Shown in pieces: positions 1 through 64,000 of a DNA stretch of 64,000 nt. The stretch covers positions 3,754-67,753 of the forward strand of contig CAZEFW010000015.1 in the NCBI GenBank assembly GCA_964511535.1, in the 5' to 3' direction. This DNA comes from an uncultured Myxococcales bacterium (GTDB lineage Bacteria > Myxococcota_A > Polyangia > GCA-2747355 > CAZCFB01). Each line of letters starts with the position of its first letter. Positions within the stretch are counted from its first letter, which is position 1. The notes under the pieces are model-generated. The model worked only from the letters and a program-made list of their open reading frames with translations, did not search any database and was not told the DNA's origin. A program made the translations under genes and the position numbers.

Positions 1-500
1 GGGGACAGTGACCAGACCAGGGTGATGAACAGCGGGATCAGCAGCAGGGCCATCATGGTGTCGTTCTGGGCCAGCTCGAACTTCGGCTCCCAGAACAGCG
101 CCAGGGCCAGGGCGCCGATCCAGCGCTCCCGCCGGGGCAGCGCGGCGCCCGTGGGCCAGTAGAACCAGATCCCGATGCAGAGGAACTCCAGCAGCAAGTA
201 CGCCAGGTGAGTGCCCACCACCGGGTTGTCCGCCAGGCGGGCGGGCAACGAGAGCCAGGTGTAGAGCGGGCCGCCCAGGGAGTAGCCGGTGCGGCCCAGC
301 TCCTCGCCCAGCACCCACCAGCCGACCTGGTCGAAGTGCTGAAACTGCAGGTCCAGCAGGTGCAGGTGGGGCATGATCGAGGCGGTGTAGAAGATGTGCA
401 GGTGGCGCAGCGCCAGCGCGCCGGTCACCAGCAGGAACAGCAAGTGCGCCGCAAGCGGCGGCCGCCCCTCCTCGGCCGAGGGGTGGCTCAGCCCGACCAC
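1..500 (-). CDS. Membrane protein, partial (runs off window start); possible GTG start at 500..498 ten nt upstream of the TGA stop of the preceding gene
   Basis: Minus-strand frame translated manually from the sequence; it is an open frame of hydrophobic helices with no stops that reaches position 1 (ending ...ALFWEPKFELAQNDTMMALLLIPLFITLVWSLS). It is not in the ORF track because it is truncated by the window edge. Confidence 0.45.
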   Translation of the reverse strand, partial: MVGLSHPSAEEGRPPLAAHLLFLLVTGALALRHLHIFYTASIMPHLHLLDLQFQHFDQVGWWVLGEELGRTGYSLGGPLYTWLSLPARLADNPVVGTHLAYLLLEFLCIGIWFYWPTGAALPRRERWIGALALALFWEPKFELAQNDTMMALLLIPLFITLVWSLS

Positions 501-1054
501 TCGCCCTGCTCGTAGAACACCACGCCCGGGATCTGCCGCCGCTCCACCTCGGCGCGGACCACCTCGTCCACGACGATGGCCGAGCAGCTCTCGGCCAGGC
601 GGAACAGGCGCAGCCCGCGGGCGCGGTCCTCGTCAATCACCAGGCTGTCGAAGCCGGTGGCCAGCGGCCCGCCCGGCATCCCGGGCATCAGGGCCGAGGC
701 CGCCAGGTCCGCGGCCGCCACCAGCCCCAGCACGTTGAAGGCGACGTAGTCGGCGTGGCGCTCCCCGGCCTCAGGGTCGATGAGCAACGCCGGGAACAGC
801 TCCAGGTTGGTGACGCCCACCGCCTCGAGCGCCTCGAGCAGGTCGGCCCGCATCACCGGGAAGGCCTCGGCGTCGTACAGCGCGCCGAGGTTGCCCGGCT
901 CGTCCGGATCCATATCCAGGGTGTACTCCAGGGGCGTGGGCACCTCGATGGCCAGCTTGCGCCCCCGGTACCAGGGGCCGCCGGGCAGCTCCGGCCCCTC
1001 CTCGATGTCCACGCCAGGATAGGGGCCCTCTCCAACCATCACGAAATGGGCCAT
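488..1054 (-). CDS. Hypothetical cytoplasmic protein (188 aa); weak resemblance to DUF1629/Imm-type immunity proteins
   Basis: Complete ORF, acidic, no signal peptide, GC3-rich codon usage; last gene of a coupled operon. Confidence 0.5.
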   Translation of the reverse strand: MAHFVMVGEGPYPGVDIEEGPELPGGPWYRGRKLAIEVPTPLEYTLDMDPDEPGNLGALYDAEAFPVMRADLLEALEAVGVTNLELFPALLIDPEAGERHADYVAFNVLGLVAAADLAASALMPGMPGGPLATGFDSLVIDEDRARGLRLFRLAESCSAIVVDEVVRAEVERRQIPGVVFYEQGEWSG

Positions 1055-1111
1055 GAAGAGATAAACGCACCGCCGCCGGTGAAGGTCAAGCTGGCCGGCG
1101 GCGCCGCCGCC

Positions 1112-1903
1112 TCAGAACATGCAGGGGATCTGCAGGTTGAGCAGCACCTTGTCGCCGGCCTTCTTGACGGCGTAGGTGGGCGAGCGGACGTCCACGTTGC
1201 GCTCCTGATTGCTGGCGTTGCGCAGGGTGATACGGAACCAGCTGGCCCGGCCCGCCGGGATGTCCTTGAGCGTCAGGGTGTAGCTGAAGAGCGTCCGGTC
1301 CAGGGTGACCAGGGAGCGCGGGTAGATGGCCAGGGCCTCGGCGTCCACCACGGAGATGGCGTACGGCTGCCAGGCGCCGGTGTTGCCCGACTTGCAGCGC
1401 ACGGTGCCCTCCATGGTGCCGGTCTCGTGGGACACCATGTCCAGGGTCAGGTCGGTCTGCTTGCCCGCCACCAGGTCCACGGTCTGCACCTTCTGCTGCC
1501 GGTAGGTGCGCAGGCCGGCGGCGGTCACCAGCCACGCCACGGCGCCGACGCTGTATGAAGGCCCGCTCGGCACGGTGAGGCTCAGCACCACCTCGCCCGA
1601 GGCGCCCTCCCCCGCGCCGACGCCCTTTTTGGGGTCGGGCCAGGTGCCGGCCACGGTCTTCTTGCCCGAGGCGCCCACGGTGACGCGCACCAGCTTGGGG
1701 AACTGGTTGTCCTTGGCCGACTGGCCCAGGCGGAACAGCCCCTGGCTGTCCCAGGGCGAGTAGGAGCCGCCCCCGGTGAGGGCCGCGGGGGGCGTGTCCA
1801 GGACAACGGACAGGGCGACATACTCCTGGTCCATGGGATCGACCAGGCAGCCGCCGGCGAGCAGCGCCCACAGCAGGGCCAGGGTCCGCAGGGTGAGGGT
1901 CAC
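1112..1903 (-). CDS. Lipoprotein, hypothetical (263 aa)
   Basis: N-terminal signal peptide with lipobox LLAGGC; start overlaps the upstream stop (ATGA-type coupling). Confidence 0.6.
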   Translation of the reverse strand: MTLTLRTLALLWALLAGGCLVDPMDQEYVALSVVLDTPPAALTGGGSYSPWDSQGLFRLGQSAKDNQFPKLVRVTVGASGKKTVAGTWPDPKKGVGAGEGASGEVVLSLTVPSGPSYSVGAVAWLVTAAGLRTYRQQKVQTVDLVAGKQTDLTLDMVSHETGTMEGTVRCKSGNTGAWQPYAISVVDAEALAIYPRSLVTLDRTLFSYTLTLKDIPAGRASWFRITLRNASNQERNVDVRSPTYAVKKAGDKVLLNLQIPCMF

Positions 1904-2700
1904 TTGAACGCCCCCTTGGGTACGCCGCGGACGGTGATGCGTACCGGCGCGGTGAAGGTCTCCGGCGTGGAGGTGCCGCCGCTCTTGCCGTCGCCCACGC
2001 CCTCGCCCGCGCCGCCGCCCTCGGTGCAGCCGCAGGCGGCGGTCTCGCGCTGGGCCTGGCGCTCACGCTGGGCCGTGCCCTCGGCGCGCTGGATGTCCTC
2101 AAGGTCGAGCTCTCCGGCGGGGGGCGCCCAGGCGGGCGGGGGCTGATACCGGGCGGCGTCGGCGAGCAGCGCCGCCGGCGGGGGGCCCTGCACCGGGGCG
2201 GTCTTGCCGTCGGACAGCAGCGCGACGCCCTGCCCGGCGCGGACCTGGCGCCGCGCGCCGCCAGCCCGCGAGACGTTGACCATCCCGGACGTGACGTACA
2301 GCTTGCCCGGGGCCAGCAGCATCACCGCGCCCGCCCGGGGGGCGACCTTCCAGCCGCTCCAGCTGACCACCGCCGGGCCGCCCGCCAGGCGCATGGCCCC
2401 CGGTCCGGAGAAGGACAGGCCGCCGAGGAACGGATCCTCCGGCGTGAGCCTGGCCGGGCCGACCACCCCCACGGCCACGGCTCCCATCACGAGCTGAGCC
2501 ACCGCGCCCCGGGCCAGGACGAGGGTCTTCTTTTCGGCCACGACGCCGCCGGCGCCCTTGAGCGGCGCGCCGTCCAGGGTCGCCTCGCCCACCAGGGAGA
2601 GCAGGCTCAGCCCCGGCCCCGGCGCGCCGGGCTCGGGCGCGGCGCTCGCGCTGGAGGCCGCCAGCAGCAGCAGCAAGGTGAAGGCTCCGGTGCGCATCAT
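1900..2700 (-). CDS. Secreted FecR-like domain protein (start MMRTGAF..., about 267 aa)
   Basis: Signal peptide; the ATG overlaps the TGA of the upstream gene (AATGATG). The track ORF 1900..2874 is an upstream extension in the same frame. Confidence 0.55.
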   Translation of the reverse strand: MMRTGAFTLLLLLAASSASAAPEPGAPGPGLSLLSLVGEATLDGAPLKGAGGVVAEKKTLVLARGAVAQLVMGAVAVGVVGPARLTPEDPFLGGLSFSGPGAMRLAGGPAVVSWSGWKVAPRAGAVMLLAPGKLYVTSGMVNVSRAGGARRQVRAGQGVALLSDGKTAPVQGPPPAALLADAARYQPPPAWAPPAGELDLEDIQRAEGTAQRERQAQRETAACGCTEGGGAGEGVGDGKSGGTSTPETFTAPVRITVRGVPKGAFK

Positions 2701-4243
2701 TGGTAGCTCCACGAGACGTTGACCGACCCGAGGTGGCGCCGGATGTCGAAGCTGGCCACGGTGGAGGGGCGCCAGTCGCGTTGATAGGAGGCCCACACGC
2801 GAAAGCCGAGGGGCAGCGTCCGTCCCAGCTCCACCGCGAGCTGGATCTGGTGGTCCTCGCGCAGCTCCTTCCACGGGCCTCCCTCCGAGTGGGGGAAACG
2901 CTGGTGCTCGTAGGCGCCGCGCAGGCCGAGCACCAGGTCCAGGGGCAGCAGCAGCGACCCGCCCACCCCCTGGCCGTAGGCGAGGGCCGTGTAGTAATCC
3001 CGGTCGGCCATGCGGTAGCGGCCGTAGAGCCAGAACAGCAGCCGCAGGCGATCCGAGAGCACCGACAGCCCGTGCTCCAGCGACAGCTCCAGGCCGAGGT
3101 TGCTGCGGGGGAAGTGGGCGAAGGTCTCCCGGGCCACGCTGTAGGTCACGCGGGTGGCCCCGCCGTCAGCGGCCCGGCGCTCCAGGGTCAGGTGCCCTGC
3201 GTGGCGCTCGAGGAAGATGTGGTGGTCGTCGGCCACCGGTGGCGTGCCGTCCTCGAACAGCTCGTTGAACCCGTCGAGGAACACCAGGTCGAAGCTGTAG
3301 CTGGCCCCGAGGGTCCAGAGGTCCGGGCCGGAGGTGAGCACCCGCGAATAGCCCGCCACGGTGGACAGGGCGGTGGCGGCCACGTCAGACGCCGTGGGCG
3401 AGCCGCCGCCGGTGTCGGCCGGAAAGTAGAAGGTGCGCGCCACGCCGACCCTGCCCTCCACCCGGTTGAACCGATCGATCCAGGGGCGCAGGGTGAGGCT
3501 GCCCGCCAGGGAGAGGCCGAAGACCGGGTCCCCCTGGGCGTCATGCTCGTACAGCGGGTTTTCGTCCACCAGTCCGCCGGCGGCCAGGGAGCCGGAGAGG
3601 AACCCGGAGGGCAGGCCCCCTGCGTCGTGGGTCGCGCGCATCAGGCGGCGGGCCAGCTCACCCCGCTCGCCCAGCAGCAGGGGCGACAGCACGGCGCGGC
3701 TGCGGTCCAGCTCCCGCGCCCGGAACAGCGCAAGGGCCAGCTGCAGATCCGACTCCTGGCGTGGGCCCCCCTTCAGCTTGCGGGCCGCCCGCAGGGCCGC
3801 GGCCGCCTCGGCGGGCTCGTCCATGGCGAGGTAGGCGATGCCGAGGTAGTGCGCGGCGGCCCAGGAGCGCGGGGCGAGCTCGTGCGCCCGGCTCAGGGCG
3901 CGCACCGCCCAGACGGCGTTCCCCTCGGCCAGGTAGATCAGCCCGAGGTCCAGCTGCAACCGCGCGTCCTGCGGGGCCAGGCGGGCGGCGCCGCGCAGCA
4001 CCCGCCGCCCCTCCTCGAGCTGGCCCAGCCGCGCCAGGGCCAGGCCCAGGTGGTGCGCCGCGGCCAGGTGCTCCGGGTTCCCGCGCAGCGCGGCGCGCAG
4101 CAGGGGCACGGCCTTGCCCAGCTCGCCCTGCTGGTAGCGCAGGATCCCGCGCGCGGCTGACAGCTCCGGGGGCACGTCCGCGGCCAGCGCCGGGGCCGCC
4201 GCGAGGAACAACAGCAGGCCTGAGAGCAGGCTACTGCGCATTG
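2697..4243 (-). CDS. TPR-repeat N-terminal domain plus C-terminal outer-membrane beta-barrel-like protein (about 515 aa from MRSSLLSG...)
   Basis: Signal peptide; TPR-like repeats (AAHHLGLALARLG, AAHYLGIAYLAMDEP); the C-terminus alternates hydrophobic residues and ends ...SVNVSWSYQ (aromatic OMP-like terminus); GGGAG RBS before the ATG at 4243. Confidence 0.6.
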
Positions 4244-4911
4244 AGCTCCCGTACCTTCTTGGCCGCCGCGGGCGCGTCCTTGTCCGAAAACTCGGACAGC
4301 TTGGAGGCCAGGCGGCCCTGCTTGTCGACGAAGAAGAAGTCGTAGTAGTTGGCACCGTAGAGGTACCAGACCCCCTTGGTGTCAGGCGTCACGGGGAAGC
4401 TCACCTTGTCGAAGCCGGGCGCGGCGTACTCCCAGGTGACGCCGCCGGCGGTCACCGCCAGCAGCTCAAAGTCGGTGATCCCCTCGGCCTGGAGGGGCTT
4501 GACCAGCTTGTTCTCGAAGGCAACAACCTGCTGCCCACAGTAGCCTCACCCGAGTAACCCGAAGTAGAGCATCACCACCTTCCCCTTGAGGGCGTTGAGG
4601 CAGACCTGCTTGTTGTAGTGGGCGCTCCTGGGGTTGACCGCCTTGAGGCAGAAGTTGGGGGCGGGGACCCGATCGGAGATGGCGAAGACGCAGCGGTTGC
4701 TCTTGCACGACTTGCCCACGGGCACGCCCTTGACGTAGCAGTCGGCGTCCTTCTCGCACTGCAGGTAGCAGCTGCCGGTGGCCAGCTCGCAGATCTGGCC
4801 GCCCGGGCAGTCGCCGTCCGCGGCGCAGCGACCGTAGGTGGAGTCCACCAGGCAGCCGCCCGCCAGCAGCAGGCAGGGGATCAGCAGCAGCGGGAGGTGG
4901 CGGCCGGGCAT
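4231..4911 (-). CDS. Candidate selenoprotein: Cys-rich lipoprotein with a TlpA/ResA-like thioredoxin-fold domain; in-frame TGA at 4548..4546 sits at the first position of CxxC (KGKVVMLYFGLLG-U-GYCGQQ)
   Basis: Track ORFs 4546..5559(-) and 4231..4455(-) are in the same frame, separated only by one TGA. Translation continues across it without stops (...UGYCGQQVVAFENKLVKPLQAEGITDFELLAVTAGGVTWEY...FFFVDKQGRL...). GGGAGG RBS lies 7 nt before the ATG at 4911. Signal peptide with lipobox LLLAGGC. A 6-bp stem with loop AGGUU lies 10 nt 3' of the UGA on the mRNA (+ strand 4535..4519). Confidence 0.6.
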
Positions 4912-6041
4912 CACTTGCCTCCCGTGGTTGTGTGGAGCATCACGCCGCCCTCGCCCACGGCCCACCCCTCGGAGGCAGAGCTGAAGCAGACCGACTCGAG
5001 CCGCTTGGTGGTGCCGGACGGCTGCACCTTCCAGGAGCCGCCGCCGTCGGTGGTGTGCAGGATGGTCCCCTTGTCGCCCACGGCCCAGCCGAGCTTGCTG
5101 CTGTACATGTAGACGTCCCACAGGTGGTTCTTGGTGGGAGACGTGATCGCCTTCCAGACCTTGCCCTTGCCGTCGGTGCTGCGCAGGATGCCGCCGAACT
5201 CGCCCACCGTGACGCCCAGGGAGGGGCCCACGAAGTCGAGGCCGCGCAGGGCGTACTTGAAGGCCGTCTTGACCGACGCCCAGGTGACGCCGCCATCGCT
5301 GGTGTAGTACACCTTGCCGCCGGTCTTGCCCACCATCCAGCCGAGCTTGTTGAACGAGAAGATGTCGTAGAACTCCTCGCTCTTGTAGGTGGGCGTGGCG
5401 CAGACCCAGCTGTAGGAGACCGAGCCGTCGTAATACTTGGACCCGCCGCCCTGCTTGTTCACCGCCACCCCGGCGCCGAGGCCGCGGTCGTAGTCGTGCA
5501 GGTGCAGGGCGTAGAAGGTGTCGAAGATGTAGGCGCTGCACTGGGGAGCGACCCCCCACTTGGTGCCCAGGTCCATGGTCTGCCAGATGTTGTAGTCCTT
5601 GCCCGCGACCACGCCGTAGGTCGCGCCCTTGGCGTTCTCACCGAACGCCACGGTGAACAGCTCCTTCTTGGTGCTGGCGGACTGGTTGACGAAGGTCTTC
5701 TTGCCCTTGGCCCGGTACAGGATGGTGCCCTTCTTGCCCACGGCGAAGACATGGCCCTTGAAGCAGGCCACGGCGTGCAGGTCCACCGGGGCCGACAGCT
5801 CCGCCTTCCACTTGGGCGGCCCCATGGTGTCGGGGGGCGGCGCCTTGTCGGGAGGCGGCTGGGTGTCCGGCGGCGGGGCGGTGTCCGGGACGGGGGCGCT
5901 GTCCGGCTTCAGGTCCGGCGTGGAGCCCAGGTCGGGCCAGACCGCCCCCGAGTCGGCGGAGGCCGCCCGGTCCGAGCAGGCGGAGGCCAGCCCTACGGAC
6001 AGGGCGATGATGGCGAGGGTTATATAGGGTACGCGCTGCAT
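4911..6041 (-). CDS. Lipoprotein with Ycf48-like/BNR (sialidase-type) beta-propeller repeats
   Basis: Signal peptide plus lipobox (LASAC); repeated motifs GWAVG...GTILHTTDGGGSW / YYTSDGGVTW; stop overlaps the start of the downstream gene (ATGA). Confidence 0.65.
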   Translation of the reverse strand: MQRVPYITLAIIALSVGLASACSDRAASADSGAVWPDLGSTPDLKPDSAPVPDTAPPPDTQPPPDKAPPPDTMGPPKWKAELSAPVDLHAVACFKGHVFAVGKKGTILYRAKGKKTFVNQSASTKKELFTVAFGENAKGATYGVVAGKDYNIWQTMDLGTKWGVAPQCSAYIFDTFYALHLHDYDRGLGAGVAVNKQGGGSKYYDGSVSYSWVCATPTYKSEEFYDIFSFNKLGWMVGKTGGKVYYTSDGGVTWASVKTAFKYALRGLDFVGPSLGVTVGEFGGILRSTDGKGKVWKAITSPTKNHLWDVYMYSSKLGWAVGDKGTILHTTDGGGSWKVQPSGTTKRLESVCFSSASEGWAVGEGGVMLHTTTGGK

Positions 6042-6098
6042 GGGGGGATCGTACCAGAGGATCTCCCGGAAACTAAAGGGGGCAAAAGCCTCCAGCAG

Positions 6099-7106
6099 TC
6101 AGCCCACCAGCTCGTGTGGGTACCGCTCCAGCGCCTCCGGGTTCACCAGGTTCGGCGGCATCCGCCCACTCAGCACCGCGTGGGCGTTGGCCGCCGCCGC
6201 CCGGGCCATGCCGGCGCGAGCCCCCACGGTGGCGCTGCCCAGGTGCGGCAGCACCAGCACGTTGTCCAGATCGGCCAGCCCCTGCGCCATGGCCGGCTCA
6301 CGCTCGAAGACGTCCAGCGCCGCGCCGGCGATGCCGCCGCGCTGGAGGCACGACACCAGCGCGGCCTCGTCGACGATGGGCCCCCGGGCGGTGTTGATCA
6401 GGTGGGCGGTGGGCTTCATCAACCCCAGGCGCTCGGCGTCGATGAGGTGCCGGGTCTGCTCGGTCAACGGCGTGTGGATCGTCACGAAGTCCGCCTCGCC
6501 CAGCAGCTGCTCCAGGGAGACCCCGTGCGCCCGGGTCAGCCCCAGGTCGACCTCGCCCTGCGCGCCGGTGTCGTGAAACAGGATCCGCATGTCGAACCCC
6601 GCCGCTCGCCGCGCCACGGCCCGGCCGATCTGTCCCAGCCCGACGATGCCGAGGGTCTTGCCCGCGACGTCCGCGCCCAGCAGCAGCAGCGGCCCCCACC
6701 CGTCGTACTGCCCCGCGCGCATGAAGCGGTCCCCCTCCACCAGCCGCCTCGCGATGCCCAGGATCAACGCCCAGGTCAGGTCCGCGGTGGCCTCGGTGAG
6801 CACCCCGGGCGTGTTGGTCACCAGCACGCCGCGCCGCGTGGCCGCGGGCACGTCCACGTTGTCGAAGCCCACCGCGTAGTTGGCCACCACCCGCAGCCGC
6901 GGCGATGCCGCCGCCAACAGCTCCTCGTCCACGGCGACGGTGAGCAGCGGCAGCAGGGCGTCGAACCGCCCCACCCGCTCCAGCACCGCGGACCGCGGCT
7001 CTGTCCCTTGAAGCTGCACCACCCGGTGGTGCTGGTGCAGCAGGTCGAGGCCGCCCTGCACCAGCGGATGCGTCACCAGGATCCGCCCGCCATCAGACAT
7101 GCTCAT
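6099..7106 (-). CDS. D-isomer-specific 2-hydroxyacid dehydrogenase (glyoxylate/hydroxypyruvate reductase family)
   Basis: NAD-binding GxGxxG (GIVGLGQIGRAVARRA), catalytic-domain pattern and overall length typical of the family. Confidence 0.85.
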   Translation of the reverse strand: MSMSDGGRILVTHPLVQGGLDLLHQHHRVVQLQGTEPRSAVLERVGRFDALLPLLTVAVDEELLAAASPRLRVVANYAVGFDNVDVPAATRRGVLVTNTPGVLTEATADLTWALILGIARRLVEGDRFMRAGQYDGWGPLLLLGADVAGKTLGIVGLGQIGRAVARRAAGFDMRILFHDTGAQGEVDLGLTRAHGVSLEQLLGEADFVTIHTPLTEQTRHLIDAERLGLMKPTAHLINTARGPIVDEAALVSCLQRGGIAGAALDVFEREPAMAQGLADLDNVLVLPHLGSATVGARAGMARAAAANAHAVLSGRMPPNLVNPEALERYPHELVG

Positions 7107-7629
7107 GCTCCTTCATCGTCCACGCCGCCAGCGCTCCGAACGCCAGCATCGCGCCCTTGGCCAGGGCCAGCGGGGCCACTGAAAGCGGCGTGAGCAGCCC
7201 GAGGGCGGTGCCCGCGCCCGCCACGGCCATGGCCGCCAGGCAGAACCACCGCGACCGCCCGGTGATGAGCAGCACGGCCGCGGCGAAGGCCATCAGCCCG
7301 CCCAGAACGGACACCGCGCCAGAGACCATCATGATGGCGCTCGAGTCCTCGAGCTCCTCGACGATCTTCGTCGCCCGGGCCTTGACTCGGGCCAGCGCTT
7401 GCCGCTCGCCCAGCTGCTTGAGCTTCACGCCCCGCTTGCGCAACAGCCGGCGCTCCGACGCGCTGAGCCCCCCCGCCGCGCTGCCGACGTTCTGTTCCAG
7501 CAGCTTGAGGCCGGCGTGGATCACGGTGCGCCCCGCGCGGCTCGCCCCGGCCGCGGCCATGTTGCACGCCCCACTGCTGAAACAGAGGATGGCAGCCAGC
7601 AAAACCACCATCCCGCCTGCGATACGCAT
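7093..7629 (-). CDS. Membrane protein, hypothetical (178 aa)
   Basis: N-terminal hydrophobic segment plus two C-terminal TM helices; overlaps the downstream gene by 14 nt. Confidence 0.5.
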   Translation of the reverse strand: MRIAGGMVVLLAAILCFSSGACNMAAAGASRAGRTVIHAGLKLLEQNVGSAAGGLSASERRLLRKRGVKLKQLGERQALARVKARATKIVEELEDSSAIMMVSGAVSVLGGLMAFAAAVLLITGRSRWFCLAAMAVAGAGTALGLLTPLSVAPLALAKGAMLAFGALAAWTMKEHEHV

Positions 7630-7694
7630 CGCTGTGCTCCTCTGTAGGTCACTTTAGCTCAAACTACGCCGGGTGAGGTACACTGCTCCCCACC

Positions 7695-8165
7695 ATGCGT
7701 GTGCTGGCTTCCATGCTGTTCATCACCGCTGCGGTGGTCCAGCTCCTGCTCGGGGGGCTGCTCATCTTCTCCGGGCAGGACCAGGAGCATGACGCCCGGG
7801 CGGAGGTGGGCGACCTGTCGTCTGTGAGCGCCGACCTGGTGAGCGAAGAGGAGCTCGCCGCCATGAAGGCCACCGGCGACCGGGAGGCCGGCGGGGCAGG
7901 CAAGCAGACCCAGGCGCTGGGCATCCTGGCGCTGGCCCTGGCCGCCCTGCTGCTGGTGGCCGCCCTGCTGGTGATGCTGCGCAAGGGACCCGCCCCGGTC
8001 CGCCTGGCCCCGGGGGTGCTCTCCATGGCCTGCCTTGCCGCCATCTGGTTCCTGGAGGGCGGGCCGCTCACCGCGATCATCGCCCTGGCCCTGCTCGCCC
8101 TTGGCCTGATCCTCGCCGGCGCGGACGCGGCTCGAAATTCCACCGCCAAGCAGGTGGCGCCGTGA
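7695..8165 (+). CDS. Membrane protein, hypothetical (156 aa, 4 predicted TM helices)
   Basis: Hydrophobic helices; stop overlaps the GTG start of the HAD gene (GTGA). Confidence 0.5.
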   Translation: MRVLASMLFITAAVVQLLLGGLLIFSGQDQEHDARAEVGDLSSVSADLVSEEELAAMKATGDREAGGAGKQTQALGILALALAALLLVAALLVMLRKGPAPVRLAPGVLSMACLAAIWFLEGGPLTAIIALALLALGLILAGADAARNSTAKQVAP

Positions 8166-8824
8166 GCGCCCCGACGCCCGGCATCATCTTCGACCTCGAC
8201 GGCCTGCTGGCTGACACCGAGCCGGTGTGGGCCGAGTCGGCCCGGCGCCTGCTGGCCCGCCGCGGCCTGGCGTGGGAGCCCCGGCTCAAGGCCCGCATCA
8301 TGGGCCGCCACCCGCTGGAGGTGGCGCGGATACTGGCGGACCACTACGACCTGGACGAGCCCCCGGAGGTGCTGTTCGAGGAGCGCATCGCGCTGGTGCA
8401 CGCGCTGTACGACGAGCAGCCGGCCCGGCCCATGCCCGGCGCCCTGGCCCTGGTGGGCGCCCTGCACGGGGCGGGGCATCCCATGGCCGTGGCGTCCGGC
8501 TCGTTGACCCCCCTCGTGGATCGCGTGGTCAGCCACCTCGGCGTCGGCCCGGCCATGAATGCCTGCATCGGCTCGGACCAGGTGGCCCGAGGCAAGCCGG
8601 CCCCGGACATCTTCTTGCTCGCCGCCCGCCGCCTGGACCTCCCGCCGGAGCGCTGCTTCGTGCTCGAGGACGCCGCCGCCGGCGTGGAGGCGGCCCTGGC
8701 CGCCGGCATGACCTGCATTTGCGTGCCCTCCCCGGAGACGCCCCCCGACGCCGCGGCCCGGGCCCATCGCGTGGTGGCAAGCCTCGAGGCGCTGGGGGTC
8801 GCGGACTTCCGACAGACATCTTAG
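8162..8824 (+). CDS. HAD-superfamily hydrolase (beta-phosphoglucomutase-like subfamily IA)
   Basis: DxDG motif (IIFDLDGLLADTE), S/T motif, K...DD motifs typical of HAD. Confidence 0.8.
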   Translation: MSAPTPGIIFDLDGLLADTEPVWAESARRLLARRGLAWEPRLKARIMGRHPLEVARILADHYDLDEPPEVLFEERIALVHALYDEQPARPMPGALALVGALHGAGHPMAVASGSLTPLVDRVVSHLGVGPAMNACIGSDQVARGKPAPDIFLLAARRLDLPPERCFVLEDAAAGVEAALAAGMTCICVPSPETPPDAAARAHRVVASLEALGVADFRQTS

Positions 8825-8833
8825 ACTTGGGGC

Positions 8834-10312
<1,479 letters not shown>

Positions 10313-10368
10313 CCCGCTGTCATTCTGCCATTTTGGCCCCAGCCCTGGCCCTCCCTGGCCCTGTACAG

Positions 10369-10426
10369 AAGTTCAAAGGTTGGCACTGACCCGATAAACC
10401 GAAAGTTCAAAGGTTGGCACTGACCC
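10369..10426. repeat. Two perfect 24-bp direct repeats (AAGTTCAAAGGTTGGCACTGACCC) at 10369..10392 and 10403..10426, between convergent gene ends
   Basis: Seen directly in the sequence. Confidence 0.8.
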
Positions 10427-10440
10427 CAATATCCGCTGAC

Positions 10441-10490
10441 CTGAAGCCTGAAGTCTGAAGCCTGATGCCTGGGCTCGCGAAGCGAGCTCT
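10441..10490. repeat. Copy of dispersed repeat family 1 (CTGAAGCCTGAAGTCTGAAGCC ... GCGAAGCGAGC)
   Basis: Same heptamer/GCGAGCGAAGCGAGC modules recur at 26527-26904, 34511-34791, 50449-50562 and 57745-57780. Confidence 0.7.
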
Positions 10491-12502
10491 CACACCTCCA
10501 TGCCCGCTCGAAACCCTTCATGGATCGCGTCGTACGCCCGCCGCGGGCTCTTGGCATCGCCCACCACGAAGATGCCGTCCCCCTCGCCCAGCGCCCCGGC
10601 CAGCGCGTCGTCCGCGGCCGCCCCCATGGCCAGCACCACCGTATCAGCCGGCAGCAGCCGCTCGCCATCGCCGCTGTCCACCGTCACGCCCTCGGCCGAG
10701 ATGCCCACCACGCAGGTCTCCGTCAGGGTCTCCACGGCGAACCGCTTGAGGTCCTGGATCAGGCTCCAGCGGGTGCTCTTGCCGATCCCCTCCCCCGCCC
10801 TCGCCTTCAGCTCCACCATGGTCACTTCATGGGTGCCGTGCAGGCATGCCTGCCGCAGCCGCTCGGGCTCCTCCGCCTCGTTGACCAGCAGGAACCGCAA
10901 GGTCTCGCCGTCCAGGGTCCCTCGCTGGGACAGCTCCCGCGCCACGTCCACCGCCACCGGCCCGCCGCCCACCACCACCACACGGCGCCCCACCAGCGCC
11001 TTGCCCGACAGCACGTCCCAGGCCTGAACCGCGCTCGGATGGTCTGCGCCCGGCAGCGCCGCCGCCACCGGCTGCGCCCCGGTGGCCACGATCACCGCGT
11101 CCGCGCCCAGCTCGGCCAGGCCCTCGGCCGTGGCCTCCTCGCCCAGCCTGATCTCCGCCCCGCTGGCGCGCAGCCGCCGCTCCAGGTCCTCTGCCACCAC
11201 CAGCAGCTCCGCCCGGTCCTCAGTGGACCCCGCCAGCAACAGCTGCCCCCCCAGGAGCAGGCCGCGCTCCATCAGCACCACCTCGTGTCCCCGGCCCGCC
11301 GCGGTGAGGGCCGCCATCATGCCCGCAGGGCCCCCGCCCACCACCGCCACCTTGCGCGGCCGCTTGACCTTGCTCAACAGGGCCGTCTGCTCCACCCCCG
11401 CCCGCGGGTTGACCATGCAGCGCACGGGCATGCCCTTGAACACATGGTCGAAGCACCCCTGGTTGCAGGCGACGCAGTGCACCGGCGCGCCTTCGCCCCT
11501 GAGGACCTTGTTCGGCAGCGCCGGGTCCGCGATGAGCGGCCGCCCGAGGTTGATGATGTCGGCCATGCCGTCTCTCAGCGCCGCCTCGGCCATGGCGGGC
11601 TTCGAGATGCGGTTGGACGCCATCACCGGCACCTCCACCGCCTCACGAATCCGCCGGGCCAGGTAGAGGTACGCGCCGCGCGGCACGCCCATGCTCAGCT
11701 GGGGCACGCGGGTCTCGTGCCAGCCGCCGGTGACGTTGATGGAGTCGGCGCCGGCCTCCTGGAAAAGCTTGCTGGCCGCCGCGCTCTCGTCGCTGCCGTG
11801 GCTCCCGGGCATGAAGTCCGAGCCCGCCACCCGCACCACCACCCCCGTGTCCGGCCCCACCGCCGCCCTGACCTGCTGCACGATCTCCTGGCCGAAGCGC
11901 GCCCGGTTCTCGAACGAGCCGCCGTATTCATCCTCCCTGTGGTTGGTCACCGGCGAGAGGAACTGGCTGATGAGGTACCCCGCCGAGCCGAGCACCTCCA
12001 CCCCATCGAAGCCCGCCTCCACTGCCCGCCGCGCGGCCTCGGCGAAGCTCGCCTGCACCGCCGGGATCTCGTCCAGCGCCAGCGCGCGCGGGGTCTCACG
12101 GGTCAGCTTCGAGGGGATGGCCGAAGGCGCCACCGCGGGCTGCCCGGTGAACATGGTGTAGGCGTATCGGCCCGCGTGGTACAGCTGAGCCACGGCGAGG
12201 CTGCCGCCGTCGTGGATGGCGTCGGCCAGGCGGCGGAGCCCCGGGATGAACCGGTCCTCGTGCAGCCCGATGAGCATCGGGCCTCCCCCGGCGAGGTCCA
12301 CGCCGCAGCCGCCCACGGTGATCAGCGCCACGCCCCCGCGTGCCCGCTCGGCGTAGAACGCCACCAGCTGGTCCGAGACCTCACCGCCCATGGTGTAGTT
12401 CAGGTGCATGGCGGGCATGGCCATGCGGTTCTTCAGCTTCATTGGGCCGACCTGGATCGGCTCGGACAGGCGAACGACGCTGGCGACAGGGGAGTGGATC
12501 AT
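10490..12502 (-). CDS. NADH:flavin oxidoreductase (Old Yellow Enzyme N-terminal domain) fused to an FAD/NAD(P)-binding domain; 2,4-dienoyl-CoA reductase (FadH)-like
   Basis: OYE TIM-barrel motifs, Cys cluster (CVACNQGC) and a C-terminal GGGPAG dinucleotide-binding domain. Start chosen at MIHSP (12502), which has a GGAGGTG RBS. Confidence 0.8.
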   Translation of the reverse strand: MIHSPVASVVRLSEPIQVGPMKLKNRMAMPAMHLNYTMGGEVSDQLVAFYAERARGGVALITVGGCGVDLAGGGPMLIGLHEDRFIPGLRRLADAIHDGGSLAVAQLYHAGRYAYTMFTGQPAVAPSAIPSKLTRETPRALALDEIPAVQASFAEAARRAVEAGFDGVEVLGSAGYLISQFLSPVTNHREDEYGGSFENRARFGQEIVQQVRAAVGPDTGVVVRVAGSDFMPGSHGSDESAAASKLFQEAGADSINVTGGWHETRVPQLSMGVPRGAYLYLARRIREAVEVPVMASNRISKPAMAEAALRDGMADIINLGRPLIADPALPNKVLRGEGAPVHCVACNQGCFDHVFKGMPVRCMVNPRAGVEQTALLSKVKRPRKVAVVGGGPAGMMAALTAAGRGHEVVLMERGLLLGGQLLLAGSTEDRAELLVVAEDLERRLRASGAEIRLGEEATAEGLAELGADAVIVATGAQPVAAALPGADHPSAVQAWDVLSGKALVGRRVVVVGGGPVAVDVARELSQRGTLDGETLRFLLVNEAEEPERLRQACLHGTHEVTMVELKARAGEGIGKSTRWSLIQDLKRFAVETLTETCVVGISAEGVTVDSGDGERLLPADTVVLAMGAAADDALAGALGEGDGIFVVGDAKSPRRAYDAIHEGFRAGMEV

Positions 12503-12551
12503 CGGCGCACCTCCGGTTGGGAGGCACAACCGTACCACAGCGTCCCTGCGG

Positions 12552-12710
12552 CTAATTATTGACCAGGCTGGCGCCCACGATGGTGCCCACGACCCCGGTG
12601 ACCACCGGGTTGCAGGTCATGACTCAGGTGGATCCGACGGTCTGCAAAAGGAACCCCAGTCCCACGCCCAGTACACCGCCGATGGTCGCGAATATGATGC
12701 CCTGCTTCAT
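12552..12710 (-). CDS. Small glycine-zipper membrane ORF with an in-frame TGA (MKQGIIFATIGGVLGVGLGFLLQTVGST-U-VMTCNPVVTGVVGTIVGASLVNN); very speculative
   Basis: Manual translation; GxxxG-type helices on both sides of the TGA at 12626..12624; hairpin CCGGUGGUCACCGG 15 nt downstream; weak RBS. Confidence 0.2.
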
Positions 12711-12846
12711 GCTGCAAAATTAGCACAAACCGGGCGGTGATCCATGATGGGTGCGGCCCCGGGACCATCCCGGCTCCTGCCTCCACTCCTAAATAGCAGG
12801 TATTTTCTGGTACTATGGGTCTCGCGGACCTGCCAAGGAGGGTTAA

Positions 12847-13965
12847 ATGCAATTGAATCCGTTACTTGCCCGGCTATTACTCCCGGGCGTCCTGGCCGTT
12901 GCCCTCACGGGCTGCAGCGATGGTACGGGCAGCAGCGACCCGGCCACCACGGAGTGGAAGCGGCAGACCATGATTGACGCCTGCGTGCGCATGCACTCCT
13001 GCGGGGTCTTCGCGGTCACCGACGTCTACGGCTGCATCACGGACTTCGAGGAGACCAAGGCCACGCCCACGGGGACTGCCGCCATGTACAAGAAGCGGCA
13101 CTTCTGCGTCAACAAGGCCGGCGGCGATTGTGACGCCATTCGCGCCTGCTTCGGCGGCCAGAAGTGGGACCTGGAGAAGCAAGGCCCTGAGTGCGACAGC
13201 ACCTTCAAGCCGAGCTGCGAGGGGACCAAGATGCGCATCTGCGACTCGCTCAACAAGCGCATCTTCGCCCTGGACTGCGCGGAGGCCGGGCTCTCCTGCG
13301 CCACCGACGTCAACGGCCAGCCCTTCTGCAGCGCAGGCCCGTGCAAGACGGCCAAGAAGAACGACAACACCTGCAGCGAGGACAAGACGCAGCACCTGTT
13401 CTGCAACGGCACCGGCCTGCAGATCGAGCAGTGTGACTGGCTCAGCCTCGTGTGCGGAAAGGACCGGGACGGCAAGATCGATTGCGTCGGGACCGGAAAG
13501 GAATGCAAGGGGTGAGCTAGCAAAGACGGCCTTTCGTGTAAAGGCATCGGCACCCCGACTTACTGCGAGACTGGCGACACCTGCGAAGACAAGGCGGCCT
13601 GGAAGTGCAAGCGGGCCAGCAACAGCAAGACCTACCTCTCGGCCGCGAGCGCCAAGGGCCCCGCCTGCGGACTGCACCCCGGCTACCGCACCGGCTGCAT
13701 GTGCGGCAACGAGGCGAACATCGACTGCCGCTCCATGCCTGGCAAACGCATCTGCGACCCGAAGGCCGACAAGTTCGACTACTGCGCCCCCGCGGGCAAG
13801 GAGTGCGGCGTCGCATCGGGCGTCAAGGACGCCTGCGACGGCGACACGCTCGTCTTCTGCGTGGACGGCTTCAAGACCCGGGTAGACTGCACCAAGTTCG
13901 GCTTCAAGGGCTGCAAGAGCCTCACCGTGGGCGGCGGCTCGGTCCTCGGCGCGCTCTGTTACTGA
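12847..13965 (+). CDS. Cys-rich secreted lipoprotein; single in-frame TGA at 13513..13515 (candidate selenocysteine, or a nonsense-interrupted pseudogene)
   Basis: Track ORFs 12847..13515 and 13699..13965 share a frame. The 183 nt between them are open and encode Cys-rich sequence of the same character (ASKDGLSCKGIGTPTYCETGDTCEDKAAWKCK...). Signal peptide with lipobox LTGC. Stem-loop GCCUUUCGUGUAAAGGC at 13529..13545, 13 nt after the TGA. Confidence 0.5.
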
Positions 13966-14193
13966 CCCCTCGGCTCTGAAGCGATATCAGCGCCGCCGGC
14001 CAACCTGGCCCGGCGGGTGGGATCCACCGTCAGTTCGTCGTACTATCTTCATAAATCAAGGATCTTCGTGGCCCTGGTACCCTGCACTCGGGTCACGGCG
14101 CCGTAGCGGAACCTTGCCCCCGGGGTGGGGCATGGGCTAGGATGCTGCGCCGGAACTACCAGTACGGCGCAGGACCAGCTTGGAGGTTGTCTC

Positions 14194-17100
14194 TTGGCCA
14201 AGAAGTTCGGGCGATATGAGCTGATCGACCGCATCAGCGTGGGCGGGATGGCCGAGATCTTCAAGGGGAGATCCTCCGGCGCGGCGGGGTTCGAAAAAAT
14301 CGTCGCCATCAAGCGCATCCTGCCCCACCTGTCCGACGATGAAGACTTCATCAACATGTTCATCGATGAGGCCAAGCTGTCCGCCAACCTGAACCACTCC
14401 AACATTGGCCAGGTGTTCGAGTTCGGGCGCATCGAGGGCCGCTACTTCATCGCCATGGAGTTCATCCATGGCAAGGATCTGCGCCGGCTGCAGCAGTTCT
14501 TCCGCTCCAAAAACAAGGTGATGCCCATCACCATGGCGGTCCGGGTGGTGCTGGAGATCTGTAACGCGCTGGAGTACGCCCACAACAAGGTGGACGCCAT
14601 GGGCAACAGCCTCGGCATCGTCCACCGGGACATCTCCCCCCAGAACGTGATCATCTCCTACGAGGGGGCGGTCAAGCTCATCGACTTCGGCATCGCCAAG
14701 GCGCTCAGCCGCTCCACCAAGACGGCCGAGGGCAACCTGAAGGGCAAGTTCGGCTACATGTCCCCCGAGCAGGTGGAGGGTGGCGAGATAGACGGGCGCT
14801 CCGACCTGTTCGCCCTCGGCACGCTGCTGTTCGAGCTGGTCACCGGCAAGCGCCTGTTCCAGGGAGAGAGCGAACTGGCCGTGCTCGAGAAGGTGCGCAA
14901 GGCCCAGGTGCCCAGCCCGTCGGGCATGAACCCCTCTGTGCCGCAGCCGCTCGAGGCGATCATCATGCGCGCGCTGTCCCGGCGTCCGGACCAGCGCTAC
15001 CAGCACGCCGAGGAGATGCACGAGGACCTGGAGGGTTTCGCCCAGCAGGCGAAGCTGGTGTTCACCGGCAAGCAGCTGTCGCGCTGGATGAAGAAGACCT
15101 TCGAGGACGAGCTCCGTCAGGAGAAGCGCTCCGCAGGGGAAGAGTCCCAGCCCTCCATGCCCACCAGCCCCGGAAGCGGCGAGACCGGGAAAGCTGTCTC
15201 GGGGACCGCGCCCACCGAGCCTCAGCCGCAGGTGGAGGACGTGGACCGGTCCACGGCGTTCCTCGACCCGTCGACCCTGGGCGGCGCCGGCAAGGCGCCG
15301 CAGCCCGGCAAGGCGCAGCAGCCCGGGCAGGCGCAGCAGCCTGTCCAGGGCGAGCAGACCTCCGACCGGGTTGCTCAGCTGCGCGCCTCGCTGCTGGGGC
15401 CCCAGGCCGCCGGTGCCGAGGGCGGGAGCAGGCAGGAGAAGAAGACTGTCCCCTTCGACCCGGCGGCCCACAGCCGGCCCCCGGGGCCATCCACGCCGCT
15501 CACGGGCGCCCAGGCCGGCGTCCCGGGCGCGGCCGGCGAGGCAACCGGCAGGGCGCGCACCATGCCGCTGCTTCAGGATGAGCCCGCGGTCCGCCCCGGA
15601 AACCAGGCCCAGGGCAGCGAGCCCACCCCCGAAGACCTCGTGGCGCAGCTCCAGTCCGTGGACGTGAGCGATGACCAGGCCACCATGGTCGTTGACGATG
15701 ACGAGGCGGTGGAGGTTGCGGCACCCGGCAACCCCACGGTGCGCCAGGTGGTGGTGAGCCCGGGCGAGGGCGAGGTGCCCGCCGCTCAGGTGCCGCACGA
15801 GGTGCTCAACGCGCCCACCCTGCGGCCTGACGCTGTGGGCCCGGGTGGCGTGACCGGGGACCAGGTGTTGGAGCGCGCTCGGCAGGAGCAACAGGCCAGC
15901 GAGGCGGCGGGAGACGCGGCCCAGGACCCAGCCGCGGTCACGCTGCAAGGACATGGCGCGGGCGGCTTCCAGGACTCCTTCACCATGGTGGATCCTGACG
16001 CCATCGAGGACCTCGTGCCCAAGCCGGGCGCGCAGATGGCCGCCCCGCCCGAGACGGCGCCCGGCTCCGAGCAGCTCACGGCGGCCGACCTGCCCGACCT
16101 GCCCGATCCCTCCGAGCTGATGGATCCCTTTGACGACGGCCCCACGGTTGTGGATCCGGACGCCAGCGCCGAGCTGTTCAAGCAGCTTCAGGCCACCGAC
16201 GGCGATCCGCAGCCGCCGGCCCGCACCATGGCCGAGACCCAGCTGGACGCTGAAGCCCAGCCCGAGCAGCCGGTGGAGATGGTGGTCTCCCCAGACGACA
16301 GCACGCCGCTGGACTCGATCCCCACCGCCGCCAAGGTGCCGGTGGTCCCTGACGAGCCGACCCCTGCCCAGGAGCCCGAGCTCGCCCCGGACCCCTACGC
16401 CGAGGAAGAGGAGCACGCGGCCACGGCGCTGTACAACCCGCCGGTGCCGATGCAGCAGCTGCTGGACGAGACGTCGGCCCAGGACATCGCCGCGAAGCAG
16501 GCCGCAGGCGTGGCGCCCACCATGACGCCGGACCAGATGGCCGAGGCCCAGGGCGGCGTCACCGTCCCGGTGCCTCCAGACACCCTCGAGGAAGCGCCTG
16601 CCATGCAGCCGCCCATGGCCCAGGTCCCCACGCCGCAGCCGGCGGACCTGGCCCCTGCAGCGCTGGATCCGCTGGCCCAGGTAGAGACCCCCGCCATGGC
16701 CGGGCCCGGCGCGGCCGCGCCCATGCCGGCGCCGCCGCCCAAGAAGAAGCGCGGATTTCTGCTGCCGGTGGTGCTGTTCCTGGTGATCTTGCTGCTGGCC
16801 GGCGGCGGCGCTGCCGCCTATTACTTCCTGGTGGTCAAGAAGGACGGCACGGGCACCGCCACCACCGCTGGCAAGACGGCGACGGGAACCGCAGCGGGCA
16901 AGGCCGCCACGACGGCAGAGGCTGGCGACAGCGACAAGCCCGGCATCGTGACGATCCAGTCTGACAGCCCCATCAGCGGCAAGCTGCTGCTCAACGGCAA
17001 GGACCGGGGGACCCTGGCCAACACCGGCAAGTACTCGCTGGAGGATATCCCGGCGGGTACCCACGAGCTGGAGATCCGCGACGGCGATCGCGTGTTCAAG

Positions 17101-17700
17101 AAGACCATCAAGCTGCGCGGCGGTGAGGCGGTCTCCATCAAGGTGGTCATGCCCGTCGAGCCGGCCAAGGAGCCGGACGCCGCACCTCCCAAGGAGGAGC
17201 CTGCTCCCAAGGAGGAGCCTGCTCCCAAGGAGGAGCCTGCTCCCAAGGAGGAGCCCATACCGGAGCCGAAGCCGGAGCCCAAGGCCGAGCCGAAGCCGGA
17301 GCCCAAGGCCGAGCCGAAGCCGAAGCCCAAGCCCAAGCCCAAGGCTGACCCGAAGCCGAAGCCCAAGCCCAAGGCCAAGCCCAAGCCCAAGCCCAAGGCC
17401 AAGCCCAAGCCCAAACCGAAGCCCAAGGCAAAGCCGAAGACCAAGCCCAAGACCAGGGTGCGCAAGCCGCGGGGCAAGCCTGGCATGCTGGTGGTGGCTT
17501 CGAGGCCGTGGGCCAAGATCTACGTGGACGGCAAGGCCACTGGGCGCAACTCCCCCATCCCCCCCTCCAACCCGCTGTCCATTCCGGCGGGCCGGCGAAA
17601 GATCACCCTGGAGGCCAAGGGGCAGAAATTTCACTTCACGGTCACCATCAAGGCCGGGAAGCTGAGCAAGCTGGTGAAGATCCTGCCGGTCAAAAAATAG
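14194..17700 (+). CDS. Ser/Thr protein kinase with a long disordered Pro/Ala/Glu-rich region, a TM segment and two C-terminal PEGA-like domains separated by (EEPAPK)n/(PKPK)n repeats
   Basis: Hanks kinase motifs (VGGMAEIFKG, VAIKRI, HRDISPQN, DFGIAK, GYMSPE). GGAGG sits 7 nt upstream of TTG 14194; the track ORF starts at GTG 14125. TM segment LLPVVLFLVILLLAGGGAAAYYFLVV. Confidence 0.85.
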   Translation: MAKKFGRYELIDRISVGGMAEIFKGRSSGAAGFEKIVAIKRILPHLSDDEDFINMFIDEAKLSANLNHSNIGQVFEFGRIEGRYFIAMEFIHGKDLRRLQQFFRSKNKVMPITMAVRVVLEICNALEYAHNKVDAMGNSLGIVHRDISPQNVIISYEGAVKLIDFGIAKALSRSTKTAEGNLKGKFGYMSPEQVEGGEIDGRSDLFALGTLLFELVTGKRLFQGESELAVLEKVRKAQVPSPSGMNPSVPQPLEAIIMRALSRRPDQRYQHAEEMHEDLEGFAQQAKLVFTGKQLSRWMKKTFEDELRQEKRSAGEESQPSMPTSPGSGETGKAVSGTAPTEPQPQVEDVDRSTAFLDPSTLGGAGKAPQPGKAQQPGQAQQPVQGEQTSDRVAQLRASLLGPQAAGAEGGSRQEKKTVPFDPAAHSRPPGPSTPLTGAQAGVPGAAGEATGRARTMPLLQDEPAVRPGNQAQGSEPTPEDLVAQLQSVDVSDDQATMVVDDDEAVEVAAPGNPTVRQVVVSPGEGEVPAAQVPHEVLNAPTLRPDAVGPGGVTGDQVLERARQEQQASEAAGDAAQDPAAVTLQGHGAGGFQDSFTMVDPDAIEDLVPKPGAQMAAPPETAPGSEQLTAADLPDLPDPSELMDPFDDGPTVVDPDASAELFKQLQATDGDPQPPARTMAETQLDAEAQPEQPVEMVVSPDDSTPLDSIPTAAKVPVVPDEPTPAQEPELAPDPYAEEEEHAATALYNPPVPMQQLLDETSAQDIAAKQAAGVAPTMTPDQMAEAQGGVTVPVPPDTLEEAPAMQPPMAQVPTPQPADLAPAALDPLAQVETPAMAGPGAAAPMPAPPPKKKRGFLLPVVLFLVILLLAGGGAAAYYFLVVKKDGTGTATTAGKTATGTAAGKAATTAEAGDSDKPGIVTIQSDSPISGKLLLNGKDRGTLANTGKYSLEDIPAGTHELEIRDGDRVFKKTIKLRGGEAVSIKVVMPVEPAKEPDAAPPKEEPAPKEEPAPKEEPAPKEEPIPEPKPEPKAEPKPEPKAEPKPKPKPKPKADPKPKPKPKAKPKPKPKAKPKPKPKPKAKPKTKPKTRVRKPRGKPGMLVVASRPWAKIYVDGKATGRNSPIPPSNPLSIPAGRRKITLEAKGQKFHFTVTIKAGKLSKLVKILPVKK

Positions 17701-17791
17701 GCCAAAACAGGCAGGACAAATAAAACTTGCATTTCTGATAAACTCTGCACACCCTGGTATTCATCACAGACCTTTAGAGGAGGGAGTCCAG

Positions 17792-18820
17792 ATGAATGCG
17801 CGGATGGGTGCACTCGTATTGGCCGTTGTCATCGGATCGACTGGATGCGGGACGATTCTCAGGAGCCTGGGACCAAAGGGGGGCGGCGGAGGCGGAGGTG
17901 GAGGAGGTGACTCCAGGGAGGAGCGAGTTCGCGCCAAGGCTGAGCGCGAAAAGCAACGCTTCCTGACCTTGCAGGCGCCCGACTCGGCCGCCGCTCACAT
18001 GAACTGGATCAAGCAGTACGAGAAATCCCGGGGCTACTGCCACACCTGGGCCTGGAAGGACCACGGGATGAAGGACAAGATCGAGGCGTGCGCCAAGGCC
18101 GTCAACGCCCACTACCTCGACCTCGCCCCGGTAGCCGTTCAGATGCTCATCGACAAGGGCAAGGCCCTGCAGGCCCACTGGGCCGTACGCAAGCTGGGCG
18201 ACCACTCCCGCCACCGCTTCTGGAACCTGGACAGCCAGGCCCCGGTGAAGCTGGCCCAGACAGCGGCCAAGGCCAGGGCCGAGTGGGCCCAGAAGCTGTA
18301 CGAGGGCTCCAAGAAGTACGTGGAGCCCAACAACATGGGCTGCGTGGCCAGCGCCTCGCCGCTGCCCAAGGACAACGGCCGCATCGCAGAGCCGGTCTAC
18401 CACGTCAAGATCGGCCAGAAGCTGTACGTGCGCTGCTACTTCCCGTCCACCGTCGCCAGCGTGCTGTCCGGCAAGGAGGGCGCGGTGCTCAAGGGCGAGG
18501 TCAACACCACCGACCAGAACCTCTCCAACTGCAAGGGGTACGAGTGTGAGAAGGACCCCGACCTGAGCTTCCACTACGACATGGCCATCAACCACGCCAA
18601 GTTCGCGAGCAAAGATTACATCGACTACGAGATCAACACCGGCGCCTCGCCCAAGGGCACCAAGGTGACCAAGGACAACTTCGGCACCATCGAGCTCACC
18701 GGCAGCGTGTACTGGGTGATCAAGTACGAGAAGAAATACAACGACAAGACCAAGGCCGTTGAGGTGGTGCCGATCTACGAGAAGGCGGGCGGGACCACCT
18801 CCATCAGCTATCACAACTAG
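17792..18820 (+). CDS. Lipoprotein, hypothetical (342 aa), Gly-rich linker
   Basis: Signal peptide plus lipobox (GSTGC); AGGAGGGAG RBS; noticeably less GC3-biased than its neighbours. Confidence 0.6.
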   Translation: MNARMGALVLAVVIGSTGCGTILRSLGPKGGGGGGGGGGDSREERVRAKAEREKQRFLTLQAPDSAAAHMNWIKQYEKSRGYCHTWAWKDHGMKDKIEACAKAVNAHYLDLAPVAVQMLIDKGKALQAHWAVRKLGDHSRHRFWNLDSQAPVKLAQTAAKARAEWAQKLYEGSKKYVEPNNMGCVASASPLPKDNGRIAEPVYHVKIGQKLYVRCYFPSTVASVLSGKEGAVLKGEVNTTDQNLSNCKGYECEKDPDLSFHYDMAINHAKFASKDYIDYEINTGASPKGTKVTKDNFGTIELTGSVYWVIKYEKKYNDKTKAVEVVPIYEKAGGTTSISYHN

Positions 18821-18829
18821 AGATCTCCG

Positions 18830-19522
18830 CTATAGCTCCCCCCTCTCGGCCAGGCTGACATACCCGCCGGCGCCCACCACCAGATGATCCAGCAGCGGAA
18901 TGCCCATCAGGTCCCCTGCGCGCTGGAGCCGCAATGTCAGGTCGAGGTCTTCTCCGCTCGGCTCGGGATCACCGCTCGGGTGGTTATGGGCCACGATTGC
19001 CGCGGCCGCGCCCTCACGTACAGCCGGCCCGAACACCTCGCGCGGGTGAACTTCCACGCAGGTCGCGCTCCCCTGGGCGACCCGCCGCAGCGCCAGCACC
19101 CGGTGGCGGCCATCCAGGGCCAGGGCGATGAACACCTCCTGGCGCAGCATGGACAGCCGAGATCTGACGCGAAGGTAGGCGTCCTCGGCACACCGGATGG
19201 CGTCCCCGCGTAGCAGCGCGCTGCTCCCCAGCCGGCGGGCGAGCTCGGTGGCGGCGCACAGAGCGCTGGCGCGGGCCTCTCCGATCCCCGGCACCTGCAT
19301 CAACTCTCCAGGCCCACAGTTGCCCAGCCCCTCCAGCCCGCCCAGGTCCACCAGCACACGACGCGCCGTCTGCAAAACGCCCCCTGATCCGCGGCTCGAG
19401 CTGCCGAGCACAAGGGCCAGCAGCTCGGAGTCGGTCATCACCTCCGGGCCGCTGCACAGGATGCGCTCGCGCGGACGCTCGGCCGCAGGCCAGTGGTCGA
19501 GTTCGCTCATGCGCGCTGGCAT
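18830..19522 (-). CDS. radC: RadC-family JAB/MPN domain protein (UPF0758)
   Basis: JAMM motif HNHPSG(D)PEPSxxD and N-terminal helix-hairpin-helix region. Confidence 0.85.
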   Translation of the reverse strand: MPARMSELDHWPAAERPRERILCSGPEVMTDSELLALVLGSSSRGSGGVLQTARRVLVDLGGLEGLGNCGPGELMQVPGIGEARASALCAATELARRLGSSALLRGDAIRCAEDAYLRVRSRLSMLRQEVFIALALDGRHRVLALRRVAQGSATCVEVHPREVFGPAVREGAAAAIVAHNHPSGDPEPSGEDLDLTLRLQRAGDLMGIPLLDHLVVGAGGYVSLAERGEL

Positions 19523-19651
19523 TGCACGCAGCGTTCCATCCAGGGACGACGCGGCCGCGTGCTGTATTTTCAGCAGCTTCCGCGTGGACTGCTGACGCCC
19601 GGATGCTCAGCCCCGTCCGCTATCCGGATCAAGATCCGGTGGCCGGATCAA

Positions 19652-20567
19652 TCAGTCCACCCGGTTGACCACCAGGTCCACGGTCTCCCCCCGGGTGGCT
19701 GGCGTGCCAGACCGGGGCGACTGAGAGAGCACGTAGTCCTCCATGTGGTCCTCATCTCTGCTGTAGCTGATCTTGCCCGGCGCCAGGCCGCTGGAGCGCA
19801 GCCGGTTGATCGCGAACTTCAGCCGGATTCCGGTCACCCGCGGAACCCGCGGAACCCGCGGCACCGCCCCCTTGCGCGCGCGGGCCGGCGGGGCCGCGGG
19901 AAGCGCCGGAGCCGCGGTGGGCCGGGCGGGCGCGCCCCTGGAGGCCGCGGGATTCGCGCCGCTGGAGACCACCAGCGCCACCCTGGCGCCATCGGTGAGC
20001 ACGCTCCCCGGTCCCGGGCTGCTGGCCAGCACCTGCCCTGCAGCCGCCGACGGGTGGTGCCTGTAGGTCACCTCGCCCGCGCCGATCCCGATGCTCCGCA
20101 GCCGATCCCTGGCGTCGGTGAGCGACAGACCGGCCAGCGCCCCCAGGGTGATCTGCCCGTACCCCGAGGAGAGGGTCACCGCCACCGCCGCCCCCGGCTT
20201 CGCCTGGGCTCCGGCCAGCGGATCCTGTCGGGCCACGCGCCCCTTCTCGATCACCGGGTCCTTCATCTGCCCCGCGGTGTTGATGACGAGCCGCGCGTTG
20301 GCGGCCGCCGCCTGGGCCTGCTCGAGGGTCATGCCCACCAGGGCCGGGACCGGCACCTTGCCCCCGGCCGTCACCGTCTCCATCACCAGGAACAGCGACA
20401 CCACGGTCAGCGCAGAGATCAGCGCCGAGCAGATGATCACCAGCAAGTATGGCGGCCGGGATGCGTCCTCATCGTAGTCGGGCGGCACCCAGCGATCGCC
20501 GTACGGCGTCGGCTCCTGGACCTGCCCTTGCCACGCTTGATCCGGCCCCTGATAAGAAGGACCCATG
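19652..20567 (-). CDS. Membrane-anchored protein with three PASTA domains (no kinase or PBP domain)
   Basis: One TM helix followed by three repeats of about 65 aa resembling PASTA (VPALVGMTLEQAQ..., ITLGALAGLSLTDARDRL..., VTGIRLKFAINRLRSSG...). Start taken at MGPSYQ so it does not overlap the divergent gene. Confidence 0.55.
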
Positions 20568-20633
20568 AACAGAAATATTACCCGGGCGGATTCTGATGGC
20601 CAATCAAAAGGCGCGCGTGTAATAGACCATGCA

Positions 20634-21821
20634 ATGCGCCCCCTGCTGACAAACATCGAATCCACCGCGGCCCGGTTGGAAGAGGTGCTGTGGGATCTGG
20701 CCCGCGAGCAGCTGGGCCCGGTGCGCCAGCGCGAGCTGGTCCAGGCGATCCAGGAGCTCTCCAGCAGCTACAACCGGCCCGAGGGCAAGCCCTTGCGCGC
20801 CGGCGCGACCCTCCCGCTTCAACAGGCGCGGTTGCTGTTCTTCACGGCTGCCGACCTGCCCAAGGTGGCGTTGCCGCTGGGGGAGCTCCGCGCCGCCGGG
20901 CGGCTCCCTGCTCCGCCCGACGGGGAGCCGCTGCGGGTGCTGGATCTGGGCGCGGGTCACGGAGCCCTGTCCCTGGGGCTGCTGGCGTTTCGTGCGGCCT
21001 GCGGCCCGGACTGGGACGGCCCTGTGGAGCTGTGGGCCATGGACCGGGAGCCCGGGGCGCTGCAGCTCATGGGCCAGGCCATCGAGGCTGCCGTGGGCGA
21101 TGGGATCGTCCCCGGCCCCGTGTCATTCCACCCGCGCACTGTGGACCTGGCGCGGTCCGTGGACCTGCAGCCCCCATTCCACCTGGTGCTGTCCGGCGCG
21201 GTGCTCAACGAGCTGCCCCCCCGGCGCGACGAGGACCTGGCCCGGACAGCCCTGGACGCCCTGACCCCCGACGGCGTGGCCCTGCTGCTGGAGCCGGCCC
21301 TGCGCCACACCTCCAGGCGGTTGCACCGGCTGCGTGACCTGCTGCTGCGGGACGGCGCCGCCACCGTGCTGGCGCCGTGCACCCACAGCGCGCCCTGCCC
21401 CATGCTCGAGACCGACCGTGACTGGTGCCACGAGCGCAGGCCCTGGCAGCCGCCACCCCGCCTCAGGACCCTGGCCGCGGCCACCGCCCTGCGCCGGCGG
21501 GACCTGCGGTTCTCCTTCCTCGCCCTGGCCCCCCCCGGAGCGGCGCCCGTGGAGCGGGCACCCGGCGCCCACCGCGTGGTGAGCGACCCCCTGGGCAGCA
21601 AGGGGCGGGTCGAGCGGTTCCTGTGTGGCGCTGACGGCCGGCAGCGGGTGGTGCTGCTAAAGCGGCATCGCGGTCAGGGCAACCGTGACTTCGGCCGCCT
21701 GGCGAGAGGAGATCTGGCGTGGTTCCAGGGCGCGCGCCCCGCCGCTGACGGCCTCCGGCTGGAGCCCGGCTCGCGGGTACGCGGCGCGGACCCGGTCAGC
21801 GGAGAGGAAGAGGAAGCGTAG
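20634..21821 (+). CDS. Rsm22-family SAM-dependent methyltransferase-like protein
   Basis: SAM-binding motif VLDLGAGHGALS and the C-terminal Cys cluster (CTHSAPCPM...DWCHE) characteristic of Rsm22-like proteins. Confidence 0.55.
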   Translation: MRPLLTNIESTAARLEEVLWDLAREQLGPVRQRELVQAIQELSSSYNRPEGKPLRAGATLPLQQARLLFFTAADLPKVALPLGELRAAGRLPAPPDGEPLRVLDLGAGHGALSLGLLAFRAACGPDWDGPVELWAMDREPGALQLMGQAIEAAVGDGIVPGPVSFHPRTVDLARSVDLQPPFHLVLSGAVLNELPPRRDEDLARTALDALTPDGVALLLEPALRHTSRRLHRLRDLLLRDGAATVLAPCTHSAPCPMLETDRDWCHERRPWQPPPRLRTLAAATALRRRDLRFSFLALAPPGAAPVERAPGAHRVVSDPLGSKGRVERFLCGADGRQRVVLLKRHRGQGNRDFGRLARGDLAWFQGARPAADGLRLEPGSRVRGADPVSGEEEEA

Positions 21822-22313
21822 CTACTCCGAGGCCACCGGGGCGATGCAGGTGAGCTCGCCATGCACCGGGATCGCCTCTTCGTTGTCCATGATCTCGATG
21901 ATCAGGTCGTCGGCGTTGAACGCCTCTTCCAGCTCGAGGTTGTCGATGGCCCGGCGCTCGCCCTCGCGCCGCTCGCCGCACGTGTCCCGCGGATCGGGCA
22001 GCTCCCGCCGGCGGTCGTTCCAGCGCCGGTCCCGGCTGAGCCGCTGGCGCAGGCCCTCGATGCTGTGTGGCATGGGGGCGATGCGCATGGCCCGGGCCCC
22101 ACAGTTGTGGCACATGGGCAGCCAGGCGTTGCGAAACTCCACCAGCTTCAGGTTCTCGTGTCGGCGGTCATTGCAGATGACGCAGGCCGCGCCATGCCCC
22201 ACCGGGCGCGCCTCGGCCCAGCGGATGTAGCATATCCAACAACGGCCCCGGCGCAGGTTCTGTACGCGCGCGCCGCACACTTCGCAGGTCTGTGTGTCCT
22301 GGGACTCGATCAT
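21822..22313 (-). CDS. Zinc-ribbon protein, hypothetical (two CxxC...CxxC pairs); track ORF extends to 22328
   Basis: CEVCG...CWIC and CVICN...CHNCG motifs; acidic C-terminus. Confidence 0.45.
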   Translation of the reverse strand: MIESQDTQTCEVCGARVQNLRRGRCWICYIRWAEARPVGHGAACVICNDRRHENLKLVEFRNAWLPMCHNCGARAMRIAPMPHSIEGLRQRLSRDRRWNDRRRELPDPRDTCGERREGERRAIDNLELEEAFNADDLIIEIMDNEEAIPVHGELTCIAPVASE

Positions 22314-22440
22314 GGGTTCACCTCGCATAGTTCCTTACATTGTCGTACACGTCGCCAACGGGCCGGGCAAATTTTTCGCCCGCGATAATTGCCAGGCCCG
22401 ACCGGGTCAGCCTAACCTGTGGAGCAGAGGAGTTTTTTTG

Positions 22441-23157
22441 ATGCGCCGTCCGCGTTGGACCCTTGCCGTTGCCGCCCCCCTGCTGCTGCTGGTGTGCGGC
22501 GCCTTTGACTGCCCCATCGCCCTGGACGAGCCCACGCCCAAGAACAAGGACGGCGGGACCAGCGCCACGCCCGCCATCATCATCGGCGGCAACACCCCCG
22601 TCTATTGGACCCTGACCACCACGCCGTACATCACGGTCACTGCCCACGGCCCCAAGGCGGTGCAGACCAAGGTGCTGCAGGCCACGACGTCCGGCCAGGT
22701 GGGCGACAGCTTCATCAGCCTGCTCTCCTTTTGTGGCCTGGCCAACGCCGTCTGCCCCCACAAGGTGTTGCCCAACCCCACCGCCGTGGCCCAGTACTTG
22801 AGCCAGCCGTCGACGCCGGTGTTCGGGTTCAACCGAACCGGGCCGCTGGCGCTGCTCAAGAAGGCCATGGGCCTGCTCGGGACGCTGTCGGGCAACCAGC
22901 TGATCATCTCCCTGGCCACGGACCACCTGAGCGCCGCCAAGGCCGACCCCTGCGCCCTGGGCCAGGCGTCGCGCATCAGCGCCACGGTGAGCGGCAAGGG
23001 GGGCAAGGTCATCGCGGCCCCGGCCAAGGGGGAGCTGATCCAGGGCACCATCAAGCTGGCCTACAAGTCCGACTGCTTCACACTCTCCGGTCAGAGCGTG
23101 GTGCCCACCGGCACCCGGGTGGAGCTGAGCGTGCCGTTCACGGCGAGCCGCAGGTAA
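22441..23157 (+). CDS. Secreted hypothetical protein (238 aa, 6 Cys)
   Basis: AGGAG RBS; signal peptide MRRPRWTLAVAAPLLLLVCGA; lies 17 nt upstream of the radical SAM gene. Confidence 0.55.
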   Translation: MRRPRWTLAVAAPLLLLVCGAFDCPIALDEPTPKNKDGGTSATPAIIIGGNTPVYWTLTTTPYITVTAHGPKAVQTKVLQATTSGQVGDSFISLLSFCGLANAVCPHKVLPNPTAVAQYLSQPSTPVFGFNRTGPLALLKKAMGLLGTLSGNQLIISLATDHLSAAKADPCALGQASRISATVSGKGGKVIAAPAKGELIQGTIKLAYKSDCFTLSGQSVVPTGTRVELSVPFTASRR

Positions 23158-23173
23158 GCGGGAGCGCGGCGCC

Positions 23174-24145
23174 GTGGCAGTGCCCGAGGTACCCACCTGC
23201 CTCATCGCGGTGCCCACCTTCCGCTGCCCCCTGCGCTGCATGCACTGCGACCTGCCGGGGCTGCGCGGCGACGAGGTGCCGCCTGCCCTGTGGCGGCAGC
23301 GGCTGCAGGAGCTCGGCCAGGAGGTCGAGCGGCCGTTTCTGGTGGGGATCTCCGGCGGCGAGCCGCTGGTGTACGAGGGGATCGACGAGCTCGTCGGGGC
23401 CTGCGCGGAGGCGGACATGCTCACCGCCCTGGCCACCAGCACCCTCCCCCTGACCGAGGACCGCGCCCGCAGCCTGCTGGCCGCCGGCGTCAACGCCCTG
23501 GTGCTGCCCCTGGACGGCATCGGCCTGCACCACGACGAGCTGCGACGCAAGCCGGGCATGTTCGAGCGCACCGTGAAGGCCGCGCAGATGGTCAAGGGCT
23601 TCAGCCCCATGCTGCATGTCAGCGCCGTGTCCACGGTGACCCAACGCAACGCGGACCAGCTGGTCTCCATCGCCCACTGGATCTACGGGCAGCCCGAGAC
23701 CTTCAACCAGATCTGCTTCCACACCCTGAGCGGCAACCTCGGCGGGCCCCTGGAGCATGACCCGCAGTGGCACCGCAAGAGCCCGCTCTGGCCCGGCGGA
23801 CATGAGCACCTGCAGGACCAGATCGAGCAGCTGGCCGCGCTGGCCGAGGAGGGGCTCCCGTTCGTCAACAGCGCCGACGAGCTGCGCGCCATGGCGCGCT
23901 TCTACGCCCGGCCCGACGAGCCCCTGCGCAGCTGCGATCAGTACAACCGCGGCATGCTCGCGCTGCCCGACGGCCACGTGAAGATCTGCCCGCTTCACGA
24001 CCCGGTGGGCAACTTCCGCGAGCAGTCGCTGCTGGAGATCTGGCGTTCACCCGCCGCCCGGGCGCTGCGGCAGGAGATGCGCGGCTGCCGGCGCAACTGC
24101 CACTTCATCACCAACTACGCGTACCAGCGGCACGAGGTGCGCTGA
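23174..24145 (+). CDS. Radical SAM enzyme with C-terminal SPASM-like domain
   Basis: CxxxCxxC (CPLRCMHC) near the N-terminus; C-terminal Cys cluster (CDQYNRG...KICPLH...CRRNCHF). Confidence 0.8.
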   Translation: MAVPEVPTCLIAVPTFRCPLRCMHCDLPGLRGDEVPPALWRQRLQELGQEVERPFLVGISGGEPLVYEGIDELVGACAEADMLTALATSTLPLTEDRARSLLAAGVNALVLPLDGIGLHHDELRRKPGMFERTVKAAQMVKGFSPMLHVSAVSTVTQRNADQLVSIAHWIYGQPETFNQICFHTLSGNLGGPLEHDPQWHRKSPLWPGGHEHLQDQIEQLAALAEEGLPFVNSADELRAMARFYARPDEPLRSCDQYNRGMLALPDGHVKICPLHDPVGNFREQSLLEIWRSPAARALRQEMRGCRRNCHFITNYAYQRHEVR

Positions 24146-24149
24146 AGGA

Positions 24150-24986
24150 TCAGAAGGGCAGGTAGTTGGGGCCGAAGACCATCTTGGCGCCGAGGTGCCC
24201 GCCGATGAAGGCCAGCACCACGGCCGCGGCCACCATCACCAGGTAGATGGTGCGCACCCCGCCCTCGAGGTTGTTGCGCACGCGCACTCTCAGGAGGAGG
24301 GCCAGCACGCAGATCCCCACCACGGAGAGCATCAGGTTCTGGTGCAGCCCCACCAGCTGCTGCTTGAAGAACCCGCTGACATAGTCCGCCCGCAGAAATC
24401 CGGTAATGGCGGCCGGGATGGCGCTGAGGATGGTGGCGAACAGGATCAGCGGCCCGGCCCTGCGCCAGTCGGTGATGCGCAGCAGGAAGGTGCCGAGGTC
24501 CACGATGAGCAGCAGCACGAGCCAGGCCAACGGCAGGTGCACCAGCACCGGGTGGAAGCGGCTGATCAGATCCTTGCCGTCGGCGGGTTTCTTGACCGTG
24601 GGCGGACCGCCCATCGGGTCGAGGTCGTCCTGGGCCCGGGCAATCTGCCGGGCGCGCTCCCGCTGCGCGGGCGTGGCGCCCTCTGACGCTGGCGCGCCGC
24701 CCCCTCCCGTTGCGCCTTTCTCCCCGGCCGGCTCGGCAGGTGGCTTGGGCGGGGGGGTGTCGGGATCCGCCATCACCGCCGGGGAGGCGAGCAGGATCGC
24801 GGCGAAAGCACCGATCAGGTAGACGGACCGAGCATGGTGAGGGTATTGGAATCCCTGGCGAGGCGTGAGGAGGGAGCTTGCTGGAGGCAAGTGACCGACG
24901 AGCAACGAAGCCAGGGATTTCAAGGGCAAGCCAGGCGACGGGAGTCTGGCTGTTCGGTGCTCTCGCAGTGGCAAGATTTTGCGCAT
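24150..24986 (-). CDS. Membrane protein, DUF2231-like (FHPVLVHLP motif), with Pro/Ala-rich N-terminal region
   Basis: Four TM helices in the C-terminal half; no SD, so the start is uncertain. Confidence 0.5.
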   Translation of the reverse strand: MRKILPLREHRTARLPSPGLPLKSLASLLVGHLPPASSLLTPRQGFQYPHHARSVYLIGAFAAILLASPAVMADPDTPPPKPPAEPAGEKGATGGGGAPASEGATPAQRERARQIARAQDDLDPMGGPPTVKKPADGKDLISRFHPVLVHLPLAWLVLLLIVDLGTFLLRITDWRRAGPLILFATILSAIPAAITGFLRADYVSGFFKQQLVGLHQNLMLSVVGICVLALLLRVRVRNNLEGGVRTIYLVMVAAAVVLAFIGGHLGAKMVFGPNYLPF

Positions 24987-25110
24987 GGCTCTCGCTTGGC
25001 TGACGATTTTGGGGGCCTATTTATTAAATGCCACAGGTCGGCTCAATAGTGGAACAGATTTCATGTCGCAGCCATCAATGGATGGCGCGCGATGAGGCAT
25101 AATTCAGCCA

Positions 25111-26547
25111 GTGGAACGCAAGCAACAGGTGTGGGCGCTGGCTCGGCGCGAGATGACGCGCCTCGGGTATTCTCCCGAACAGCTGGGCAACGCCAGCTCC
25201 CTGCTGGACCAGTACTTCGAACGGCGCCGGCCCCGGATCCACAAGCCGGCGGTGGCCGCGGCGGCGCTCGAGTACACCATCGCCCGCATCGACTTCCACG
25301 ACGAGGTGACCCAGGCCGACGTGGCCGCGCGCTACGAGGTGAGCGTGTCCTCGGTCTCCCGGGTGCACGGCGACATGGTGGAGAGCCTGGGCATCGCCAT
25401 GTTCGACGAGCGGTTCTGCACCGTGGAGGCGCCGCTGGAGGGCGCGCTCGACCTGGCAGACCTGATGCTCTCCGGCGGCCTTCGAGACGAGGCGCTGGAG
25501 GCCGGACAGTGGGACGATCCCCTGTTTCAGGACAGCCCGTCCCTCAGCGCGCTGGGGCAGCTGCCCCGGGCGGAGGAGGTGTGGGGCGGGGCGCGGAGCA
25601 CCCTGCGCTCGTACATCCTTACGCCGCGGCCCTTCCGCCCGGACCTGGTGATCTTCGCCGACGAGGCGTCGAGCCTCATCGTCGGGCAGCGCCTGATCTA
25701 CCCGGATGATGGCCTGGACGCCGTGCTCGGCGCGCTGGTGGAGGCCATGGAGGAGCCGGCGGTGGGTGAGCCCCGGCGCCCGCGGGCGCTGCTGGTGCCC
25801 GACGAGGCGCTGGCCCGGCAGCTGGCAGAGGTGCTCGAGCCGCTCGAGATCGCGGTGGGGCACGGGCCGGCCCCATCGGTGGAGGCGGCCCTCCGCTTCC
25901 TGGAGCGCACCATGGCCGCGGACGCGCCGCGGGCGGGCTACCTCGACGGCGGACAGGTGGGGCCGGAGGTCGCGGCCCGGTTGTTTGCCAGCGCCGCCCG
26001 GCTCCACGCGGCCGCCCCCTGGGACAGCGCTCGCGACTACCAGGTCTCCGGGGTGGACCTGCACCGGTGGGGCTACGAGCGCGCCAGCGTCTCCATCATG
26101 GGAGCGGGGGGCGTGGTGCGAGGCCTGCTCATCTTCCGCACCCTGCGCGACTTCTTAACCTTCGACCAGCTTGCGAGCCTGGCGGACCGGACCGGGCGCC
26201 GCATCACGCGCCCCCACGTGGAGGTGCTCTCCCTGAGCTACCAGAACGGCGCGGATCTGGGCGCGCCCCTGCTCAAGGAGGTGCTGCGGCATGGCTGGCA
26301 GGTGGCCGACGCGCACTCCTACCCGGTGCTGCTGCACACGGACCCGGACAACATCGCGATCCCGGTGTCGGAGGAGTCCTGCCTGGCAGCGGCGGCATGC
26401 GCCGAGGCCGTGGCCCGGATGGCCAGCAAGCACCCGCATGTCCTGTCGGCCCGCGGCAGGTGGAGCGAGGTGCCGCGCGCGGAAGAGCGGCTGGAGGTGG
26501 TCGGGGAGCCGGTGGTGATCTCGGCGCCGCACCCGGACCTGAGGTAG
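25111..26547 (+). CDS. Hypothetical protein (478 aa)
   Basis: Long ORF with consistent codon bias. The last approximately 20 nt plus the stop lie inside a family-1 repeat unit. Confidence 0.55.
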   Translation: MERKQQVWALARREMTRLGYSPEQLGNASSLLDQYFERRRPRIHKPAVAAAALEYTIARIDFHDEVTQADVAARYEVSVSSVSRVHGDMVESLGIAMFDERFCTVEAPLEGALDLADLMLSGGLRDEALEAGQWDDPLFQDSPSLSALGQLPRAEEVWGGARSTLRSYILTPRPFRPDLVIFADEASSLIVGQRLIYPDDGLDAVLGALVEAMEEPAVGEPRRPRALLVPDEALARQLAEVLEPLEIAVGHGPAPSVEAALRFLERTMAADAPRAGYLDGGQVGPEVAARLFASAARLHAAAPWDSARDYQVSGVDLHRWGYERASVSIMGAGGVVRGLLIFRTLRDFLTFDQLASLADRTGRRITRPHVEVLSLSYQNGADLGAPLLKEVLRHGWQVADAHSYPVLLHTDPDNIAIPVSEESCLAAAACAEAVARMASKHPHVLSARGRWSEVPRAEERLEVVGEPVVISAPHPDLR

Positions 26548-26904
26548 CGCTCGCTTCGCTCGCGGACTTGAGACTTGAGACTTGAGGGCAATTCGCCCCT
26601 GCAGCCAGGGCTCCCGCACCCGGATCTGAGGTAGCGCTCGCTTCGCTCGCGGACTTGAGACTTGAGGCTTGAGACTTGAGGGTAGATAGCCCCTGCGGCC
26701 TGGGCTTTTCAAGCCTCAAGCCCAAAGCCTCAAGCCTGGCCGACGCGAAGCGGCGGCCTAGTTGAGGTAGCGCTCGCTTCGCTCGCGGACTTGAGACTTG
26801 AGGCTTGAGACTTGAGGGTAGATAGCCCCTGCGGCCTGGGCTTTTCAAGCCTCAAGCCCAAAGCCTCAAGCCTCAAGCCTGGCCGGCGCGAAGCGGCGGC
26901 CTAA
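26527..26904. repeat. Tandem array of repeat family 1: one short unit plus two units of about 146 bp, each unit internally palindromic (GACTTGAGACTTGAGG...CCTCAAGCCCAAAGCCTCAAGCC)
   Basis: Direct inspection. Units begin at about 26527, 26613 and 26759 and overlap the 3' ends of the flanking convergent genes. Confidence 0.85.
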
Positions 26905-28109
26905 TGCAGGTCCTCGTCGTTGACCCAGCCCTCGCGGCCGAACAGGTCGCGGACCTTGACCTTCTTGCCCTTGCGGTCCAGCTCCCGCAGGCGGTAGTCC
27001 TTGCCGACCTTGCCGGTTGAGCGGCCCTTGCCGCTGGCGCGGGACTTGAGCGGGAGCGCCTTCTTGGCCCGGCGCTTGTACTTCTTGAGCAGCTTCTTGT
27101 TGGCCTTCTGCTTGCTCACCACCACGTTGGCCGTGACCTGCTGCATTGAGTAAGCGCTGTTCAGCTCCCCCGCCTTGACCTTGTCCAGCCCCTTCTTCTT
27201 GAGCGCCTTGACCTCCTGACGGTCCAGCCCGGCGGACCGGGCGAAGGCGGTGCCCCGGGCCTTCTCGGCGGAGCTGCGCAGCTTGGCCTGCTGTAGGTAG
27301 AAGTGGCTGGTCATGTGCAACACCTTGCCGTCGTCGTAGCGGAAGGAGACGGCGATGGGCGAGTGGCCGTACTTCTTGCGCATCTCCTTGCTGTCGATGA
27401 GCACCTTGACCTTCTGCTTGTTCAGGATCCGGATCGGGTAGCTCGACCCCTCCAGCCACCAGCGCGGGTTCTCCTTCATGCCCTTGATGTTCTGCAGGAA
27501 CGGCGCGTCGTCGTCGTGAATCGACACCTTCACCACGTCGTCCTTGGTGTTGCGCTTGCCGCGCTTGACGTAGCCGGGGAAGGCCCTGGTCAGCAGGGTG
27601 AGCGCCCAGTCGGTGGTCACAAGGAAGCCGCCGGTCTTGACGAAGCGGTTGACCTTCTTGGTGGCCGCCTTGCTCAGCCGCCCGGGGCAGTTGATCATCA
27701 GCGTCTGGGTGCTCATGAGCGGGATGCGCGACACCAGCCGCGGCGGCACCACCACATGCTTGACCTTCAGCGCCTTGAGCACGTCCTGCACCCGGTCGTA
27801 GCCACCGCGCACCACCACGATGTCAGCGGCGCCGGCCTTGCGCAGCAGCTTGAGATCCCGCGGGCGCTTCTTGGCCATGCGCTTCTTGACGATCTCCGAC
27901 GCCACCTCGTTGGCCTGGCGCATGCGCTTTGAGCCGAGCTTGCCCTTGGCGGTGCCGTCGGTGGACTTGGCCGCGGGCTTGCTCTTGGTCACGGCCTGCA
28001 TGAACTCTTCCTGCTCCGGCGAGACCTTCCCGCCGCCCGCCCGGGCCGGCGCGGCCATGGCGAGGGTGAGGGTCAGGGCGACTGCGGTGTTGGCGACCAG
28101 GCGTGACAT
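26901..28109 (-). CDS. Secreted Lys-rich protein, paralog family A (GATase1/ThuA-like core followed by a basic C-terminal tail)
   Basis: Signal peptide; paralog of the 42673..43890 gene (shared blocks GGYDRVQDVL, HVV(V/I)PPRLV, VNCPGR, GGFLVTTDWAL, SPRWWLEG(S/A)SYPIR, LTSHFYLQQ). Confidence 0.6.
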   Translation of the reverse strand: MSRLVANTAVALTLTLAMAAPARAGGGKVSPEQEEFMQAVTKSKPAAKSTDGTAKGKLGSKRMRQANEVASEIVKKRMAKKRPRDLKLLRKAGAADIVVVRGGYDRVQDVLKALKVKHVVVPPRLVSRIPLMSTQTLMINCPGRLSKAATKKVNRFVKTGGFLVTTDWALTLLTRAFPGYVKRGKRNTKDDVVKVSIHDDDAPFLQNIKGMKENPRWWLEGSSYPIRILNKQKVKVLIDSKEMRKKYGHSPIAVSFRYDDGKVLHMTSHFYLQQAKLRSSAEKARGTAFARSAGLDRQEVKALKKKGLDKVKAGELNSAYSMQQVTANVVVSKQKANKKLLKKYKRRAKKALPLKSRASGKGRSTGKVGKDYRLRELDRKGKKVKVRDLFGREGWVNDEDLH

Positions 28110-28187
28110 CGGGTCCTCTCCTGTTGGGGTATCCCCGTTGCCAACGCACGGGGTGCGGTGAGGTTCTGAAAAAAATCAGATAACCTT

Positions 28188-29471
28188 GTGGACGACATGG
28201 GATCGGTCCTGACATCGCTGCTGCTGCTGCTGCCCTTCCTGCTCTGGGACCTGGCGGCTTACCTCCTGCGGCGCCGCGGGGACCGCTCACCGGAGCGCAG
28301 GGCGGCGCTGCTGCGCCACTTCACCGGGGAAGAGCTGGAGGCGGGGCGGCGCCATGTGCTGATCCATAACCGCCTGGTCCCGCTGTCCCGGGCGCTGTAC
28401 TACGCATACTTCGTCGCGCTGCTGCCCGGCGGCCTCGGGTCCTGGATGGAGCAGCAGCTGCTCCACCTGACGGGCGGGCGCTGGGTCCTCGCGCTGCCGC
28501 TGTTCCTGCTGGCGGTGATGCTGCTCTGGACCGTCACGCGCCTGCCCCTCGAGGCGTACCGGGAGCTGGTCATCGAGCGGAACCTGGGCCTCTCCAACAC
28601 CACGGCGGGGCTCTTCGTCGCCGACGCGGCCAAGGGGTTGCTGGTGGGCTGGGTCCTGGCCTGGGTGGTCGGCTTCTGCGTCATGGGGCTGGTGCGAGCC
28701 ATGCCCGGCACCTGGCCGGTCCCGGCGGCGGCGACCCTGCTCTGCATCAGCGCCTTCATCACCTGGATCAGCCCGTGGTTCATCGCGCCGCTGTTCAACA
28801 AGTTCCAGCCGCTGCAGGACGAGGCGCTGGAGGCGGACCTGCGCGCGCTGGTGGACCGCGCCGGGCTCGCGCTGGAGCATGTCCATGTCATGGACGCCAG
28901 CCGCCGCTCGCGCTACCTCAACGCCTACTTCACCGGCATGGGCAACAGCCGGCGCGTGGTGCTGTACGACACCCTGGTGGAGGCGTGCCCGCCTGGAGAG
29001 ATCCTCTCGGTGGTGGCTCACGAGCTGGGGCACTGGCGCGGCCGGCACATCGCCAAAGGGTTCGCCATGTCCAGCGTCGGGCTGGTGCTGGGGCTGCTGC
29101 TGCTGAAGGGCGCCCTCGCGTGGCCCGCGGCCCTGGCGCTGCTCGGCCTCCCCGGGCCGGACAGCCTGGTGCTGCTGGTGGCCCTGCCCTTCGTGGCCGC
29201 GCTTGCGGGCACGCTCACCGCCCCGCTGGGCGCGGCCATCTCCCGGCGCTTCGAGCGCGAGGCGGATCAGGCGGCGTTCGACCTCACCGGCGACCCGGAC
29301 GCCTTCGTCAGCCTGGAGCAGCGGCTGGTGCGCCGGGCCCAGGCGGATCTGCTGACGCCGAAGCTGCTGCACTGGTGGTATGCGAGCCACCCGCTGCCGG
29401 AAGACAGAATCGCTGCTGCGCTGCGCTGGCAGCGATTAAACAAAAAACAAGGAACAAGAAACTCCAAATAA
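28188..29471 (+). CDS. M48-family zinc metallopeptidase (Ste24/HtpX-like) with N-terminal TM helices
   Basis: HELGHW zinc-binding motif with a downstream E; multiple TM segments. The last approximately 11 codons are encoded by the left inverted repeat of the adjacent cassette. Confidence 0.8.
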   Translation: MDDMGSVLTSLLLLLPFLLWDLAAYLLRRRGDRSPERRAALLRHFTGEELEAGRRHVLIHNRLVPLSRALYYAYFVALLPGGLGSWMEQQLLHLTGGRWVLALPLFLLAVMLLWTVTRLPLEAYRELVIERNLGLSNTTAGLFVADAAKGLLVGWVLAWVVGFCVMGLVRAMPGTWPVPAAATLLCISAFITWISPWFIAPLFNKFQPLQDEALEADLRALVDRAGLALEHVHVMDASRRSRYLNAYFTGMGNSRRVVLYDTLVEACPPGEILSVVAHELGHWRGRHIAKGFAMSSVGLVLGLLLLKGALAWPAALALLGLPGPDSLVLLVALPFVAALAGTLTAPLGAAISRRFEREADQAAFDLTGDPDAFVSLEQRLVRRAQADLLTPKLLHWWYASHPLPEDRIAAALRWQRLNKKQGTRNSK

Positions 29472-29920
29472 GAAATGAGCTAGCTTCCGCGGTCGCGGGC
29501 TGTTTTCGTCGAGGCGGTCAAGATGGCTATGAGTTCAGTAGCCTCCCTCAGGAGTCTGTCCGTGGGGCCGTCAGGCAGGAGATCCGATCTGACAGCCAGC
29601 CTCAGCCAGTAGCGTGACTCCCTCAGTTCTTTTGTACAGATCCTGAGCTTGTGGATGAAATCGGCTCTACTCTCTGCGCTTCTCGCCTCTTCGTAGTTCG
29701 CTCCCGGCGCGGTGCCTGCGCGAAGCAACTGTCCCTTGATGTGGGCGGTCGAGGGGGCTCCCTTGAATTTCGAGCAGATCCAAACAATGTTCGAGGCGAA
29801 GTTCAACAGCCTCTCGGATATATCCTGTCCAGGGCGTTTGTTTGTCATGCATGGTTTTCGCCCCTCGCCCTCGAATGTTGCTTCAATTTTTAATTTCTTG
29901 TTTCTTGTTCCTTGTTTTTT
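29442..29920. mobile_element. Small cassette bounded by perfect 21-bp inverted repeats (AAAAAACAAGGAACAAGAAAC at 29442..29462; reverse complement at 29900..29920) carrying a four-helix-bundle protein gene; AT-rich relative to its surroundings
   Basis: Inverted repeats seen directly; local GC is clearly lower than the flanks. Confidence 0.6.
29480..29848 (-). CDS. Four-helix-bundle protein (23S rRNA intervening-sequence protein family, PF05635-like)
   Basis: Pattern ERLLNFASNIVW...GANYEEA(R)S..S..DF..KL.I...EL.ES..WL.LA resembles the IVS four-helix-bundle family. Start at MTNKRP; the track ORF 29480..29947 extends into the right inverted repeat. Confidence 0.55.
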   Translation of the reverse strand: MTNKRPGQDISERLLNFASNIVWICSKFKGAPSTAHIKGQLLRAGTAPGANYEEARSAESRADFIHKLRICTKELRESRYWLRLAVRSDLLPDGPTDRLLREATELIAILTASTKTARDRGS

Positions 29921-29995
29921 GTTGTCATTTTTTGTTCCCCTTCGCACATCTTCAAGCCGCTATCGTATTAGGATCTCCCTCTCTCAGGAGTTCAT

Positions 29996-30691
29996 ATGCC
30001 CTCGATAACGGTTCTTGTAATCGACGACGACGCTCACCTTCGCGAGGTGGCTCAGTACGCCCTGGAGCGGGAGGGGTATGTGGTGGAGACGGCGGCGGAT
30101 GGGGCGGCGGGGCTGGCTCGGGCTTTGGCTGGCGGTGTGGATCTGGTGGTGCTCGACGTCATGATGCCCGAGCTGGACGGGCGCGAGGTGTGCCGGCGCA
30201 TCCGGGCCGAGGGTAACCTGCCCATCATCTTCCTCTCATCCCGCGGCGACGAGGTGGACCGCATCGTCGGGCTCGAGCTGGGCGGGGACGATTACATGAC
30301 CAAGCCCTTCTCTCCGCGGGAGCTGGTGGCCCGGGTCAAGGCGGTGCTGCGGCGTCACAAGGCGCCGGCCGAGGCGGCGCCGGCGAAGGGCCCCGAGGTG
30401 CTCGAGCTGGGCCCGGTTCGGCTCGACCCCGCGCGCCACGAGCTCACCTGCCACGGCGAGCCGGTGGCGCTGACGGTCACCGAGTTCACGCTGCTGCAGG
30501 TCATGCTGGGGCGTCCGGGCCGGGTGATGACCCGCGCCGGGCTGGTGGAGGAGGTCTACAGCTTCAACCACCACATCACCGAGCGCACCATCGACACCCA
30601 CGTGCGCCGCATCCGCGCCAAGTTCCGCGCCCTGGACCATGATCCCATCGAGACGGTGCACGGCCTGGGCTACAAGGCCCGCGAGGCGTAG
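29996..30691 (+). CDS. OmpR/PhoB-family response regulator
   Basis: Receiver motifs ([14 protein letters not shown]) plus a winged-helix output domain. Confidence 0.9.
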
Positions 30692-30697
30692 GGCGCG

Positions 30698-32203
30698 GTG
30701 GACCGGTTGAGGCGCGCGCTGGCATGGCTGCACCGCCACCTGGTGGCCATCCGCACCCGGCTGCTGCTGATCAACCTGATCATCGTGATGGTGCCGGTGG
30801 TGGGCATCGAGTGGGCGCGCACCTTCGAGCGAGAGGGCCTGCAGGCGCTGGAGCAGGACATGCAGCACCAGGCCCAGCTGCTGCGCACGCTGCTGGAGAA
30901 GAACCTCGACTGGGCCGGGATCCCGCGGTTCGAGCTGGTCTCCCCTGCCCTGGAGGCCATGGCCAAGCGCACCCGCACGCGCATCCGCATCCTCGACCGG
31001 GAGGGGCGGCTGCTGGCGGACTCCCACCGGCGCGGCGCGCCCGAGGGGCCGGAGCCGGCCGTCTCCGGCCTCTGGACCCGGGGCAAGCAGCCCGAGCGGC
31101 GCCACGCGGCCACCAGGCCGTCCACCGATCCCGGGCCGGTGCTCGATCGCGTGGAGGTCCGCGCCGCGCGCAAGGGGCAGCTCGGCACCGCCACCCGCAT
31201 CCACAAGCGCATCGGGCGGGTGTTCCTGTTCCTCACCATGCCGGTGATGGTGGAGCGGCGGGTGCGCGGCATCGTCTACCTCACCCGCTCCACCGTGCCG
31301 GTAATGCAGTCGATGATCCGCCTGCGCCAGCACCTGATCCAGGTGCTGACCGTGGCCCTCTGCGTCACCGCCCTGCTTACGCTCTTTTTGGCCGGCACCA
31401 TCTCGCGCCCCCTCGCCCGGCTGAGCCGCTCGGCCGGCCGTATCAGCTCTGGCGACCGGACCATCAGCCTGCAGCTGCGACGCGCCGACGAGATCGGCCA
31501 GCTGGCGCGCACCTTCGACGATCTGGTGCAGCGCCTGGACGCCCGCGCGCGCTACATCTCGGAGTTCGCGGCGAACATGTCCCACGAGTTCAAGACGCCG
31601 CTGGCCTCCATCCGGGGCGCGGCCGAGCTGCTGGACGACGGGGCCGACGACGACCCGGCGGCGCGCCGGCGCTTCCTGGCCAACATCCAGGAGGACGTGG
31701 CGCGGCTGGACCGGCTGGTCTCGCGCATCCTGGAGCTGAGCCGCATCGAGGCCACCCTGGAGCTGCGCGAGCCGCTGGACCTGGCAGACCTGGTGCTCGA
31801 GGTGGCCGACCGGTTCCCCGACCACCCGGTGGAGGTGGAGCTGCTGCATGACCGCCTGCCCTATAGCGGCAACGGGCCCCACCTCACCGCGGCCATGGCC
31901 GCGCTGGTTGAGAACGCAGTGCGGTTCAGCCCGGACGAGAGTCCGGTGGTGCTGCGCGCCGCCGCCGCGGGAGACGGCGGGGTGGTCATCTCGGTCATCG
32001 ACCGCGGCCCCGGCATCAGCGCGGCGAACCGGGACAAGGTGTTCGAGCGCTTCTTCACCACCGAGAGCAAGCGGGGCGGCACCGGCCTGGGCCTGGCCAT
32101 CGTCACGGCGGTGGTGGGGGCCCACGGCGGGGAGGTGACCCTGCAGAGCGAGCCGGGCGAGGGGACCACCTTCACCATCGAGCTGCCGCCCGCGGCGGCG
32201 TGA
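30698..32203 (+). CDS. Sensor histidine kinase (two TM helices, HAMP, HisKA, HATPase_c)
   Basis: H-box HEFKTPLASIRG; N, G1 and G2 boxes (DRGPGI, GGTGLGL). Confidence 0.9.
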   Translation: MDRLRRALAWLHRHLVAIRTRLLLINLIIVMVPVVGIEWARTFEREGLQALEQDMQHQAQLLRTLLEKNLDWAGIPRFELVSPALEAMAKRTRTRIRILDREGRLLADSHRRGAPEGPEPAVSGLWTRGKQPERRHAATRPSTDPGPVLDRVEVRAARKGQLGTATRIHKRIGRVFLFLTMPVMVERRVRGIVYLTRSTVPVMQSMIRLRQHLIQVLTVALCVTALLTLFLAGTISRPLARLSRSAGRISSGDRTISLQLRRADEIGQLARTFDDLVQRLDARARYISEFAANMSHEFKTPLASIRGAAELLDDGADDDPAARRRFLANIQEDVARLDRLVSRILELSRIEATLELREPLDLADLVLEVADRFPDHPVEVELLHDRLPYSGNGPHLTAAMAALVENAVRFSPDESPVVLRAAAAGDGGVVISVIDRGPGISAANRDKVFERFFTTESKRGGTGLGLAIVTAVVGAHGGEVTLQSEPGEGTTFTIELPPAAA

Positions 32204-33313
32204 TCACAGCCGGGTCAGGAAGAACACCAGGCTGCGCAGCTGCTCGTCGCGCAGCTGCGCGCTGTGGTGGTAGGTGGTGAAGCCTGCTCTGCCCTGCCCT
32301 TGATCCCAGACCACCACGTGGGGCTCGCCGGTCTCCCGATCCGACAGCAGCACCCGGGTGCCTCGCTGCGCCTGCTTCAGCCGGCGCCACCCGCCGAGGT
32401 TGAAGTTGATCTGAACCTCCGAAGTGGGCGCCAGGAACGACGCCATCTCCGGATCGGCGGGCCGCGCCCATCGCCGCTGAACGCCGTGATTGCCCGGCCG
32501 GGGGGTCAACCGTCCGGGCCACGCCTGAAGCAGCTTCGGCAGGGTCAGGTCCGAGAAGTAGAGCGCCCCACCCTGCTGGACGAACCGACGCAGCCGCGTC
32601 ACCTCGGCGTCCTTCAGCGCGCGGGGGTGCCTGCAGTTGATGAAGGCCAGGTCGAACTTCTCACGATCCAGCTCGCCGTACGCGTCGGGGCCGAGCAACT
32701 CGAAGGGCACGCCGAGGCTGGCCAGGATCACCTCCACCCGGTCGAAGCGGCCCCTGAGCACCGCCGTGCGCACGAGGGCCTTTTCCACGCGAAAGACGCG
32801 CCGCTCCACGCCCGCCTCCAGCTCCACCGAGAAGCTGCCGCGGAAGGATCGCACGCGGAATTCGCCCCGGTAGCGCCCCACTGCCAGGCCCGTGATGGCG
32901 AAGCGCCCGCAGCCGTCGGATCGGGCCCGGGCCACCTCCGCGCCGGCCTCCACGCGCAGGACGATCTCGGCCGCCGCCAGGGGCACCTGGCTCAGCGGCA
33001 GCTTCAGCCGCCCCTGCAGGGTGGCCTCCCCCCGGCCCGCCACCACCACCGCCTCGCCGGTCAGCGGGCCCTGGCAGTGAGCGCGCTCTGCCTCACGGGC
33101 GTCGAGCCGGCCGCGCAGCTTCTTGACCAGCCGGGCCATCAGCGCGGTCCCCTCGGGCCCCCTGGCCCGCTCCAGCAGGGCCTCGAGCCGGCCACGCTTT
33201 GTCTTTTTCAGGGCTGGCTCGGCAGGTGGCGCCGCACCGGAGCACGCCCCCAGCGTCACCAGGAGAAACGCCAGGGCCGAGCAGACGCCGCCGCGCCTCA
33301 CAGCCCCGGGCAT
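32204..33313 (-). CDS. Lipoprotein with a carboxypeptidase-regulatory-like beta-sandwich segment and a GATase1/ThuA-like C-terminal domain
   Basis: Signal peptide plus lipobox (LVTLGAC) from MPGAV; GCGRFAITGLAVGRY motif; C-terminus (ILASLGVPF...FINCRH...GGALYFSD) is related to family A. Confidence 0.5.
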   Translation of the reverse strand: MPGAVRRGGVCSALAFLLVTLGACSGAAPPAEPALKKTKRGRLEALLERARGPEGTALMARLVKKLRGRLDAREAERAHCQGPLTGEAVVVAGRGEATLQGRLKLPLSQVPLAAAEIVLRVEAGAEVARARSDGCGRFAITGLAVGRYRGEFRVRSFRGSFSVELEAGVERRVFRVEKALVRTAVLRGRFDRVEVILASLGVPFELLGPDAYGELDREKFDLAFINCRHPRALKDAEVTRLRRFVQQGGALYFSDLTLPKLLQAWPGRLTPRPGNHGVQRRWARPADPEMASFLAPTSEVQINFNLGGWRRLKQAQRGTRVLLSDRETGEPHVVVWDQGQGRAGFTTYHHSAQLRDEQLRSLVFFLTRL

Positions 33314-34359
33314 CGCCGACGATCGCGCTGGCGCAGCAGCAGCACCGCCTCGGGGGCCACGGCGAACCATCGGGCGCCAGGCAGCGTGATCCGCAGCCAC
33401 CCCTCGCCGCCGCCGTTGTGGGCCCGCACCCGGGCCCCCTGCCGCACCACCCCGACGCGCGCGGTCTTGCCCCCGGCGCGGGCGTAGAGCTTGAGGTCCA
33501 CCGGGCAGGCCACGGCGCCGTCCGAGATCGGCTCGCTGGAGGCAGGCTCCCCGATGCCCACCGGCGTCTGCTCGCCGCCCTTGCGGCGCAGGGCGCGCGC
33601 GTTGACCCAGCCCACGATGTCCAGGTTCCAGGCGGGGGTCAGGATCTTCATCCGTCCCTTCTTCAGCTTGATGAAGTACATCTGCCGACCGGAGTCCGCG
33701 TCGAAGAATGGGTCCTTGATGGCAGGCGGCAGGAAGATCCGCGGCCCGCCCCCCGGCTCCGCGGACACGGGCACCTCCTCCTTCAGCCGAACCCAGCGCA
33801 TCTCGGCGTGCCGCTTGACCCCGTGGGTCTTGCGGAACCTGGCGCCCGCCCCCTCCTCGAGCCCCACGTCAGCGCACATCACCATGGCGCTGGTTCGCGG
33901 GTTGACGGCCCGGTAGGACCGGTGCAGCTCGGGGAAGCCCACCTTGACCCTCCCCTTTTTGCCGCCCAGCCATCGCAGCCTGGTGCGCTGGTGAGCATGC
34001 AGCACCTCGCTGACCCTGATGGGGCGCTGAGGATAGAGCAGGTCCCGGCTCTCCACCCCCCCGTTGAGCACCACCCCGCCATGCTCCAGCTTCACCCGGG
34101 GCGGCACAGCCTCGTTCTCGGGCAGCTCCACCCGCGCCTCCAGCGCTGCCCAGAGGCGGAGCCGCACGAACCGCGGTGAGGTCCCGTCCGGGGTCGGGCT
34201 CTGGGCCTCGCGCACGCTCCAGGTCTTGGTGCGGTAGGTGCAAGCGATGGCCCCCTTCTTCTCAACGGGCAGAAACAGCGCGGGGCCGTGGGCATGCTCG
34301 GCCAGCGCCGGAGCGGGGAGCAGCAAAACAAGCGAGGCTATGAGGCTAAGACGGCTCAT
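33298..34359 (-). CDS. Secreted hypothetical protein (start MSRLSLIAS...)
   Basis: Signal peptide; consistent codon usage. Confidence 0.5.
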   Translation of the reverse strand: MSRLSLIASLVLLLPAPALAEHAHGPALFLPVEKKGAIACTYRTKTWSVREAQSPTPDGTSPRFVRLRLWAALEARVELPENEAVPPRVKLEHGGVVLNGGVESRDLLYPQRPIRVSEVLHAHQRTRLRWLGGKKGRVKVGFPELHRSYRAVNPRTSAMVMCADVGLEEGAGARFRKTHGVKRHAEMRWVRLKEEVPVSAEPGGGPRIFLPPAIKDPFFDADSGRQMYFIKLKKGRMKILTPAWNLDIVGWVNARALRRKGGEQTPVGIGEPASSEPISDGAVACPVDLKLYARAGGKTARVGVVRQGARVRAHNGGGEGWLRITLPGARWFAVAPEAVLLLRQRDRRRCPGL

Positions 34360-34420
34360 ACGAGCACCAATGCCTAAGATCCTACACCAAGGTTGGCCTG
34401 GACGCCCAAAAGTGGCCGGG

Positions 34421-34476
34421 CAACAGTCGACCGTTAGTAGTCGACAGTTCACAGTCGACAGTTGACACCCAACAGC
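34421..34476. repeat. Repeat family 2 (GTCGACAGTT-type: CAACAGTCGACCGTTAGTAGTCGACAGTTCACAGTCGACAGTTGACA)
   Basis: Related copies at 46541..46573 and in the inverted pair 47909..47938 / 48009..48040. Confidence 0.7.
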
Positions 34477-34510
34477 TTGGGGTCGGTCGTCTTCAGTCGG
34501 CAGGGCACCC

Positions 34511-34791
34511 TCCCCTCAAGCCTCAAGCCCCAAGCCGCCGAGCGCAGCGAGGCCACGGATCACGCGGCAGGATGCCGCGTCTACACAAGCCGCCGAGCGA
34601 AGCGAGGCCCAACCATCTCCCCTGAAGTCTGAAGCCCGAAGCCTGAAGCCGGCGAGCGCAGCGAGCCAGCCATCTCCCCTCAAGCCTCAAGTCTCAAGCC
34701 CCAAGTCTCAAGCCGGCGAGCGAAGCTCGCCAGCCATCTCCCCTGAAGCCCGAAGCCTGAAGCCTGAAGCCAGGCGAGCGAAGCTCGGCCC
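34511..34791. repeat. Array of about four units of repeat family 1 (CATCTCCCCT[C/G]AAG[C/T]CT[C/G]AAGCC...GCGAGCG[A/C]AGCGAGCC)
   Basis: Direct inspection. Confidence 0.8.
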
Positions 34792-36609
34792 CTACGGCGG
34801 GTAGGCGCCGCCGCACTTCTTCCACCACCAGCTCACCATGGGCAGCTTGAGCGAAGTGGGGAAGACATGGTGGCCGCCCTTGAACTCGGTGTAGGTCACG
34901 TCGTAGCCGGCGGTCTTGAGGTTCTTGGAGATGGCCCGTGCGTTGGCCACGGGCAGGATCTTGTCCGCGTCGCCGTGGGTGATCCAGAACGGCGGCTTGT
35001 GGCCGGCCAGCGCCTTTTTGCCCATGCCGCCCGGCGAGTTGGGCATGGCCGCGCAGAACGACTTGTGGTTCAGGCCCATGTACAGCGTCATGGATCCGCC
35101 GTCGCTGAAGCCCTCCACCGCCACCCTGTTGCCCGCCACGTTGTAGCGCCCCTTGAGCCAGCTGAGCGCCTTGATGATGGGCGCCTCCTCGTCCACCGGG
35201 TTGCTCGGCGACGGGTAGAACACCGCCGAAAGATCCCATGACTTCTTCATGGACGATGGGGCCAGCACGATGAAGCCGGTCTCCTCGGCCAGGGTCTTCC
35301 AGACGTTGACCATCCAGATCCCCTGCTCATAGGCGCCGTGCAGCGCCACCAGCACCGGCGTCGGCCGGTGGGCGTCGTAGGAGGTGGGGATGATGTACTT
35401 GCCCTGGATGCCCACGGTGGCCGACGGCAGGTCGAAGATGCCGCCCGACATGTTGCCCGCCTTGCCCGAGGGCAATCCCCCCTTCTCCGGCGCCGGCGCG
35501 CCGATGGCCTTGAACCCGGACGGCACCGCCACGTTGAGGTTGCTGCCCGAGGCCGCCACCTTGAGCGCGGTCGTCCCCCCGCCGTGGGTGGCGTGGCAGG
35601 TCACCCCGTTGGGCTTGGTGTAGCTGCTGCCGCCGATGTCCACGTAGAAGCGCACCTTGTCCCCGGGCCGGGCCAGGCCGAGGTGCGGGAACAGCCGCCC
35701 CTTGCCGATCTGCGCCGACAGGCGGCAGCTGTAGATGGCGTCGCCCTTCTTCTTGTCCCCCTTGAGCCCCTCGTCGTTGCACAGCAGCGGCGCCCAGTGG
35801 GTGGCCGTGGAGCGGATCACCACCGCCTGATACCCCGGGTCCACCTTCTTGCCCGACAGGTACTTGTTGTCCACGGTCCACAGCAGGTCCACGCCGGCGC
35901 GCGGCGGCAGCTTGTGGCCGGGCATGTTCACCGTGCCGCCGCCCGGCTTGATGGTCACCTTGGCGTTTCCCGACGAGGGCCACATCCATCCGGCTGGCGA
36001 GATCAGGCCGTACTGATAGGTGGTGGTGGAGCCGGGCTGGGCGTAGACCACGGTGCCGAGCTTGTGGTCCCACGCCTTGGATCCGGGGCCCTCCCGGCCG
36101 CCCGGCCCGTCGTCCCACAGCGGTACGAAGGGCCCGCTCCACTTGCTGTCGGGCGAGATGACGTTGGTCTTGGGGTTGTACTTGAAGTTCCCCTTGAGCA
36201 GCAGCTCACCGCCGGAGTAGGTCTTGTCGATGCTGTCGTCCACGCTGATCCGCAGGATCACCGCGCCGGGCGGGGGCGGCGGCAGCTTGGCCGACACCTG
36301 GCCGTCCTTCTTGGGCGTCGCCTTGTCGGGCTGGGGCTGGCCCTTGTCCTTCTTGGGCCCCACCGGACCGTCCTTCTTCGGGTTGACCGGCCCGTCCTTC
36401 TTCGGGTTGACCGGTCCGTCCTTCTTCGGGTTGACCGGTCCATCCTTCTTCGGGCCGACCTTGCCGTCCTTCTTCGGGCCTACCTTGCTGTCCTTGCCCG
36501 GGCCCAGGTCCGCCCCGGTGCCCACATCCACGCCCTCGAAGCCATCGTCGCTGCAGCCGGCCAGGGCCAGGAGCAGGGACATGGCCGCGGCCATGCTCGT
36601 TCTGTTCAT
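34792..36609 (-). CDS. Lipoprotein with (KKDGPVNP)n repeats and a C-terminal alpha/beta-hydrolase domain (esterase/PHB-depolymerase-like)
   Basis: Lipobox LALAGC; GxSxG-type nucleophile elbow GFSDGGSM; VLVALHGAYEQG block; 24-bp tandem DNA repeats at about 36363..36460. Confidence 0.6.
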   Translation of the reverse strand: MNRTSMAAAMSLLLALAGCSDDGFEGVDVGTGADLGPGKDSKVGPKKDGKVGPKKDGPVNPKKDGPVNPKKDGPVNPKKDGPVGPKKDKGQPQPDKATPKKDGQVSAKLPPPPPGAVILRISVDDSIDKTYSGGELLLKGNFKYNPKTNVISPDSKWSGPFVPLWDDGPGGREGPGSKAWDHKLGTVVYAQPGSTTTYQYGLISPAGWMWPSSGNAKVTIKPGGGTVNMPGHKLPPRAGVDLLWTVDNKYLSGKKVDPGYQAVVIRSTATHWAPLLCNDEGLKGDKKKGDAIYSCRLSAQIGKGRLFPHLGLARPGDKVRFYVDIGGSSYTKPNGVTCHATHGGGTTALKVAASGSNLNVAVPSGFKAIGAPAPEKGGLPSGKAGNMSGGIFDLPSATVGIQGKYIIPTSYDAHRPTPVLVALHGAYEQGIWMVNVWKTLAEETGFIVLAPSSMKKSWDLSAVFYPSPSNPVDEEAPIIKALSWLKGRYNVAGNRVAVEGFSDGGSMTLYMGLNHKSFCAAMPNSPGGMGKKALAGHKPPFWITHGDADKILPVANARAISKNLKTAGYDVTYTEFKGGHHVFPTSLKLPMVSWWWKKCGGAYPP

Positions 36610-36657
36610 GATTGCTGCCTCTGAAAGGTTAAGCCTCAGTCTATTTCCGACCCGCTG

Positions 36658-39225
36658 TTACCGCTTGTAGTTCTGCCGTCCCTTGTAGCCGCCGCCCCGC
36701 TGGCCCTTGGCGTTCCAGCCGGACTTGTTCTTCACCACCTTCAGGTGAGGCCGCCCCTGGACCACCTGCTTCTTGTGAAACTTGGTGGTCTTCTTGGCCT
36801 TCGCCTTGCGCACCCGCGGCGCCTTGAGCTTGTGGGTGTGGAGCGCCGCGGTGCCCGACTTCTGGATCGCCCGCTGCAGAGCGCGCTGGTGGCGCGGCGT
36901 GCGGGGTTTGGTGGTCTTCTTGGTGGTGGCGGTCTTCTTCTTGCCCCTGGAGGCCTGCCGCGAGCGCTCGTTGTTGAACAGCGCCTTGCTCACCGCGCGC
37001 AGGGAGTTGGACTTGAGCGCCCCGCGGCTACCGCCGCGCCGCCGCGCCTCCACGGAGAGGGCCACCTGCACGTCGCTGCTGTCGAGCACCGACTGGATCC
37101 CCTTGCCGTAGTTGCGCCCGCCGTTGTTGAGCCACTTCTTGTTGCGGCCGGTGGCGTCGAAGAACGCGGCCCGGATCTTCTTGATCGGCGCCTCGCCCAG
37201 CGGGATGTCATAGGTCGCCTCCGCCCCGTTTACCGAGGAGGGGCTGTAGTCCTTCCAGCTGTCGCCGCCCAGGTTCAGGTGGAGCTTGTAGTTCTTGCCG
37301 GTGCGCAGGCCCAGCGGGTCGCCCTTGACCGTGACCCGCACCATGTCCTTGGTGCCGTTGGAGAGCTGCTGGATGGTGACGCCGTCCTCCTTGTGCTTGC
37401 TCAGCACCAGGTAGCCGTCCCGGGTCTTGGGCGCCCGACCGCCCAGCACCATGTCCGCGGTGTGCACCGCCGAGCCCGGGCCGAGCACGTTGTTCTTGCG
37501 CATGAAGGCGTTGAGGTCGGCGCGCACCTGGTTCAGGGGCTCGCCGCCCTTGACCCGGTCGGTGACGCTGATGGAGTAGTCGCGCAGGTCCTGGCGCACC
37601 AGAGAGACGGCGTGGCGGTTGCGGTGCCCTGCCCGCTCCTTCATCAGCTTGATGCGCCCGCGCGCCTCGGCGGCGCCCAGCTTGCCCACCACCGGCTTGA
37701 TCACCTTGTCGTAGGCCTCCACCAGCATCTTGGCGCGGTTGGTGTCCGTGGTGTCCAGCTTGGCCCCCGGGCGCATGGCCCTGGCCACCGCGTCCACCCG
37801 CTGCGCCATGGTCATGGTGCCCAGCTTCGTCTCCGGCAGCTTGTTCAGCGCGGCGAACATGTCGTAGCGCGCCGGGTTCTCCACCTGGGTGCTCTTGCCC
37901 ATCTTGTGCTTCTTGCCCTGCTCCACGATGTTGCCCATGGTGGTGAAGGCCGTCATGAAGGTCTTGGCCGCGCCGCGGTCCTTGTTCATGGCCTTCTTGG
38001 CCTCGGCCTTGGACATGCCCGCGTGCAGCAGGGTGTTCTGGGTGAAGCGGCGCTCCAGCATGCCGTCGGCGATCTTGTCCGGGCGCAGCTTCTTGAGCTC
38101 CTTCTGCTCCGCCGGTGTGGCGGACTTCATCATCAGGTTGTACAGCTCGGTCTTGACGTAGCGGTCCATGACGAACTTGGGCTCGCCGCCGTAGCCGATC
38201 CACTTGGAGAAGAAGGAGTAGTTCTTGTGGGTCCGGTCCACGGTGGAGCCGGTGCCGTGGTCCATGTTCTCCATCAGGCCGATGTTGTCGTAGGTGGTGG
38301 AGCCGTGCACCGTGCGCAGGAAGAACATGTCGGCCATCTCGTTGGCCTTGCGCTGGGTCAGCGTCTTGTACAGGCCGGGGATGGACATCTTGCGGCTGCG
38401 GCCCATCTCCATGCTCACCTGGGTGTTGGCGAAGTCCACCAGCTGGCGCAGGGCCTTCTTGTCGTTGCGCACCAGGTTCCAGTGGGCCAGGCGGGTGAAG
38501 TTGCCGCCACGGATCAGCAGGCCGGCGCGCTCGCGCCCGCCGTTGGGGTGGACGATGTCGCTGCCGCTGTCGATGACCGCCAGCCACTTGTTGGTCTTTA
38601 TGCCGTTGCGGGAGAGGTAGTCGGAGAACAGCGCGTCCTCGGTGGCCTGGCGCAGCGACTCCTTGCCGTGGCGGTGGCCGAAGCCTTTCCAGTTGGGGTG
38701 CAGCCCGGTGCCAACGCCCTTGACCTGGATGTCGTACACGCCGGTGATGTTGCCCTTGCGATCCTTGATCACCACCTCGCCCGTGAGCGCGGCGCGGCCG
38801 TCGCCCTTGACGCCCTTTTCGCCGCCGCGGGCGTCCGCGTAGCGCGTGGCCAGGCCCATGTGGGTGTGCTTACCGGCCTTGATCTCGGCCTCGGTGGCCG
38901 GGCGGAAGGCGAAGTTGTTGACCACGCCCTTCTCGAGGTTGTGGTCATGGCGGCTGCCGGGGGAGGTCCGGAAGCCCAGCCTCTTGAGCTCGCGATGGTT
39001 GGCCATCACCACCCGCGCGCCCTCCTCGCGTACCAGCGGGACCTCCTTGACCATGGTCTTGCGGACCTGGTTATCGAAGGCCCTGCCAAAGCTGCTGCCG
39101 CCAGAGAAGCGGGCCAGCTGACCGGGCTCCTGGGCGTGGGCGGCTGAGAGGCTCAGGGCGAGCACGCCGGCCATCAGCGCGGTGGCCAGCTGCTTCAGGA
39201 TATGATTTCGGCGGTTCAATCTCAT
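36658..39225 (-). CDS. Secreted SelO/YdiU (UPF0061)-like pseudokinase-fold protein with a long Lys-rich C-terminal extension (about 855 aa)
   Basis: Signal peptide (start MRLNRR, with GGAG RBS). Blocks match SelO/YdiU conserved motifs: GDGRAALTGE, DIQVKGVGTG, ERAGLLIRGGNFTRLAHWN, HGSTTYDNIGLMENMDHGTGSTVD (cf. E. coli YdiU GDGRGILLGE / DWHLKGAGLTP / GAMLMRVAPSHLRFGHFE / [25 protein letters not shown]). Lower GC than neighbours. Confidence 0.6.
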   Translation of the reverse strand: MRLNRRNHILKQLATALMAGVLALSLSAAHAQEPGQLARFSGGSSFGRAFDNQVRKTMVKEVPLVREEGARVVMANHRELKRLGFRTSPGSRHDHNLEKGVVNNFAFRPATEAEIKAGKHTHMGLATRYADARGGEKGVKGDGRAALTGEVVIKDRKGNITGVYDIQVKGVGTGLHPNWKGFGHRHGKESLRQATEDALFSDYLSRNGIKTNKWLAVIDSGSDIVHPNGGRERAGLLIRGGNFTRLAHWNLVRNDKKALRQLVDFANTQVSMEMGRSRKMSIPGLYKTLTQRKANEMADMFFLRTVHGSTTYDNIGLMENMDHGTGSTVDRTHKNYSFFSKWIGYGGEPKFVMDRYVKTELYNLMMKSATPAEQKELKKLRPDKIADGMLERRFTQNTLLHAGMSKAEAKKAMNKDRGAAKTFMTAFTTMGNIVEQGKKHKMGKSTQVENPARYDMFAALNKLPETKLGTMTMAQRVDAVARAMRPGAKLDTTDTNRAKMLVEAYDKVIKPVVGKLGAAEARGRIKLMKERAGHRNRHAVSLVRQDLRDYSISVTDRVKGGEPLNQVRADLNAFMRKNNVLGPGSAVHTADMVLGGRAPKTRDGYLVLSKHKEDGVTIQQLSNGTKDMVRVTVKGDPLGLRTGKNYKLHLNLGGDSWKDYSPSSVNGAEATYDIPLGEAPIKKIRAAFFDATGRNKKWLNNGGRNYGKGIQSVLDSSDVQVALSVEARRRGGSRGALKSNSLRAVSKALFNNERSRQASRGKKKTATTKKTTKPRTPRHQRALQRAIQKSGTAALHTHKLKAPRVRKAKAKKTTKFHKKQVVQGRPHLKVVKNKSGWNAKGQRGGGYKGRQNYKR

Positions 39226-39392
39226 GTCACGCAATCTCCAGCACCTCTTTATAGCAACAGAGGTGCCAGATCGTAAAATCAAAAATTACGCTTACTTGAA
39301 AGATCGGGCTGGGGTGAGATGACCCTGGCGGTGGTACCCCGGGTGGCCACCTGGGGGCCGGATCCCTCAAATGCCCCATGCTCTCGGGGTGT

Positions 39393-40490
39393 TTACTCAA
39401 TAATTTCGTAAGTATGAATCAGGCCCTTGCCGCGCCGGATCAGGGCGAAGGTGAGCTTCTTCGCCCCTCGGAGTTTGGAGTACACCCGCAGCGCCCGGTC
39501 GGGGCTGGCAATGGACATCCCGTTGACAGCGGTGATGGTATCGCCGTTGCGCAGCCCCAGAACGGCGTAAATACTGCCCGGACGGATGGCGTACAGCTTG
39601 AACCCGATGGGCTTGCCATCGCGGACGGTCGGGACGATTCGCGCGCTCCGCGCCAGCTTGCTGGGATCCCCGAGCAGGTTGTCCAACAGCTCTCGCTGGA
39701 TGGTCCAGTGGCCATCTCCGACCTTGCTGACGAGCCGGGTTGCCCAGTCCGCAGGGAGCGGCTTCGGGCGGCGCGGAGGAAAGGGATCCTCACTGGGATC
39801 CGGCGGATCGGGCGGCGCGGTCTCCTTGCGGATCATCCCGCTCATTCGTCGAAGCGGCCCCTGGATCGTGAACAGGTAGCTGCCGTCATCCTGCTGCTTG
39901 TTGGCGTAGGTGGCGTAGAAGATCTTCAGCGCGACGCTCTTTTCCAGCAGGGCCTTGCCCAGGCGTACGCGGATCCGCGCCGAAACCACGGACGCTTCAA
40001 TGGGATGTCGGAGGCGCACGGAACCCGATACCTTGAGCGTGATGTCCCCCTTCTCTGCAGTGAGCGACTCCAGCGCCAGGTTGCCGTTTCCAAGGGTGAT
40101 CCGGGCGCGCACCTGACCCAGATCGATGTCCGGCAGGGTCATGCTGGCCCACACCGGGTGTCCACGTGCGGAGAGCTGCGAGGCCGGGATGCGGCACCCC
40201 TTGCAGGTCAGCTCCAGGGCGCCGGTGGCCTGGCTGATGTTCTCGCCGGGGGGCAGAAGGATCTCCCCGGTGGCGGTCACCTCGCCCTCCAGGGGCACTC
40301 CCAACACAGATCTTGCCATCTCTGCAGGAACTCTCATTTTTCGCCCGGTGAAGCTGAGCCGTAGCCCATCCGGCGGTGCTGGTTTTACGCATGGACGCGG
40401 GGAGGGGGGCGGTTTTGGCGGCGGGGTGGCGCTGCAGGCGCACAGGGCGAAGAGAGTCGGGATCAGGCAGTGGATCGGTTTCATGCGCAC
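39393..40490 (-). CDS. Lipoprotein with C-terminal PDZ domain (T2SS GspC/GspN-like architecture)
   Basis: Lipobox LFALCAC, Pro-rich linker, C-terminal PDZ-like segment (GFKLYAIRPGSIYAVLGLRNGDTITAVNGMSI). Confidence 0.45.
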   Translation of the reverse strand: MRMKPIHCLIPTLFALCACSATPPPKPPPSPRPCVKPAPPDGLRLSFTGRKMRVPAEMARSVLGVPLEGEVTATGEILLPPGENISQATGALELTCKGCRIPASQLSARGHPVWASMTLPDIDLGQVRARITLGNGNLALESLTAEKGDITLKVSGSVRLRHPIEASVVSARIRVRLGKALLEKSVALKIFYATYANKQQDDGSYLFTIQGPLRRMSGMIRKETAPPDPPDPSEDPFPPRRPKPLPADWATRLVSKVGDGHWTIQRELLDNLLGDPSKLARSARIVPTVRDGKPIGFKLYAIRPGSIYAVLGLRNGDTITAVNGMSIASPDRALRVYSKLRGAKKLTFALIRRGKGLIHTYEIIE

Positions 40491-40658
40491 CAGTTGAACC
40501 TACTAATGGCCCTGACAACAACTTCGGCGACCAGTTTTCGGCCTGGTCACGCCGAAAATCCACGCTCATTGAAATAGTTCACAACTACTGGTCCCCATTC
40601 CTGGGGTCGCCAACACTATAGAGGCAGATTACGTCGCGGCCTTTGCCCTGGAGCATTC

Positions 40659-41597
40659 ATGCTGACCCGCTGCTCGCCTCTACTCGTTGCTCTGCTGACC
40701 CCACTGACGCTGGCCTGTACTGACATTGACCGCGCCATCAATCAGGATCCCTCCCCTGGAGCCTGCGACCTGGAGCGACGGCTGGGCGAGCCCCCCCGCG
40801 CCATCAAGCAGGTCAAGCTTCAGGGCGTCTTCAACGCCTCGGGCATGGTGCTCGACCGGCACGCAGAGCAGCGCGTGGTGACCGGCTCGGACTGGGTCAT
40901 GGGCAATCCGCTGCCCGGCCTGCTCGAGGGCACGGTCCCGCCATCACTGGTGGTCTCCGCTGCCGCGAGCGGCAAGATGATCGAGGGCCGTTCAGCTGCC
41001 AAGACGGTGTTTGAACTCGAGGGACTCTCCTGGAAAGGTTCCGAGATCGCTGCGCTTTATCAAGAAGGTGGCAAAGCCTTCATTCAGGTCGGGAGCACCC
41101 GGACAGATCTGGATACCGACGCGGCCGGCGCGGCCACGGGCAAGCACTCCCTGCGCCTGTTCGAGGGCCTGGCCCACAATTCCGGGCACTGGGTGGTGCT
41201 GATGACCATCAGCCGTCAAGCAGCCGGGGGCGATCCCCATCCGCACCAGATGGAGATGTACCTGGCGTCCTTCAAGGATGGCTCGGGAGCGCTGGCAGGG
41301 GTGAAGGGACCGGTGCAGACCTCAAACGGCGAGATCATCAGGGAGCTGGGCGGCGACCTGCTGAGGCTGCCGAGCGGCAAATTTCTCATCCCGGGGTTCA
41401 ACTCCAGGGGGCTTAAGGTCGTGTCGCCCGACGGCACGGTGCTGAAGCAGGTGGATCTGGACACCCGTCGGGTGGAGGGCATCGCCTTCGACAAAAAGCG
41501 CTGTGATTTGCTGCTGGTACGCGAATGTGCCGGCCCTGGAGACTTGTGCAACGAGCCTCCTACCCTCGGTACGCCCCTCTGGATCATGAGCTATTGA
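40659..41597 (+). CDS. Lipoprotein, hypothetical; tandem paralog 1
   Basis: Lipobox LTLAC; shares VFNASGMVLDR..., GLAH(N/T)...WVVLMTISRQA..., EMY..., RELGGDLLRL..., ...GTPLW(I/V) blocks with the next gene. Confidence 0.55.
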   Translation: MLTRCSPLLVALLTPLTLACTDIDRAINQDPSPGACDLERRLGEPPRAIKQVKLQGVFNASGMVLDRHAEQRVVTGSDWVMGNPLPGLLEGTVPPSLVVSAAASGKMIEGRSAAKTVFELEGLSWKGSEIAALYQEGGKAFIQVGSTRTDLDTDAAGAATGKHSLRLFEGLAHNSGHWVVLMTISRQAAGGDPHPHQMEMYLASFKDGSGALAGVKGPVQTSNGEIIRELGGDLLRLPSGKFLIPGFNSRGLKVVSPDGTVLKQVDLDTRRVEGIAFDKKRCDLLLVRECAGPGDLCNEPPTLGTPLWIMSY

Positions 41598-41704
41598 GCA
41601 CAGATCCGGGATCCGGATTCGCCCAATACGCCCAAAACCTGCATAATTTGACAAACCAGATTTCCCCTGCTAATCAATCATAAGACTCATAGCGGGAGAA
41701 AGCC

Positions 41705-42667
41705 ATGTATACGCTGAATAGCAGGGATTTCAGGATCGCCAGTTGCTTGCTGGGGCTGAGCCTCGTGGCAGCGTGCGGGGACCCGGAGCCGGATGTCCAG
41801 GGTACGCGGCAGGGCATGGACAGCTGCAACCTGACGCAGCTGATGCAGAAAGGCCCCGCCTCCCTGGACCGGGTCACCCTGAATCGGGTATTCAACGCCT
41901 CCGGCATGGTGCTCGACCGCAAGGGCCCGACTCGCCAGGTGATCACCGGGGCGGACTGGCGCGAGGGCGATCCCCTGCCCGTCAACTGGAAGGAGTCTGA
42001 AAAACCGAGCCTGCTCACGACCTCTTCGGCGGACAGCGGGCTGTTCATCGACGCACCGGTCCTGCCTGCGCCCAAGTATTCGGAGCTCGAGGCCCTCACA
42101 TGGGCCGGATCCAGGCTCTCGGCTCTGTTCCAGAAGGGAGGCAACGTGACTGTGGGGGACACCGAGCGCCAGGTCATCCTGGACACGCCTGCCGCCGAGG
42201 CGCGGGTGGGTAAGCATCGCTACCCAATTTACGAGGGGCTGGCCCACACCGACGGCACCTGGTACGTGCTGATGACCATCAGCCGCCAGGCCAAGGCGGG
42301 CGACCAGGTGCGGGACAAGATGGAGATGTACATCGTCACCTTTCGGGAGGAAACCGGCGGGCTGATGGACGTGCAAGGCCCGGTGCGGCACAGGGACGGC
42401 CGCATCGTGCGTGAGCTCGGCGGCGACCTTCTGCGGCTGGACGACGGCAACTACATCATCCCCGGCTTCTACGACGAGGGCCTGCTGCTGGTGGACCGCT
42501 CCGGGCAGGTGATCACCCACGTACAGATGAAGGTCAACCGCGTGGAGGGGATCGACCTGGACCGCGACGCCTGCGAGCTGCTGCTGGCCCGCGAGTGCCA
42601 CGGTACGGGTCACACCTGCACCGAGCCCACCGTCACCGGCACGCCCCTGTGGGTGGCCGGGTTCTGA
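41705..42667 (+). CDS. Lipoprotein, hypothetical; tandem paralog 2
   Basis: Lipobox LVAAC; paralog of 40659..41597. Confidence 0.55.
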   Translation: MYTLNSRDFRIASCLLGLSLVAACGDPEPDVQGTRQGMDSCNLTQLMQKGPASLDRVTLNRVFNASGMVLDRKGPTRQVITGADWREGDPLPVNWKESEKPSLLTTSSADSGLFIDAPVLPAPKYSELEALTWAGSRLSALFQKGGNVTVGDTERQVILDTPAAEARVGKHRYPIYEGLAHTDGTWYVLMTISRQAKAGDQVRDKMEMYIVTFREETGGLMDVQGPVRHRDGRIVRELGGDLLRLDDGNYIIPGFYDEGLLLVDRSGQVITHVQMKVNRVEGIDLDRDACELLLARECHGTGHTCTEPTVTGTPLWVAGF

Positions 42668-42672
42668 GGTCC

Positions 42673-43890
42673 TCACCGCTTCTCGATATTTCCCGCCCCG
42701 GTCCACCCCTGGCGCGCCAGCAGATCTCGCACCAGCACCCATTTGCCAGCGCGCCTGATCACGCGCAACAGGAACCCGGCCTTGACCTGCCCCCCGGGCA
42801 GCGGCGCCGCGCCGGCTGCAGGCCCCGCGCGCAGGGTGAATGACCTCGCCGCCCGCCAGGGGTGGTTCATGATCAGGACCCGGTTCTCCCGGGCCTTGGA
42901 CACCAGCAGGTTCGTGGTCACCTGCTGCATGGCGTAGGCGCTGTTCAGGGAGCCTGCCGCCACCTGGTCCAGGCCCTGGCGCCGCAGGGCCTCCAGGTCA
43001 GCGCCCGACAGCCCCGCAGAGCGCGCGAAGGCGCTGCCCCGGGCGCGCTCCGCCGCGGTCTTCAGCTTCGACTGTTGCAGGTAGAAGTGGCTGGTCAGGT
43101 GCATCACCTGGCCGTCATGCCAGCGGAAGGCCACCGCGATGGGGGCGTGGCCGTACTTGCGCTTCATCTCACGGCTGGAGATGAGCACCTTCACCCGTTT
43201 GGGATCCAGCACCCGGATCGGGTAGCTCGCGCCCTCCAGCCACCAGCGCGGCGAGGCCTTCATCGCCCTGGCCTGGCTCACCAGCCCGCCGGCGCTCTTC
43301 GTGATCTGTACCGCCACCACGTCATCCTTGGTGTTGCGCCCCCCCCGGGCGATTGTGCGGGGGAAGGTGCGCTGCACCAGGGACAGGGCCCAGTCGGTGG
43401 TCACCAGAAAACCGCCGGTGCGCACGAACCGCCCCAGCCTCTTCTCGGCGGCGCGGCTCATGCGGCCGGGGCAGTTGACCATCACGGTCTGCAGGGACAT
43501 GAGCGGGACCTTCGCCACCAGGCGCGGCGGGATCACCACATGCTTGATCTTCACCGCCCGCAGCACGTCCTGCACCCGGTCGTAGCCGCCGCTGACCACC
43601 ACCACGTCGGCCGCGCCGGCCCGGCGGATCAGCTTCATGTCGGTGGGCCGGCTGCGCCGCATGCGCCGCTGCAGGATCTCCCCGGCCAGGCGGTTGGCCC
43701 GCTTCATCCGGCCCGTGCCGAGGGACTGGTACGCGCCGTCCGGGCGGCTCAGGTCGGCCTCCACCACGTCGTCTGAAAAGTCATAGAAGAACTTGCGCTC
43801 GGCCTCCTGGGCCAGCAGGGGGGGCGCCGGGGCGCACAACACCAGGGCGAGGCCCGCCAGCGGGAGCCCGCGTCTCCGTCTCGCATACAT
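42673..43890 (-). CDS. Secreted protein, paralog family A (second copy)
   Basis: Signal peptide from MYARRRRGLPLAGLALVLCAPA; collinear with the 26901..28109 gene. Confidence 0.6.
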   Translation of the reverse strand: MYARRRRGLPLAGLALVLCAPAPPLLAQEAERKFFYDFSDDVVEADLSRPDGAYQSLGTGRMKRANRLAGEILQRRMRRSRPTDMKLIRRAGAADVVVVSGGYDRVQDVLRAVKIKHVVIPPRLVAKVPLMSLQTVMVNCPGRMSRAAEKRLGRFVRTGGFLVTTDWALSLVQRTFPRTIARGGRNTKDDVVAVQITKSAGGLVSQARAMKASPRWWLEGASYPIRVLDPKRVKVLISSREMKRKYGHAPIAVAFRWHDGQVMHLTSHFYLQQSKLKTAAERARGSAFARSAGLSGADLEALRRQGLDQVAAGSLNSAYAMQQVTTNLLVSKARENRVLIMNHPWRAARSFTLRAGPAAGAAPLPGGQVKAGFLLRVIRRAGKWVLVRDLLARQGWTGAGNIEKR

Positions 43891-43973
43891 GGTTGATTCC
43901 TCCTCGTGCATGACTGACGCGCAGGGCGGGGCTTTTTGTCCCTGCCTGCTACCCTTGTGCTTTCCCCTGGGAG

Positions 43974-45509
43974 GTGTCGGTGATGAAGCGGCTCATCTAC
44001 AGCGGCGACGACCTGCTCCTGGCCGACCTGCCGGACGATACGCGGGTCATCGCGCCGCCGACGCCAGGGCCACCGCCCGGCGATGCGGGCCCTGTCATCG
44101 CCCGCGCCCTGGACCGACCGGTGGGCGCGGGCCCCCTGGAGGAGCTGGTGCGCCCTGGCTCCCGGATTGTCATCGCATTCGATGACAACGCCCTGCCCTT
44201 GCCGGCCATGCGGCGAGATCTGCGGCCCGTGGCCGTGGCGTTGATCCTCGAGCGACTGAAGCGGGCCGGCGTGAGCGAGCAGCAGGTTCGGCTGCTCTGC
44301 GCCCAGGGCCTGCACCGCCGGCTCACCGACGGGGAGCTGGCGCGGCTGGTGGGCCGGCGCACCTTCCGCCGCTTCGCGCCTGACCGGGTGGGGAACCACG
44401 ACGCCGAGGACCCCGCCGGGGTGGTGGAGCTCGGGTCCACCGACGAGGGCGAGGTGGTGGAGATCAACCGCGCGGCCGCCGAGTGCGACCTGCTGATCTA
44501 CGTCAACATCAACTGGACGCAGATGAACGGCGGCTGGAAATCGGTGGCGGTGGGCCTCGGGACCTACCGCTCCATCAGCCAGCACCACAACCCGGGCGTG
44601 CTCACAACCAGCCGCTCGCTCATGGAGCCGGGCCAGTCTGCCATGCACGGCATGTACGAGCGCATGGGCCAGGTGATCCAGGACCGGGTGCGTTGCCTCA
44701 GCCTGGAGATGGTCATCGACTGGCGGCTCTGGTGGGGCCCGTGGCGCGGGCTGACCCTCGATCCCGGGGCGCGGCGCCTCCCCCTGGCGGCGCGGGCAGC
44801 GGGCCTGTTGCCGCGCCGGGCCAGGGACCTGATGCGCGGCGCCTTCACCGCCGACTACGGCCTGCGCCAGGCAAACTTCGGCCAGGTGGATCAGGTGCAT
44901 CGCCGGACCCTCTCGGCGCTGGACCAGGCGCCGGCCGTGCAGGTGCAGGGGCAGACCGACGCGCTGCTGCTCGGGGTGGCCAACCTGAGCCCCTACGCCG
45001 TGGGCGGCTACCCGAACCCGATCCTGGTGGCCAACCTCGGCCTCGGCTACATCTTCAACCTGCACCAGGGCGCGCCCCTGGTACGCCGGGGGGGCACGGT
45101 GATCATCGCCAGCCCGTGCGAGGCGCGGTTCCACCCGGTGCACCACCCGTCGTACGCCAGGTTCTACGAGCACGCCCTGGCCGAGACCTTCGATCCGGAG
45201 GTGCTGCACAGAGAGTTCGAGCGAGGGTACGCCGAGGACCCGGAGTTCCGCCGGCTCTACCGCGAGTCGTACGCCTACCACGGCGTGCACCCGTTCTTCA
45301 CCTGGTACTGGTGCTGTCACGCCCGGGCCCACGCGGGCAGGATCATCGTGGCGGGCGCCCAGGAGCCAGAGGCCGCGCGGCGGCTCGGCTTCGAGGCGGC
45401 GCCCACCGTGGAGCGGGCGCTGGAGATGGCGCGCGAGGATCACCCGGACGGCATGAGCCTGACCTACCAGATGGTGCCGCCGGCGTTCGTATGTCAGGTC
45501 ACGGTGTGA
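43974..45509 (+). CDS. LarA-like (nickel-dependent lactate racemase, DUF2088) family protein
   Basis: N-terminal DUF2088-like region (RIVIAFDDNALPLP) and the overall pattern; assignment by recall only. Confidence 0.45.
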   Translation: MSVMKRLIYSGDDLLLADLPDDTRVIAPPTPGPPPGDAGPVIARALDRPVGAGPLEELVRPGSRIVIAFDDNALPLPAMRRDLRPVAVALILERLKRAGVSEQQVRLLCAQGLHRRLTDGELARLVGRRTFRRFAPDRVGNHDAEDPAGVVELGSTDEGEVVEINRAAAECDLLIYVNINWTQMNGGWKSVAVGLGTYRSISQHHNPGVLTTSRSLMEPGQSAMHGMYERMGQVIQDRVRCLSLEMVIDWRLWWGPWRGLTLDPGARRLPLAARAAGLLPRRARDLMRGAFTADYGLRQANFGQVDQVHRRTLSALDQAPAVQVQGQTDALLLGVANLSPYAVGGYPNPILVANLGLGYIFNLHQGAPLVRRGGTVIIASPCEARFHPVHHPSYARFYEHALAETFDPEVLHREFERGYAEDPEFRRLYRESYAYHGVHPFFTWYWCCHARAHAGRIIVAGAQEPEAARRLGFEAAPTVERALEMAREDHPDGMSLTYQMVPPAFVCQVTV

Positions 45510-45528
45510 GCTGGAGGCGGGGGTGTCC

Positions 45529-45777
45529 GCCGTGCTCGCCTCGCTACGCTTAGAACGTGCAACGCCCCTCCGGGGGAGCGCCCCGTGCTCGCCTCGCTAC
45601 GCTTGGAACGTGCAACGCCCCTCCGGGGGAGCGCCCCGTGCTCGCCTCGCTACGCTTGGAACGTGCAACGCCCCTCCGGGGGAGCGCCCCGTGCTCGCCT
45701 CCTTCGGAGGCTCCGCGATGAAGCGGGGCGCTGCTCCGCGATGAAGCGGGGCGCTGCTCCGTGATGAAGCGGGGCGC
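45529..45777. repeat. Tandem repeats: 3 x 53 bp (CCGTGCTCGCCTCGCTACGCTTRGAACGTGCAACGCCCCTCCGGGGGAGCGCC) then 3 x 23 bp (CGCGATGAAGCGGGGCGCTGCTC)
   Basis: Direct inspection. A single degenerate copy lies at 48096..48175, downstream of the paralogous Cys-rich gene. Confidence 0.85.
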
Positions 45778-46499
45778 TACTTGAACGGGTTGTAGCTCTG
45801 GCAGGTGTAGCCGGCCTTGAGGGCGCCGCCCTGGAACTCCGGATTGTTGTTCTTGTCCAGGGTCAGCAGGATGAGCCACTGCTCGCCGCCGGCGATGGTG
45901 GCCGAGCCCTTGATCATCACCTGCCCGTTGTACCAGACCTCCATGGGCATGTTGTTGCCGATGGGCATCTGGTGGCACTGCACGCCCACCACGGTGCTGC
46001 AGGCGCCGGACCACGCCGACAGGGATACCTGGCTCGAGCCGGTGCCGATCTTGAGGGTCAGGGTGATGGTCTTGTTGTTCTTGTCCACCAGGTTGTGACA
46101 GAACTTGCCCACCGACTTCTTGCCGGTGCCGCCCTTGTCCAGCTTCACGCCGCCGCCGTCCAGCTTGGAGCAGTCGCAGCCGCTGAAGCCCTTGCCGTCC
46201 TGGTTGCAGCTCTGCACGCCCTTGACCCCGCCGCTGCAGCTGCACTGCTGGGTGGTGCCGGGCACGCAAACCTTGCCGCCGGAGCCGCCGTCATGCTTGG
46301 TGCCGCCGCAGTTGCACGTGCTCCAGGAGGCGCCGGTGATGTTGCAGGTCTGCACGCCCTGAGCCCCGCCGGGGCAGGCGCACACCTGGGTGGCGCCCGG
46401 CGCGCAGATCTTGTTGTTGTTGCCACCGTCATCGTCGGCGCAAGCCAACGACAGGGCCGCTGCGGACAGCACCACACAGATAAGCCAGGACCTCTTCAT
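45777..46499 (-). CDS. Secreted Cys-rich protein (Myxococcales-type Cys-rich repeat), paralog 1
   Basis: Signal peptide; CAPGATQVCACPGGAQGVQTCNITGASWSTCNCGG repeat; 78-80% identical blocks with the 48171..48899 gene. Confidence 0.6.
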   Translation of the reverse strand: MKRSWLICVVLSAAALSLACADDDGGNNNKICAPGATQVCACPGGAQGVQTCNITGASWSTCNCGGTKHDGGSGGKVCVPGTTQQCSCSGGVKGVQSCNQDGKGFSGCDCSKLDGGGVKLDKGGTGKKSVGKFCHNLVDKNNKTITLTLKIGTGSSQVSLSAWSGACSTVVGVQCHQMPIGNNMPMEVWYNGQVMIKGSATIAGGEQWLILLTLDKNNNPEFQGGALKAGYTCQSYNPFK

Positions 46500-46574
46500 G
46501 TCAAAACTCCAGGGCTAAATTATTTCCACTGACCATCTTAAAACTGTCGACTGTCGACTGTCGACTCCCGACGC

Positions 46575-47831
46575 TCACCCCTCCTTGATCTTCTTCAGCT
46601 CCAGCGCCGTCTTCAGCCCCTTCTCGCGGATGGTGTGCAGGATCAGCCGGGTCTTTGTCAGGTTGTAGAACCGCCGGCCGTACCGCCGCAGGCGCCCGGG
46701 ATCCACGCGCAGGCCGAGGCCTGGCTCCTGGGGCACCGGCAAGGTGCCTCGCGGGGTGAGGCTCATGGGCTCGGCCATGACGCCGTCGCGCGCCTCGGGG
46801 ATCCAGCCGGGGGGCTGGAAAGGGTACTCCAGCGGCAGGTGGCGCCCGGTCCAGGCGGCCTTGACGTGCAGGTTGATCAGCAACCCGATGCCGTTGGTCC
46901 AGGTGTGGGGCGAGAAGGCCACCTCTCCGTCTGCCAGGCAGGCGCGCATCACCTGCATGGCCTGGGCGATGCCGCCGGCCAGGGTGACGTCGGGCTGGTA
47001 GATGTCGTAGCTCCCCTTCTCCAGCATCACCTTGAACTCATGCCAGCCGGCGTTCAGCTCGCCGCCCGCGATGGCGGTCTTGACCCGGCGGCGCAGCTCG
47101 GCCTGGCCGTCGTAGTCGTACATCTCCAGCGGCTCCTCGATCCAGGTGTAGCGGCACTCGTCGCACACCGCGCCGAAGCGCGCCGCGCGCTCCAGATCCC
47201 ACAGCGGCGCGCCGCCGAACAGGTCCACGCGCCAGCCCTGGTTGGCGTCCACCATCAGCTGCAGATCGTCGCCGGCCAGGCGCCGCGCCTCGCGCACCGC
47301 GGCGTGGTCCTCGGCCTCGTCCTGGGCGTGCACGCGGATCTTCACCGCGCCCACGCCGCGCTCCTTTGCGCCGTCCAGGTATTCGCGCAGGGCGGCCCCG
47401 CGGCTCAGGTCACCCATGGAGAAGTAGACCGGCACCTCGGCCACTGCCTCGTCGGCCACCCCCATCTCCCGGCGCAGCAGCCGGTACAGCGGCAGCCCCT
47501 CGGCCTGGGCGCGGATGTCCCAGAAGGCGGCCTCGATGAAGCTGTTGCGCCAGCCCAGATAGCTCGCCTCGCGCAGGCGCTGGTTGACCGCGTCGATGTC
47601 CAGGGCGTCGGCGCCCAGCAGGTACGGACCGAGCAGGCTGCCCAGCCCCTGGCGCTCGCGCTCCATGGCCACCCCGGCGCTCTGCCCCACCAGGCCCCCC
47701 TCGGTGGTGAGCCGCAGCAGGGTGAAGTTGCACGCCGTCTGCGGATACTTCGGGATCCAGGAGGGATAGAAGCTGTGCTTCAGCGGGATGGAGACATGAA
47801 ACAGCTCGATACGTGAGATCAGCTCGGGCAT
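46575..47831 (-). CDS. Enolase-superfamily enzyme (mandelate racemase / muconate-lactonizing enzyme family)
   Basis: KIRV, MVDANQGW and D/E metal-ligand pattern typical of MR/MLE proteins. Confidence 0.8.
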   Translation of the reverse strand: MPELISRIELFHVSIPLKHSFYPSWIPKYPQTACNFTLLRLTTEGGLVGQSAGVAMERERQGLGSLLGPYLLGADALDIDAVNQRLREASYLGWRNSFIEAAFWDIRAQAEGLPLYRLLRREMGVADEAVAEVPVYFSMGDLSRGAALREYLDGAKERGVGAVKIRVHAQDEAEDHAAVREARRLAGDDLQLMVDANQGWRVDLFGGAPLWDLERAARFGAVCDECRYTWIEEPLEMYDYDGQAELRRRVKTAIAGGELNAGWHEFKVMLEKGSYDIYQPDVTLAGGIAQAMQVMRACLADGEVAFSPHTWTNGIGLLINLHVKAAWTGRHLPLEYPFQPPGWIPEARDGVMAEPMSLTPRGTLPVPQEPGLGLRVDPGRLRRYGRRFYNLTKTRLILHTIREKGLKTALELKKIKEG

Positions 47832-47908
47832 GGGCGCACCTCCGGGGGATGAGTGGTCGCAGATTTTAGCAGAGCGTTGGACAGAGCTGTCCGTGAAGGG
47901 CGGCCAGC

Positions 47909-48040
47909 GGTTGACGGTTGACAGTTAACAGTTGAAGGCGGCGAGGCAACGGGTGGTTAGCATCCAAGGGCGTGAAATTGAAGCCAGACGCCATCACCTG
48001 CACGAAGGCTCAACCGTCAACTGATAACTGTCAACGAACC
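47909..48040. repeat. Inverted pair of family-2 repeats (GGTTGACGGTTGACAGTTAACAGTTGA ... TCAACCGTCAACTGATAACTGTCAAC) separated by about 70 bp
   Basis: Direct inspection; lies upstream of the MR/MLE-family gene. Confidence 0.7.
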
Positions 48041-48170
48041 TTGCCGCAGCTCACAGCGCCTCCAGGCAGGTGAAATCGCCCTCATGAGAGGTTGTGCCCG
48101 CGCGATGCCCCTCCGGGGGAGCTCGCGCTTGCTCGCCTCGCTTCGCGAGGCTCCGCGATGAAGGCGCGAG

Positions 48171-48899
48171 CTACTTGTACGGCTTGAAGCTCTGACAGGT
48201 ATACCCGGCCTTCAGCTCGCCGCCGGAGAGCAGCGCCGTGCCGGTCTTGTCCATGTCCAGGAAGAAGACGTAGTCCTTTCCTGCGGAGATGTTCACCGAG
48301 CCCTTGGCCACCACCTGGCCCTGCAGCCAGAACTCCACCGGGAGGTTGTTGCCCGTGGGCAGCTGATGGCACTGCACGCCGACCACGGTGCTGCACGCCT
48401 TGGACCACGCCGCCAGGGACACCTGGCTGGCGCCGGAGCCGATCTTCATGGTGATGGTCAGGGTGCCCCCGCCGTTCTTGCCCACCAGCGCGTGACAGAA
48501 CTTGCCCACCGCCTTCTTGCCGCCGCCGCCCTTGTCCAGCTTCACCGCGCCGCCGTCCAGCTTGGAGCAGTCGCAGCCGCTGTAGCTCTTGCCGTCCTGC
48601 TTGCAGCTCTGCACGCCGCTGAGGCCGCCGCTGCAAGTGCACGCCTTGGTGCTGCCCGGCACGCAAACCTTGCCGCCGCCGCCGCCGTCATGCTTGGTGC
48701 CGCCGCAGTTGCAGGTGCTCCAGGACGCGCCGGTGATGTTGCAGGTCTGGACCCCCTGGGTGCCGCCGGGGCAGGCGCACACCTGGGTCGCCCCGGGCGC
48801 GCAGATCTTGTTGTTGTTGCTGCTGCCGTCGTCATCGCTGCAGGCCAGGGAGAGCGCGCCGAGCAAGACAACGGAGAGTGACAGGGCTGTTAATCTCAT
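48171..48899 (-). CDS. Secreted Cys-rich protein, paralog 2 (start MRLTALSL...)
   Basis: GGAGAAAC RBS; signal peptide; collinear with the 45777..46499 gene. Confidence 0.6.
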   Translation of the reverse strand: MRLTALSLSVVLLGALSLACSDDDGSSNNNKICAPGATQVCACPGGTQGVQTCNITGASWSTCNCGGTKHDGGGGGKVCVPGSTKACTCSGGLSGVQSCKQDGKSYSGCDCSKLDGGAVKLDKGGGGKKAVGKFCHALVGKNGGGTLTITMKIGSGASQVSLAAWSKACSTVVGVQCHQLPTGNNLPVEFWLQGQVVAKGSVNISAGKDYVFFLDMDKTGTALLSGGELKAGYTCQSFKPYK

Positions 48900-48957
48900 T
48901 TCAAGTTTCTCCATGCGACATCTTAGGTATTGACCCGCCATGATAGCCTAATTCCCC

Positions 48958-50448
48958 GTGGCGGCGAACAGGGACCTCATCCTCTACAGCCTGCTGCTGG
49001 TCTGCGTGGCCGGGCTGCAGGTGCTGCTGGTGCTGGGCCAGGGACATGGCCCACCGCCGGGGGATCTGCACGACCTGCTCAAGGGGCCGGAGCTGTGGCA
49101 GACCCACGGGGGCGAGCTCCCTCCCCTGGCCCGGGTGTTCGGCAGCTACGGCGCCTGCGATGACTACCCGCCCCCGTTGATGCTGGTGGGTCAGCTGGCA
49201 TTCCTGGTCGCCACCGGCTCACCGCGGCTGCTGCCCCTGCTCAACCTGCTCTACCTGGCCGGGTTCGGCCTGTTCTTCTGGCTGCTGGTGCGGCGAGTGT
49301 CCGGGCCCGCGGCTGCGCTGCTGGCGCTGGTGATGTTCTTCTCCCGGCCGGCCTCCCTCTGGGCGGCCCTGGCCATCGGCCCCGAGGCGCCGCTGCTCTG
49401 TCTGCTGAGCGCGCTGTTCTACCTGCTGCACCGCTGGCGCGCCGACCTGCGGCGTCCTCTGTGGCCGGCCCTGGCCGCCCTCTGCCTGGGGCTCGTCTCG
49501 CTGACCAAGGTCACCTTCTTCCTGCACGCGGCCGCGCCGACGCTGCTGGTGCTCTGGTGGAGCCGCCGGGAACGAAGGGGGGTCGCGCTCTTCGTGGGGG
49601 TGGCGTTGCTCTGCTGCTTGCCCTGGTACCTGGCCCACCTGCCCGAGCTGATGTGCTACGTCTCGAGCAACCTGCAACCGTCGGACGGCGCCGACATGGC
49701 CGGGGACTTCCTGTTCAAGGAGTTCCTCCCATCGGCCGCGGCCCGCGCGCTGGGGGCCCTGGCCGCCCCGGGCCTGGCCGCCCTGCTGGCGGCGGTGCTG
49801 TGGCGCTCCTCGTCGACGAAGCCGGGCAAGGGGCCGGCGTTCCTGGCGGCCTGCTGCGTGCCGGCGCTGGGGTTGATCTGGATCGCCAGCTCCCTGGGCC
49901 GCTTTCAGCTGCTGGAGCTCACCGTGGCGCTGCCCTTTGCGCTGGCCCTGGCGTCACACCTGATCATCAGCCGGGGCGGCGTGGTGGCGCGCAGCCTGGC
50001 GTTCCTGGTGGCCGGCGTGCTGCTCGTGGCCAACCTGTCCAACTTCATCCCGGAGGGACGCCTGGAGCGGGCCCTGGGCGGTGGCGCGAACCCGGGCGCG
50101 ATGTTGGACGAGACCACCCTGCACGAGGCAGTGGCGCGGCAGGTGCTGACGCGGCGGGTGCTGACGCAGCAGGCTCCTGCCGGCGGCCATGTTCTCCTGG
50201 TCAACGCGGCCGACCTTCCCAACCGGGTGATGCTGGATCCCATCTGCTTCTGGTGGGCAGCCATGACCCTGGGCCACGACCTGGAGTTCCGCTGCCAGGG
50301 CTGCCGCCCGGAGCGCTACGAGATGCAGCGCGAGCTGAAGCCTGCCGCCGGCGAGCCGGCGGTGAAGGTGATCTTCGGCGAAGAGGGCGCGCTACGCGTG
50401 CGAGCGGGCGTGCTGGCGCCGGCAGAGGTTGGCGTGAGGTTCGAGTAG
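48958..50448 (+). CDS. Polytopic membrane protein, glycosyltransferase family 39/83-like (ArnT/PMT-type)
   Basis: About 11 TM helices with an N-terminal DxD-like loop and a C-terminal soluble domain; call from architecture only. Confidence 0.45.
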   Translation: MAANRDLILYSLLLVCVAGLQVLLVLGQGHGPPPGDLHDLLKGPELWQTHGGELPPLARVFGSYGACDDYPPPLMLVGQLAFLVATGSPRLLPLLNLLYLAGFGLFFWLLVRRVSGPAAALLALVMFFSRPASLWAALAIGPEAPLLCLLSALFYLLHRWRADLRRPLWPALAALCLGLVSLTKVTFFLHAAAPTLLVLWWSRRERRGVALFVGVALLCCLPWYLAHLPELMCYVSSNLQPSDGADMAGDFLFKEFLPSAAARALGALAAPGLAALLAAVLWRSSSTKPGKGPAFLAACCVPALGLIWIASSLGRFQLLELTVALPFALALASHLIISRGGVVARSLAFLVAGVLLVANLSNFIPEGRLERALGGGANPGAMLDETTLHEAVARQVLTRRVLTQQAPAGGHVLLVNAADLPNRVMLDPICFWWAAMTLGHDLEFRCQGCRPERYEMQRELKPAAGEPAVKVIFGEEGALRVRAGVLAPAEVGVRFE

Positions 50449-50559
50449 AAGATGAGGATGGCTTCAGACTTCAGGCTTCAGGCTTCAGGTGTGATTGCCT
50501 TGGCACTTCAGCCTGAAGCCCGAGGCCTGAAGCCCGAAGCCGCAGCCGCGCAGCGGCTG

Positions 50560-50562
<3 letters not shown>
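50449..50562. terminator. Long imperfect palindrome built from family-1 heptamer repeats, plus a perfect 8-bp stem (GCAGCCGC/GCGGCTGC), between convergent genes; probable bidirectional terminator
   Basis: Arms GGCTTCAGACTTCAGGCTTCAGGCTTCAGG and CCTGAAGCCCGAGGCCTGAAGCCCGAAGCC. Confidence 0.5.
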
Positions 50563-51075
<513 letters not shown>

Positions 51076-51126
51076 TGTGGTCGCTCCTTGTGATCGGGTC
51101 TTGGTCAAATGAGTTGGGAGTATGGC

Positions 51127-51582
51127 TCAGGCTCGGGCGCGGCGCACGTTGTACACACCGCTGCCCGTGGTGATGATTCTGTCGGGGTTCGAGCGCGCCC
51201 AGACCTTCATGGAGGTGGCGCCCACGTGGTTGCCGATGCGCACCACCACGGCCTCGCAGATCAGGTCTTCAAGGGGGCCGGGCCGCAGGTAATCCACCCG
51301 CAGGTCCACCGTGGAGACCCGGTCGCTGGGCCGCGCGGCGCACCACACCGCGGCGCCGCCGCAGGTGTCCACCAGGGTGCTCATGGCGCCGCCGTGCATG
51401 GCCGGCCTGAACGGATCGCCGATGAGCTCGTCGCGGAACGGCAACTCCATCACCGCGCGGCCGCCGCCGATCTCCAGCAGGTGGATGCCGAGGAACTTGT
51501 TGAACGGCACCTGCTCGTCCATGAATTTGGTGACGCGGGCGTTGACCTCGCTCATGTCCATGTCGGGGTTGTCGTCGGGCAT
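51127..51582 (-). CDS. PaaI/YbgC-type hotdog-fold thioesterase
   Basis: Pattern LG....E.G.G.AV.EL.....L....G..HGGA..TL.D. Confidence 0.7.
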   Translation of the reverse strand: MPDDNPDMDMSEVNARVTKFMDEQVPFNKFLGIHLLEIGGGRAVMELPFRDELIGDPFRPAMHGGAMSTLVDTCGGAAVWCAARPSDRVSTVDLRVDYLRPGPLEDLICEAVVVRIGNHVGATSMKVWARSNPDRIITTGSGVYNVRRARA

Positions 51583-51595
51583 GTCGGTCAGGACC

Positions 51596-52813
51596 CTACA
51601 CCCAGTTGCGCAGCACGAGCAAGGTCAGGTGGATGCCCCCCATGAGGCCGCCGAGCAGCGCGCCGTAGATCACCAGGTATATCTCCTCGGCGGCGAACAG
51701 CTGGCGGATGAACTGCTCGAAGCGCAGCTTCGGCAGCGCCACCACCTTCTTGACCAGGATGTCGTGCACGTCGAGCTGACGCGCGGCCGCTTCCACCACT
51801 CGCTCCAGCGCGGCGGGCAGCTCATCCCGGTACAGCTCCAGCAGCCGCTGGCGCAGCTCCTCTTGCTGCTCGGGCTTGAGCGTGGCGTTGACCAGCCCCT
51901 GCACCGCGGGCATGCGCTGGTAGAGCGCCTGCTCCAGCTGCCCTGCCAGCTCCGGGGAAGCGGCGTCGGGCAGGGCGCGCTCGGCCAGGCGGGAGAAGAT
52001 CTTCTCCGGCACGATGAACTGGTCGGCGGCGATGCTGGCCAGCTCGGTGGCGATCTCCTCCTGGCGTTTCGGGAACATGCCCTGGAACGAGAAGGGCCCC
52101 AGGTTCAGCGGCCGGCGCGGCACGAACAGCATCTTTATGGCCAGGAAGTTGGTCACCGCTCCCACCACCATGCCCATGACCACCAGCGACAGGCGCACCG
52201 GGAAGAAGGCGCTGACCGTGAACTGGATCAGACCGATGAGCAGGCCGAACACCCCGCCGTAGACGCGGATCCAGAACAGCTCCCCCTTGCCCAGCTCGCG
52301 GATGATGGCCACAAAGCGCGCCGGCCCCAGCTCCAGCAGCTTGTCCACGATGAGCTGGTTCAGGTCGAGCAGGCGGTCGGCCCGCGCGGCCAAACCCCCC
52401 AGGGCGCCGGGGAGCTCGGCGGCCATCTCCTGCTCCAGCCGGGCGCGGGCCTTGGCCACCACCCGTTCGCCCAGCAGCATCTCGGCCTGGGCAGGCGGCA
52501 GCAGGGCCCTGAGATCCGCCAGCGCGCGGTCGAGCAGCGGCTCCAGCTGCGGCCGCACCTCCTCGAGCAGCCGCCCGGGATCGAGGCGCTGCACAAGCTC
52601 GCCGGTGGTCATGAAGTCGCCAGTGACCGCCGCGGCCATCTCCCCGCAGAAGAACTTGTGGTGCTTGGGCAGCACGCCCTGCCAGCGAAACCCGAGGTAG
52701 CGCCGCGGCTCGATGGGGAAGAAGATCATCCGCACCGCGATGACGTTGGTCACCCACCCCACCAGCGCGAAGAAGCAGGGGAAGATGATCAGGAGCCCGT
52801 ACCAGGGAATCAT
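51596..52813 (-). CDS. DUF445-family membrane protein
   Basis: N- and C-terminal TM helices with a central helical region. Start at MIPWYG; track ORF extends to 53005. Confidence 0.55.
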   Translation of the reverse strand: MIPWYGLLIIFPCFFALVGWVTNVIAVRMIFFPIEPRRYLGFRWQGVLPKHHKFFCGEMAAAVTGDFMTTGELVQRLDPGRLLEEVRPQLEPLLDRALADLRALLPPAQAEMLLGERVVAKARARLEQEMAAELPGALGGLAARADRLLDLNQLIVDKLLELGPARFVAIIRELGKGELFWIRVYGGVFGLLIGLIQFTVSAFFPVRLSLVVMGMVVGAVTNFLAIKMLFVPRRPLNLGPFSFQGMFPKRQEEIATELASIAADQFIVPEKIFSRLAERALPDAASPELAGQLEQALYQRMPAVQGLVNATLKPEQQEELRQRLLELYRDELPAALERVVEAAARQLDVHDILVKKVVALPKLRFEQFIRQLFAAEEIYLVIYGALLGGLMGGIHLTLLVLRNWV

Positions 52814-52913
52814 GCTGACTCGGATTCTACGGCGCGCTCCCGCGAGGGGCCACAACAACCGCTGCCCCCTCAAAATGTCAAGTAGGGGGGTCTGACCCCT
52901 ACACTTGACATTT

Positions 52914-53873
52914 TTACTGGGGGAAGATGACTTCCAGCAGGCGGGCGCCGCCGGCGCCTGCCGCCACGCGCGCGGGGCGGCACGCGGCGGGGAGCAGCAC
53001 CACATCGCCCAGGCCGCAGGTCTCCTCGAACACGCACGCTTCGAGCCGCGCGCCGCCGTACAGGCCCACCACCACCACCGGCCCCTCCTCCGCGATGGTC
53101 GCGGTCTCGCCCGGCGTCAGGTCCACCAGGCGGAACCTGAACATCGCCACCGGCACGCTGCCGGTGCGGATGATGGGCGGCGGCGCCTCGCCGAAGTGGA
53201 TGCTCTGCAGGGCCTGCTCAACATGGAGGTCGCGCGGTTTGCCGTCCAGGCCCAGCCGCCCCCAGTCGTAGACCCGGTAGGTGGTGTCCGAGGGCTGCTG
53301 CACTTCTGCCAGCAGCACGCCGGCGCCGATGGCGTGCACGGTGCCCGGTGGCACCGGAACCAGATCCCCCGGCTCCACCTGTTCGGCCTCCAGCAGCTGC
53401 TCCACCTCGCCCGAGGCCAGGGCCGCGGCCAGCGCCTCGCGGTCCGTGCCCTGCTTCAGCCCACGGTAGATCACGCCGCCAGGCTGCACGCCGAGGATGT
53501 ACCACGCCTCGCTCTTGGGTCTCCCCCCCAGCTTCGCCGCCGTCTCTGCGTCCGGGTGTACCTGCACGCTCAGGGTCTGGCAGGCGTCCAGGTACTTGAC
53601 CAGCAGCGGGAAGCGACCGCCGTCCAGGCCGGCGCTGCCCATGAGGAGCGGCCCCCAGCTGTGAATCAACTGCTCGAGGCTGGCACCCCTGGCCGGCCCG
53701 GCACGCACCACGCTCTGATCGCCGGGCAGGTCCACCAGGTCCCAGCTCTCCCCCACTGGCCCGTCGCCGGGCAGGGTCTTGTTGACATCCACCAGCCGCC
53801 TGCCCCCCCACACCTTGTCCTTGAGGATCGGTTCGAAGGTCAGGGGGTACGGATCCACCTGTTTGAGATCCAT
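52914..53873 (-). CDS. manA: Mannose-6-phosphate isomerase, class I (cupin)
   Basis: Motifs KVWGG, SWDLVDLP, QVHPD, SEAWYIL; GGAG RBS before the ATG at 53873. Confidence 0.75.
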   Translation of the reverse strand: MDLKQVDPYPLTFEPILKDKVWGGRRLVDVNKTLPGDGPVGESWDLVDLPGDQSVVRAGPARGASLEQLIHSWGPLLMGSAGLDGGRFPLLVKYLDACQTLSVQVHPDAETAAKLGGRPKSEAWYILGVQPGGVIYRGLKQGTDREALAAALASGEVEQLLEAEQVEPGDLVPVPPGTVHAIGAGVLLAEVQQPSDTTYRVYDWGRLGLDGKPRDLHVEQALQSIHFGEAPPPIIRTGSVPVAMFRFRLVDLTPGETATIAEEGPVVVVGLYGGARLEACVFEETCGLGDVVLLPAACRPARVAAGAGGARLLEVIFPQ

Positions 53874-54008
53874 CGATTGTCTCCAGTCCGGGCCACGCCA
53901 CTCGCCCAATGACGTTTATACCAGCCTCGTCATTTTGGTCCATCTCGCCGCAGCGCGTCGTAAGGGCAGCCGTAAGATACTGACCGGACAGTCATTTTCG
54001 CTACCCTG

Positions 54009-54037
54009 TTGACGATACTCGCAAAAATCGCTATGAC
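54009..54037 (+). promoter_or_regulatory. Candidate sigma70-like promoter (TTGACG - 17 bp - TATGAC) upstream of the beta-oxidation operon
   Basis: Hexamers and spacing seen in sequence, about 100 nt upstream of ATG 54141. Confidence 0.25.
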
Positions 54038-54140
54038 TCGCCGTGTCAAACGTATGAGTCCATCGAACAAAAAGAGCGAGGCGAACGGAGCCAGAGAGTC
54101 TGGCAGCCGTGAAGGCCTCGCGTATTCCTAAGGAGAGATC

Positions 54141-56540
54141 ATGGCTCAGAGGATCAAGACTGTCGCCGTGCTCGGCTCCGGCGTGATGGGAAGCGGAATA
54201 GCGGCCCATCTTGCCGGCGTCGGCCTGAAGACCCTGCTGCTGGACATCGTTCCGCCCGAGTTCACCGAGGCGGACCAGAAGAAGGGCCTCACCCAGGATG
54301 ACCCTGCCTTCAGGAACAAGTTCGCCTTAAGCAACATCGCGGCGGCCAAGAAGTCCAAGCCGCCGGTCTTCTACAACACCGAGGACGCCGAGTTCATCCA
54401 CGCCGGCAACTTCGACGACGACCTGGACAAGATCGCCGAGTGCGACTGGATCGTCGAGGCCATCATCGAGCGGCTGGACATCAAGCAGCAGCTGTTCGCA
54501 AAGCTCGACGCCATCCGCAAGCCGGGCTCCCTGATCACGTCCAACACCAGCGGGCTGTCCATCAAGGGTATGTGCGAGGGGCGCACCGACGACTTCCGCC
54601 AGAACTTCTTCGTGACCCACTTCTTCAACCCGGTGCGCTTCATGCGCCTGCTGGAGCTGGTGGCTGGCGAGGAGACCAACCTCGACGCCATGCACAGCTT
54701 CGCCCAGTTCGGCGCCGACGTGCTGGGCAAGGGCATCGTCTACGGCAAGGACACGCCCAACTTCATCGCCAACCGCATCGGCACCTACGGCATGATGTAC
54801 CTGCTCAACGCCATGGTGGAGCAGGACTTCACCATCGGCGAGATCGACGCCCTGTTCGGCCCGGCGTCGGGGCGTCCCAAGAGCGCCGTGTTCCGCACCG
54901 CCGATCTGGTGGGCCTCGACACCCTCGCTCACGTGGCGCAGAACTGCTACGACAGCCTCACCGAGGACGAGTGCCGCGACACCTTCAAGATGCCGCAGTT
55001 CGTGCTCGACATGATCGACAAGGGGATGCTCGGCTCCAAGACCAAGGGCGGCTTCTACAAGAAGATCGACGGCAAGATCTGCGCCCTCGACTGGAAGACC
55101 GGCGAGTACGCGCCCAAGGAGAAGGTCCGGGCCGACTCCATCGGCGCCGCCCGCGGCGTGGAGGACGTGGGCAAGCGCATCAAGACCCTGGTCAACGGCA
55201 CCGACCGGTTCGCCCAGCTGGCCTGGGAGTGCACGGCCCAGACCCTGATCTACTCCGCCAACAGGCTGGGTGAGATCGCCGACGACGTGGTCAACTGCGA
55301 CCGCGCCATGCGCTGGGGCTTCGCCTGGGATCTCGGGCCGTTCCAGACCTGGGACGCCATCGGCGTGGCCGAGAGCTGCGAGCGCATGGCCAAGGACGGC
55401 TACGAGGTGCCCAAGCTGGTCACCGAGATGCTGGACAAGGGCGTGACCTCTTTTTATGGCGGCACCGCGGTCAAGCCGCTGTACTACGACGTGGTCAAGA
55501 AGGAGGAGGTGCCCAAGCCAGTGGACGCGCGCCTCATCACCCTGGCCGCGCTCAAGGAGCAGGACAAGGTGCTGGAGCAGAACGCTGGCGCCACCATGTA
55601 CGACATGGGCGACGGTGTCCTGCTGCTGGAGTTCCACACCAAGATGAACGCGGTGGACGATGACATCATCGCGATGATCCACAAGACCATCGACAAGGCC
55701 GAGGATGAGGGCTGGAACGGCGTGGTCATCGGCAACGAGGGCAAGGACGCCTTCAGCGCCGGCGCCAACATCTTCGCCGTGATGATGGCGATCCAGATGG
55801 GCCAGTGGGACCAGCTGGAGCAGATGATCAACAGCTTCCAGCAGTCCACCCTGCGCCTGCGTCAGTCGGACATCCCGGTGGTCACCGCGCCTGCGGGCCT
55901 GGCCCTGGGTGGCGGCGCCGAGATCGTCATGGGCGCCGACCGCGTGCGCGCCTTCGCCGAGCTGTACATGGGCCTGGTGGAGCTGGGCGTGGGCCTCATC
56001 CCGGCCGGCGGCGGCTGCCTCGAGCTGCTGGAGCGCTTCATGGAAGGCGCGCCGGACGACCCGAGCTTCAACCCGCTGCCGCTGATCCAGGGCGCGTTCA
56101 TGAACATCGGCATGGCCAAGGTGTGCGTGGGCGCCGAGGAGGGGCGCAAGTTCGGCATGCTGCGGCCGCATGATCAGATCACCCTCAACAAGGACCGGCT
56201 GTTCCACGACGCCAAGGAGACGGCGCTCGGCATGGCGCGGGCAGGTTACCGCCAGCCGCGGCCGGCCAAGTTCCGCCTGCCCGGCGAGAACGGCGCCACG
56301 GCGATCCGCTGGTTCCTCGACGGCATGATGCGCGGCGGGCAGATCACCGAGCACGAGTACCTGATGGCCGGCAAGCTGGCCCGGGTGCTGTGCGGCGGCG
56401 ACACGTCCTGCCGTGTCAAGGTTGGTCAGCAGCACATCCTCGACCTGGAGCGTGAGACGTTCCTGTCGCTGTGCGGCGAGACCAAGAGTCAGGAGCGGAT
56501 CCAGCACATGCTGACCAAGAACAAGCCGCTGCGTAACTAG
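54141..56540 (+). CDS. Bifunctional 3-hydroxyacyl-CoA dehydrogenase (N-terminal) / enoyl-CoA hydratase (C-terminal), FadN-type domain order
   Basis: AAGGAGAG RBS; NAD-binding motif VAVLGSGVMGSGIAAHLA; C-terminal crotonase-fold region. Confidence 0.9.
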   Translation: MAQRIKTVAVLGSGVMGSGIAAHLAGVGLKTLLLDIVPPEFTEADQKKGLTQDDPAFRNKFALSNIAAAKKSKPPVFYNTEDAEFIHAGNFDDDLDKIAECDWIVEAIIERLDIKQQLFAKLDAIRKPGSLITSNTSGLSIKGMCEGRTDDFRQNFFVTHFFNPVRFMRLLELVAGEETNLDAMHSFAQFGADVLGKGIVYGKDTPNFIANRIGTYGMMYLLNAMVEQDFTIGEIDALFGPASGRPKSAVFRTADLVGLDTLAHVAQNCYDSLTEDECRDTFKMPQFVLDMIDKGMLGSKTKGGFYKKIDGKICALDWKTGEYAPKEKVRADSIGAARGVEDVGKRIKTLVNGTDRFAQLAWECTAQTLIYSANRLGEIADDVVNCDRAMRWGFAWDLGPFQTWDAIGVAESCERMAKDGYEVPKLVTEMLDKGVTSFYGGTAVKPLYYDVVKKEEVPKPVDARLITLAALKEQDKVLEQNAGATMYDMGDGVLLLEFHTKMNAVDDDIIAMIHKTIDKAEDEGWNGVVIGNEGKDAFSAGANIFAVMMAIQMGQWDQLEQMINSFQQSTLRLRQSDIPVVTAPAGLALGGGAEIVMGADRVRAFAELYMGLVELGVGLIPAGGGCLELLERFMEGAPDDPSFNPLPLIQGAFMNIGMAKVCVGAEEGRKFGMLRPHDQITLNKDRLFHDAKETALGMARAGYRQPRPAKFRLPGENGATAIRWFLDGMMRGGQITEHEYLMAGKLARVLCGGDTSCRVKVGQQHILDLERETFLSLCGETKSQERIQHMLTKNKPLRN

Positions 56541-56569
56541 AGCGGCTTGGACCGATAAAGGAGAATCAG

Positions 56570-57733
56570 ATGCGAGATATCGCTGTCGTTTCCATAGCCC
56601 GGACGCCGGTGGCCAAAGCCCTCAAGGGGGGCTTCCGCGACACCCGCCCGGACACACTTCTCGGCCTCGCCATCAAGGAGGCCATCAACAGAGCCGAGGG
56701 GCTCGACCCGGCCGTACTGGGTGACGTCATCGCTGGCTGCGCCTTCCCCGAGGGCGACCAGGGCATGAACGTCGCCCGGGTGGCCAGCTTCCTGGCGGGC
56801 GTCCCCAACGAGGTGCCGGCCATGACCGTCAACCGGTTCTGCTCGTCGGGCATCCAGGCCATGGCCTCGGCCGCCGGGCGCATCGCCATGGGCGGCATCG
56901 ACGCGGCCATCGCGGGCGGCGTGGAGTGCATGAGCGCGGTGCCCATGGGCGGCGGCAAGCCGTCGGCCAACCCGGAGCTGTTCGAGCGTTACCCCGAGGC
57001 CTACGCCTCCATGGGCATCACCGCCGAGAACGTGGCCAAGAAATACGACGTCTCGCGGGAGGTCCAGGACGAGGTGGCCGCCAACAGCAACCAGCGCGCC
57101 TGCGCCGCCATCGAGGCGGGCAAGTTCGACAAGGAGACCTTCCCGGTGACCACCACCGTGTTCACCGACGACGGCCCCGAGGAGATCACCGTCACCACCG
57201 ACGAGGGCCCGCGCGCCGGCACCACCAAGGAAGGCCTGGCCAAGCTGCGCCCGGTGTTCGACGTCAAGGGCACGGTCACCGCGGGTAACGCCTCGCAGAT
57301 GAGCGACGGCGCGGCCGCAGCGGTGCTGATGACCGTGGAGAAGGCGGAGGAGCTCAACATCAAGCCGCTGGCAATCTTCCGCCACTTCGTGGTGGTGGGC
57401 TGCGATCCCGAGATCATGGGCATCGGGCCCCTGCCGGCCATCAAGAAGCTGTGGGAGACCTCCGGCCTCACCGACGCGGACATCCCGGTCTACGAGATCA
57501 ACGAGGCGTTCGCGGCCCAGGCCGCCTACTGCGTGCGCGAGCTCGGCATCGACCCGGCCAAGGTCAACCCCAACGGCGGGGCCATCGCCCTGGGCCACCC
57601 CCTGGGCGGCACCGGCGCCATCCTCTCGGCCAAGATCCTGCACGAGATGGAGCGCGAGGATCACCGCTTCGGCGTGGTGAGCATGTGCATCGGCGGCGGC
57701 ATGGGCGCCGCAGGCCTGTTCGAGCGGGTTTAG
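56570..57733 (+). CDS. fadA: Acetyl-CoA C-acyltransferase (3-ketoacyl-CoA thiolase)
   Basis: Thiolase motifs (NRFCSSG active-site Cys, [18 protein letters not shown]-terminal CIGGG). Confidence 0.9.
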
Positions 57734-57813
57734 GGCTGGCCCCTGGCCGGCAGGCTTGAGGCTTCAGGCCTCGGGCGCAAATGAATCCTGCCCCCGGGCT
57801 TCGGTCCGGGGGC

Positions 57814-58494
57814 TTATTTCTTCCGCCCCATGAAGAACCCGTCGATCACCTCGATCTTGCCCTTGCTCTTGGCGCCCGGGTCGCGGCGGCGGGAGATGGT
57901 GTTCACCCTGAACACGCGGCTGCCGCTGTACATCTCGCGGTAGTTGCGCACGTGGGCGAAGTCATTGTCGTAGAAGGCCAGCGGCTTGCCGTGAGCCAAC
58001 ACCCGCGGCTTGGCGCTGCGCTTCCACAGGTCTCCCTTGAGGCGAGTGTCGTTCATGAGCAGGTGGTCCGCGCCGGCCACCGGCAGGCGCTTGCGCTTGA
58101 GCATGGCCGTGGTCTCGGCGCGCGCCTTCTCCTTGCGGGCCGTGAGGTAGACGATGGTGGCCCCGGCCTTGTGCAGAGACTTGACGTATTTCACCGCGCC
58201 ATACATCGCCCTGGACTTGCCGGTGGTGTGGTTCTTGCGCACGAGGGTGTCGTCGATGTCGAACACCACCACGGGCTTCTTGCCCGCGCGGGCCAGGCTC
58301 CGCACCTGGCGGTACACCTGCTTCAGCCGCAGGCGCCCCTGAGCCTTTGGCAGCGACTTGCTCAGCTGCTTTGACTTGTAGCCCTTCCAGACCCAGCCGC
58401 TGGCTCGGGCATGGGCGCAGGGCGATGCCAGCAAGACGGCCAGCAACAGGAGCAGCGGGGTGATGTTGGATTTGCGTGGCGACTGGAGTTGCAT
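57814..58494 (-). CDS. Secreted HAD-superfamily acid phosphatase-like protein (class B/IIIB-like)
   Basis: Signal peptide; DxDxT motif (VVFDIDDTL); K and DD motifs. ATG at 58494 is immediately preceded by TATATAAG. Confidence 0.65.
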   Translation of the reverse strand: MQLQSPRKSNITPLLLLLAVLLASPCAHARASGWVWKGYKSKQLSKSLPKAQGRLRLKQVYRQVRSLARAGKKPVVVFDIDDTLVRKNHTTGKSRAMYGAVKYVKSLHKAGATIVYLTARKEKARAETTAMLKRKRLPVAGADHLLMNDTRLKGDLWKRSAKPRVLAHGKPLAFYDNDFAHVRNYREMYSGSRVFRVNTISRRRDPGAKSKGKIEVIDGFFMGRKK

Positions 58495-58559
58495 GCCGCT
58501 TATATAAGCAACTCGCGTGCCCAATGGCCGCGGGGCAACTTTGGGCTGCGATCTCTCCT

Positions 58560-58703
58560 ACTTGGACGCCTGGGTGCTGTCGTCGCCCCTGGCGGCCCTC
58601 ACCGATATTCGAACGATCACGAACAACAGCCCCAGCAGGACCAGGGCCGCCGCGCCGCACACACCACGCCGATGATGACGCCGAGCATGATCGTTCTGCG
58701 CAT
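58560..58703 (-). CDS. Small membrane protein (47 aa, MRRTIMLGVIIGVVCAAAALVLLGLLFVIVRISV...)
   Basis: Manual translation; single TM helix; GGAGAG-like RBS. Confidence 0.3.
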
Positions 58704-58740
58704 GGGACTCTCCAGGGGTTTGGAGGATGGAGACCCCAGG

Positions 58741-59568
58741 TTATCGCTTCAGCTTCACCTCTTCCAGGATGACCGGGTACCGGTAGCCGTGGCCGAAGTC
58801 CTTGTCCACGCGCACCACCCCGGTGGCCACCACCACCTCGCCCAGCTTGGCGTCCTCGGCGGTGGTCAGCGTCAGGTCATGGGTGCCGGCTGCCGCGGCC
58901 CCCGAGCCGTCCTGCATGTGGAGCCAGTTGCGCCCCATGATGCCCCGGTTGATCTTGACCACCTTGCCCCGCACCGAGACCTTCTTGTCGGCCAGCGCCT
59001 TGCCCTGGCCGAAGATCTCCGCGATGGTCCGGCCGTCAACCCCCTCGGCCTTTTTCAGCGGTTCGCCGATGTCCATCACGGGCTGCTTGCGGGTGCCTGA
59101 TTTCTGTCCCCCGCCCGCCGTCGGCGGGTGACCGGCCGGCAGCTTGCCTGCCGGCGACGCGCCGCCGTGGCTCCCGCCCTCCCGCGCCAGGGCGCCGAAG
59201 TAGATCTCCTCGAAGGTGCGCTCCAGGCTCTTGCTCTTGAAGCCCTTCATCAGGGTGGGCCCCGAGATCGTCACCTCCTGGCCCACCTTCACCGCGCTCT
59301 TGCTCACCGCAGCCCACTTCTCCCCGCCGGTGGTCTTGAGCTTCATGTAGGTGTAGCCGCCGGAGTCCATGGTCTCCACCACGGCGCCAGAGAGCCTGCC
59401 GACCTCCGGCACCGGGACCGCCGCCGGATCACTCGGCGACGCCTTGACCGCGCCGGCGTGGGCGCCCTCCTCTTTGGCAGGCGCCTTCTCCTTCTTGCAC
59501 GCCCCCAGGGGCGCGAGCAGTGACAGGGTGAGCGTAAAGATTAGCTGGCGCATGGGTGTCCCTCTCAT
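58741..59568 (-). CDS. Lipoprotein, hypothetical (275 aa) with OB-fold-like C-terminal domain
   Basis: Lipobox LAPLGAC; the ATG overlaps the TGA of the NHL gene (ATGA). The track ORF 58741..60969 is a spurious upstream extension. Confidence 0.55.
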   Translation of the reverse strand: MRGTPMRQLIFTLTLSLLAPLGACKKEKAPAKEEGAHAGAVKASPSDPAAVPVPEVGRLSGAVVETMDSGGYTYMKLKTTGGEKWAAVSKSAVKVGQEVTISGPTLMKGFKSKSLERTFEEIYFGALAREGGSHGGASPAGKLPAGHPPTAGGGQKSGTRKQPVMDIGEPLKKAEGVDGRTIAEIFGQGKALADKKVSVRGKVVKINRGIMGRNWLHMQDGSGAAAAGTHDLTLTTAEDAKLGEVVVATGVVRVDKDFGHGYRYPVILEEVKLKR

Positions 59569-61055
59569 GGTTTGACCAGCCTGAGCCGGTGATTGTCCCA
59601 GTCCGCAACATATACGCCAGAAGCGCCGGCGAACGCCACCCCCTGGGGGTTCTTGAACCGCGCGGCGCCGAGGGCGCCCTCCGCGAAGCCGCCGCCGTTG
59701 GGGCCCCAGCCGCCGCCGCCGGCGATGGTGGAGACCACGCCCCCGGAGATCATCCGCACCAGGTGGTTGTACCGGTCCACCACGTAGACCTTGGTGCCCG
59801 TCGGGTTTACGTCCACGTCGTAGGTGTGCCAGAAGCGCGCCTTGTTCGCCGGGCCGTCCACCTTGCCGCTTGATGGCAGCGAGCCGCAGTGGCCACCGAT
59901 GGTGGATACCGTGGCGTTGCCGGCCGCGACCTTGCGCACCAGGTAGTTGGAGGTGTCGCCCACGTAGATGTTTCCACTGCTGTCCACCGCCACCCCGTTC
60001 GGCTTGTAGAACCGCGCCTGGCCCGGCGCCCCGTCGGTGCAGCCGAACTTTCCGCTGCCGGCCAGGGTGGTCACCATCCCGCCCTTGATCATCCGGATCA
60101 GGTGGTTGTCCGTGTCGGCCACATAGACCACGCCCTTGCCGTCCACGGCCACGCCCCGGGGTTTTTTGAACTCGGCGCTGCTCGCCAGCCCGTTTTTGAG
60201 CCCGGCGGTGCCCGACCCGGCCAGCACCTTCACCTTGCCGCCGCTGATGATCTTGATCTGGCTGGAACCACGGTCCGCCACGTAGACCGTGGTGCCGGCG
60301 CTGTTGACCGCCACGTCCGCCACCTCCCCGAAGGTGACCGCCGGCGCCAGGGTGCTGACCTTGGCCGCGGACAGCACCCGCACCCGGTTGTTGCTGTCGG
60401 CGATGTAGACCACGCCCTTGCCGTCCACGGCCACGCCGAGGGGCTTCTTCAGCTGGGCCACCGAGACTGGCCCGTCCTGGTAGCCGCCCGTGGTCCCCGC
60501 GGCGGTGGTCACGCACGCCTTGCCCGGGGTGTGCTTGCAGAACCCCTTGTCGCAGGCGTCGGTGGTGCAGCCGATCTTGTCGTCGCAGTCCTTGGCCGTC
60601 TTGCACTCGGTGCCCCAGGGCATGTCCTTCCACGGCGGCGCATCTGCCAGCAGCGTCTTGTCCGGCAGGGGCGCCTGGTCCAGGACCCCGGCGTCCTTGC
60701 CGCCGCTGGACCGGTCCGGGCGGCCCGCATCTGTCGGCCCCTTCGCCGCGTCGCACTTGCCGTTGACGCACCGCCCGCTGGCACACTCCTGGCCGTTGAG
60801 GCATGGCCCTCCGCCGGGGTCCTTGCCCGCCACGCAGACGCCGCCAACGCAGAGGTACGACAGGCAGCTCGCCGCCGAGGCGCAGGGCTGGCCATTGTCT
60901 GCTGGCGCGGGGGAAGCGCACAGCCCCTTGTGACACACATGGTCGGCGCAGTCGGTCTTTGCGGCGCACACGCTGCCTGCGGCGCCGCCGCCATCATCGG
61001 CGCTGCAGGCAGCCATGATCAGGGCCGCCATCATAACCATCGGATTCCTGGACAT
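59565..61055 (-). CDS. Lipoprotein with N-terminal Cys-rich modules and C-terminal NHL-repeat beta-propeller
   Basis: Lipobox MAACS; repeated GVAVD..G.VYVAD..N..I NHL-type blades. Confidence 0.75.
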   Translation of the reverse strand: MSRNPMVMMAALIMAACSADDGGGAAGSVCAAKTDCADHVCHKGLCASPAPADNGQPCASAASCLSYLCVGGVCVAGKDPGGGPCLNGQECASGRCVNGKCDAAKGPTDAGRPDRSSGGKDAGVLDQAPLPDKTLLADAPPWKDMPWGTECKTAKDCDDKIGCTTDACDKGFCKHTPGKACVTTAAGTTGGYQDGPVSVAQLKKPLGVAVDGKGVVYIADSNNRVRVLSAAKVSTLAPAVTFGEVADVAVNSAGTTVYVADRGSSQIKIISGGKVKVLAGSGTAGLKNGLASSAEFKKPRGVAVDGKGVVYVADTDNHLIRMIKGGMVTTLAGSGKFGCTDGAPGQARFYKPNGVAVDSSGNIYVGDTSNYLVRKVAAGNATVSTIGGHCGSLPSSGKVDGPANKARFWHTYDVDVNPTGTKVYVVDRYNHLVRMISGGVVSTIAGGGGWGPNGGGFAEGALGAARFKNPQGVAFAGASGVYVADWDNHRLRLVKP

Positions 61056-61157
61056 GGTCAGAGAGCTACCACGACAACGACATCGCCGCCACGGTGGCTG
61101 TACGGGATCAGAGGCTGGGAGCTGCGGGGTTCAGGCAGGAACGGCGCCGGGGTCGGC

Positions 61158-63087
61158 TCAGGCGAATCGCTCCTCGAGCACCGCCTCGGCGGCGGACCTC
61201 GTGGGCGGGTCGGCCTCACCCTCGCGGGTGTTGAGCCCGCGCTCGTACACGTCGGCCATTGTGGCGCGGGCCACCTCACCGTGCAGCTTGCCGTCGATGA
61301 CCTTGGGCACCACCTCGCCGAAGTCCGGCTTCTCCCCGCGCAGGTCGCGGGTGCGCGAGGCGATGGCCCTGGCCGCCGCCACGCCCGCGGGGATGTCCAG
61401 GGTCAGCGCCCCCGAGAACATCAGCCCGGCCAGCAGCCCGGGGAAGGCCACGGCGTTGTTGATCTGGTTCGGGTAGAGCGAGGAGCCGGTGCCGAACACC
61501 AGGTCGGGCCGGCTGGCCTTGGCTTCATCGAAGGAGATCTCCGGGTGCGGGTTGGCGCAGGCGAACACCACCGGCTTGTCGTTCATGGAGCGCACCATCT
61601 CCTGGCTGATGATGTTTGCCACGGACATGCCGATGAACACGTCAGCGCCATCGAGGGACAGCGCCCGGTCGGCCTCCAGGATCGGGTTGCGGTCCGTGGG
61701 GGCAGGCTCGCCCTTCATGGCGGCCTGGGCGAACCCGCCCTGAAGATCGCTGTTGATGTCCCGCATCAGCTCGATCTTCTCCTCCTGGCTCTTGTAGCGC
61801 GGGTTCACCTCCGGGTCGTCCAGCAGGTCAGGCCGCCGGGAGGACAGGATCCCCTTGGAGTCGAGCATGACGATGTTCTCGCCCCGGGCCCCGGCCTCCA
61901 TCAGGAAGCGCGCGATCTTGATGCCCGCCGCGCCCGCGCCGGACATGACGATCTTGGCGTCCGACAGCTCCTTGCCCTGGTCCTGCAGCGCCGTGAACAG
62001 GCCGGCCAGGGTGATGATGGCCGTGCCGTCCTGGTCGTCGTGGAAGATCGGAATCGGCAGGCGGCTCTGCAGCTCTCGCTGGATGCGGAAGCAGCGCCCG
62101 CCCTTGCCGGTGATGTCCTCCAGGTTGATCGCCTTGACGCCCTCGGTCTGGGCCAGGTACTCGGTGATCTCCACGATGTTGTCGTCCCGCGTGGAGTCGA
62201 TGCTCACCGGCAGCGCGGTGAACCGGCCGGCCGAGGCGTTGATCTTGGCCTTGCCCACCATCACCGGGTGGCCGCCGCGGGGGCCGATGTTCTCCAGGCC
62301 GAGCACCGCGGTCTGGTCGGTGACCACCAGGCAGATGGGGCCTGGCAGCGACTCGATGTAGGCCCGGGCGCCGCGCAGCACCGGGTGGACCTCCCACTTG
62401 CGCGTGGCCGGGTTGCGCCACTCGATGCCGTGGGACAGGCGCGGGATGTGGATCGAGCCGGTGGCGCCGGTGAGGGAGCGCACCGCCTCGTCCACCCGGT
62501 CCTGCACCACGTGGATCACCTTGCGCATCAGGCCGCGCAGGTCCATGAAGCTGATGTTGGACAGGATGGCCTTGTGGGTGTGCAGCGCCTGCACCAGCAG
62601 GCACATCTGAGCCACGCCCGGGGTGTAGGCCACCTTGTACGCCTCCATGTCTTTGAGCTCGGTGATGCCCCGCTCGACATGGGAGAACCCGGGGTAGTCG
62701 GTGGTCTCCAGGTAGCGGCGCACGAAGCTGAGGAACGCCTCGCCGTTGTACTCGCTGGACAGCAGGTGGGCCAGGTTCGACAGCCCCTCCTTGATGCCTT
62801 CCAGCCCCTCGTCCGTCATGGCGGGCACGTAGCGCTTGATGCTGCGCAGCAGGAAATCGTTGATCCGTTCCGAGCTGTCGCGCAGGTGCGCCAGCAGCAG
62901 GACCACCTCGGCGATGCGCTTGTGGTTCGGCACCGACGGCGATGCGTCCAGGGTCTCGGCGTCCCGGATCAGCCCCTCGATCTCGAGGTCGAACAGGCGA
63001 ATGCGGTCGGCGGCCTTGGCCAGGTACGGGCCAGCCAGGTCGAGGATTTCCTCGGGGTGACCCTGCGTGGGACGGTCGGCGGACATG
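61158..63087 (-). CDS. NAD(P)-dependent malic enzyme with an N-terminal extension of about 190 aa
   Basis: Malic-enzyme N-terminal motif (AYTPGVAQMC) and NAD-binding domain (SGAGAAGIKIARFL). AAGGAG RBS before the ATG at 63087; track ORF extends to 63197. Confidence 0.8.
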
Positions 63088-63187
63088 AGCGGTCTCCTTG
63101 GTCGGTAGTTGTGGCAAACAAAGTTAGTACCAATAACGCGCTGCGCAAGAGGCGAAGTGAATCCGGACCTATTCAGCCGTGTTATGA

Positions 63188-63691
63188 ATGGGATCAATGA
63201 TCGATACCCCGTGCCCCTGCGGCTCCGGCCGCGCCCTGGACCGTTGCTGCGGCCCGTACCTCGAGGGGGCCGCGCAGGCCCCCACAGCCGAGGCGCTGAT
63301 GCGCTCGCGCTACACCGCGCATGTCAAGCTGGCGGCCGGGTACCTGAACCGCACCCAGCGCAGCGACCGGCTACCTCCGTTCGACGCCGCGGAGATGGCG
63401 CGGGCGGCCAACAACATCCGCTGGACCGGCTTGCGGGTGCTGGGCACCACGGCGGGCGGCCCGGAGGACACGCAGGGCGAGGTGGAGTTCCAGGCCGCCT
63501 TCGAGCAGCATGGCCAGCCCGGCGCGCACCACGAGCGCTCCCGCTTCGAGCGCCACGGCGGGCGCTGGTTCTACACCAAAGGCACCGTGATCCAGGAGCC
63601 GGCGCGGCGCGGCGCGCCCAGGGTGGGGCGCAACGAGCCGTGCCCTTGCGGCTCGGGCAAGAAGTACAAGAAATGCTGCGCGCGGCGGTAG
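63188..63691 (+). CDS. ychJ: YchJ-family (UPF0225) protein with terminal SEC-C metal-binding motifs
   Basis: CPCGSG...CC motifs at both ends. Confidence 0.75.
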
Positions 63692-63737
63692 CGGTCCCCC
63701 GCTCCGCCGACGCGCCGAACAGAGGAGAAGCTGTCAG

Positions 63738-64000
63738 ATGAACATCGGAATCGTCATCGGCCGCATGGGCGGCATCGACGGGGTCGCCCTCGAGACCGAG
63801 AAGTGGATCACGGTGCTGCAGCGCATGGGCCACCAGGTCCGGCTGCTCACCGGCGAGCTCGAGGCCGAGGTGCAAGACGCCGACCTGCTGCCCGAGCTGG
63901 CCTTCAGCCACCCGGCCACGGTGGCCGAGCAGGCGTACGCCTTCTTCGGCGAGCCCATCGCGGAGGCCGAGTTCATGGCCGACCTGCAGCGCCGGGCGGC
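63738..64000 (+). CDS. Partial ORF running off window end; glycosyltransferase GT4-like N-terminus ([19 protein letters not shown]...)
   Basis: Open frame to the window end; weak pattern resemblance only. Confidence 0.3.

What the first reader, a model, noticed from the sequence alone, without database searches (positions are those of the whole stretch)
12847..13965. Cys-rich lipoprotein gene interrupted by a single in-frame TGA, with protein-like coding continuing: second selenoprotein candidate or a fresh pseudogene
The frame from 12847 stays open through a TGA at 13513..13515 (ECKG-U-ASKDGLSCKG...). The next 61 codons, before the track's next ATG, keep the same Cys-rich composition and spacing (8 Cys), which argues that they are translated. 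A stem-loop GCCUUUCGUGUAAAGGC (6-bp stem, loop CGUGU) begins 13 nt after the TGA (13529..13545). Alternatively a TGC to TGA nonsense mutation has split the gene.
Basis: partly seen in the sequence, partly recalled or inferred. Interest (0 to 1): 0.65.

Follow-up and report, generated by a model that had tools for sequence, protein, structure and literature searches.

The report
Uncatalogued selenocysteine lipoprotein gene
The "interrupted" gene is most likely one intact gene whose internal TGA is read as the rare amino acid selenocysteine, making it an uncatalogued selenoprotein family from myxobacteria-like bacteria rather than a broken gene.

Summary
Window 12847-13965 (+) is one reading frame with a single in-frame TGA at 13513-13515, followed by a 6-bp hairpin at 13529-13545.

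The pseudogene reading is refuted:
- The same TGA sits at the same alignment column in 11 distinct lineages (38-79% protein identity). The terminal stop varies (TGA, TAG, TAA).
- The window gene is base-identical in six independent assemblies.
- The roughly 100-150 codons after the TGA are under purifying selection (dN/dS mostly 0.23-0.47) and have no conserved start codon.

The hairpin is conserved and shows compensatory changes. It fits the published bacterial SECIS geometry and holds rare codons fixed (Leu CUU in 12/12).

TGA is otherwise a normal stop in this window. A second gene in the window, an AhpC/TSA-type protein with a UxxC motif, is a catalogued selenoprotein type.

Distant full-length relatives (39 aligned) never have Cys at the Sec column. 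The Sec clade gained Sec223 and Cys286 together, which suggests a selenylsulfide pair next to a C-x-x-U motif.

The protein matches no Pfam or NCBIfam model and no solved structure. Verdict: a genuine selenoprotein gene, a new family working by a known mechanism. Its function is unknown, and selenium incorporation is untested.

The parts
12836..12841 (+). Shine-Dalgarno-like AGGAGG, 5 nt upstream of the ATG
   Evidence: Read directly from the sequence.
12847..13965 (+). Full selenoprotein coding sequence: 372 codons including Sec223, plus the terminal TGA. Existing gene calls split it into a 222-aa and an 88-aa ORF.
   Evidence: Single frame. Homologs are all truncated at the same point. The read-through frame is conserved in 11 lineages. 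Both halves are colinear with a single-chain family. The AF2 model has pTM 0.77.
12847..12915 (+). Lipoprotein signal peptide ending in the lipobox L-T-G-C (residues 20-23; Cys23 at 12913-12915)
   Evidence: Sequence pattern. The lipobox Cys column is conserved in the Sec clade and in the 39 relatives. No dedicated signal-peptide predictor was run.
13504..13515 (+). C-x-x-U motif: Cys220-Lys-Gly-Sec223
   Evidence: C220, G222 and the TGA column are invariant in the 8-sequence A1 alignment. C-[KSVE]-G-U is present in all 11 lineages by inspection.
13513..13515 (+). In-frame TGA, proposed Sec223 codon
   Evidence: TGA in 11/11 lineages, while terminal stops vary. Identical in 6 independent assemblies.
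13529..13545 (+). SECIS-like hairpin: 6-bp stem GCCUUU/AAAGGC, apical loop CGUGU (13535-13539), 19 nt between the UGA and the loop
   Evidence: Conserved in 12/12 sequences. The six core pairs are always formed, and 4 of 8 pairs show changes on both sides (0/500 shuffles reach this). Geometry fits the bSECIS model (criteria from PMC13188914). Rare codons CUU and AAA are fixed in the stem.
13546..13683 (+). Insert specific to the long forms (residues 234-279, 4 extra Cys); absent from the short-form Sec-clade members and from the distant relatives
   Evidence: Alignments. This region falls within the only long low-confidence stretch of the model, 225-271.
13702..13704 (+). Cys286 codon: the one cysteine specific to the Sec clade, in the C284-x-C286 motif; proposed partner of Sec223
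   Evidence: Cys in 10/10 Sec-clade sequences and 0/39 relatives (G/E/S/N there). The mature Sec clade has an odd Cys count, 31 or 35, against 30 in relatives.
13963..13965 (+). True terminal stop (TGA here; TAG or TAA in other lineages)

Best explanation
Window 12847-13965 is one intact gene for a secreted, lipid-anchored, disulfide-rich protein of 372 residues. Its codon 223 (UGA, 13513-13515) is decoded as selenocysteine.

Proposed mechanism, which is inferred and not shown: while the ribosome is at the UGA, the mRNA hairpin 13-29 nt downstream (apical loop xGUGx) recruits SelB carrying Sec-tRNA(Sec). Sec is inserted and translation continues to the real stop at 13963.

In the protein, Sec223 lies in the linker between the fourth and fifth Cys-rich beta-hairpin modules. 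It forms a C220-x-x-U223 motif. It most likely pairs with the clade-specific Cys286, either as a selenylsulfide or as a shared redox or metal-binding site, in the periplasm or at the cell surface.

Shown: a conserved UGA, translation-type conservation downstream of it, a conserved and covarying hairpin, and co-gain of Sec223 and Cys286.

Inferred: SelB dependence, actual selenium insertion, the Sec-Cys bond, and any redox function.
For: (1) All 8 database homologs are 212-224 aa long, so each was called as ending at this column. P0013, the top hit of the profile search, also ends there.

(2) In the DNA of 11 distinct lineages (38-79% identity to the window protein) the codon is always TGA. The frame then stays open for 102-149 conserved codons. 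Terminal stops differ: TGA, TAG, TAA.

(3) The window gene has 0 mismatches in 6 independent assemblies.

(4) dN/dS downstream is 0.23-0.47 in 8 of 9 pairs, compared with 0.16-0.53 upstream in the same pairs. The first in-frame start-like codon lies 13-73 codons after the TGA and is not conserved. Invariant residues (A224, G228, L229, C231) begin immediately after the TGA.

(5) Hairpin: 88.5% of cells are paired and the six core pairs are always formed. Four of 8 pairs have double changes (0/500 shuffles reach this). Sliding the register drops pairing to 27-62%.

(6) The hairpin fits the published bSECIS geometry: loop of 3-5 nt with G in position 1 or 2 followed by U, stem of 6-8 bp, and 19-23 nt from UGA to loop (criteria in PMC13188914).

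(7) Rare codons are fixed in the stem. CUU is 2.2% of Leu codons in window genes but 12/12 here. AAA is 5.8% of Lys codons but 5/5 in the window's clade.

(8) TGA is an ordinary stop in this window: it ends 38 of 83 candidate coding segments, and it is this gene's own terminator.

(9) The same window holds a second in-frame TGA, at the CxxC position of an AhpC/TSA domain (UxxC), with its own hairpin. This is a catalogued selenoprotein type (PMC13188914 Table 1).

(10) A profile built from 39 non-Sec relatives alone matches the N-half at positions 9-217 (E 1.4e-45) and the C-half up to position 302 (E 5e-15). The two halves therefore belong to one chain.

(11) All 31 conserved Cys columns are shared with the relatives except U223 and C286, which occur only together. 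Cys parity is odd (31 or 35) in the Sec clade and even (30) in relatives.
Against: - There is no direct evidence of selenium incorporation or of a full-length protein.
- No selA, selB, selC or selD is visible in the 64-kb window: no tRNA and no motif hit. Sec decoding by this organism is inferred only from the two genes.
- The window's own hairpin is weak: -4.9 kcal/mol alone, above the -7.5 threshold of the bSECIS model, and 31% of TGA triplets in the window do as well. The 48-nt region reaches -9.6 only by counting a second hairpin.
- No Rfam family matched.
- No Cys-containing homolog at the Sec column was found. The classical Sec/Cys-pair criterion is therefore not satisfied.
- The covariation rests on few independent events and on related sequences.
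- One pair (L001 vs L004) gave dN/dS of 1.2 downstream, at high divergence.
Confidence: 0.85

Rival explanations
1. The UGA is recoded, but not as selenocysteine. Either it is read through independently of a SECIS by a near-cognate tRNA (Trp, Cys or Arg), or Cys is inserted through a Sec-like tRNA and SelB variant.
For: There is no direct evidence for selenium. The Sec machinery has not been seen. The window's hairpin is weak by energy. From my own recollection, unchecked here, Sec-like tRNAs charged with Cys have been proposed in some Deltaproteobacteria-type lineages.
Against: The hairpin sits at the SECIS distance, has a G-U apical loop and shows compensatory changes. That is what SelB-dependent decoding needs and what plain leaky read-through does not. 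A Cys-like residue is what the co-gained Cys286 and the Cys parity call for, which argues against Trp or Arg. If plain Cys were adequate, TGC/TGT should appear in at least some of the 11 lineages, and none does.
Confidence: 0.07
2. The TGA is a real stop. A 222-aa lipoprotein is made, and the downstream part is a separate gene expressed by re-initiation or from an internal start.
For: Every automatic gene call splits the locus this way: 222 aa plus a 74-125-aa ORF. TGA is a normal stop in this organism.
Against: No start-like codon is conserved after the TGA. The first lies 13-73 codons downstream depending on lineage, yet invariant residues begin at the very next codon. The downstream piece would lack a signal peptide although it is Cys-rich. 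Distant relatives are single chains colinear with both halves. The stop is always TGA, never TAA or TAG, unlike the terminal stop. The clade-specific Cys286 would be left unpaired.
Confidence: 0.04
3. A fresh pseudogene (TGC to TGA nonsense mutation) or a sequencing or assembly error.
For: A single-base change from TGC or TGT gives TGA. The protein is very Cys-rich, so a priori a nonsense mutation at a Cys codon is plausible.
Against: TGA occupies the same column in 11 lineages down to 38% identity. The gene is base-identical in 6 independent assemblies. dN/dS downstream is well below 1. Relatives do not have Cys at this column at all.
Confidence: 0.01
4. The organism uses a genetic code in which UGA is a sense codon (Trp or Gly).
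For: None specific to this window.
Against: TGA terminates 38 of 83 high-GC3 coding segments in the window, including this gene. The other same-frame TGA junctions (1112, 6099, 51127) are ordinary gene ends followed by new N-termini.
Confidence: 0.005

Closest known systems
Bacterial SECIS/SelB-dependent selenoprotein genes in general (for example E. coli fdhF; consensus bSECIS model summarised in PMC13188914)
   Same: In-frame UGA inside the coding region. A hairpin immediately downstream within the ORF, with a small apical loop holding G then U. Spacing of 19-23 nt from UGA to loop, inside the 16-37 nt range. A 6-8 bp upper stem.
   Different: In the window's clade the hairpin alone is weaker than the model's -7.5 kcal/mol threshold. 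No SelB binding or Se insertion was tested.
Selenoprotein families with a CxxU redox motif (SelW-like, AhpD-like, CMD-like, GrdA and others; Table 1 of PMC13188914)
   Same: Sec lies three residues after a conserved Cys (C220-K-G-U223), the arrangement typical of redox-active selenylsulfide centres.
   Different: Those are mostly thioredoxin-like or AhpD-like folds with Pfam or NCBIfam models. This protein matches none. It is built from an N-terminal helical domain plus Cys-rich beta-hairpin modules. Here C220 is a cysteine shared with all non-Sec relatives, so it probably already sits in a structural disulfide.
Glycine reductase selenoprotein A (GrdA), the classical family with no known Cys-containing homologs (PMC1794560)
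   Same: No Cys form at the Sec position is found among the relatives.
   Different: The two proteins are unrelated in sequence, cellular location and context. Here non-Sec relatives do exist, but they have a shorter linker with a non-Cys residue or a gap at that column.
Prx-like thiol:disulfide oxidoreductase selenoprotein (PF00578, UxxC): the other TGA-containing gene of this window (minus strand 4911-4231)
   Same: Same organism. Also a predicted lipoprotein with an N-terminal Cys-rich stretch. In-frame TGA followed by a hairpin with a G-first loop, 17 nt downstream.
   Different: That one belongs to a catalogued family with Sec at the CxxC position of a thioredoxin fold. The gene under study has no recognised domain.
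The uncharacterised family of roughly 300-345-aa Cys-rich lipoproteins found by the profile search (P0014-P0100)
   Same: Same architecture and 31 shared Cys columns. Colinear over the whole length.
   Different: These have no TGA, a linker 2-3 residues shorter, no Cys at the Sec column and no Cys at the position of C286. The Cys count of the mature protein is even (30).

Membership tests
Bacterial selenoprotein gene (UGA recoded through SECIS/SelB) | In-frame UGA conserved at the same column in orthologs | tested here: met
   TGA in 11/11 lineages with DNA. Two more database proteins end at the same residue.
Bacterial selenoprotein gene (UGA recoded through SECIS/SelB) | Sequence downstream of the UGA is translated in frame (protein-level conservation) | tested here: met
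   dN/dS is 0.23-0.47 in 8 of 9 pairs. Invariant residues start at the next codon. The region is colinear with single-chain relatives.
Bacterial selenoprotein gene (UGA recoded through SECIS/SelB) | [quoted passage not shown] | tested here: met
   Loop CGUGU or GUG, stem 6-8 bp, spacing 19-23 nt in 12/12 sequences (criteria).
Bacterial selenoprotein gene (UGA recoded through SECIS/SelB) | bSECIS stability: MFE of -7.5 kcal/mol or lower | tested here: inconclusive
   The hairpin alone is -4.9 to -5.0 in the window's clade (5 sequences) and -8.0 to -11.6 in the other 7. The window's 48-nt region folds to -9.6 with a second hairpin.
Bacterial selenoprotein gene (UGA recoded through SECIS/SelB) | The structure is under selection (covariation) | tested here: met
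   4 of 8 pairs have changes on both sides; 0/500 shuffles reach this; register slides lose pairing. Rare codons are fixed in the stem.
Bacterial selenoprotein gene (UGA recoded through SECIS/SelB) | Cys-containing homologs aligned to the Sec position (Sec/Cys pair criterion of homology-based predictors) | tested here: not met
   0 of 39 distant full-length relatives have Cys there; they have a gap, G, E or N. This is a criterion of the detection methods, not of the biology. GrdA also lacks Cys homologs.
Bacterial selenoprotein gene (UGA recoded through SECIS/SelB) | The genome encodes selA, selB, selC (tRNA-Sec) and selD | not testable with these tools
   None in the 64-kb window, and the rest of the genome is not available. 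Indirect support comes from a second, catalogued-type selenoprotein gene in the window.
Bacterial selenoprotein gene (UGA recoded through SECIS/SelB) | Selenium is actually incorporated at the UGA | not testable with these tools
   Needs 75Se labelling or mass spectrometry.
Any of the 119 catalogued prokaryotic selenoprotein families or subfamilies (PMC13188914, Table 1) | Match to the Pfam or NCBIfam model that defines the family | tested here: not met
   No Pfam-A hit at E<=1 and no NCBIfam release 20 hit at E<=1 with U replaced by C. No lipoprotein, Cys-rich or myxobacterial family is mentioned in the review or in BSepDB.
Bacterial lipoprotein | Signal peptide ending in a lipobox [LVI][ASTG][GA]C | tested here: met
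   MQLNPLLARLLLPGVLAVALTG|C. A regex recognised a lipobox in 8 of 9 Sec-clade sequences, and the Cys23 column is invariant. This is a pattern match only; no dedicated predictor was run.
Pseudogene (nonsense mutation) | The stop is lineage-specific and the downstream sequence evolves neutrally | tested here: not met
   The stop is conserved in 11 lineages and downstream dN/dS is well below 1.
Alternative genetic code (UGA as a sense codon) | UGA is not used as a terminator in the genome | tested here: not met
   TGA ends 38 of 83 candidate coding segments.

The most novel reading that the evidence does not exclude
This is an obligate selenoprotein family that did not arise by Cys-to-Sec conversion. 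In one clade of an uncharacterised, disulfide-rich myxobacterial lipoprotein family, a linker was lengthened and gained Sec223. At the same time, a Gly/Glu position in the next module became Cys286. Together these created a new selenylsulfide (or Se/S metal-binding) centre, C220-x-x-U223...C284-x-C286, on an extracytoplasmic structural scaffold. Because no Cys form exists, homology-based selenoprotein finders cannot detect it.
Probability: 0.45. Interest if true: 0.65.

Novelty: new member of a known kind. Interest (0 to 1): 0.55.

Why it matters
First, annotation. In every public assembly examined, this gene is split into a truncated 222-aa protein and a meaningless fragment. The true product is a 372-aa protein (315-325 aa in the short forms).

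Second, it adds a selenoprotein family that current catalogues and model libraries do not contain, from a lineage (Myxococcota-like) that the selenoproteome papers I searched do not mention.

Third, it shows a blind spot of prediction methods that require Sec/Cys pairs. deep-Sep states this limitation explicitly (PMC12013277). Here the family was found through TGA conservation, hairpin covariation and cysteine parity instead.

Fourth, the co-gain of Sec and one Cys on a scaffold whose other 30 cysteines are all conserved is a clean natural example of how a selenium redox or metal site can be grafted onto a structural protein. It also gives a precise, testable hypothesis: a U223-C286 bond.

Tried and rejected
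- Pfam and NCBIfam scans of each half and of the full protein: nothing. Pfam on ten distant relatives: nothing.
- Rfam on the whole window at gathering thresholds: nothing. tRNA scan of the window: none, so no tRNA-Sec here.
- Crude motif scan for SelB, SelD and SelA signatures in the six-frame translation: nothing.
- Three other same-frame TGA junctions (minus strand 1112, 6099, 51127) were examined as possible selenoproteins. They were rejected as ordinary neighbouring genes.
- Homolog search with the AhpC-like TGA-containing protein: no hit. Conservation of that second Sec site therefore remains unchecked.
The tool gives no coordinates, so the U223-C286 distance could not be measured.
- The terminator reading of the hairpin was rejected. 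The only hit is on the opposite strand, 1 found against 1.4 expected, and the T-run is not conserved.
- Gene neighbourhood (QueC and radical-SAM genes divergently upstream in several loci; Ser/Thr kinases nearby; MIP and Crp next to a distant relative) gave no functional lead.
- Literature searches for selenoproteins in myxobacteria or Myxococcota found nothing relevant.

Full report
THE OBSERVATION

The frame that starts at ATG 12847 (AGGAGG lies 5 nt upstream) runs for 372 codons to TGA 13963-13965. It has a single in-frame TGA at 13513-13515, in the context ...GTGKECKG-TGA-ASKDGLSCKG.... The next in-frame ATG is 61 codons further on. The hairpin GCCUUUCGUGUAAAGGC lies at 13529-13545, 13 nt after the TGA. 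The N-terminus MQLNPLLARLLLPGVLAVALTG|C is a lipoprotein signal peptide with a lipobox.

IS THE STOP AN ACCIDENT?

No. A search of 5.8 billion proteins returned eight homologs at 46-79% identity. All are 212-224 aa long, so each was called as ending at the same place.

I fetched the DNA for seven of them, and found three further loci by pattern scans of genome and metagenome collections. With the window, that gives 11 distinct lineages:
- the window itself
- L014
- L008 (with L009 and L010)
- L012 and L013
- L001-L003
- L004-L006
- L007
- L016
- L011
- L017
- L015, from a MAG titled "Deltaproteobacteria bacterium HK-STAS-MYXO-11", 38% identity

In every one:
- The codon is TGA, within the motif G-x-G-K-x-C-x-G-TGA-x-x-x-x-G-L-x-C.
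- The frame stays open for another 102-149 codons.
- The final stop varies: TGA, TAG or TAA.

The window's own gene recurs without a single mismatch in six independent assemblies. Sequencing error and a fresh nonsense mutation are therefore excluded.

IS THE DOWNSTREAM PART TRANSLATED?

The full-length alignment (A1) shows invariant residues from the first codon after the TGA (A224, G228, L229, C231) through to the C-terminus. Every downstream Cys outside the long-form insert is invariant. Nei-Gojobori dN/dS downstream is 0.23-0.47 in eight of nine pairs, similar to 0.16-0.53 upstream. The ninth pair, L001/L004, is very divergent and gave 1.2. The first in-frame start-like codon lies 13 to 73 codons after the TGA depending on lineage, so no conserved internal start exists.

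A profile search of 1.84 billion representatives found 88 more distant relatives. Most are 300-345 aa long and read straight through this region without a stop. A profile built only from 39 of those relatives matches the window's N-half at positions 9-217 (E 1.4e-45) and its C-half up to position 302 (E 5e-15). The two "genes" are therefore two parts of one chain.

An AlphaFold2 model of the read-through protein is confident (pTM 0.77). It shows a helical domain at residues 39-111, then beta-hairpin modules on both sides of residue 223. Only 225-271, the insert specific to the long forms, is poorly predicted.

THE RNA ELEMENT

All 12 sequences fold the same hairpin after the TGA. On the alignment (A2):
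- The six core pairs are formed in 12/12 sequences.
- Overall, 88.5% of cells are paired.
- Four of eight pairs show changes on both sides: G-C to C-G, G-C to U-A, C-G to U-A, and A-U to G-C.
- None of 500 shuffles reaches these values.
- Sliding the register drops pairing to 27-62%.

The C-G to U-A change is coupled to amino-acid changes on both arms (Gln-Cys-Glu becomes Ser-Cys-Lys). That is what an RNA constraint overlaid on a coding constraint produces.

Codon choice makes the same point. Leu CUU is 2.2% of Leu codons in this window's genes but is used at the stem Leu in 12/12 sequences. Lys AAA is 5.8% of Lys codons but is used in 5/5 sequences of the window's clade.

The published bacterial SECIS model requires four things (PMC13188914):
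- an upper stem of 4-16 bp
- 16-37 nt between the UGA and the loop
- an MFE of -7.5 kcal/mol or lower

The geometry is met in all 12 sequences: loop CGUGU or GUG, stem 6-8 bp, spacing 19-23 nt. The energy criterion is met by seven sequences (-8.0 to -11.6). The bare hairpin of the window's clade does not meet it (-4.9 to -5.0).

This is a caveat that should be stated plainly. In this 69%-GC window, 31% of all TGA triplets have a hairpin of that quality in the right place. The window's hairpin alone proves nothing. The evidence is comparative.

DOES THE ORGANISM READ UGA AS SEC?

TGA is an ordinary terminator here. It ends 38 of 83 candidate coding segments, and it ends this gene. So there is no code reassignment.

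No tRNA and no Rfam family is present in the window, and no SelA, SelB or SelD motif was seen. The machinery cannot be checked from 64 kb.

However, a scan for in-frame TGAs with strong coding signal on both sides found another gene, on the minus strand at 4911-4231. It is a lipoprotein-like protein with an AhpC/TSA domain (PF00578, 27.5 bits against a cutoff of 26). Its TGA (4548-4546) falls at the first position of the CxxC motif (FGLLG-U-GYC). A hairpin with a GGU loop lies 17 nt downstream, at -9.7 kcal/mol. "Prx-like thiol:disulfide oxidoreductase, PF00578, UxxC" is a catalogued selenoprotein family (PMC13188914 Table 1). Two such genes within 9 kb make Sec decoding by this organism likely.

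WHAT IS THE SEC DOING?

Aligned with 39 distant relatives, all 31 conserved Cys columns, including the lipobox Cys, are shared. There are two exceptions:
- The Sec column. Relatives have a gap, G, E or N there, never Cys, in a linker that is 2-3 residues shorter.
- Cys286. It is Cys in 10/10 Sec-clade sequences and in 0/39 relatives, which have G, E, S or N.

The mature Sec-clade proteins have 31 Cys (short forms) or 35 Cys (long forms). Both counts are odd. The relatives typically have 30, which is even.

So Sec223 and Cys286 were gained together, and Sec restores an even count. The simplest reading is a Sec223-Cys286 selenylsulfide. An alternative is a small Se/S redox or metal-binding site formed by C220-x-x-U223 and C284-x-C286. 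In either case the site would sit on an exported, disulfide-rich, lipid-anchored scaffold. This part is inference. The structure tool returns no coordinates, so I could not measure the distance.

COMPARISON WITH WHAT IS KNOWN

The mechanism is the standard bacterial one, but the protein is not catalogued. It matches no Pfam-A or NCBIfam model. Nearly all of the 119 families and subfamilies listed in the 2026 review carry such a model. That review and the BSepDB paper mention no lipoprotein, Cys-rich or myxobacterial family. No solved structure resembles the protein by fold or by sequence profile.

The lack of any Cys form at the Sec position is unusual. In the 2006 survey of 25 families, only GrdA had no Cys-containing homologs (PMC1794560). 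It also explains why the family was missed: homology-based predictors need Sec/Cys pairs, and deep-Sep states this limitation (PMC12013277).

VERDICT

This is a genuine selenoprotein gene with high probability (about 0.85). It is a new family that works by a known mechanism. Its function is unknown, but it comes with a specific, testable structural hypothesis. The pseudogene, two-gene, sequencing-error and alternative-code readings are rejected. Non-Sec recoding remains a minor possibility until selenium is demonstrated.

Noticed in passing
window 4231-4911, minus strand (TGA at 4546-4548): A second selenoprotein candidate. It is a lipoprotein-like protein with an N-terminal Cys-rich stretch and an AhpC/TSA domain (PF00578, above the gathering score). 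An in-frame TGA sits at the CxxC position (FGLLG-U-GYC), followed 17 nt later by the hairpin GGGCAGCA-GGU-UGUUGCCU (-9.7 kcal/mol). Its ATG overlaps the stop of the upstream gene (TGATG).
   Followed up: partly
window 13525-13545, and the equivalent positions in L001-L017: Rare codons are frozen inside the hairpin. Leu CUU (2.2% of Leu codons in window genes) is used in 12/12 sequences. Lys AAA (5.8% of Lys codons) is used in all 5 sequences of the window's clade. UGU (10.8% of Cys codons) is used in 7/12.
   Followed up: yes
window 13546-13683 (residues 234-279): Long-form members (the window, L014, L008, L012, L001, L004) carry an insert of about 45 residues with four extra Cys just after the Sec-containing linker. 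Short-form members (L007, L011, L015-L017) and all distant relatives lack it. It falls within the only long low-confidence stretch of the structure model (225-271).
   Followed up: partly
P0014-P0100 (distant relatives; for example locus L024 390-1346): There is a sizeable uncharacterised family of roughly 300-345-aa lipoproteins with 30 conserved cysteines, arranged as six-Cys beta-hairpin modules after a helical domain. It has no Pfam or NCBIfam model and no match to a solved structure. The Sec clade is one branch of it.
   Followed up: partly
window 1112, 6099 and 51127 (minus strand): These are three places where two strongly coding segments share a frame across a TGA. On inspection they are ordinary adjacent genes: an uncharacterised protein followed by another; a D-2-hydroxyacid dehydrogenase followed by a lipoprotein; a thioesterase-like protein followed by a cyclophilin-like protein. 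They are not recoding sites.
   Followed up: yes
L001/L002/L003, L008-L010 and L004-L006, upstream of the homolog: In several related loci the selenoprotein gene is divergently adjacent to a QueC-like gene and/or a radical-SAM gene (7-deazaguanine synthesis type), and Ser/Thr kinases lie nearby. In the window the upstream neighbour is instead an Oxidored_FMN/Pyr_redox_2 flavoprotein (10490-12538, minus strand), and a 1191-aa Ser/Thr kinase follows (14125-17700). No functional link is evident.
   Followed up: no
window 13545-13529, minus strand: The SECIS-like hairpin read on the opposite strand, together with CGTCTTTGCT, scores as a terminator-like site. With 1 found against 1.4 expected in shuffles, and a T-run that is not conserved, this looks like chance.
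   Followed up: yes

What the first reader, a model, noticed from the sequence alone, without database searches (positions are those of the whole stretch)
21822..24145. Radical SAM/SPASM enzyme immediately downstream (17 nt) of a secreted Cys-containing protein, with a divergent double zinc-ribbon protein: candidate protein/peptide maturation cassette
SPASM-domain radical SAM enzymes (the family includes anSME, PqqE, QhpD and ranthipeptide/sactipeptide maturases) usually act on an adjacent encoded protein or peptide. Here the neighbour is a 238-aa exported protein with 6 Cys (pairs VCGAFDCP, FCGLANAVCPH). It is not a sulfatase and not obviously a short RiPP precursor, so the pairing does not match the well-known systems.
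Basis: partly seen in the sequence, partly recalled or inferred. Interest (0 to 1): 0.55.

Follow-up and report, generated by a model that had tools for sequence, protein, structure and literature searches.

The report
Orphan radical SAM, exported-protein gene trio
An undescribed radical SAM enzyme lies 16 nt downstream of an exported protein of unknown fold, next to a zinc-ribbon protein, in about ten uncultured high-GC bacteria; it may be a new protein-maturation system, but only gene order supports that, and some evidence points the other way.

Summary
The three genes are real. They are a 4xCxxC zinc-ribbon protein (21822-22313/22328, minus), an exported 238-aa protein with 6 Cys (22441-23157, plus), and a radical SAM enzyme 16 nt downstream (23174-24145, plus).

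The enzyme passes Pfam Radical_SAM and SPASM. It reaches no NCBIfam subfamily cut-off (best 63 bits against 395). Its C-terminal domain has only four invariant Cys, so it looks twitch-like, with one auxiliary cluster. It is an orphan family of about 19 clusters, all from metagenomes.

The trio is intact in all 8 independent loci of the clade with at least 57% rSAM identity, while both outer flanks change. That supports a functional unit.

Three results weaken the maturase reading:
- The zinc-ribbon and exported-protein pair is older and more diverse. It occurs without the rSAM within 5 kb (L139-141), with all five conserved Cys kept.
- A 51%-identical rSAM sits next to an unrelated membrane protein.
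- The zinc-ribbon gene has its own conserved promoter-like motif.

The exported protein and the zinc-ribbon protein match no Pfam family and no solved structure.

My best reading is that the rSAM modifies the exported protein before export (confidence 0.35). Interest is moderate.

The parts
21822..22313 (-). Zinc-ribbon protein (ZnR). It has 4 CxxC pairs, an Arg-rich stretch (RDRRW..RR..ERR..(D/E)RR) and an acidic tail with LIIE...ELTxI. It is probably 163 aa from Met6; the longest ORF extends to 22328 (168 aa).
   Evidence: ORF. Family alignments A5 and A7 show 7 invariant and 1 near-invariant Cys. Exhaustive phmmer found 149 representatives at 50% identity. The AF2 model has pLDDT above 95 for residues 11-90 (87 for 91-100) and no PDB match with E<0.01. 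There is no Pfam or NCBIfam hit.
22342..22379 (-). Conserved promoter-like element of the ZnR gene. Read on the minus strand it is an A-tract, then TTGCCC (-35-like, 22365-22370), a 17-nt spacer, and TACGAC (-10-like, 22342-22347).
   Evidence: GGGCAA[AC]TTTT is invariant in 9 loci and occurs once in the window. In L139, where ZnR is on the other side of the exported-protein gene, the same motif (AAAAACTTGCCC-N17-TAGTGT) sits directly upstream of ZnR. The promoter function is inferred; the consensus scanner found no sigma-70 site here.
22441..23157 (+). Exported 238-aa protein. It has a signal-like N-terminus and a tether predicted to be disordered, which carries the conserved Cys24-Pro25. The rest is a mainly-beta domain with conserved C98, C105, C171 and C212 and the motif [GSA][FY]NRxGPL.
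   Evidence: ORF and GGAG-rich Shine-Dalgarno region. The family is tiny, 10 clusters in 5.8 billion sequences. Alignments are A4, A6 and A8. The AF2 model has pLDDT 83.8 and pTM 0.78, with residues 1-41 below 50. The best PDB match has E=1.7e-3 and TM below 0.3. No Pfam hit at E<=1 for any member.
23174..24145 (+). Radical SAM enzyme of 323 aa. It has CX3CX2C at residues 18-25, GGEP at 61-64, no N-terminal RRE domain, and a C-terminal SPASM/twitch-like domain with C254-X12-G-X4-C272 ... C305-X3-C309.
   Evidence: Pfam hits. No NCBIfam cut-off is reached. The family alignment is A1. About 19 clusters are at least 50% identical, then identity drops to 30%. The best PDB sequence matches are SkfB, PqqE, BlsE, SuiB, GDGT-MAS and MoaA. 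A GGGAG Shine-Dalgarno sequence lies 8 nt before the GTG.

Best explanation
Genes 22441-24145 are probably a two-gene operon. It encodes an exported, mainly-beta protein of a tiny uncharacterised family, followed by a cytoplasmic radical SAM enzyme of an orphan family. The enzyme probably has one auxiliary Fe-S cluster (twitch-like).

The most likely role is that the enzyme installs a radical-mediated modification on the unfolded precursor of the exported protein, in the cytoplasm, before export. The modification could be a cross-link, an epimerisation or an oxidation. QhpD acts this way on QhpC, and anSME acts this way on sulfatases.

The divergent zinc-ribbon protein is a separate transcription unit with its own conserved promoter-like element. 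It is the older partner of the exported protein. It is probably a cytoplasmic nucleic-acid- or protein-binding factor and not part of the chemistry.

Shown: the gene anatomy, domain content, family sizes and conservation of gene order. Inferred: the operon, the substrate, the chemistry, the number of clusters and the role of the zinc-ribbon protein.
For: Operon-like arrangement: the exported-protein gene and the rSAM gene are on the same strand, 16 nt apart, each with its own Shine-Dalgarno sequence. No terminator-like site lies between them.

Conserved adjacency: it holds in every locus of the clade with at least 57% rSAM identity for which DNA was obtained. These are the window/L137, L054, L001/2, L003/4, L005/55, L134, L135 and L136, with gaps of 4-50 nt. 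In the same loci the gene upstream of the trio changes (Rsm22, PMT_2, an 853-aa protein, a beta-helix protein). The gene downstream changes too (DUF2231 or ExbD).

Enzyme features: the catalytic motifs are intact and invariant. There is no RRE domain, and the gaps of 16 nt, 4 nt and 127 nt leave no room for a hidden short precursor. That fits a protein substrate better than a RiPP peptide.

Not housekeeping: no NCBIfam equivalog for heme, PQQ, Moco, mycofactocin, hopanoid or sulfatase maturation is reached.

Precedent: QhpD modifies QhpC in the cytoplasm before translocation and is encoded in the same operon as its substrate (PMC7876137).

Weak lead: Asn131 of [GSA][FY]NRxGPL is invariant in the close clade (the 6 members with known context are rSAM-linked) and is replaced in the two rSAM-less homologues.
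Against: - All evidence is contextual, and it comes from one narrow uncultured lineage, so shared ancestry inflates the apparent conservation.
- The ZnR and exported-protein pair occurs with no rSAM of this family within +-5 kb in L139-141.
- In L138 the 179 nt left after the exported-protein gene hold a tRNA-like sequence cut by the contig end, with no rSAM start (ARAGORN called no tRNA there).
- The rSAM-less homologue in L139 keeps all five conserved Cys. The Cys are therefore better explained as two disulfides plus one N-terminal Cys.
- The 51%-identical rSAM P0018 (L052) follows an unrelated polytopic membrane protein, with a 5-nt gap.
- The P0015 context has a 228-aa protein and a rubrerythrin-like protein instead.
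- The 30%-identical relatives lie beside glycoside hydrolases.
- Homology gives no information on substrate class. The best matches include peptide-, sugar-, lipid- and nucleotide-modifying enzymes.
Confidence: 0.35

Rival explanations
1. There is no direct functional link. The rSAM acts on an unrelated substrate, and its position behind the exported-protein gene is lineage-specific synteny kept by short intergenic distance and recent common ancestry.
For: - The whole neighbourhood is broadly syntenic among these contigs: RadC, PASTA, Rsm22, DUF2231, DUF6930 and M48.
- The pair exists without the rSAM.
- rSAM relatives exist without the pair.
- The family is known only from about 19 closely related clusters.
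- The surroundings are ordinary chromosomal genes.
Against: The outer flanks changed at least five times among 8 loci, while neither inner junction was ever broken. The rSAM gene always follows within 4-50 nt on the same strand. The codon usage is native.
Confidence: 0.3
2. The link is functional but indirect. The rSAM makes or modifies a small molecule (a lipid, isoprenoid, sugar or cofactor), and the exported beta-rich protein binds, carries or uses it.
For: - The exported protein's weak structural neighbours are ligand-binding barrels: YceI polyisoprenoid-binding protein, TbpB and surface lipoproteins (TM below 0.33, not significant).
- The rSAM has only four Cys in its C-terminal domain, like twitch enzymes. 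These include small-molecule enzymes such as BtrN and MoaA. Its PDB and NCBIfam neighbours include BlsE, DesII, BtrN, HpnH and GDGT-MAS.
- Distant relatives lie next to glycoside hydrolases.
Against: No other biosynthetic genes are conserved with the pair. The structural matches are not significant. The similarity to sugar and lipid enzymes is confined to the common radical SAM core (residues 7-185).
Confidence: 0.2
3. The rSAM modifies the Cys-rich zinc-ribbon protein, which is cytoplasmic like the enzyme, and not the exported protein.
For: The zinc-ribbon protein is cytoplasmic, has 8 conserved Cys and a conserved C-terminal tail, and is adjacent in all close loci.
Against: - The ZnR family is far more diverse than the rSAM family: 149 representatives at 50% identity, at 29-72% identity to the query, against rSAM clusters that are all at least 50% identical.
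- ZnR keeps its Cys and its tail where no rSAM is nearby.
- It is a separate, divergent transcription unit with its own conserved promoter-like motif.
- The AF2 model shows an ordinary, confidently folded double zinc-ribbon core.
Confidence: 0.05

Closest known systems
QhpD / QhpC (radical SAM enzyme that cross-links the gamma subunit of quinohemoprotein amine dehydrogenase)
   Same: A radical SAM/SPASM-class enzyme is encoded in the same operon as a Cys-containing protein destined for the periplasm. It modifies that protein in the cytoplasm before translocation (PMC7876137).
   Different: QhpC is a small protein of about 110 aa with a cleaved 28-residue leader, and it is exported by an ABC transporter. 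Here the neighbour is a 238-aa protein with a signal-like N-terminus and a predicted all-beta fold. No qhpA/B/E/F/G genes are nearby. No QhpD model is among the 25 best NCBIfam hits.
anSME (anaerobic sulfatase-maturating enzyme) and sulfatases
   Same: A radical SAM enzyme without an RRE domain acts on a full-size exported protein before export.
   Different: anSME has a full SPASM domain with two auxiliary clusters, whereas only 4 Cys are present here. The PDB anSME match is only E=1e-4. The partner has no sulfatase domain and no (C/S)xPxR motif (sequence).
TIGR04133/TIGR04134 'rSAM/lipoprotein system' (uncharacterised; named by NCBIfam)
   Same: It is a radical SAM/SPASM protein whose NCBIfam short name (rSAM_w_lipo) and JGI's label 'rSAM/lipoprotein system' indicate a paired lipoprotein. 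TIGR04133 is the second-best NCBIfam hit.
   Different: The score is 57 bits against a cut-off of 425, and it covers only the radical SAM core. The exported protein matches no NCBIfam model. It lacks a canonical lipobox at the conserved Cys.
Twitch-domain radical SAM enzymes (SkfB, BtrN, MoaA)
   Same: The C-terminal domain has the CX9-15GX4C signature plus two more Cys, enough for one auxiliary cluster. SkfB is the best PDB sequence match at 7.5e-22, and its twitch Cys region aligns weakly. The twitch definition is from PMC9012708.
   Different: SkfB has an N-terminal RRE-like extension and a short peptide substrate. BtrN and MoaA act on small molecules. Identity outside the core is low, and none of these families' models is reached.

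Membership tests
Radical SAM superfamily (PF04055) | A CX3CX2C cluster motif, a GGE SAM-binding motif, and a Pfam score above the gathering threshold | tested here: met
   C18-X3-C22-X2-C25 and G61-G62-E63 are invariant or nearly so in 20 sequences. PF04055 scores 51.1 bits against 29.5.
SPASM domain (PF13186) | Pfam score above the gathering threshold | tested here: met
   34.3 bits against 21.5, residues 254-309.
SPASM domain (two auxiliary clusters) | The seven-Cys motif CX9-15GX4C ... CX2CX5CX3C ... C, which ligates two auxiliary [4Fe-4S] clusters | tested here: not met
   Only C254, C272, C305 and C309 are present and invariant in the C-terminal domain. The CX2CX5 part is absent. The number of clusters itself cannot be tested without spectroscopy.
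Twitch domain (one auxiliary cluster) | A truncated SPASM domain with CX9-15GX4C plus further Cys that bind a single auxiliary cluster (PMC9012708) | tested here: inconclusive
   The sequence pattern fits: C254-X12-G267-X4-C272, C305, C309. There is a weak alignment to the SkfB twitch region. Near-invariant C77 and C181 could add ligands. The cluster content is not testable here.
anSME (anaerobic sulfatase maturase) | An NCBIfam equivalog score, and a sulfatase partner with (C/S)xPxR | tested here: not met
   It is not among the 25 best NCBIfam hits, all of which are far below their cut-offs. PDB anSME gives E=1.2e-4. The partner has no sulfatase domain or motif.
PqqE / mycofactocin MftC / AhbD-NirJ / MoaA / HpnH (cofactor and housekeeping radical SAM enzymes) | Reaching the curated equivalog cut-off | tested here: not met
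   Scores against cut-offs: PqqE 52.9 against 381, MftC 44.3 against 265, AhbD 52.8 against 500, NirJ 50.5 against 515, MoaA 29.3 against 284, HpnH 41.3 against 225. No pqq, mft or heme genes were found among the 20 neighbouring genes scanned.
TIGR04133/TIGR04134 rSAM/lipoprotein system | The enzyme reaches the TIGR04133 cut-off and the partner matches TIGR04134 | tested here: not met
   57.2 bits against 425. The partner has no NCBIfam hit at E<=0.01.
RiPP radical SAM maturase (sacti-/ranthipeptide type) | An N-terminal RRE (PqqD-like) domain and an adjacent short precursor peptide | tested here: not met
   The cluster motif starts at residue 18, so there is no room for an RRE. The intergenic gaps are 16 nt and 4 nt, and the divergent gap is about 127 nt and holds a promoter-like motif, so there is no room for a short precursor ORF. 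Scores for the RiPP maturase models in the table are far below their cut-offs.
QhpD/QhpC | A QhpD equivalog score and a qhp operon (qhpA, B, C, E, F, G) | tested here: not met
   No QhpD model is among the best hits. There are no qhp genes among the 20 neighbouring genes scanned.
Bacterial lipoprotein (for the exported protein) | A lipobox [LVI][ASTVI][GAS]C at the end of the signal peptide | tested here: inconclusive
   The conserved Cys24 is preceded by D, G or K, with D or S at -2, so it is not canonical. A second Cys, found only in a subclade (LLVC19 here; FVSC and FAAC in P0077 and P0082), looks lipobox-like. A disordered tether follows in the model.

The most novel reading that the evidence does not exclude
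The orphan radical SAM enzyme installs a previously unknown covalent modification in a full-size, exported beta-rich protein before export. One candidate site is the clade-specific [GSA][FY]NRxGPL loop or the conserved tether. This would be a third kind of radical SAM protein maturation, after sulfatase and QhpC maturation, added to an older zinc-ribbon/exported-protein module.
Probability: 0.3. Interest if true: 0.7.

Novelty: new variant of a known kind. Interest (0 to 1): 0.4.

Why it matters
Few radical SAM enzymes are known to act on whole proteins instead of short peptides. From my own knowledge, examples are anSME, QhpD, the methyl-coenzyme M reductase modifiers and glycyl-radical activases. 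A new enzyme-substrate pair would add new chemistry and a new substrate-recognition mode that needs no RRE domain.

All three families (enzyme, exported protein, zinc-ribbon protein) have no Pfam or NCBIfam family of their own, no solved relative for two of them, and no paper found in my searches. Even a modest experimental result would therefore annotate three dark families.

If the link is only synteny, this is one more of the many uncharacterised radical SAM enzymes.

Tried and rejected
- Public collections. The GTDB species-representative scan with the rSAM profile returned only distant radical SAM enzymes at 22-34% identity, mostly Terracidiphilus. The metagenome scan returned only three true family loci.
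- Sequence searches for the two partner proteins. PDB profile searches gave zero hits at E<=10. Pfam on every family member at E<=1 gave nothing for the exported protein and only generic zinc-ribbon noise for ZnR.
- Defence system. PADLOC gave only a 15-bit viperin-core hit. Rejected.
- RNA elements. Rfam found none in the window.
- Sigma-54 reading of the conserved GGGCAA-N-TTTTT motif. Rejected, because GG-N10-GC holds in only 3 of the 8 loci checked by eye. In L139 the motif also follows the orientation of the ZnR gene, where it reads TTGCCC-N17-TAGTGT.
- Hidden short precursor ORF. Rejected for lack of space.
- L052 upstream 240-aa protein as a homologue of the exported protein. Rejected; it is an unrelated membrane protein.
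- P0015 contig. No DNA was available. Its 170-aa 'rubrerythrin (weak)' neighbour cannot be assigned to the ZnR family, and no ZnR member gives a rubrerythrin hit among the 25 most frequent Pfam families.
- Literature. Searches found no paper on this family or on TIGR04133/4 function.
Full report
**1. What is in the sequence**

The window is 64 kb at about 69% GC. It looks like ordinary chromosome. Nearby genes include a Ser/Thr kinase, RadC, a PASTA protein, an Rsm22-like methyltransferase, an M48 peptidase, a two-component system, HtrA, and fatty-acid oxidation and malic enzyme genes. It has no tRNA genes and no Rfam match.

The finding covers three ORFs:
- 21822-22328 (minus), a protein with four CxxC pairs.
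- 22441-23157 (plus), 238 aa. Its ATG is preceded by GGAGCAGAGGAG.
- 23174-24145 (plus), 323 aa. Its GTG is preceded by GGGAG, 16 nt after the upstream stop codon.

All three have GC3 of 0.89-0.96, like the surrounding genes.

The zinc-ribbon gene most likely starts at Met6 (22313). Homologues start there, and a GAGGTG sequence precedes that ATG. A gene caller gave 163 aa for this gene on another assembly's contig, where it runs off the end of the fetched locus.

**2. The enzyme**

Pfam gives Radical_SAM (51.1 bits) and SPASM (34.3 bits), both above threshold.

Against NCBIfam it touches 40 models, but only through the common core (roughly residues 5-185). None comes close to its cut-off. The best is TIGR04053 at 63 against 395, then TIGR04133 'rSAM_w_lipo' at 57 against 425. 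PqqE, AhbD, NirJ, MftC, HpnH and MoaA are all at least five-fold too low.

Against PDB sequences, a family profile finds the following:
- SkfB, 7.5e-22
- PqqE
- BlsE
- SuiB
- GDGT-MAS
- MoaA
- anSME, only 1e-4

These are peptide, sugar, lipid and nucleotide enzymes alike, so homology says nothing about substrate class.

The family alignment (A1) shows:
- Invariant or near-invariant C18, C22, C25 and G61-G62-E63-P64.
- No N-terminal extension, so no RRE domain.
- Exactly four invariant Cys in the C-terminal domain: C254-X12-G267-X4-C272, then C305-X3-C309.

A full SPASM domain binds two auxiliary clusters, and a twitch domain is the truncated one-cluster form (PMC9012708). This pattern is twitch-like. 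That is an inference from sequence. Near-invariant C77 and C181 leave some room for a second site.

The family is very small. About 19 clusters at 90% identity are at least 50% identical to the query. All come from metagenomes or MAGs and none has an informative name. Identity then drops to 30%.

**3. The exported protein**

It has a basic N-terminus, a hydrophobic stretch, and then ...VC19GAFDC24P.

Only 10 clusters were found among 5.8 billion sequences, even with a profile.

Five Cys are conserved in the family:
- C24, always followed by Pro
- F97-C98
- C105-P106
- C171
- C212

AlphaFold2 with the 10-sequence alignment gives a confident model (pLDDT 83.8, pTM 0.78). Residues 1-41, which include C24, are disordered. 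The rest is mainly beta with short helices.

Foldseek against the PDB gives no significant match. The best has E=1.7e-3 with TM below 0.3. The weak hits are PsbO, YceI, TbpB and surface-lipoprotein barrels.

No family member matches Pfam at E<=1 or PDB sequences at E<=10.

The conserved C24 is not in a canonical lipobox. A second Cys, found only in a subclade (LLVC19 here), is lipobox-like. Lipoprotein status is therefore open.

I infer that C98/C105 and C171/C212 form disulfides and that C24 is a free or lipidated N-terminal Cys.

**4. The zinc-ribbon protein**

Seven of the eight Cys are invariant and C15 is nearly so. Repeated (D/E)RR motifs and an acidic LIIE...ELTxI tail are also conserved.

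The model is very confident for residues 11-90 (pLDDT above 95; 87 for 91-100) and has no PDB match with E<0.01.

An exhaustive phmmer search finds 149 representatives at 50% identity, 98 of them below 1e-10, at 29-72% identity to the query over the matched stretch. This family is therefore much more diverse than the rSAM family.

**5. Gene order elsewhere**

The trio ZnR(-)/exported(+)/rSAM(+) is present in every close locus for which DNA was obtained. These are the window (the same locus was recovered from a read-run assembly as L137), L054, L001/2, L003/4, L005/55, L134, L135 and L136. Here rSAM identity is 57-75%, exported-protein identity 36-59% and ZnR identity 53-63%. The gap between the exported-protein gene and the rSAM gene is 4-50 nt.

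In the same loci the outer flanks change:
- Upstream of ZnR: Rsm22, three PMT_2 genes, an 853-aa protein, or a beta-helix protein.
- Downstream of the rSAM: DUF2231 or ExbD.

So the trio is the stable unit, and DUF2231, which is convergent in the window, is not part of it.

Four observations point the other way:

(a) L139-141 carry a ZnR homologue (54% identity) with a clear homologue of the exported protein directly upstream on the same strand (hmmsearch E=1.5e-52). No member of the rSAM family lies within +-5 kb. That homologue keeps all five conserved Cys.

(b) L138 has ZnR(-)/exported(+). The 179 nt left after the exported-protein gene contain no rSAM start. They contain a sequence very like the tRNA-Lys(CTT) of L139, cut by the contig end. 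ARAGORN did not call a tRNA there.

(c) The 51%-identical rSAM P0018 (L052) follows an unrelated membrane protein, with a 5-nt gap, and the locus has neither ZnR nor the exported protein.

(d) The contexts of P0015 and of the 30%-identical P0021 also differ.

**6. Regulation**

The divergent spacer holds GGGCAA[AC]TTTT, which is invariant in nine loci and occurs once in the window.

On the minus strand it reads as an A-tract, TTGCCC, a 17-nt spacer and a TA-starting hexamer. In L139 the same element (AAAAACTTGCCC-N17-TAGTGT) lies directly upstream of ZnR, although ZnR is there downstream of the exported-protein gene.

The motif therefore belongs to ZnR, which is its own transcription unit. The promoter function is inferred, and the consensus scanner found no sigma-70 site in the region.

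I considered a sigma-54 reading and rejected it. GG-N10-GC holds in only 3 of the 8 loci I checked by eye.

**7. Interpretation**

The maturase idea is plausible:
- The two genes have an operon-like arrangement.
- The inner junctions were never broken while the flanks were rearranged at least five times.
- The enzyme has no RRE domain, and there is no room for a hidden precursor peptide.
- The enzyme is not in a housekeeping family.
- QhpD/QhpC is a precedent for cytoplasmic radical SAM modification of an exported protein encoded in the same operon (PMC7876137).

But the evidence is contextual and comes from one narrow lineage. The exported protein and its Cys pattern predate the enzyme, and the enzyme clade changes neighbours at about 50% identity.

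My probabilities are:
- 0.35, the rSAM modifies the exported protein.
- 0.30, there is no functional link.
- 0.20, the link is indirect, through a small molecule.
- 0.05, the rSAM modifies ZnR.
- The remainder is unassigned.

One weak lead is Asn131 in [GSA][FY]NRxGPL. It is invariant in the close clade, whose six members with known context are all rSAM-linked, and it is replaced in both rSAM-less homologues. This is confounded with evolutionary distance.

**8. Novelty and score**

The enzyme, the exported protein and the zinc-ribbon protein all lack a curated family of their own. My searches found no paper on them.

In kind, this is a variant of the known theme of a radical SAM enzyme next to its protein substrate. 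Most radical SAM enzymes are still uncharacterised (abstract of PMC9477430, listed), and from general knowledge many of them sit next to hypothetical proteins. A specialist would be interested but not surprised.

Interest is 0.4. It would rise to about 0.7 if a covalent modification of the exported protein were shown.

Noticed in passing
window 22342-22379 (minus strand); L139:4912-4950: A promoter-like element (A-tract, TTGCCC, N17, TA-starting hexamer) has an invariant core in nine loci and always lies upstream of the zinc-ribbon gene, whatever its orientation relative to the exported-protein gene. In a 69% GC genome this AT-rich block stands out.
   Followed up: partly
window 26540-26900: The spacer between the DUF6930/DUF7309 gene and the 402-aa gene holds a 136-bp unit repeated about 1.8 times at 100% identity, with a further partial copy upstream. 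The unit is built of GACTTGA heptamers and their complement TCAAGCC, so it can form long hairpins. It may be a REP- or MITE-like element.
   Followed up: partly
L139:4016-4090; L138:about 4190-4255: A tRNA-Lys(CTT) gene lies next to the exported-protein gene in L139, the rSAM-less locus (upstream). A very similar sequence, cut by the contig end and not called by ARAGORN, lies downstream of that gene in L138. The window has no tRNA.
   Followed up: partly
L053:8521-9528 (minus) and L053:6001-7026; L052:4014-4922 (minus): In L053 a second family paralogue (243 bits to the family profile) lies two genes away; in L052 the second rSAM/SPASM gene is only remotely related (52 bits). Glycoside hydrolase genes lie next to them: GH79C in L053, MGH1-like GH in L052, and GH5 cellulase on the P0015 contig. 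This may hint at a carbohydrate-related role for the wider family.
   Followed up: no
window 24150-24986 (minus); L003, L005, L134, L136: The DUF2231 membrane protein is convergent with the rSAM, with 4 nt between the stop codons. In four of the related loci it is paired with a metallo-beta-lactamase-fold gene that the window and L001 lack. It is separated from the rSAM by ExbD in L134, by ExbD and three small ORFs in L136, and is absent from L135. It is a neighbour, not part of the trio.
   Followed up: partly
window 14125-17700 (plus): A 1191-aa Ser/Thr kinase has a very long low-complexity linker and a (PKPE/PKPK)n tract of about 100 residues. This tract produces long spurious ORFs on the other strand and in other frames.
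   Followed up: no
window 17792-18820 (plus): A 342-aa protein with a lipoprotein-like signal (GSTGC) followed by a run of eleven Gly. It has no Pfam or NCBIfam match.
   Followed up: no
window 25111-26547 (plus) and 28188-29471 (plus): The DUF6930/DUF7309 protein travels with this neighbourhood in the window, L001, L003, L005, L134 and L135; the M48 peptidase is seen in four of them. So the region has wider synteny than the trio alone.
   Followed up: partly

What the first reader, a model, noticed from the sequence alone, without database searches (positions are those of the whole stretch)
29442..29920. AT-rich cassette with perfect 21-bp terminal inverted repeats encoding a four-helix-bundle (rRNA-IVS family) protein, inserted into the 3' end of the M48 peptidase gene
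AAAAAACAAGGAACAAGAAAC (29442..29462) and its exact reverse complement (29900..29920) flank 437 bp of much lower GC carrying a 122-aa four-helix-bundle gene. The left repeat supplies the last codons (KKQGTRNSK*) of the peptidase, and the right repeat is translated in the track ORF of the cassette gene (KKQGTRNKK), which is the signature of an insertion. Proteins of this family are encoded inside 23S rRNA intervening sequences and are suspected selfish elements; here one sits in a protein-coding context.
Basis: seen in the sequence. Interest (0 to 1): 0.55.

Follow-up and report, generated by a model that had tools for sequence, protein, structure and literature searches.

The report
Mobile four-helix-bundle cassette, heptamer-repeat arms
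A small, low-GC gene for an Avd/rRNA-IVS-type four-helix-bundle protein, bracketed by inverted arrays of 7-base repeats, was inserted between a peptidase gene and the regulator gene that used to abut it; the same repeat-bracketed layout surrounds about 80% of 156 related genes sampled across many bacterial phyla, which points to a widespread, poorly understood mobile cassette.

Summary
A perfect 24-nt inverted repeat (29439-29462 / 29900-23; 38 nt at 87%) encloses a 122-aa minus-strand gene of family PF05635/TIGR02436. The enclosed 437 nt is 54.5% GC, against 69% for the window.

The insertion reading is supported. Three sets of M48 orthologue loci have M48 directly followed by, or overlapping, the response-regulator gene with no cassette. 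Two other relatives carry a cassette at the same site.

The repeat is not a conserved transposon end. Each arm is a tandem array of heptamers (AAACAAG-type here, GGGAAAC and AACAAAA in the two syntenic relatives), and each locus has its own self-complementary pair.

This is a family-wide rule. In 156 homologous loci from many phyla, 80% have complementary flanking arms, against 7% for cross-locus pairings and about 2-3% for control placements. The flanks have strong 7-nt periodicity. The heptamer type tracks protein similarity.

The layout matches the ORF-carrying 23S rRNA intervening sequence of Coxiella, whose stem RNase III cuts in vitro.

Best reading: a free-standing IVS-type mobile cassette whose arms pair around the ORF. 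How it moves and what the protein does remain inferred. I found no paper that generalises the heptamer-arm architecture.

The parts
29438..29476 (+). Left arm: A-rich heptamer array (AAACAAA AAACAAG GAACAAG AAACTCC AAATAAG AAAT). The perfect core is 29439-29462. It overlaps the last ~10 codons and the stop of M48.
29480..29848 (-). Four-helix-bundle protein gene (122 aa; ATG at 29848-29846, stop at 29482-29480). GC 0.57 and GC3 0.70, against 0.90-0.93 GC3 in the neighbouring genes.
   Evidence: PF05635 and TIGR02436 above cut-off. AF2 pLDDT 93.6 with four helices. Foldseek hits 2RLD, 2GSC and Avd. pN 0.235 against pS 0.79 versus the L003 copy.
29886..29938 (+). Right arm: T-rich heptamer array, the reverse complement of the left arm (perfect core 29900-29923), with two further degenerate units to 29938. 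On the gene's strand it lies 51 nt upstream of the ATG.
28188..29471 (+). Ste24-like M48 peptidase gene, the upstream neighbour. Its non-conserved C-terminal tail and stop codon are supplied by the left arm.
29996..30691 (+). OmpR-type response-regulator gene (followed by the histidine-kinase gene 30698-32203). It abuts or overlaps M48 in relatives that lack the cassette.
29959..29968 (+). GCTATCGTAT motif between the right arm and the regulator gene. It is conserved in the three cassette-bearing loci. Its role is unknown (a new promoter for the split operon, or for the cassette gene).

Best explanation
This is a free-standing copy of the kind of element known from ORF-carrying 23S rRNA intervening sequences. 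It is a ~500-bp low-GC module made of one gene for an Avd/S23p-like four-helix-bundle protein, bracketed by two inverted arrays of about 4-6 heptamers. SHOWN: it was inserted at the junction of the M48 peptidase gene and the response-regulator/kinase genes, which are contiguous in cassette-free relatives. SHOWN: arms plus ORF form one unit. Nearly every homologous gene has its own pair of mutually complementary heptamer arrays. The heptamer type travels with the protein lineage. Near-identical cassettes sit in unrelated flanks. INFERRED: in any transcript that crosses the cassette, the arms pair into a duplex of 24 bp or more that closes off the ORF. As in the Coxiella IVS (shown in vitro there), this duplex would be an RNase III substrate. 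Cleavage would cut the cassette RNA out of host transcripts, making insertion into rRNA or operons tolerable, and would define or limit the cassette's own mRNA. INFERRED more weakly: the pentameric, RNA-binding-type protein recognises the periodic G-N-N-R-A-A-Y repeats. The way the cassette moves is unknown.
For: Identity. Insertion: empty sites in L086-88, L090/91 and L092, filled sites in L003/4 and L089; GC3 0.70 against 0.90-0.93. Arms kept complementary while their sequence changes: window 24/24 (AAACAAG), L003 27 nt at 93% (GGGAAAC), L089 36 nt at 89% (AACAAAA). Family-wide: inverted-repeat score >=11 in 67/79 genome loci against 23/854 control placements, and in 56/78 metagenome loci against 7/408; own-partner 80% against cross-locus 7%. 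Lag-7 autocorrelation is 0.40 against 0.26. Heptamer identity tracks protein identity: 75% for the same heptamer, ~45% for different ones, p=4e-18, with cross-phylum pairs sharing both. Discrete module: 84-93% nt identity confined to arm-ORF-arm, with 0.4-1.9 kb of unrelated flanks. The closest non-syntenic relative has similar A-rich arms in a different context. The structural representative BT_0352/2RLD lies between araD and araA with 31-nt, 97% complementary (AATTGAC)n arms. RNA: the MFE fold of the sense transcript closes the ORF with the arm stem, z=-3.4. Across the family the 5' arm ends a median 29 nt before the ATG and the 3' arm starts a median 14 nt after the stop, so both should be in the mRNA. 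Precedent: the Coxiella IVS is 428 nt with an S23p ORF, a 28-bp terminal stem, GACAGAT heptamers at its 5' end, and is cut by RNase III in vitro (PMC4990558).
Against: There is no strand-specific RNA signature. Arm mismatches are G.U-compatible on the sense strand 90 times and on the antisense strand 80 times (n.s.), and half are transversions. A plain stem requirement does not explain why the arms are tandem heptamers with a shared R-A-A-Y core. No sigma-70-like promoter was found, no Rfam family matches, and no target-site duplication is visible. There is only one copy in the 64-kb window. Some loci have local hairpins on each side of the ORF rather than one long-range pair, and ~20% have no detectable arms. 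RNase III cleavage, transcription and mobility are untested here. The window protein does not belong to the NF0089xx subfamilies (19.9 and 17.2 bits against cut-offs of 124 and 137).
Confidence: 0.6

Rival explanations
1. The heptamer arrays are primarily binding sites for the cassette's own ring-shaped pentameric protein, one R-A-A-Y-N3 unit per subunit, as HutP or TRAP rings bind periodic triplets. The protein would bind the single-stranded leader or the DNA ends to autoregulate or to mobilise the cassette. Arm complementarity would be secondary. This partly overlaps the best explanation.
For: Strict 7-nt periodicity with variable sequence but a shared G-N-N-R-A-A-Y core (4.60 bits against a null maximum of 4.19). 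The phase and the AAA(Y) core are conserved in the three syntenic cassettes while the other positions change. Arrays have a median of 4.6 units, IQR 3.7-5.6. Heptamer type co-varies with the protein. The 5' array abuts the RBS and ATG. Homologues 2RLD and 2GSC crystallise with five chains, and Avd is a positively charged pentamer that binds RNA (10.1101/2023.10.23.563531). There is no G.U bias. Period-7 arrays are also enriched elsewhere near these genes (49 against <=5 for any other period), and 29% share the cassette's heptamer.
Against: No binding data exist for any free-standing family member. The co-variation could be plain co-inheritance. It does not by itself explain why the second array is an exact inverted copy, including the order of unit variants (e.g. 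L041, 42/42). The unit count depends on the detection threshold.
Confidence: 0.25
2. A non-autonomous MITE-like transposon whose inverted repeats are recognised by a transposase encoded elsewhere. The four-helix-bundle gene is a passenger.
For: Terminal inverted repeats, small size, low GC, and presence/absence polymorphism. In one genome a family member is a passenger in a three-copy ~2.05-kb element with IS-like ORFs.
Against: Arm sequences differ between syntenic copies and among loci (58 distinct heptamers). There is no conserved terminal motif beyond R-A-A-Y and no target-site duplication. The ORF is under purifying selection with 21 invariant residues and always travels with the arms. 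No second copy of the arms occurs in the window.
Confidence: 0.1
3. An invertible (phase-variable) segment: recombination between the arms flips the gene relative to an outside promoter.
For: A perfect 24-bp inverted repeat flanks a single gene.
Against: The gene has the same orientation (antisense to M48) in the window, L003 and L089, despite 18-25% amino-acid divergence of M48. No recombinase gene lies within 3 kb. Arm lengths and sequences are unlike known invertase sites.
Confidence: 0.03
4. An ordinary resident gene. The inverted repeat is chance low-complexity sequence, or a terminator shared by convergent genes.
For: The arms are A/T-rich simple sequence lying between convergent genes. 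One short terminator-like hairpin lies just downstream of the gene's stop (29486-29499).
Against: 0 of 100 shuffles give the repeat. The loop is 437 nt. Relatives have empty sites. The same architecture occurs in 80% of 156 loci against 2-7% of controls.
Confidence: 0.02
5. The accessory (Avd) subunit of a diversity-generating retroelement.
For: Avd-like fold, TM 0.65-0.8 to 4DWL/8UB7. PF05635 is common next to DGR reverse transcriptases (PMC10053308).
Against: Called genes within 3 kb are a peptidase, regulator, kinase, CarboxypepD_reg and DUF6930/DUF7309 proteins and an unknown 402-aa protein; none is a reverse transcriptase. No template/variable repeat pair appears among the direct repeats.
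Confidence: 0.01

Closest known systems
ORF-containing 23S rRNA intervening sequences (Coxiella burnetii IVS; Leptospira IVS)
   Same: A ~430-480-nt element with a single PF05635-family ORF, terminal inverted repeats forming a ~28-bp stem around the ORF, and tandem heptamers (GACAGAT) at the 5' end. It is regarded as selfish (PMC4990558).
   Different: This cassette is not in an rRNA gene; it sits between protein-coding genes and antisense to them. The protein belongs to TIGR02436 and scores far below the NF008911/NF008912 cut-offs. RNase III excision is untested.
BT_0352 of Bacteroides thetaiotaomicron (PDB 2RLD) and other free-standing 'four helix bundle protein' genes
   Same: Same family (profile E=7e-26; TM 0.78-0.88). 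A 98%-identical homologue is likewise wedged between two operon genes (araD/araA) and flanked by 31-nt, 97% complementary heptamer arms.
   Different: Different heptamer (AATTGAC) and same-strand orientation relative to its neighbours. I found no paper describing its flanks.
Heptamer simple-sequence arrays: Xanthomonas GGGAATC convergent pairs (PMC4692102) and cyanobacterial STRR repeats (own knowledge)
   Same: Tandem heptamers in intergenic DNA, often as convergent (inverted) pairs able to form hairpins. The window itself has 13 such arrays.
   Different: Those were described without an enclosed ORF and were discussed as G-quadruplex or fingerprinting repeats. That paper does not mention S23p or intervening sequences.
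Avd, accessory protein of diversity-generating retroelements
   Same: Four-helix-bundle fold. Avd is a pentameric, positively charged barrel that binds RNA (10.1101/2023.10.23.563531).
   Different: No reverse transcriptase or template repeat here; sequence identity is 15-19%.
HutP / TRAP-type ring proteins that read periodic triplets in RNA (own knowledge)
   Same: A possible working analogy: an oligomeric ring and a short motif repeated at a fixed spacing (HutP: UAG every 7 nt).
   Different: Unrelated folds, and no binding evidence here. This is analogy only.

Membership tests
PF05635 / TIGR02436 four-helix-bundle (S23p, IVS protein) family | HMM score above the curated cut-off | tested here: met
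   PF05635 56.5 bits (cut-off 33.8); TIGR02436 81.3 bits (cut-off 24)
PF05635 / TIGR02436 four-helix-bundle (S23p, IVS protein) family | Four-helix-bundle fold like 2RLD/2GSC | tested here: met
   AF2 pLDDT 93.6, helices 8-25, 34-56, 61-87, 96-121; Foldseek TM 0.73-0.88 to 2RLD and ~0.8 to 2GSC
PF05635 / TIGR02436 four-helix-bundle (S23p, IVS protein) family | Homopentameric ring | not testable with these tools
   Only inferred from the five-chain crystal entries 2RLD and 2GSC
rRNA intervening sequence (IVS) | Located inside a 23S (or 16S) rRNA gene helix | tested here: not met
   Flanked by M48 and response-regulator genes; no rRNA or other Rfam match in 27000-32000
rRNA intervening sequence (IVS) | Terminal inverted repeats forming a long stem that encloses the element | tested here: met
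   24 bp perfect, 38 nt at 87%; the MFE fold closes the ORF with this stem
rRNA intervening sequence (IVS) | Excision from the precursor RNA by RNase III | not testable with these tools
   Shown in vitro for Coxiella (PMC4990558)
NF008911 / NF008912 (PRK12275) subfamilies | HMM score above cut-off | tested here: not met
   17.2 and 19.9 bits against cut-offs 137 and 124
Heptamer-armed four-helix-bundle cassette (architecture defined here) | Period-7 tandem arrays on both sides of the ORF, mutually reverse-complementary | tested here: met
   the same holds in 125/156 homologous loci
MITE / inverted-repeat transposon | Target-site duplication and a conserved terminal sequence shared by multiple copies | tested here: not met
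   No direct repeat abuts the arms. The arms occur once in the window and differ between syntenic copies. The whole genome is not available.
MITE / inverted-repeat transposon | Presence/absence polymorphism at orthologous sites | tested here: met
Diversity-generating retroelement | Adjacent reverse transcriptase and a TR/VR repeat pair | tested here: not met
   Gene content within 3 kb; direct repeats
Inverton (invertible promoter or gene switch) | Both orientations observed; a site-specific recombinase nearby | tested here: not met
   Same orientation in three diverged syntenic loci; no recombinase within 3 kb

The most novel reading that the evidence does not exclude
The four-helix-bundle pentamer and its G-N-N-R-A-A-Y heptamer arrays form a cognate protein-repeat pair. 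Together they would constitute a previously unrecognised class of minimal autonomous mobile element. The protein would bind its own arrays (about five units for five subunits). The element would invade hairpin loops, operon junctions and rRNA helices. ORF-less derivatives would seed the unexplained genome-wide excess of heptamer repeats: cyanobacterial STRR, Xanthomonas GGGAATC, and the 13 arrays in this window. This would explain both the 30-year-old rRNA-IVS ORF puzzle and the over-representation of heptamer repeats.
Probability: 0.2. Interest if true: 0.85.

Novelty: new variant of a known kind. Interest (0 to 1): 0.62.

Why it matters
Proteins of this family are annotated by the thousand as 'four helix bundle protein'. 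They turn up inside rRNA genes, cas operons and sugar operons, and they are homologous to the essential DGR cofactor Avd, yet they have no known function. This analysis shows that the gene almost always comes packaged between inverted heptamer arrays, that the package is gained and lost at orthologous sites, and that it is shared across phyla with its arms. That turns a scattered annotation into one definable element. It links the element to the ORF-carrying rRNA intervening sequences and possibly to bacterial heptamer repeats. It also names a tractable test case, BT_0352 in the Bacteroides arabinose operon. In practice, such cassettes split operons (here M48 / RR-HK) and rewrite the C-terminus of the upstream protein, which annotation pipelines do not flag.

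Tried and rejected
1. G.U versus A.C mismatch asymmetry, to show RNA-level selection: 90 against 80, not significant.

2. Arm 'polarity' as a test of inversion. I rejected this after realising that an A-first/T-first inverted repeat reads the same on both strands, so polarity does not change when the inner segment inverts.

3. dS comparison to date the cassette against its neighbours. It is inconclusive because GC3 of 0.9 in the neighbours caps their pS.

4. A flank motif apparently shared between the non-syntenic L173 and L089: not significant.

5. Loci without arms (L023/24/51 and others) as possible rRNA insertions: no rRNA found. L023/24/51 are passengers in a three-copy ~2.05-kb element with IS-like ORFs.

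6. Rfam on the window region and on 20 strong-arm loci: nothing relevant.

7. Sigma-70 promoter scan of 29300-30100: none found.

8. Other copies of the gene or the arms in the window: none.

9. Source naming via cluster look-up: no names. The organism is known only as a 69%-GC bacterium from JGI metagenome 3300009008. The nearest named M48 homologues (54-55% identity) are from Gemmatimonadota.

10. Six literature searches found no paper generalising the arm architecture. Subscription-only literature was not searchable.
Full report
OBSERVATION. These are the only two matches in the window at up to 3 mismatches, with none in 100 shuffles. The arms extend to 38 nt at 87% complementarity. Tandem Repeats Finder shows that both arms are period-7 arrays: 3.6 x AAACAAG and 4.3 x TTTCTTG. 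The 437 nt between the cores is 54.5% GC. M48 is 71.5%, the regulator gene 69.8% and the window 68.6%.

The enclosed minus-strand gene (29480-29848, 122 aa) passes PF05635 (56.5 bits) and TIGR02436 (81.3 bits). Its AlphaFold model is a confident four-helix bundle (pLDDT 93.6). The best structural matches are BT_0352/2RLD, Xcc0516/2GSC and then the DGR protein Avd. The left arm supplies the last ~10 codons and the stop of the Ste24-like M48 peptidase, whose Pfam domain ends at residue 414 of 427. The 'translated right arm' exists only in an over-long GTG-started ORF. The called product is 122 aa.

IS IT AN INSERTION? The window is part of JGI metagenome contig Ga0115649_1001040. M48 orthologues show both states of the site.

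- In L086-L088 (75% identical M48) the peptidase gene overlaps the response-regulator gene by 22 nt, with no cassette.
- In L090/L091 and L092 (63%) the gap is 50-100 nt, again with no cassette.
- L003/L004 and L089 carry a cassette at the same junction, in the same orientation.

By pairwise identity the window is sister to an unresolved trio: L003, L089 and the empty L086. The cassette was therefore gained or lost at least twice at this one site. The M48 tail after the conserved HPLPEDRIAAA is variable in all homologues. The cassette sits at the natural end of the gene and has re-specified its last residues. It also separates M48 from the RR-HK genes that follow it directly elsewhere. GC3 of the cassette gene is 0.70, against 0.90-0.93 in its neighbours. 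pN (0.235) is far below pS (0.79), so the protein is under purifying selection. In L089 the gene has an in-frame TGA but the arms are intact.

THE ARMS ARE HEPTAMER ARRAYS THAT CHANGE IN CONCERT. The three syntenic cassettes have different arms. The window has AAACAAG-type units (24/24), L003 has GGGAAAC (27 nt, 93%) and L089 has AACAAAA (36 nt, 89%). When aligned they keep the 7-nt phase and an invariant AAA(Y) every seven bases, while the other positions differ. Each pair remains complementary although the sequence has turned over. That requires selection for pairing, homogenisation between the arms, or cassette replacement.

A FAMILY-WIDE ARCHITECTURE.

- A genome scan with a family alignment gave 80 loci from many phyla. 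The best ungapped inverted repeat between the two 150-nt flanks scores >=11 in 67/79 loci, against 23/854 same-geometry placements elsewhere in those loci. Flank autocorrelation peaks at lag 7 (0.40 against 0.26) and lag 14.
- An independent metagenome set reproduces this: 56/78 against 7/408.
- Pairing each upstream flank with its own downstream flank gives 80% positives. Pairing it with another locus's flank gives 7%.
- Arrays have a median of 4.6 units. The upstream array ends a median 29 nt before the ATG, and the downstream array starts a median 14 nt after the stop.
- There are 58 distinct heptamers. After phase alignment they share G-N-N-R-A-A-Y (4.60 bits; null maximum 4.19).
- Heptamer type tracks protein similarity: 75% identity for identical heptamers and ~45% for unrelated ones (p=4e-18). 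Some pairs from different phyla share both, for example Lysobacteraceae and Chlorobiota at 80%.
- A group of GAACATC-type cassettes shares 84-93% nucleotide identity confined to arm-ORF-arm, with 0.4-1.9 kb of unalignable flanks in most pairs.
- The closest non-syntenic relative of the window's protein (60% identity) has similar A-rich arms next to fabZ/lpxA-like genes.
- A 98%-identical homologue of the crystallised BT_0352 lies between araD and araA, with 31-nt, 97% complementary (AATTGAC)n arms.

COMPARISON WITH WHAT IS KNOWN. The Coxiella 23S rRNA IVS is a 428-nt element with an S23p ORF and a 28-bp terminal stem. It has GACAGAT heptamers at its 5' end, and RNase III cuts at the first repeat in vitro (PMC4990558). 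That is the same anatomy, inside an rRNA helix. Convergent GGGAATC heptamer pairs were catalogued in Xanthomonas; that paper does not mention S23p or intervening sequences (PMC4692102). PF05635 genes have been noted inside cas operons (PMC3936711) and in CPR rRNA insertions (10.1101/2024.02.27.582315). Avd is described as an S23p-like pentamer that binds RNA (10.1101/2023.10.23.563531; PMC10053308). Six full-text searches found no paper stating that the family is generally flanked by inverted heptamer arrays. No Rfam family matches the arms.

MECHANISM. Shown: cassette identity, insertion polymorphism, arm complementarity and periodicity, and co-inheritance of arms and protein.

Inferred: any transcript across the cassette folds the arms into a duplex of 24 bp or more around the ORF (MFE -171.5 kcal/mol, z=-3.4). 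By analogy with the Coxiella IVS this duplex is an RNase III substrate. Cleavage would detach the cassette RNA from host RNA and define the cassette's own mRNA.

Evidence against a purely RNA-level reading:
- Arm mismatches show no G.U bias (90 against 80).
- A stem requirement does not explain tandem heptamers with a shared core.
- No promoter was recognised.

The main rival, or complement, is that the arrays are binding sites for the pentameric protein. The MITE, inverton, chance and DGR readings fare poorly (see the rivals section).

WIDER CONTEXT IN THE WINDOW. The window holds 13 period-7 arrays, against 0 in shuffles and <=2 for each of the other periods tested (5-11). Most are GC-rich CTTSAGR units arranged as ORF-less inverted pairs. 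Across 438 kb of flanks at least 400 nt from the family genes there are 49 period-7 arrays, against <=5 for any other period. Of the distant arrays at loci where the cassette's arm heptamer could be called, 29% (10 of 34) share the local cassette's heptamer, against 4% cross-locus. A 50-kb E. coli control has none. This hints at, but does not prove, a genome-wide link between the protein family and heptamer repeats.

VERDICT. This particular cassette is a new free-standing member of a known kind. The general heptamer-arm architecture and its co-inheritance with the protein appear not to have been described, and they make the family's function experimentally approachable.

Noticed in passing
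window 10440-10471, 26565-26880, 34422-34771, 46543-46566, 47908-47933, 50460-50541, 57751-57769: ORF-less GC-rich heptamer arrays (GACTTGA/TCAAGCC, CCTGAAG, CCTCAAG, GGCTTCA/TGAAGCC, ACTGTCG, GTTGACA). Several are inverted pairs with 20-30-nt loops. At score >=12 the window has 13 period-7 arrays (two of the listed intervals come only from the lower-threshold TRF run), against 0 in shuffles and <=2 for other periods. Their heptamers differ from the cassette's.
   Followed up: partly
window 26627-26873: A 136-nt unit repeated 1.8x at 100% identity. It contains a heptamer hairpin plus a copy of the 3' end of the upstream gene. In relative L003 the two flanking genes are only ~15 nt apart, so this block also looks like an insertion polymorphism.
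   Followed up: partly
L177 1436-1925 (Bacteroides metagenome contig; homologue of BT_0352 / PDB 2RLD): A 98%-identical homologue of the family's crystallised representative sits inside the arabinose operon between araD and araA. It is flanked by (AATTGAC)n / (ATTGTCA)n arms, 31 nt at 97% complementarity, plus a local hairpin upstream. This is a tractable model for experiments.
   Followed up: yes
L023, L024, L051 (one 7.3-Mb Deltaproteobacteria MAG contig), locus positions ~1052-3103: A family member is the last gene of a ~2.05-kb element present three times at 99% identity. Upstream ORFs (202 aa and a larger one) look IS-like by my reading; no family search was run on them. A 190-nt palindromic region with heptamer-like units follows the gene in place of flanking arms.
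   Followed up: partly
L089 3673-4047 (-): The syntenic cassette gene has an in-frame TGA (after ...YWLRLAL) while its 36-nt arms remain 89% complementary. It is either a pseudogene with maintained arms or a low-coverage assembly error.
   Followed up: partly
L086 3735-3760: The cassette-free M48/RR junction reads GGGAAGCGAAAAAGGAG: two R-A-A-type heptamer-like units that double as the regulator's ribosome-binding site. It could be a scar, a target, or coincidence.
   Followed up: no
window 29959-29968 (also L003 ~2786-2795 and L089 ~4143-4152): GCTAYCGTAT is conserved 25-35 nt upstream of the response-regulator start in all three cassette-bearing loci and absent from empty sites. It may be a promoter that arose with the operon split.
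   Followed up: partly
L131 ~411-520: Tandem duplication of the upstream heptamer arm together with the first codons of the four-helix-bundle gene.
   Followed up: no
window 45530-45778: Two adjacent tandem repeats: 53 nt x 3.2 (99% matches) and 23 nt x 3.0 (97%). Not examined.
   Followed up: no
window 17186-17455: A perfect 18-nt x 3.9 repeat followed by a ~190-nt 6/12-nt repeat (CCGAAG / AGCCCAAGCCCA). It may be a low-complexity coding repeat. Not examined.
   Followed up: no
window 26901-28109 (-): A 402-aa lysine-rich protein with no Pfam match on record. It is conserved divergently next to M48 in relatives at L003/L004, L089 and L090/L091. Function unknown.
   Followed up: no
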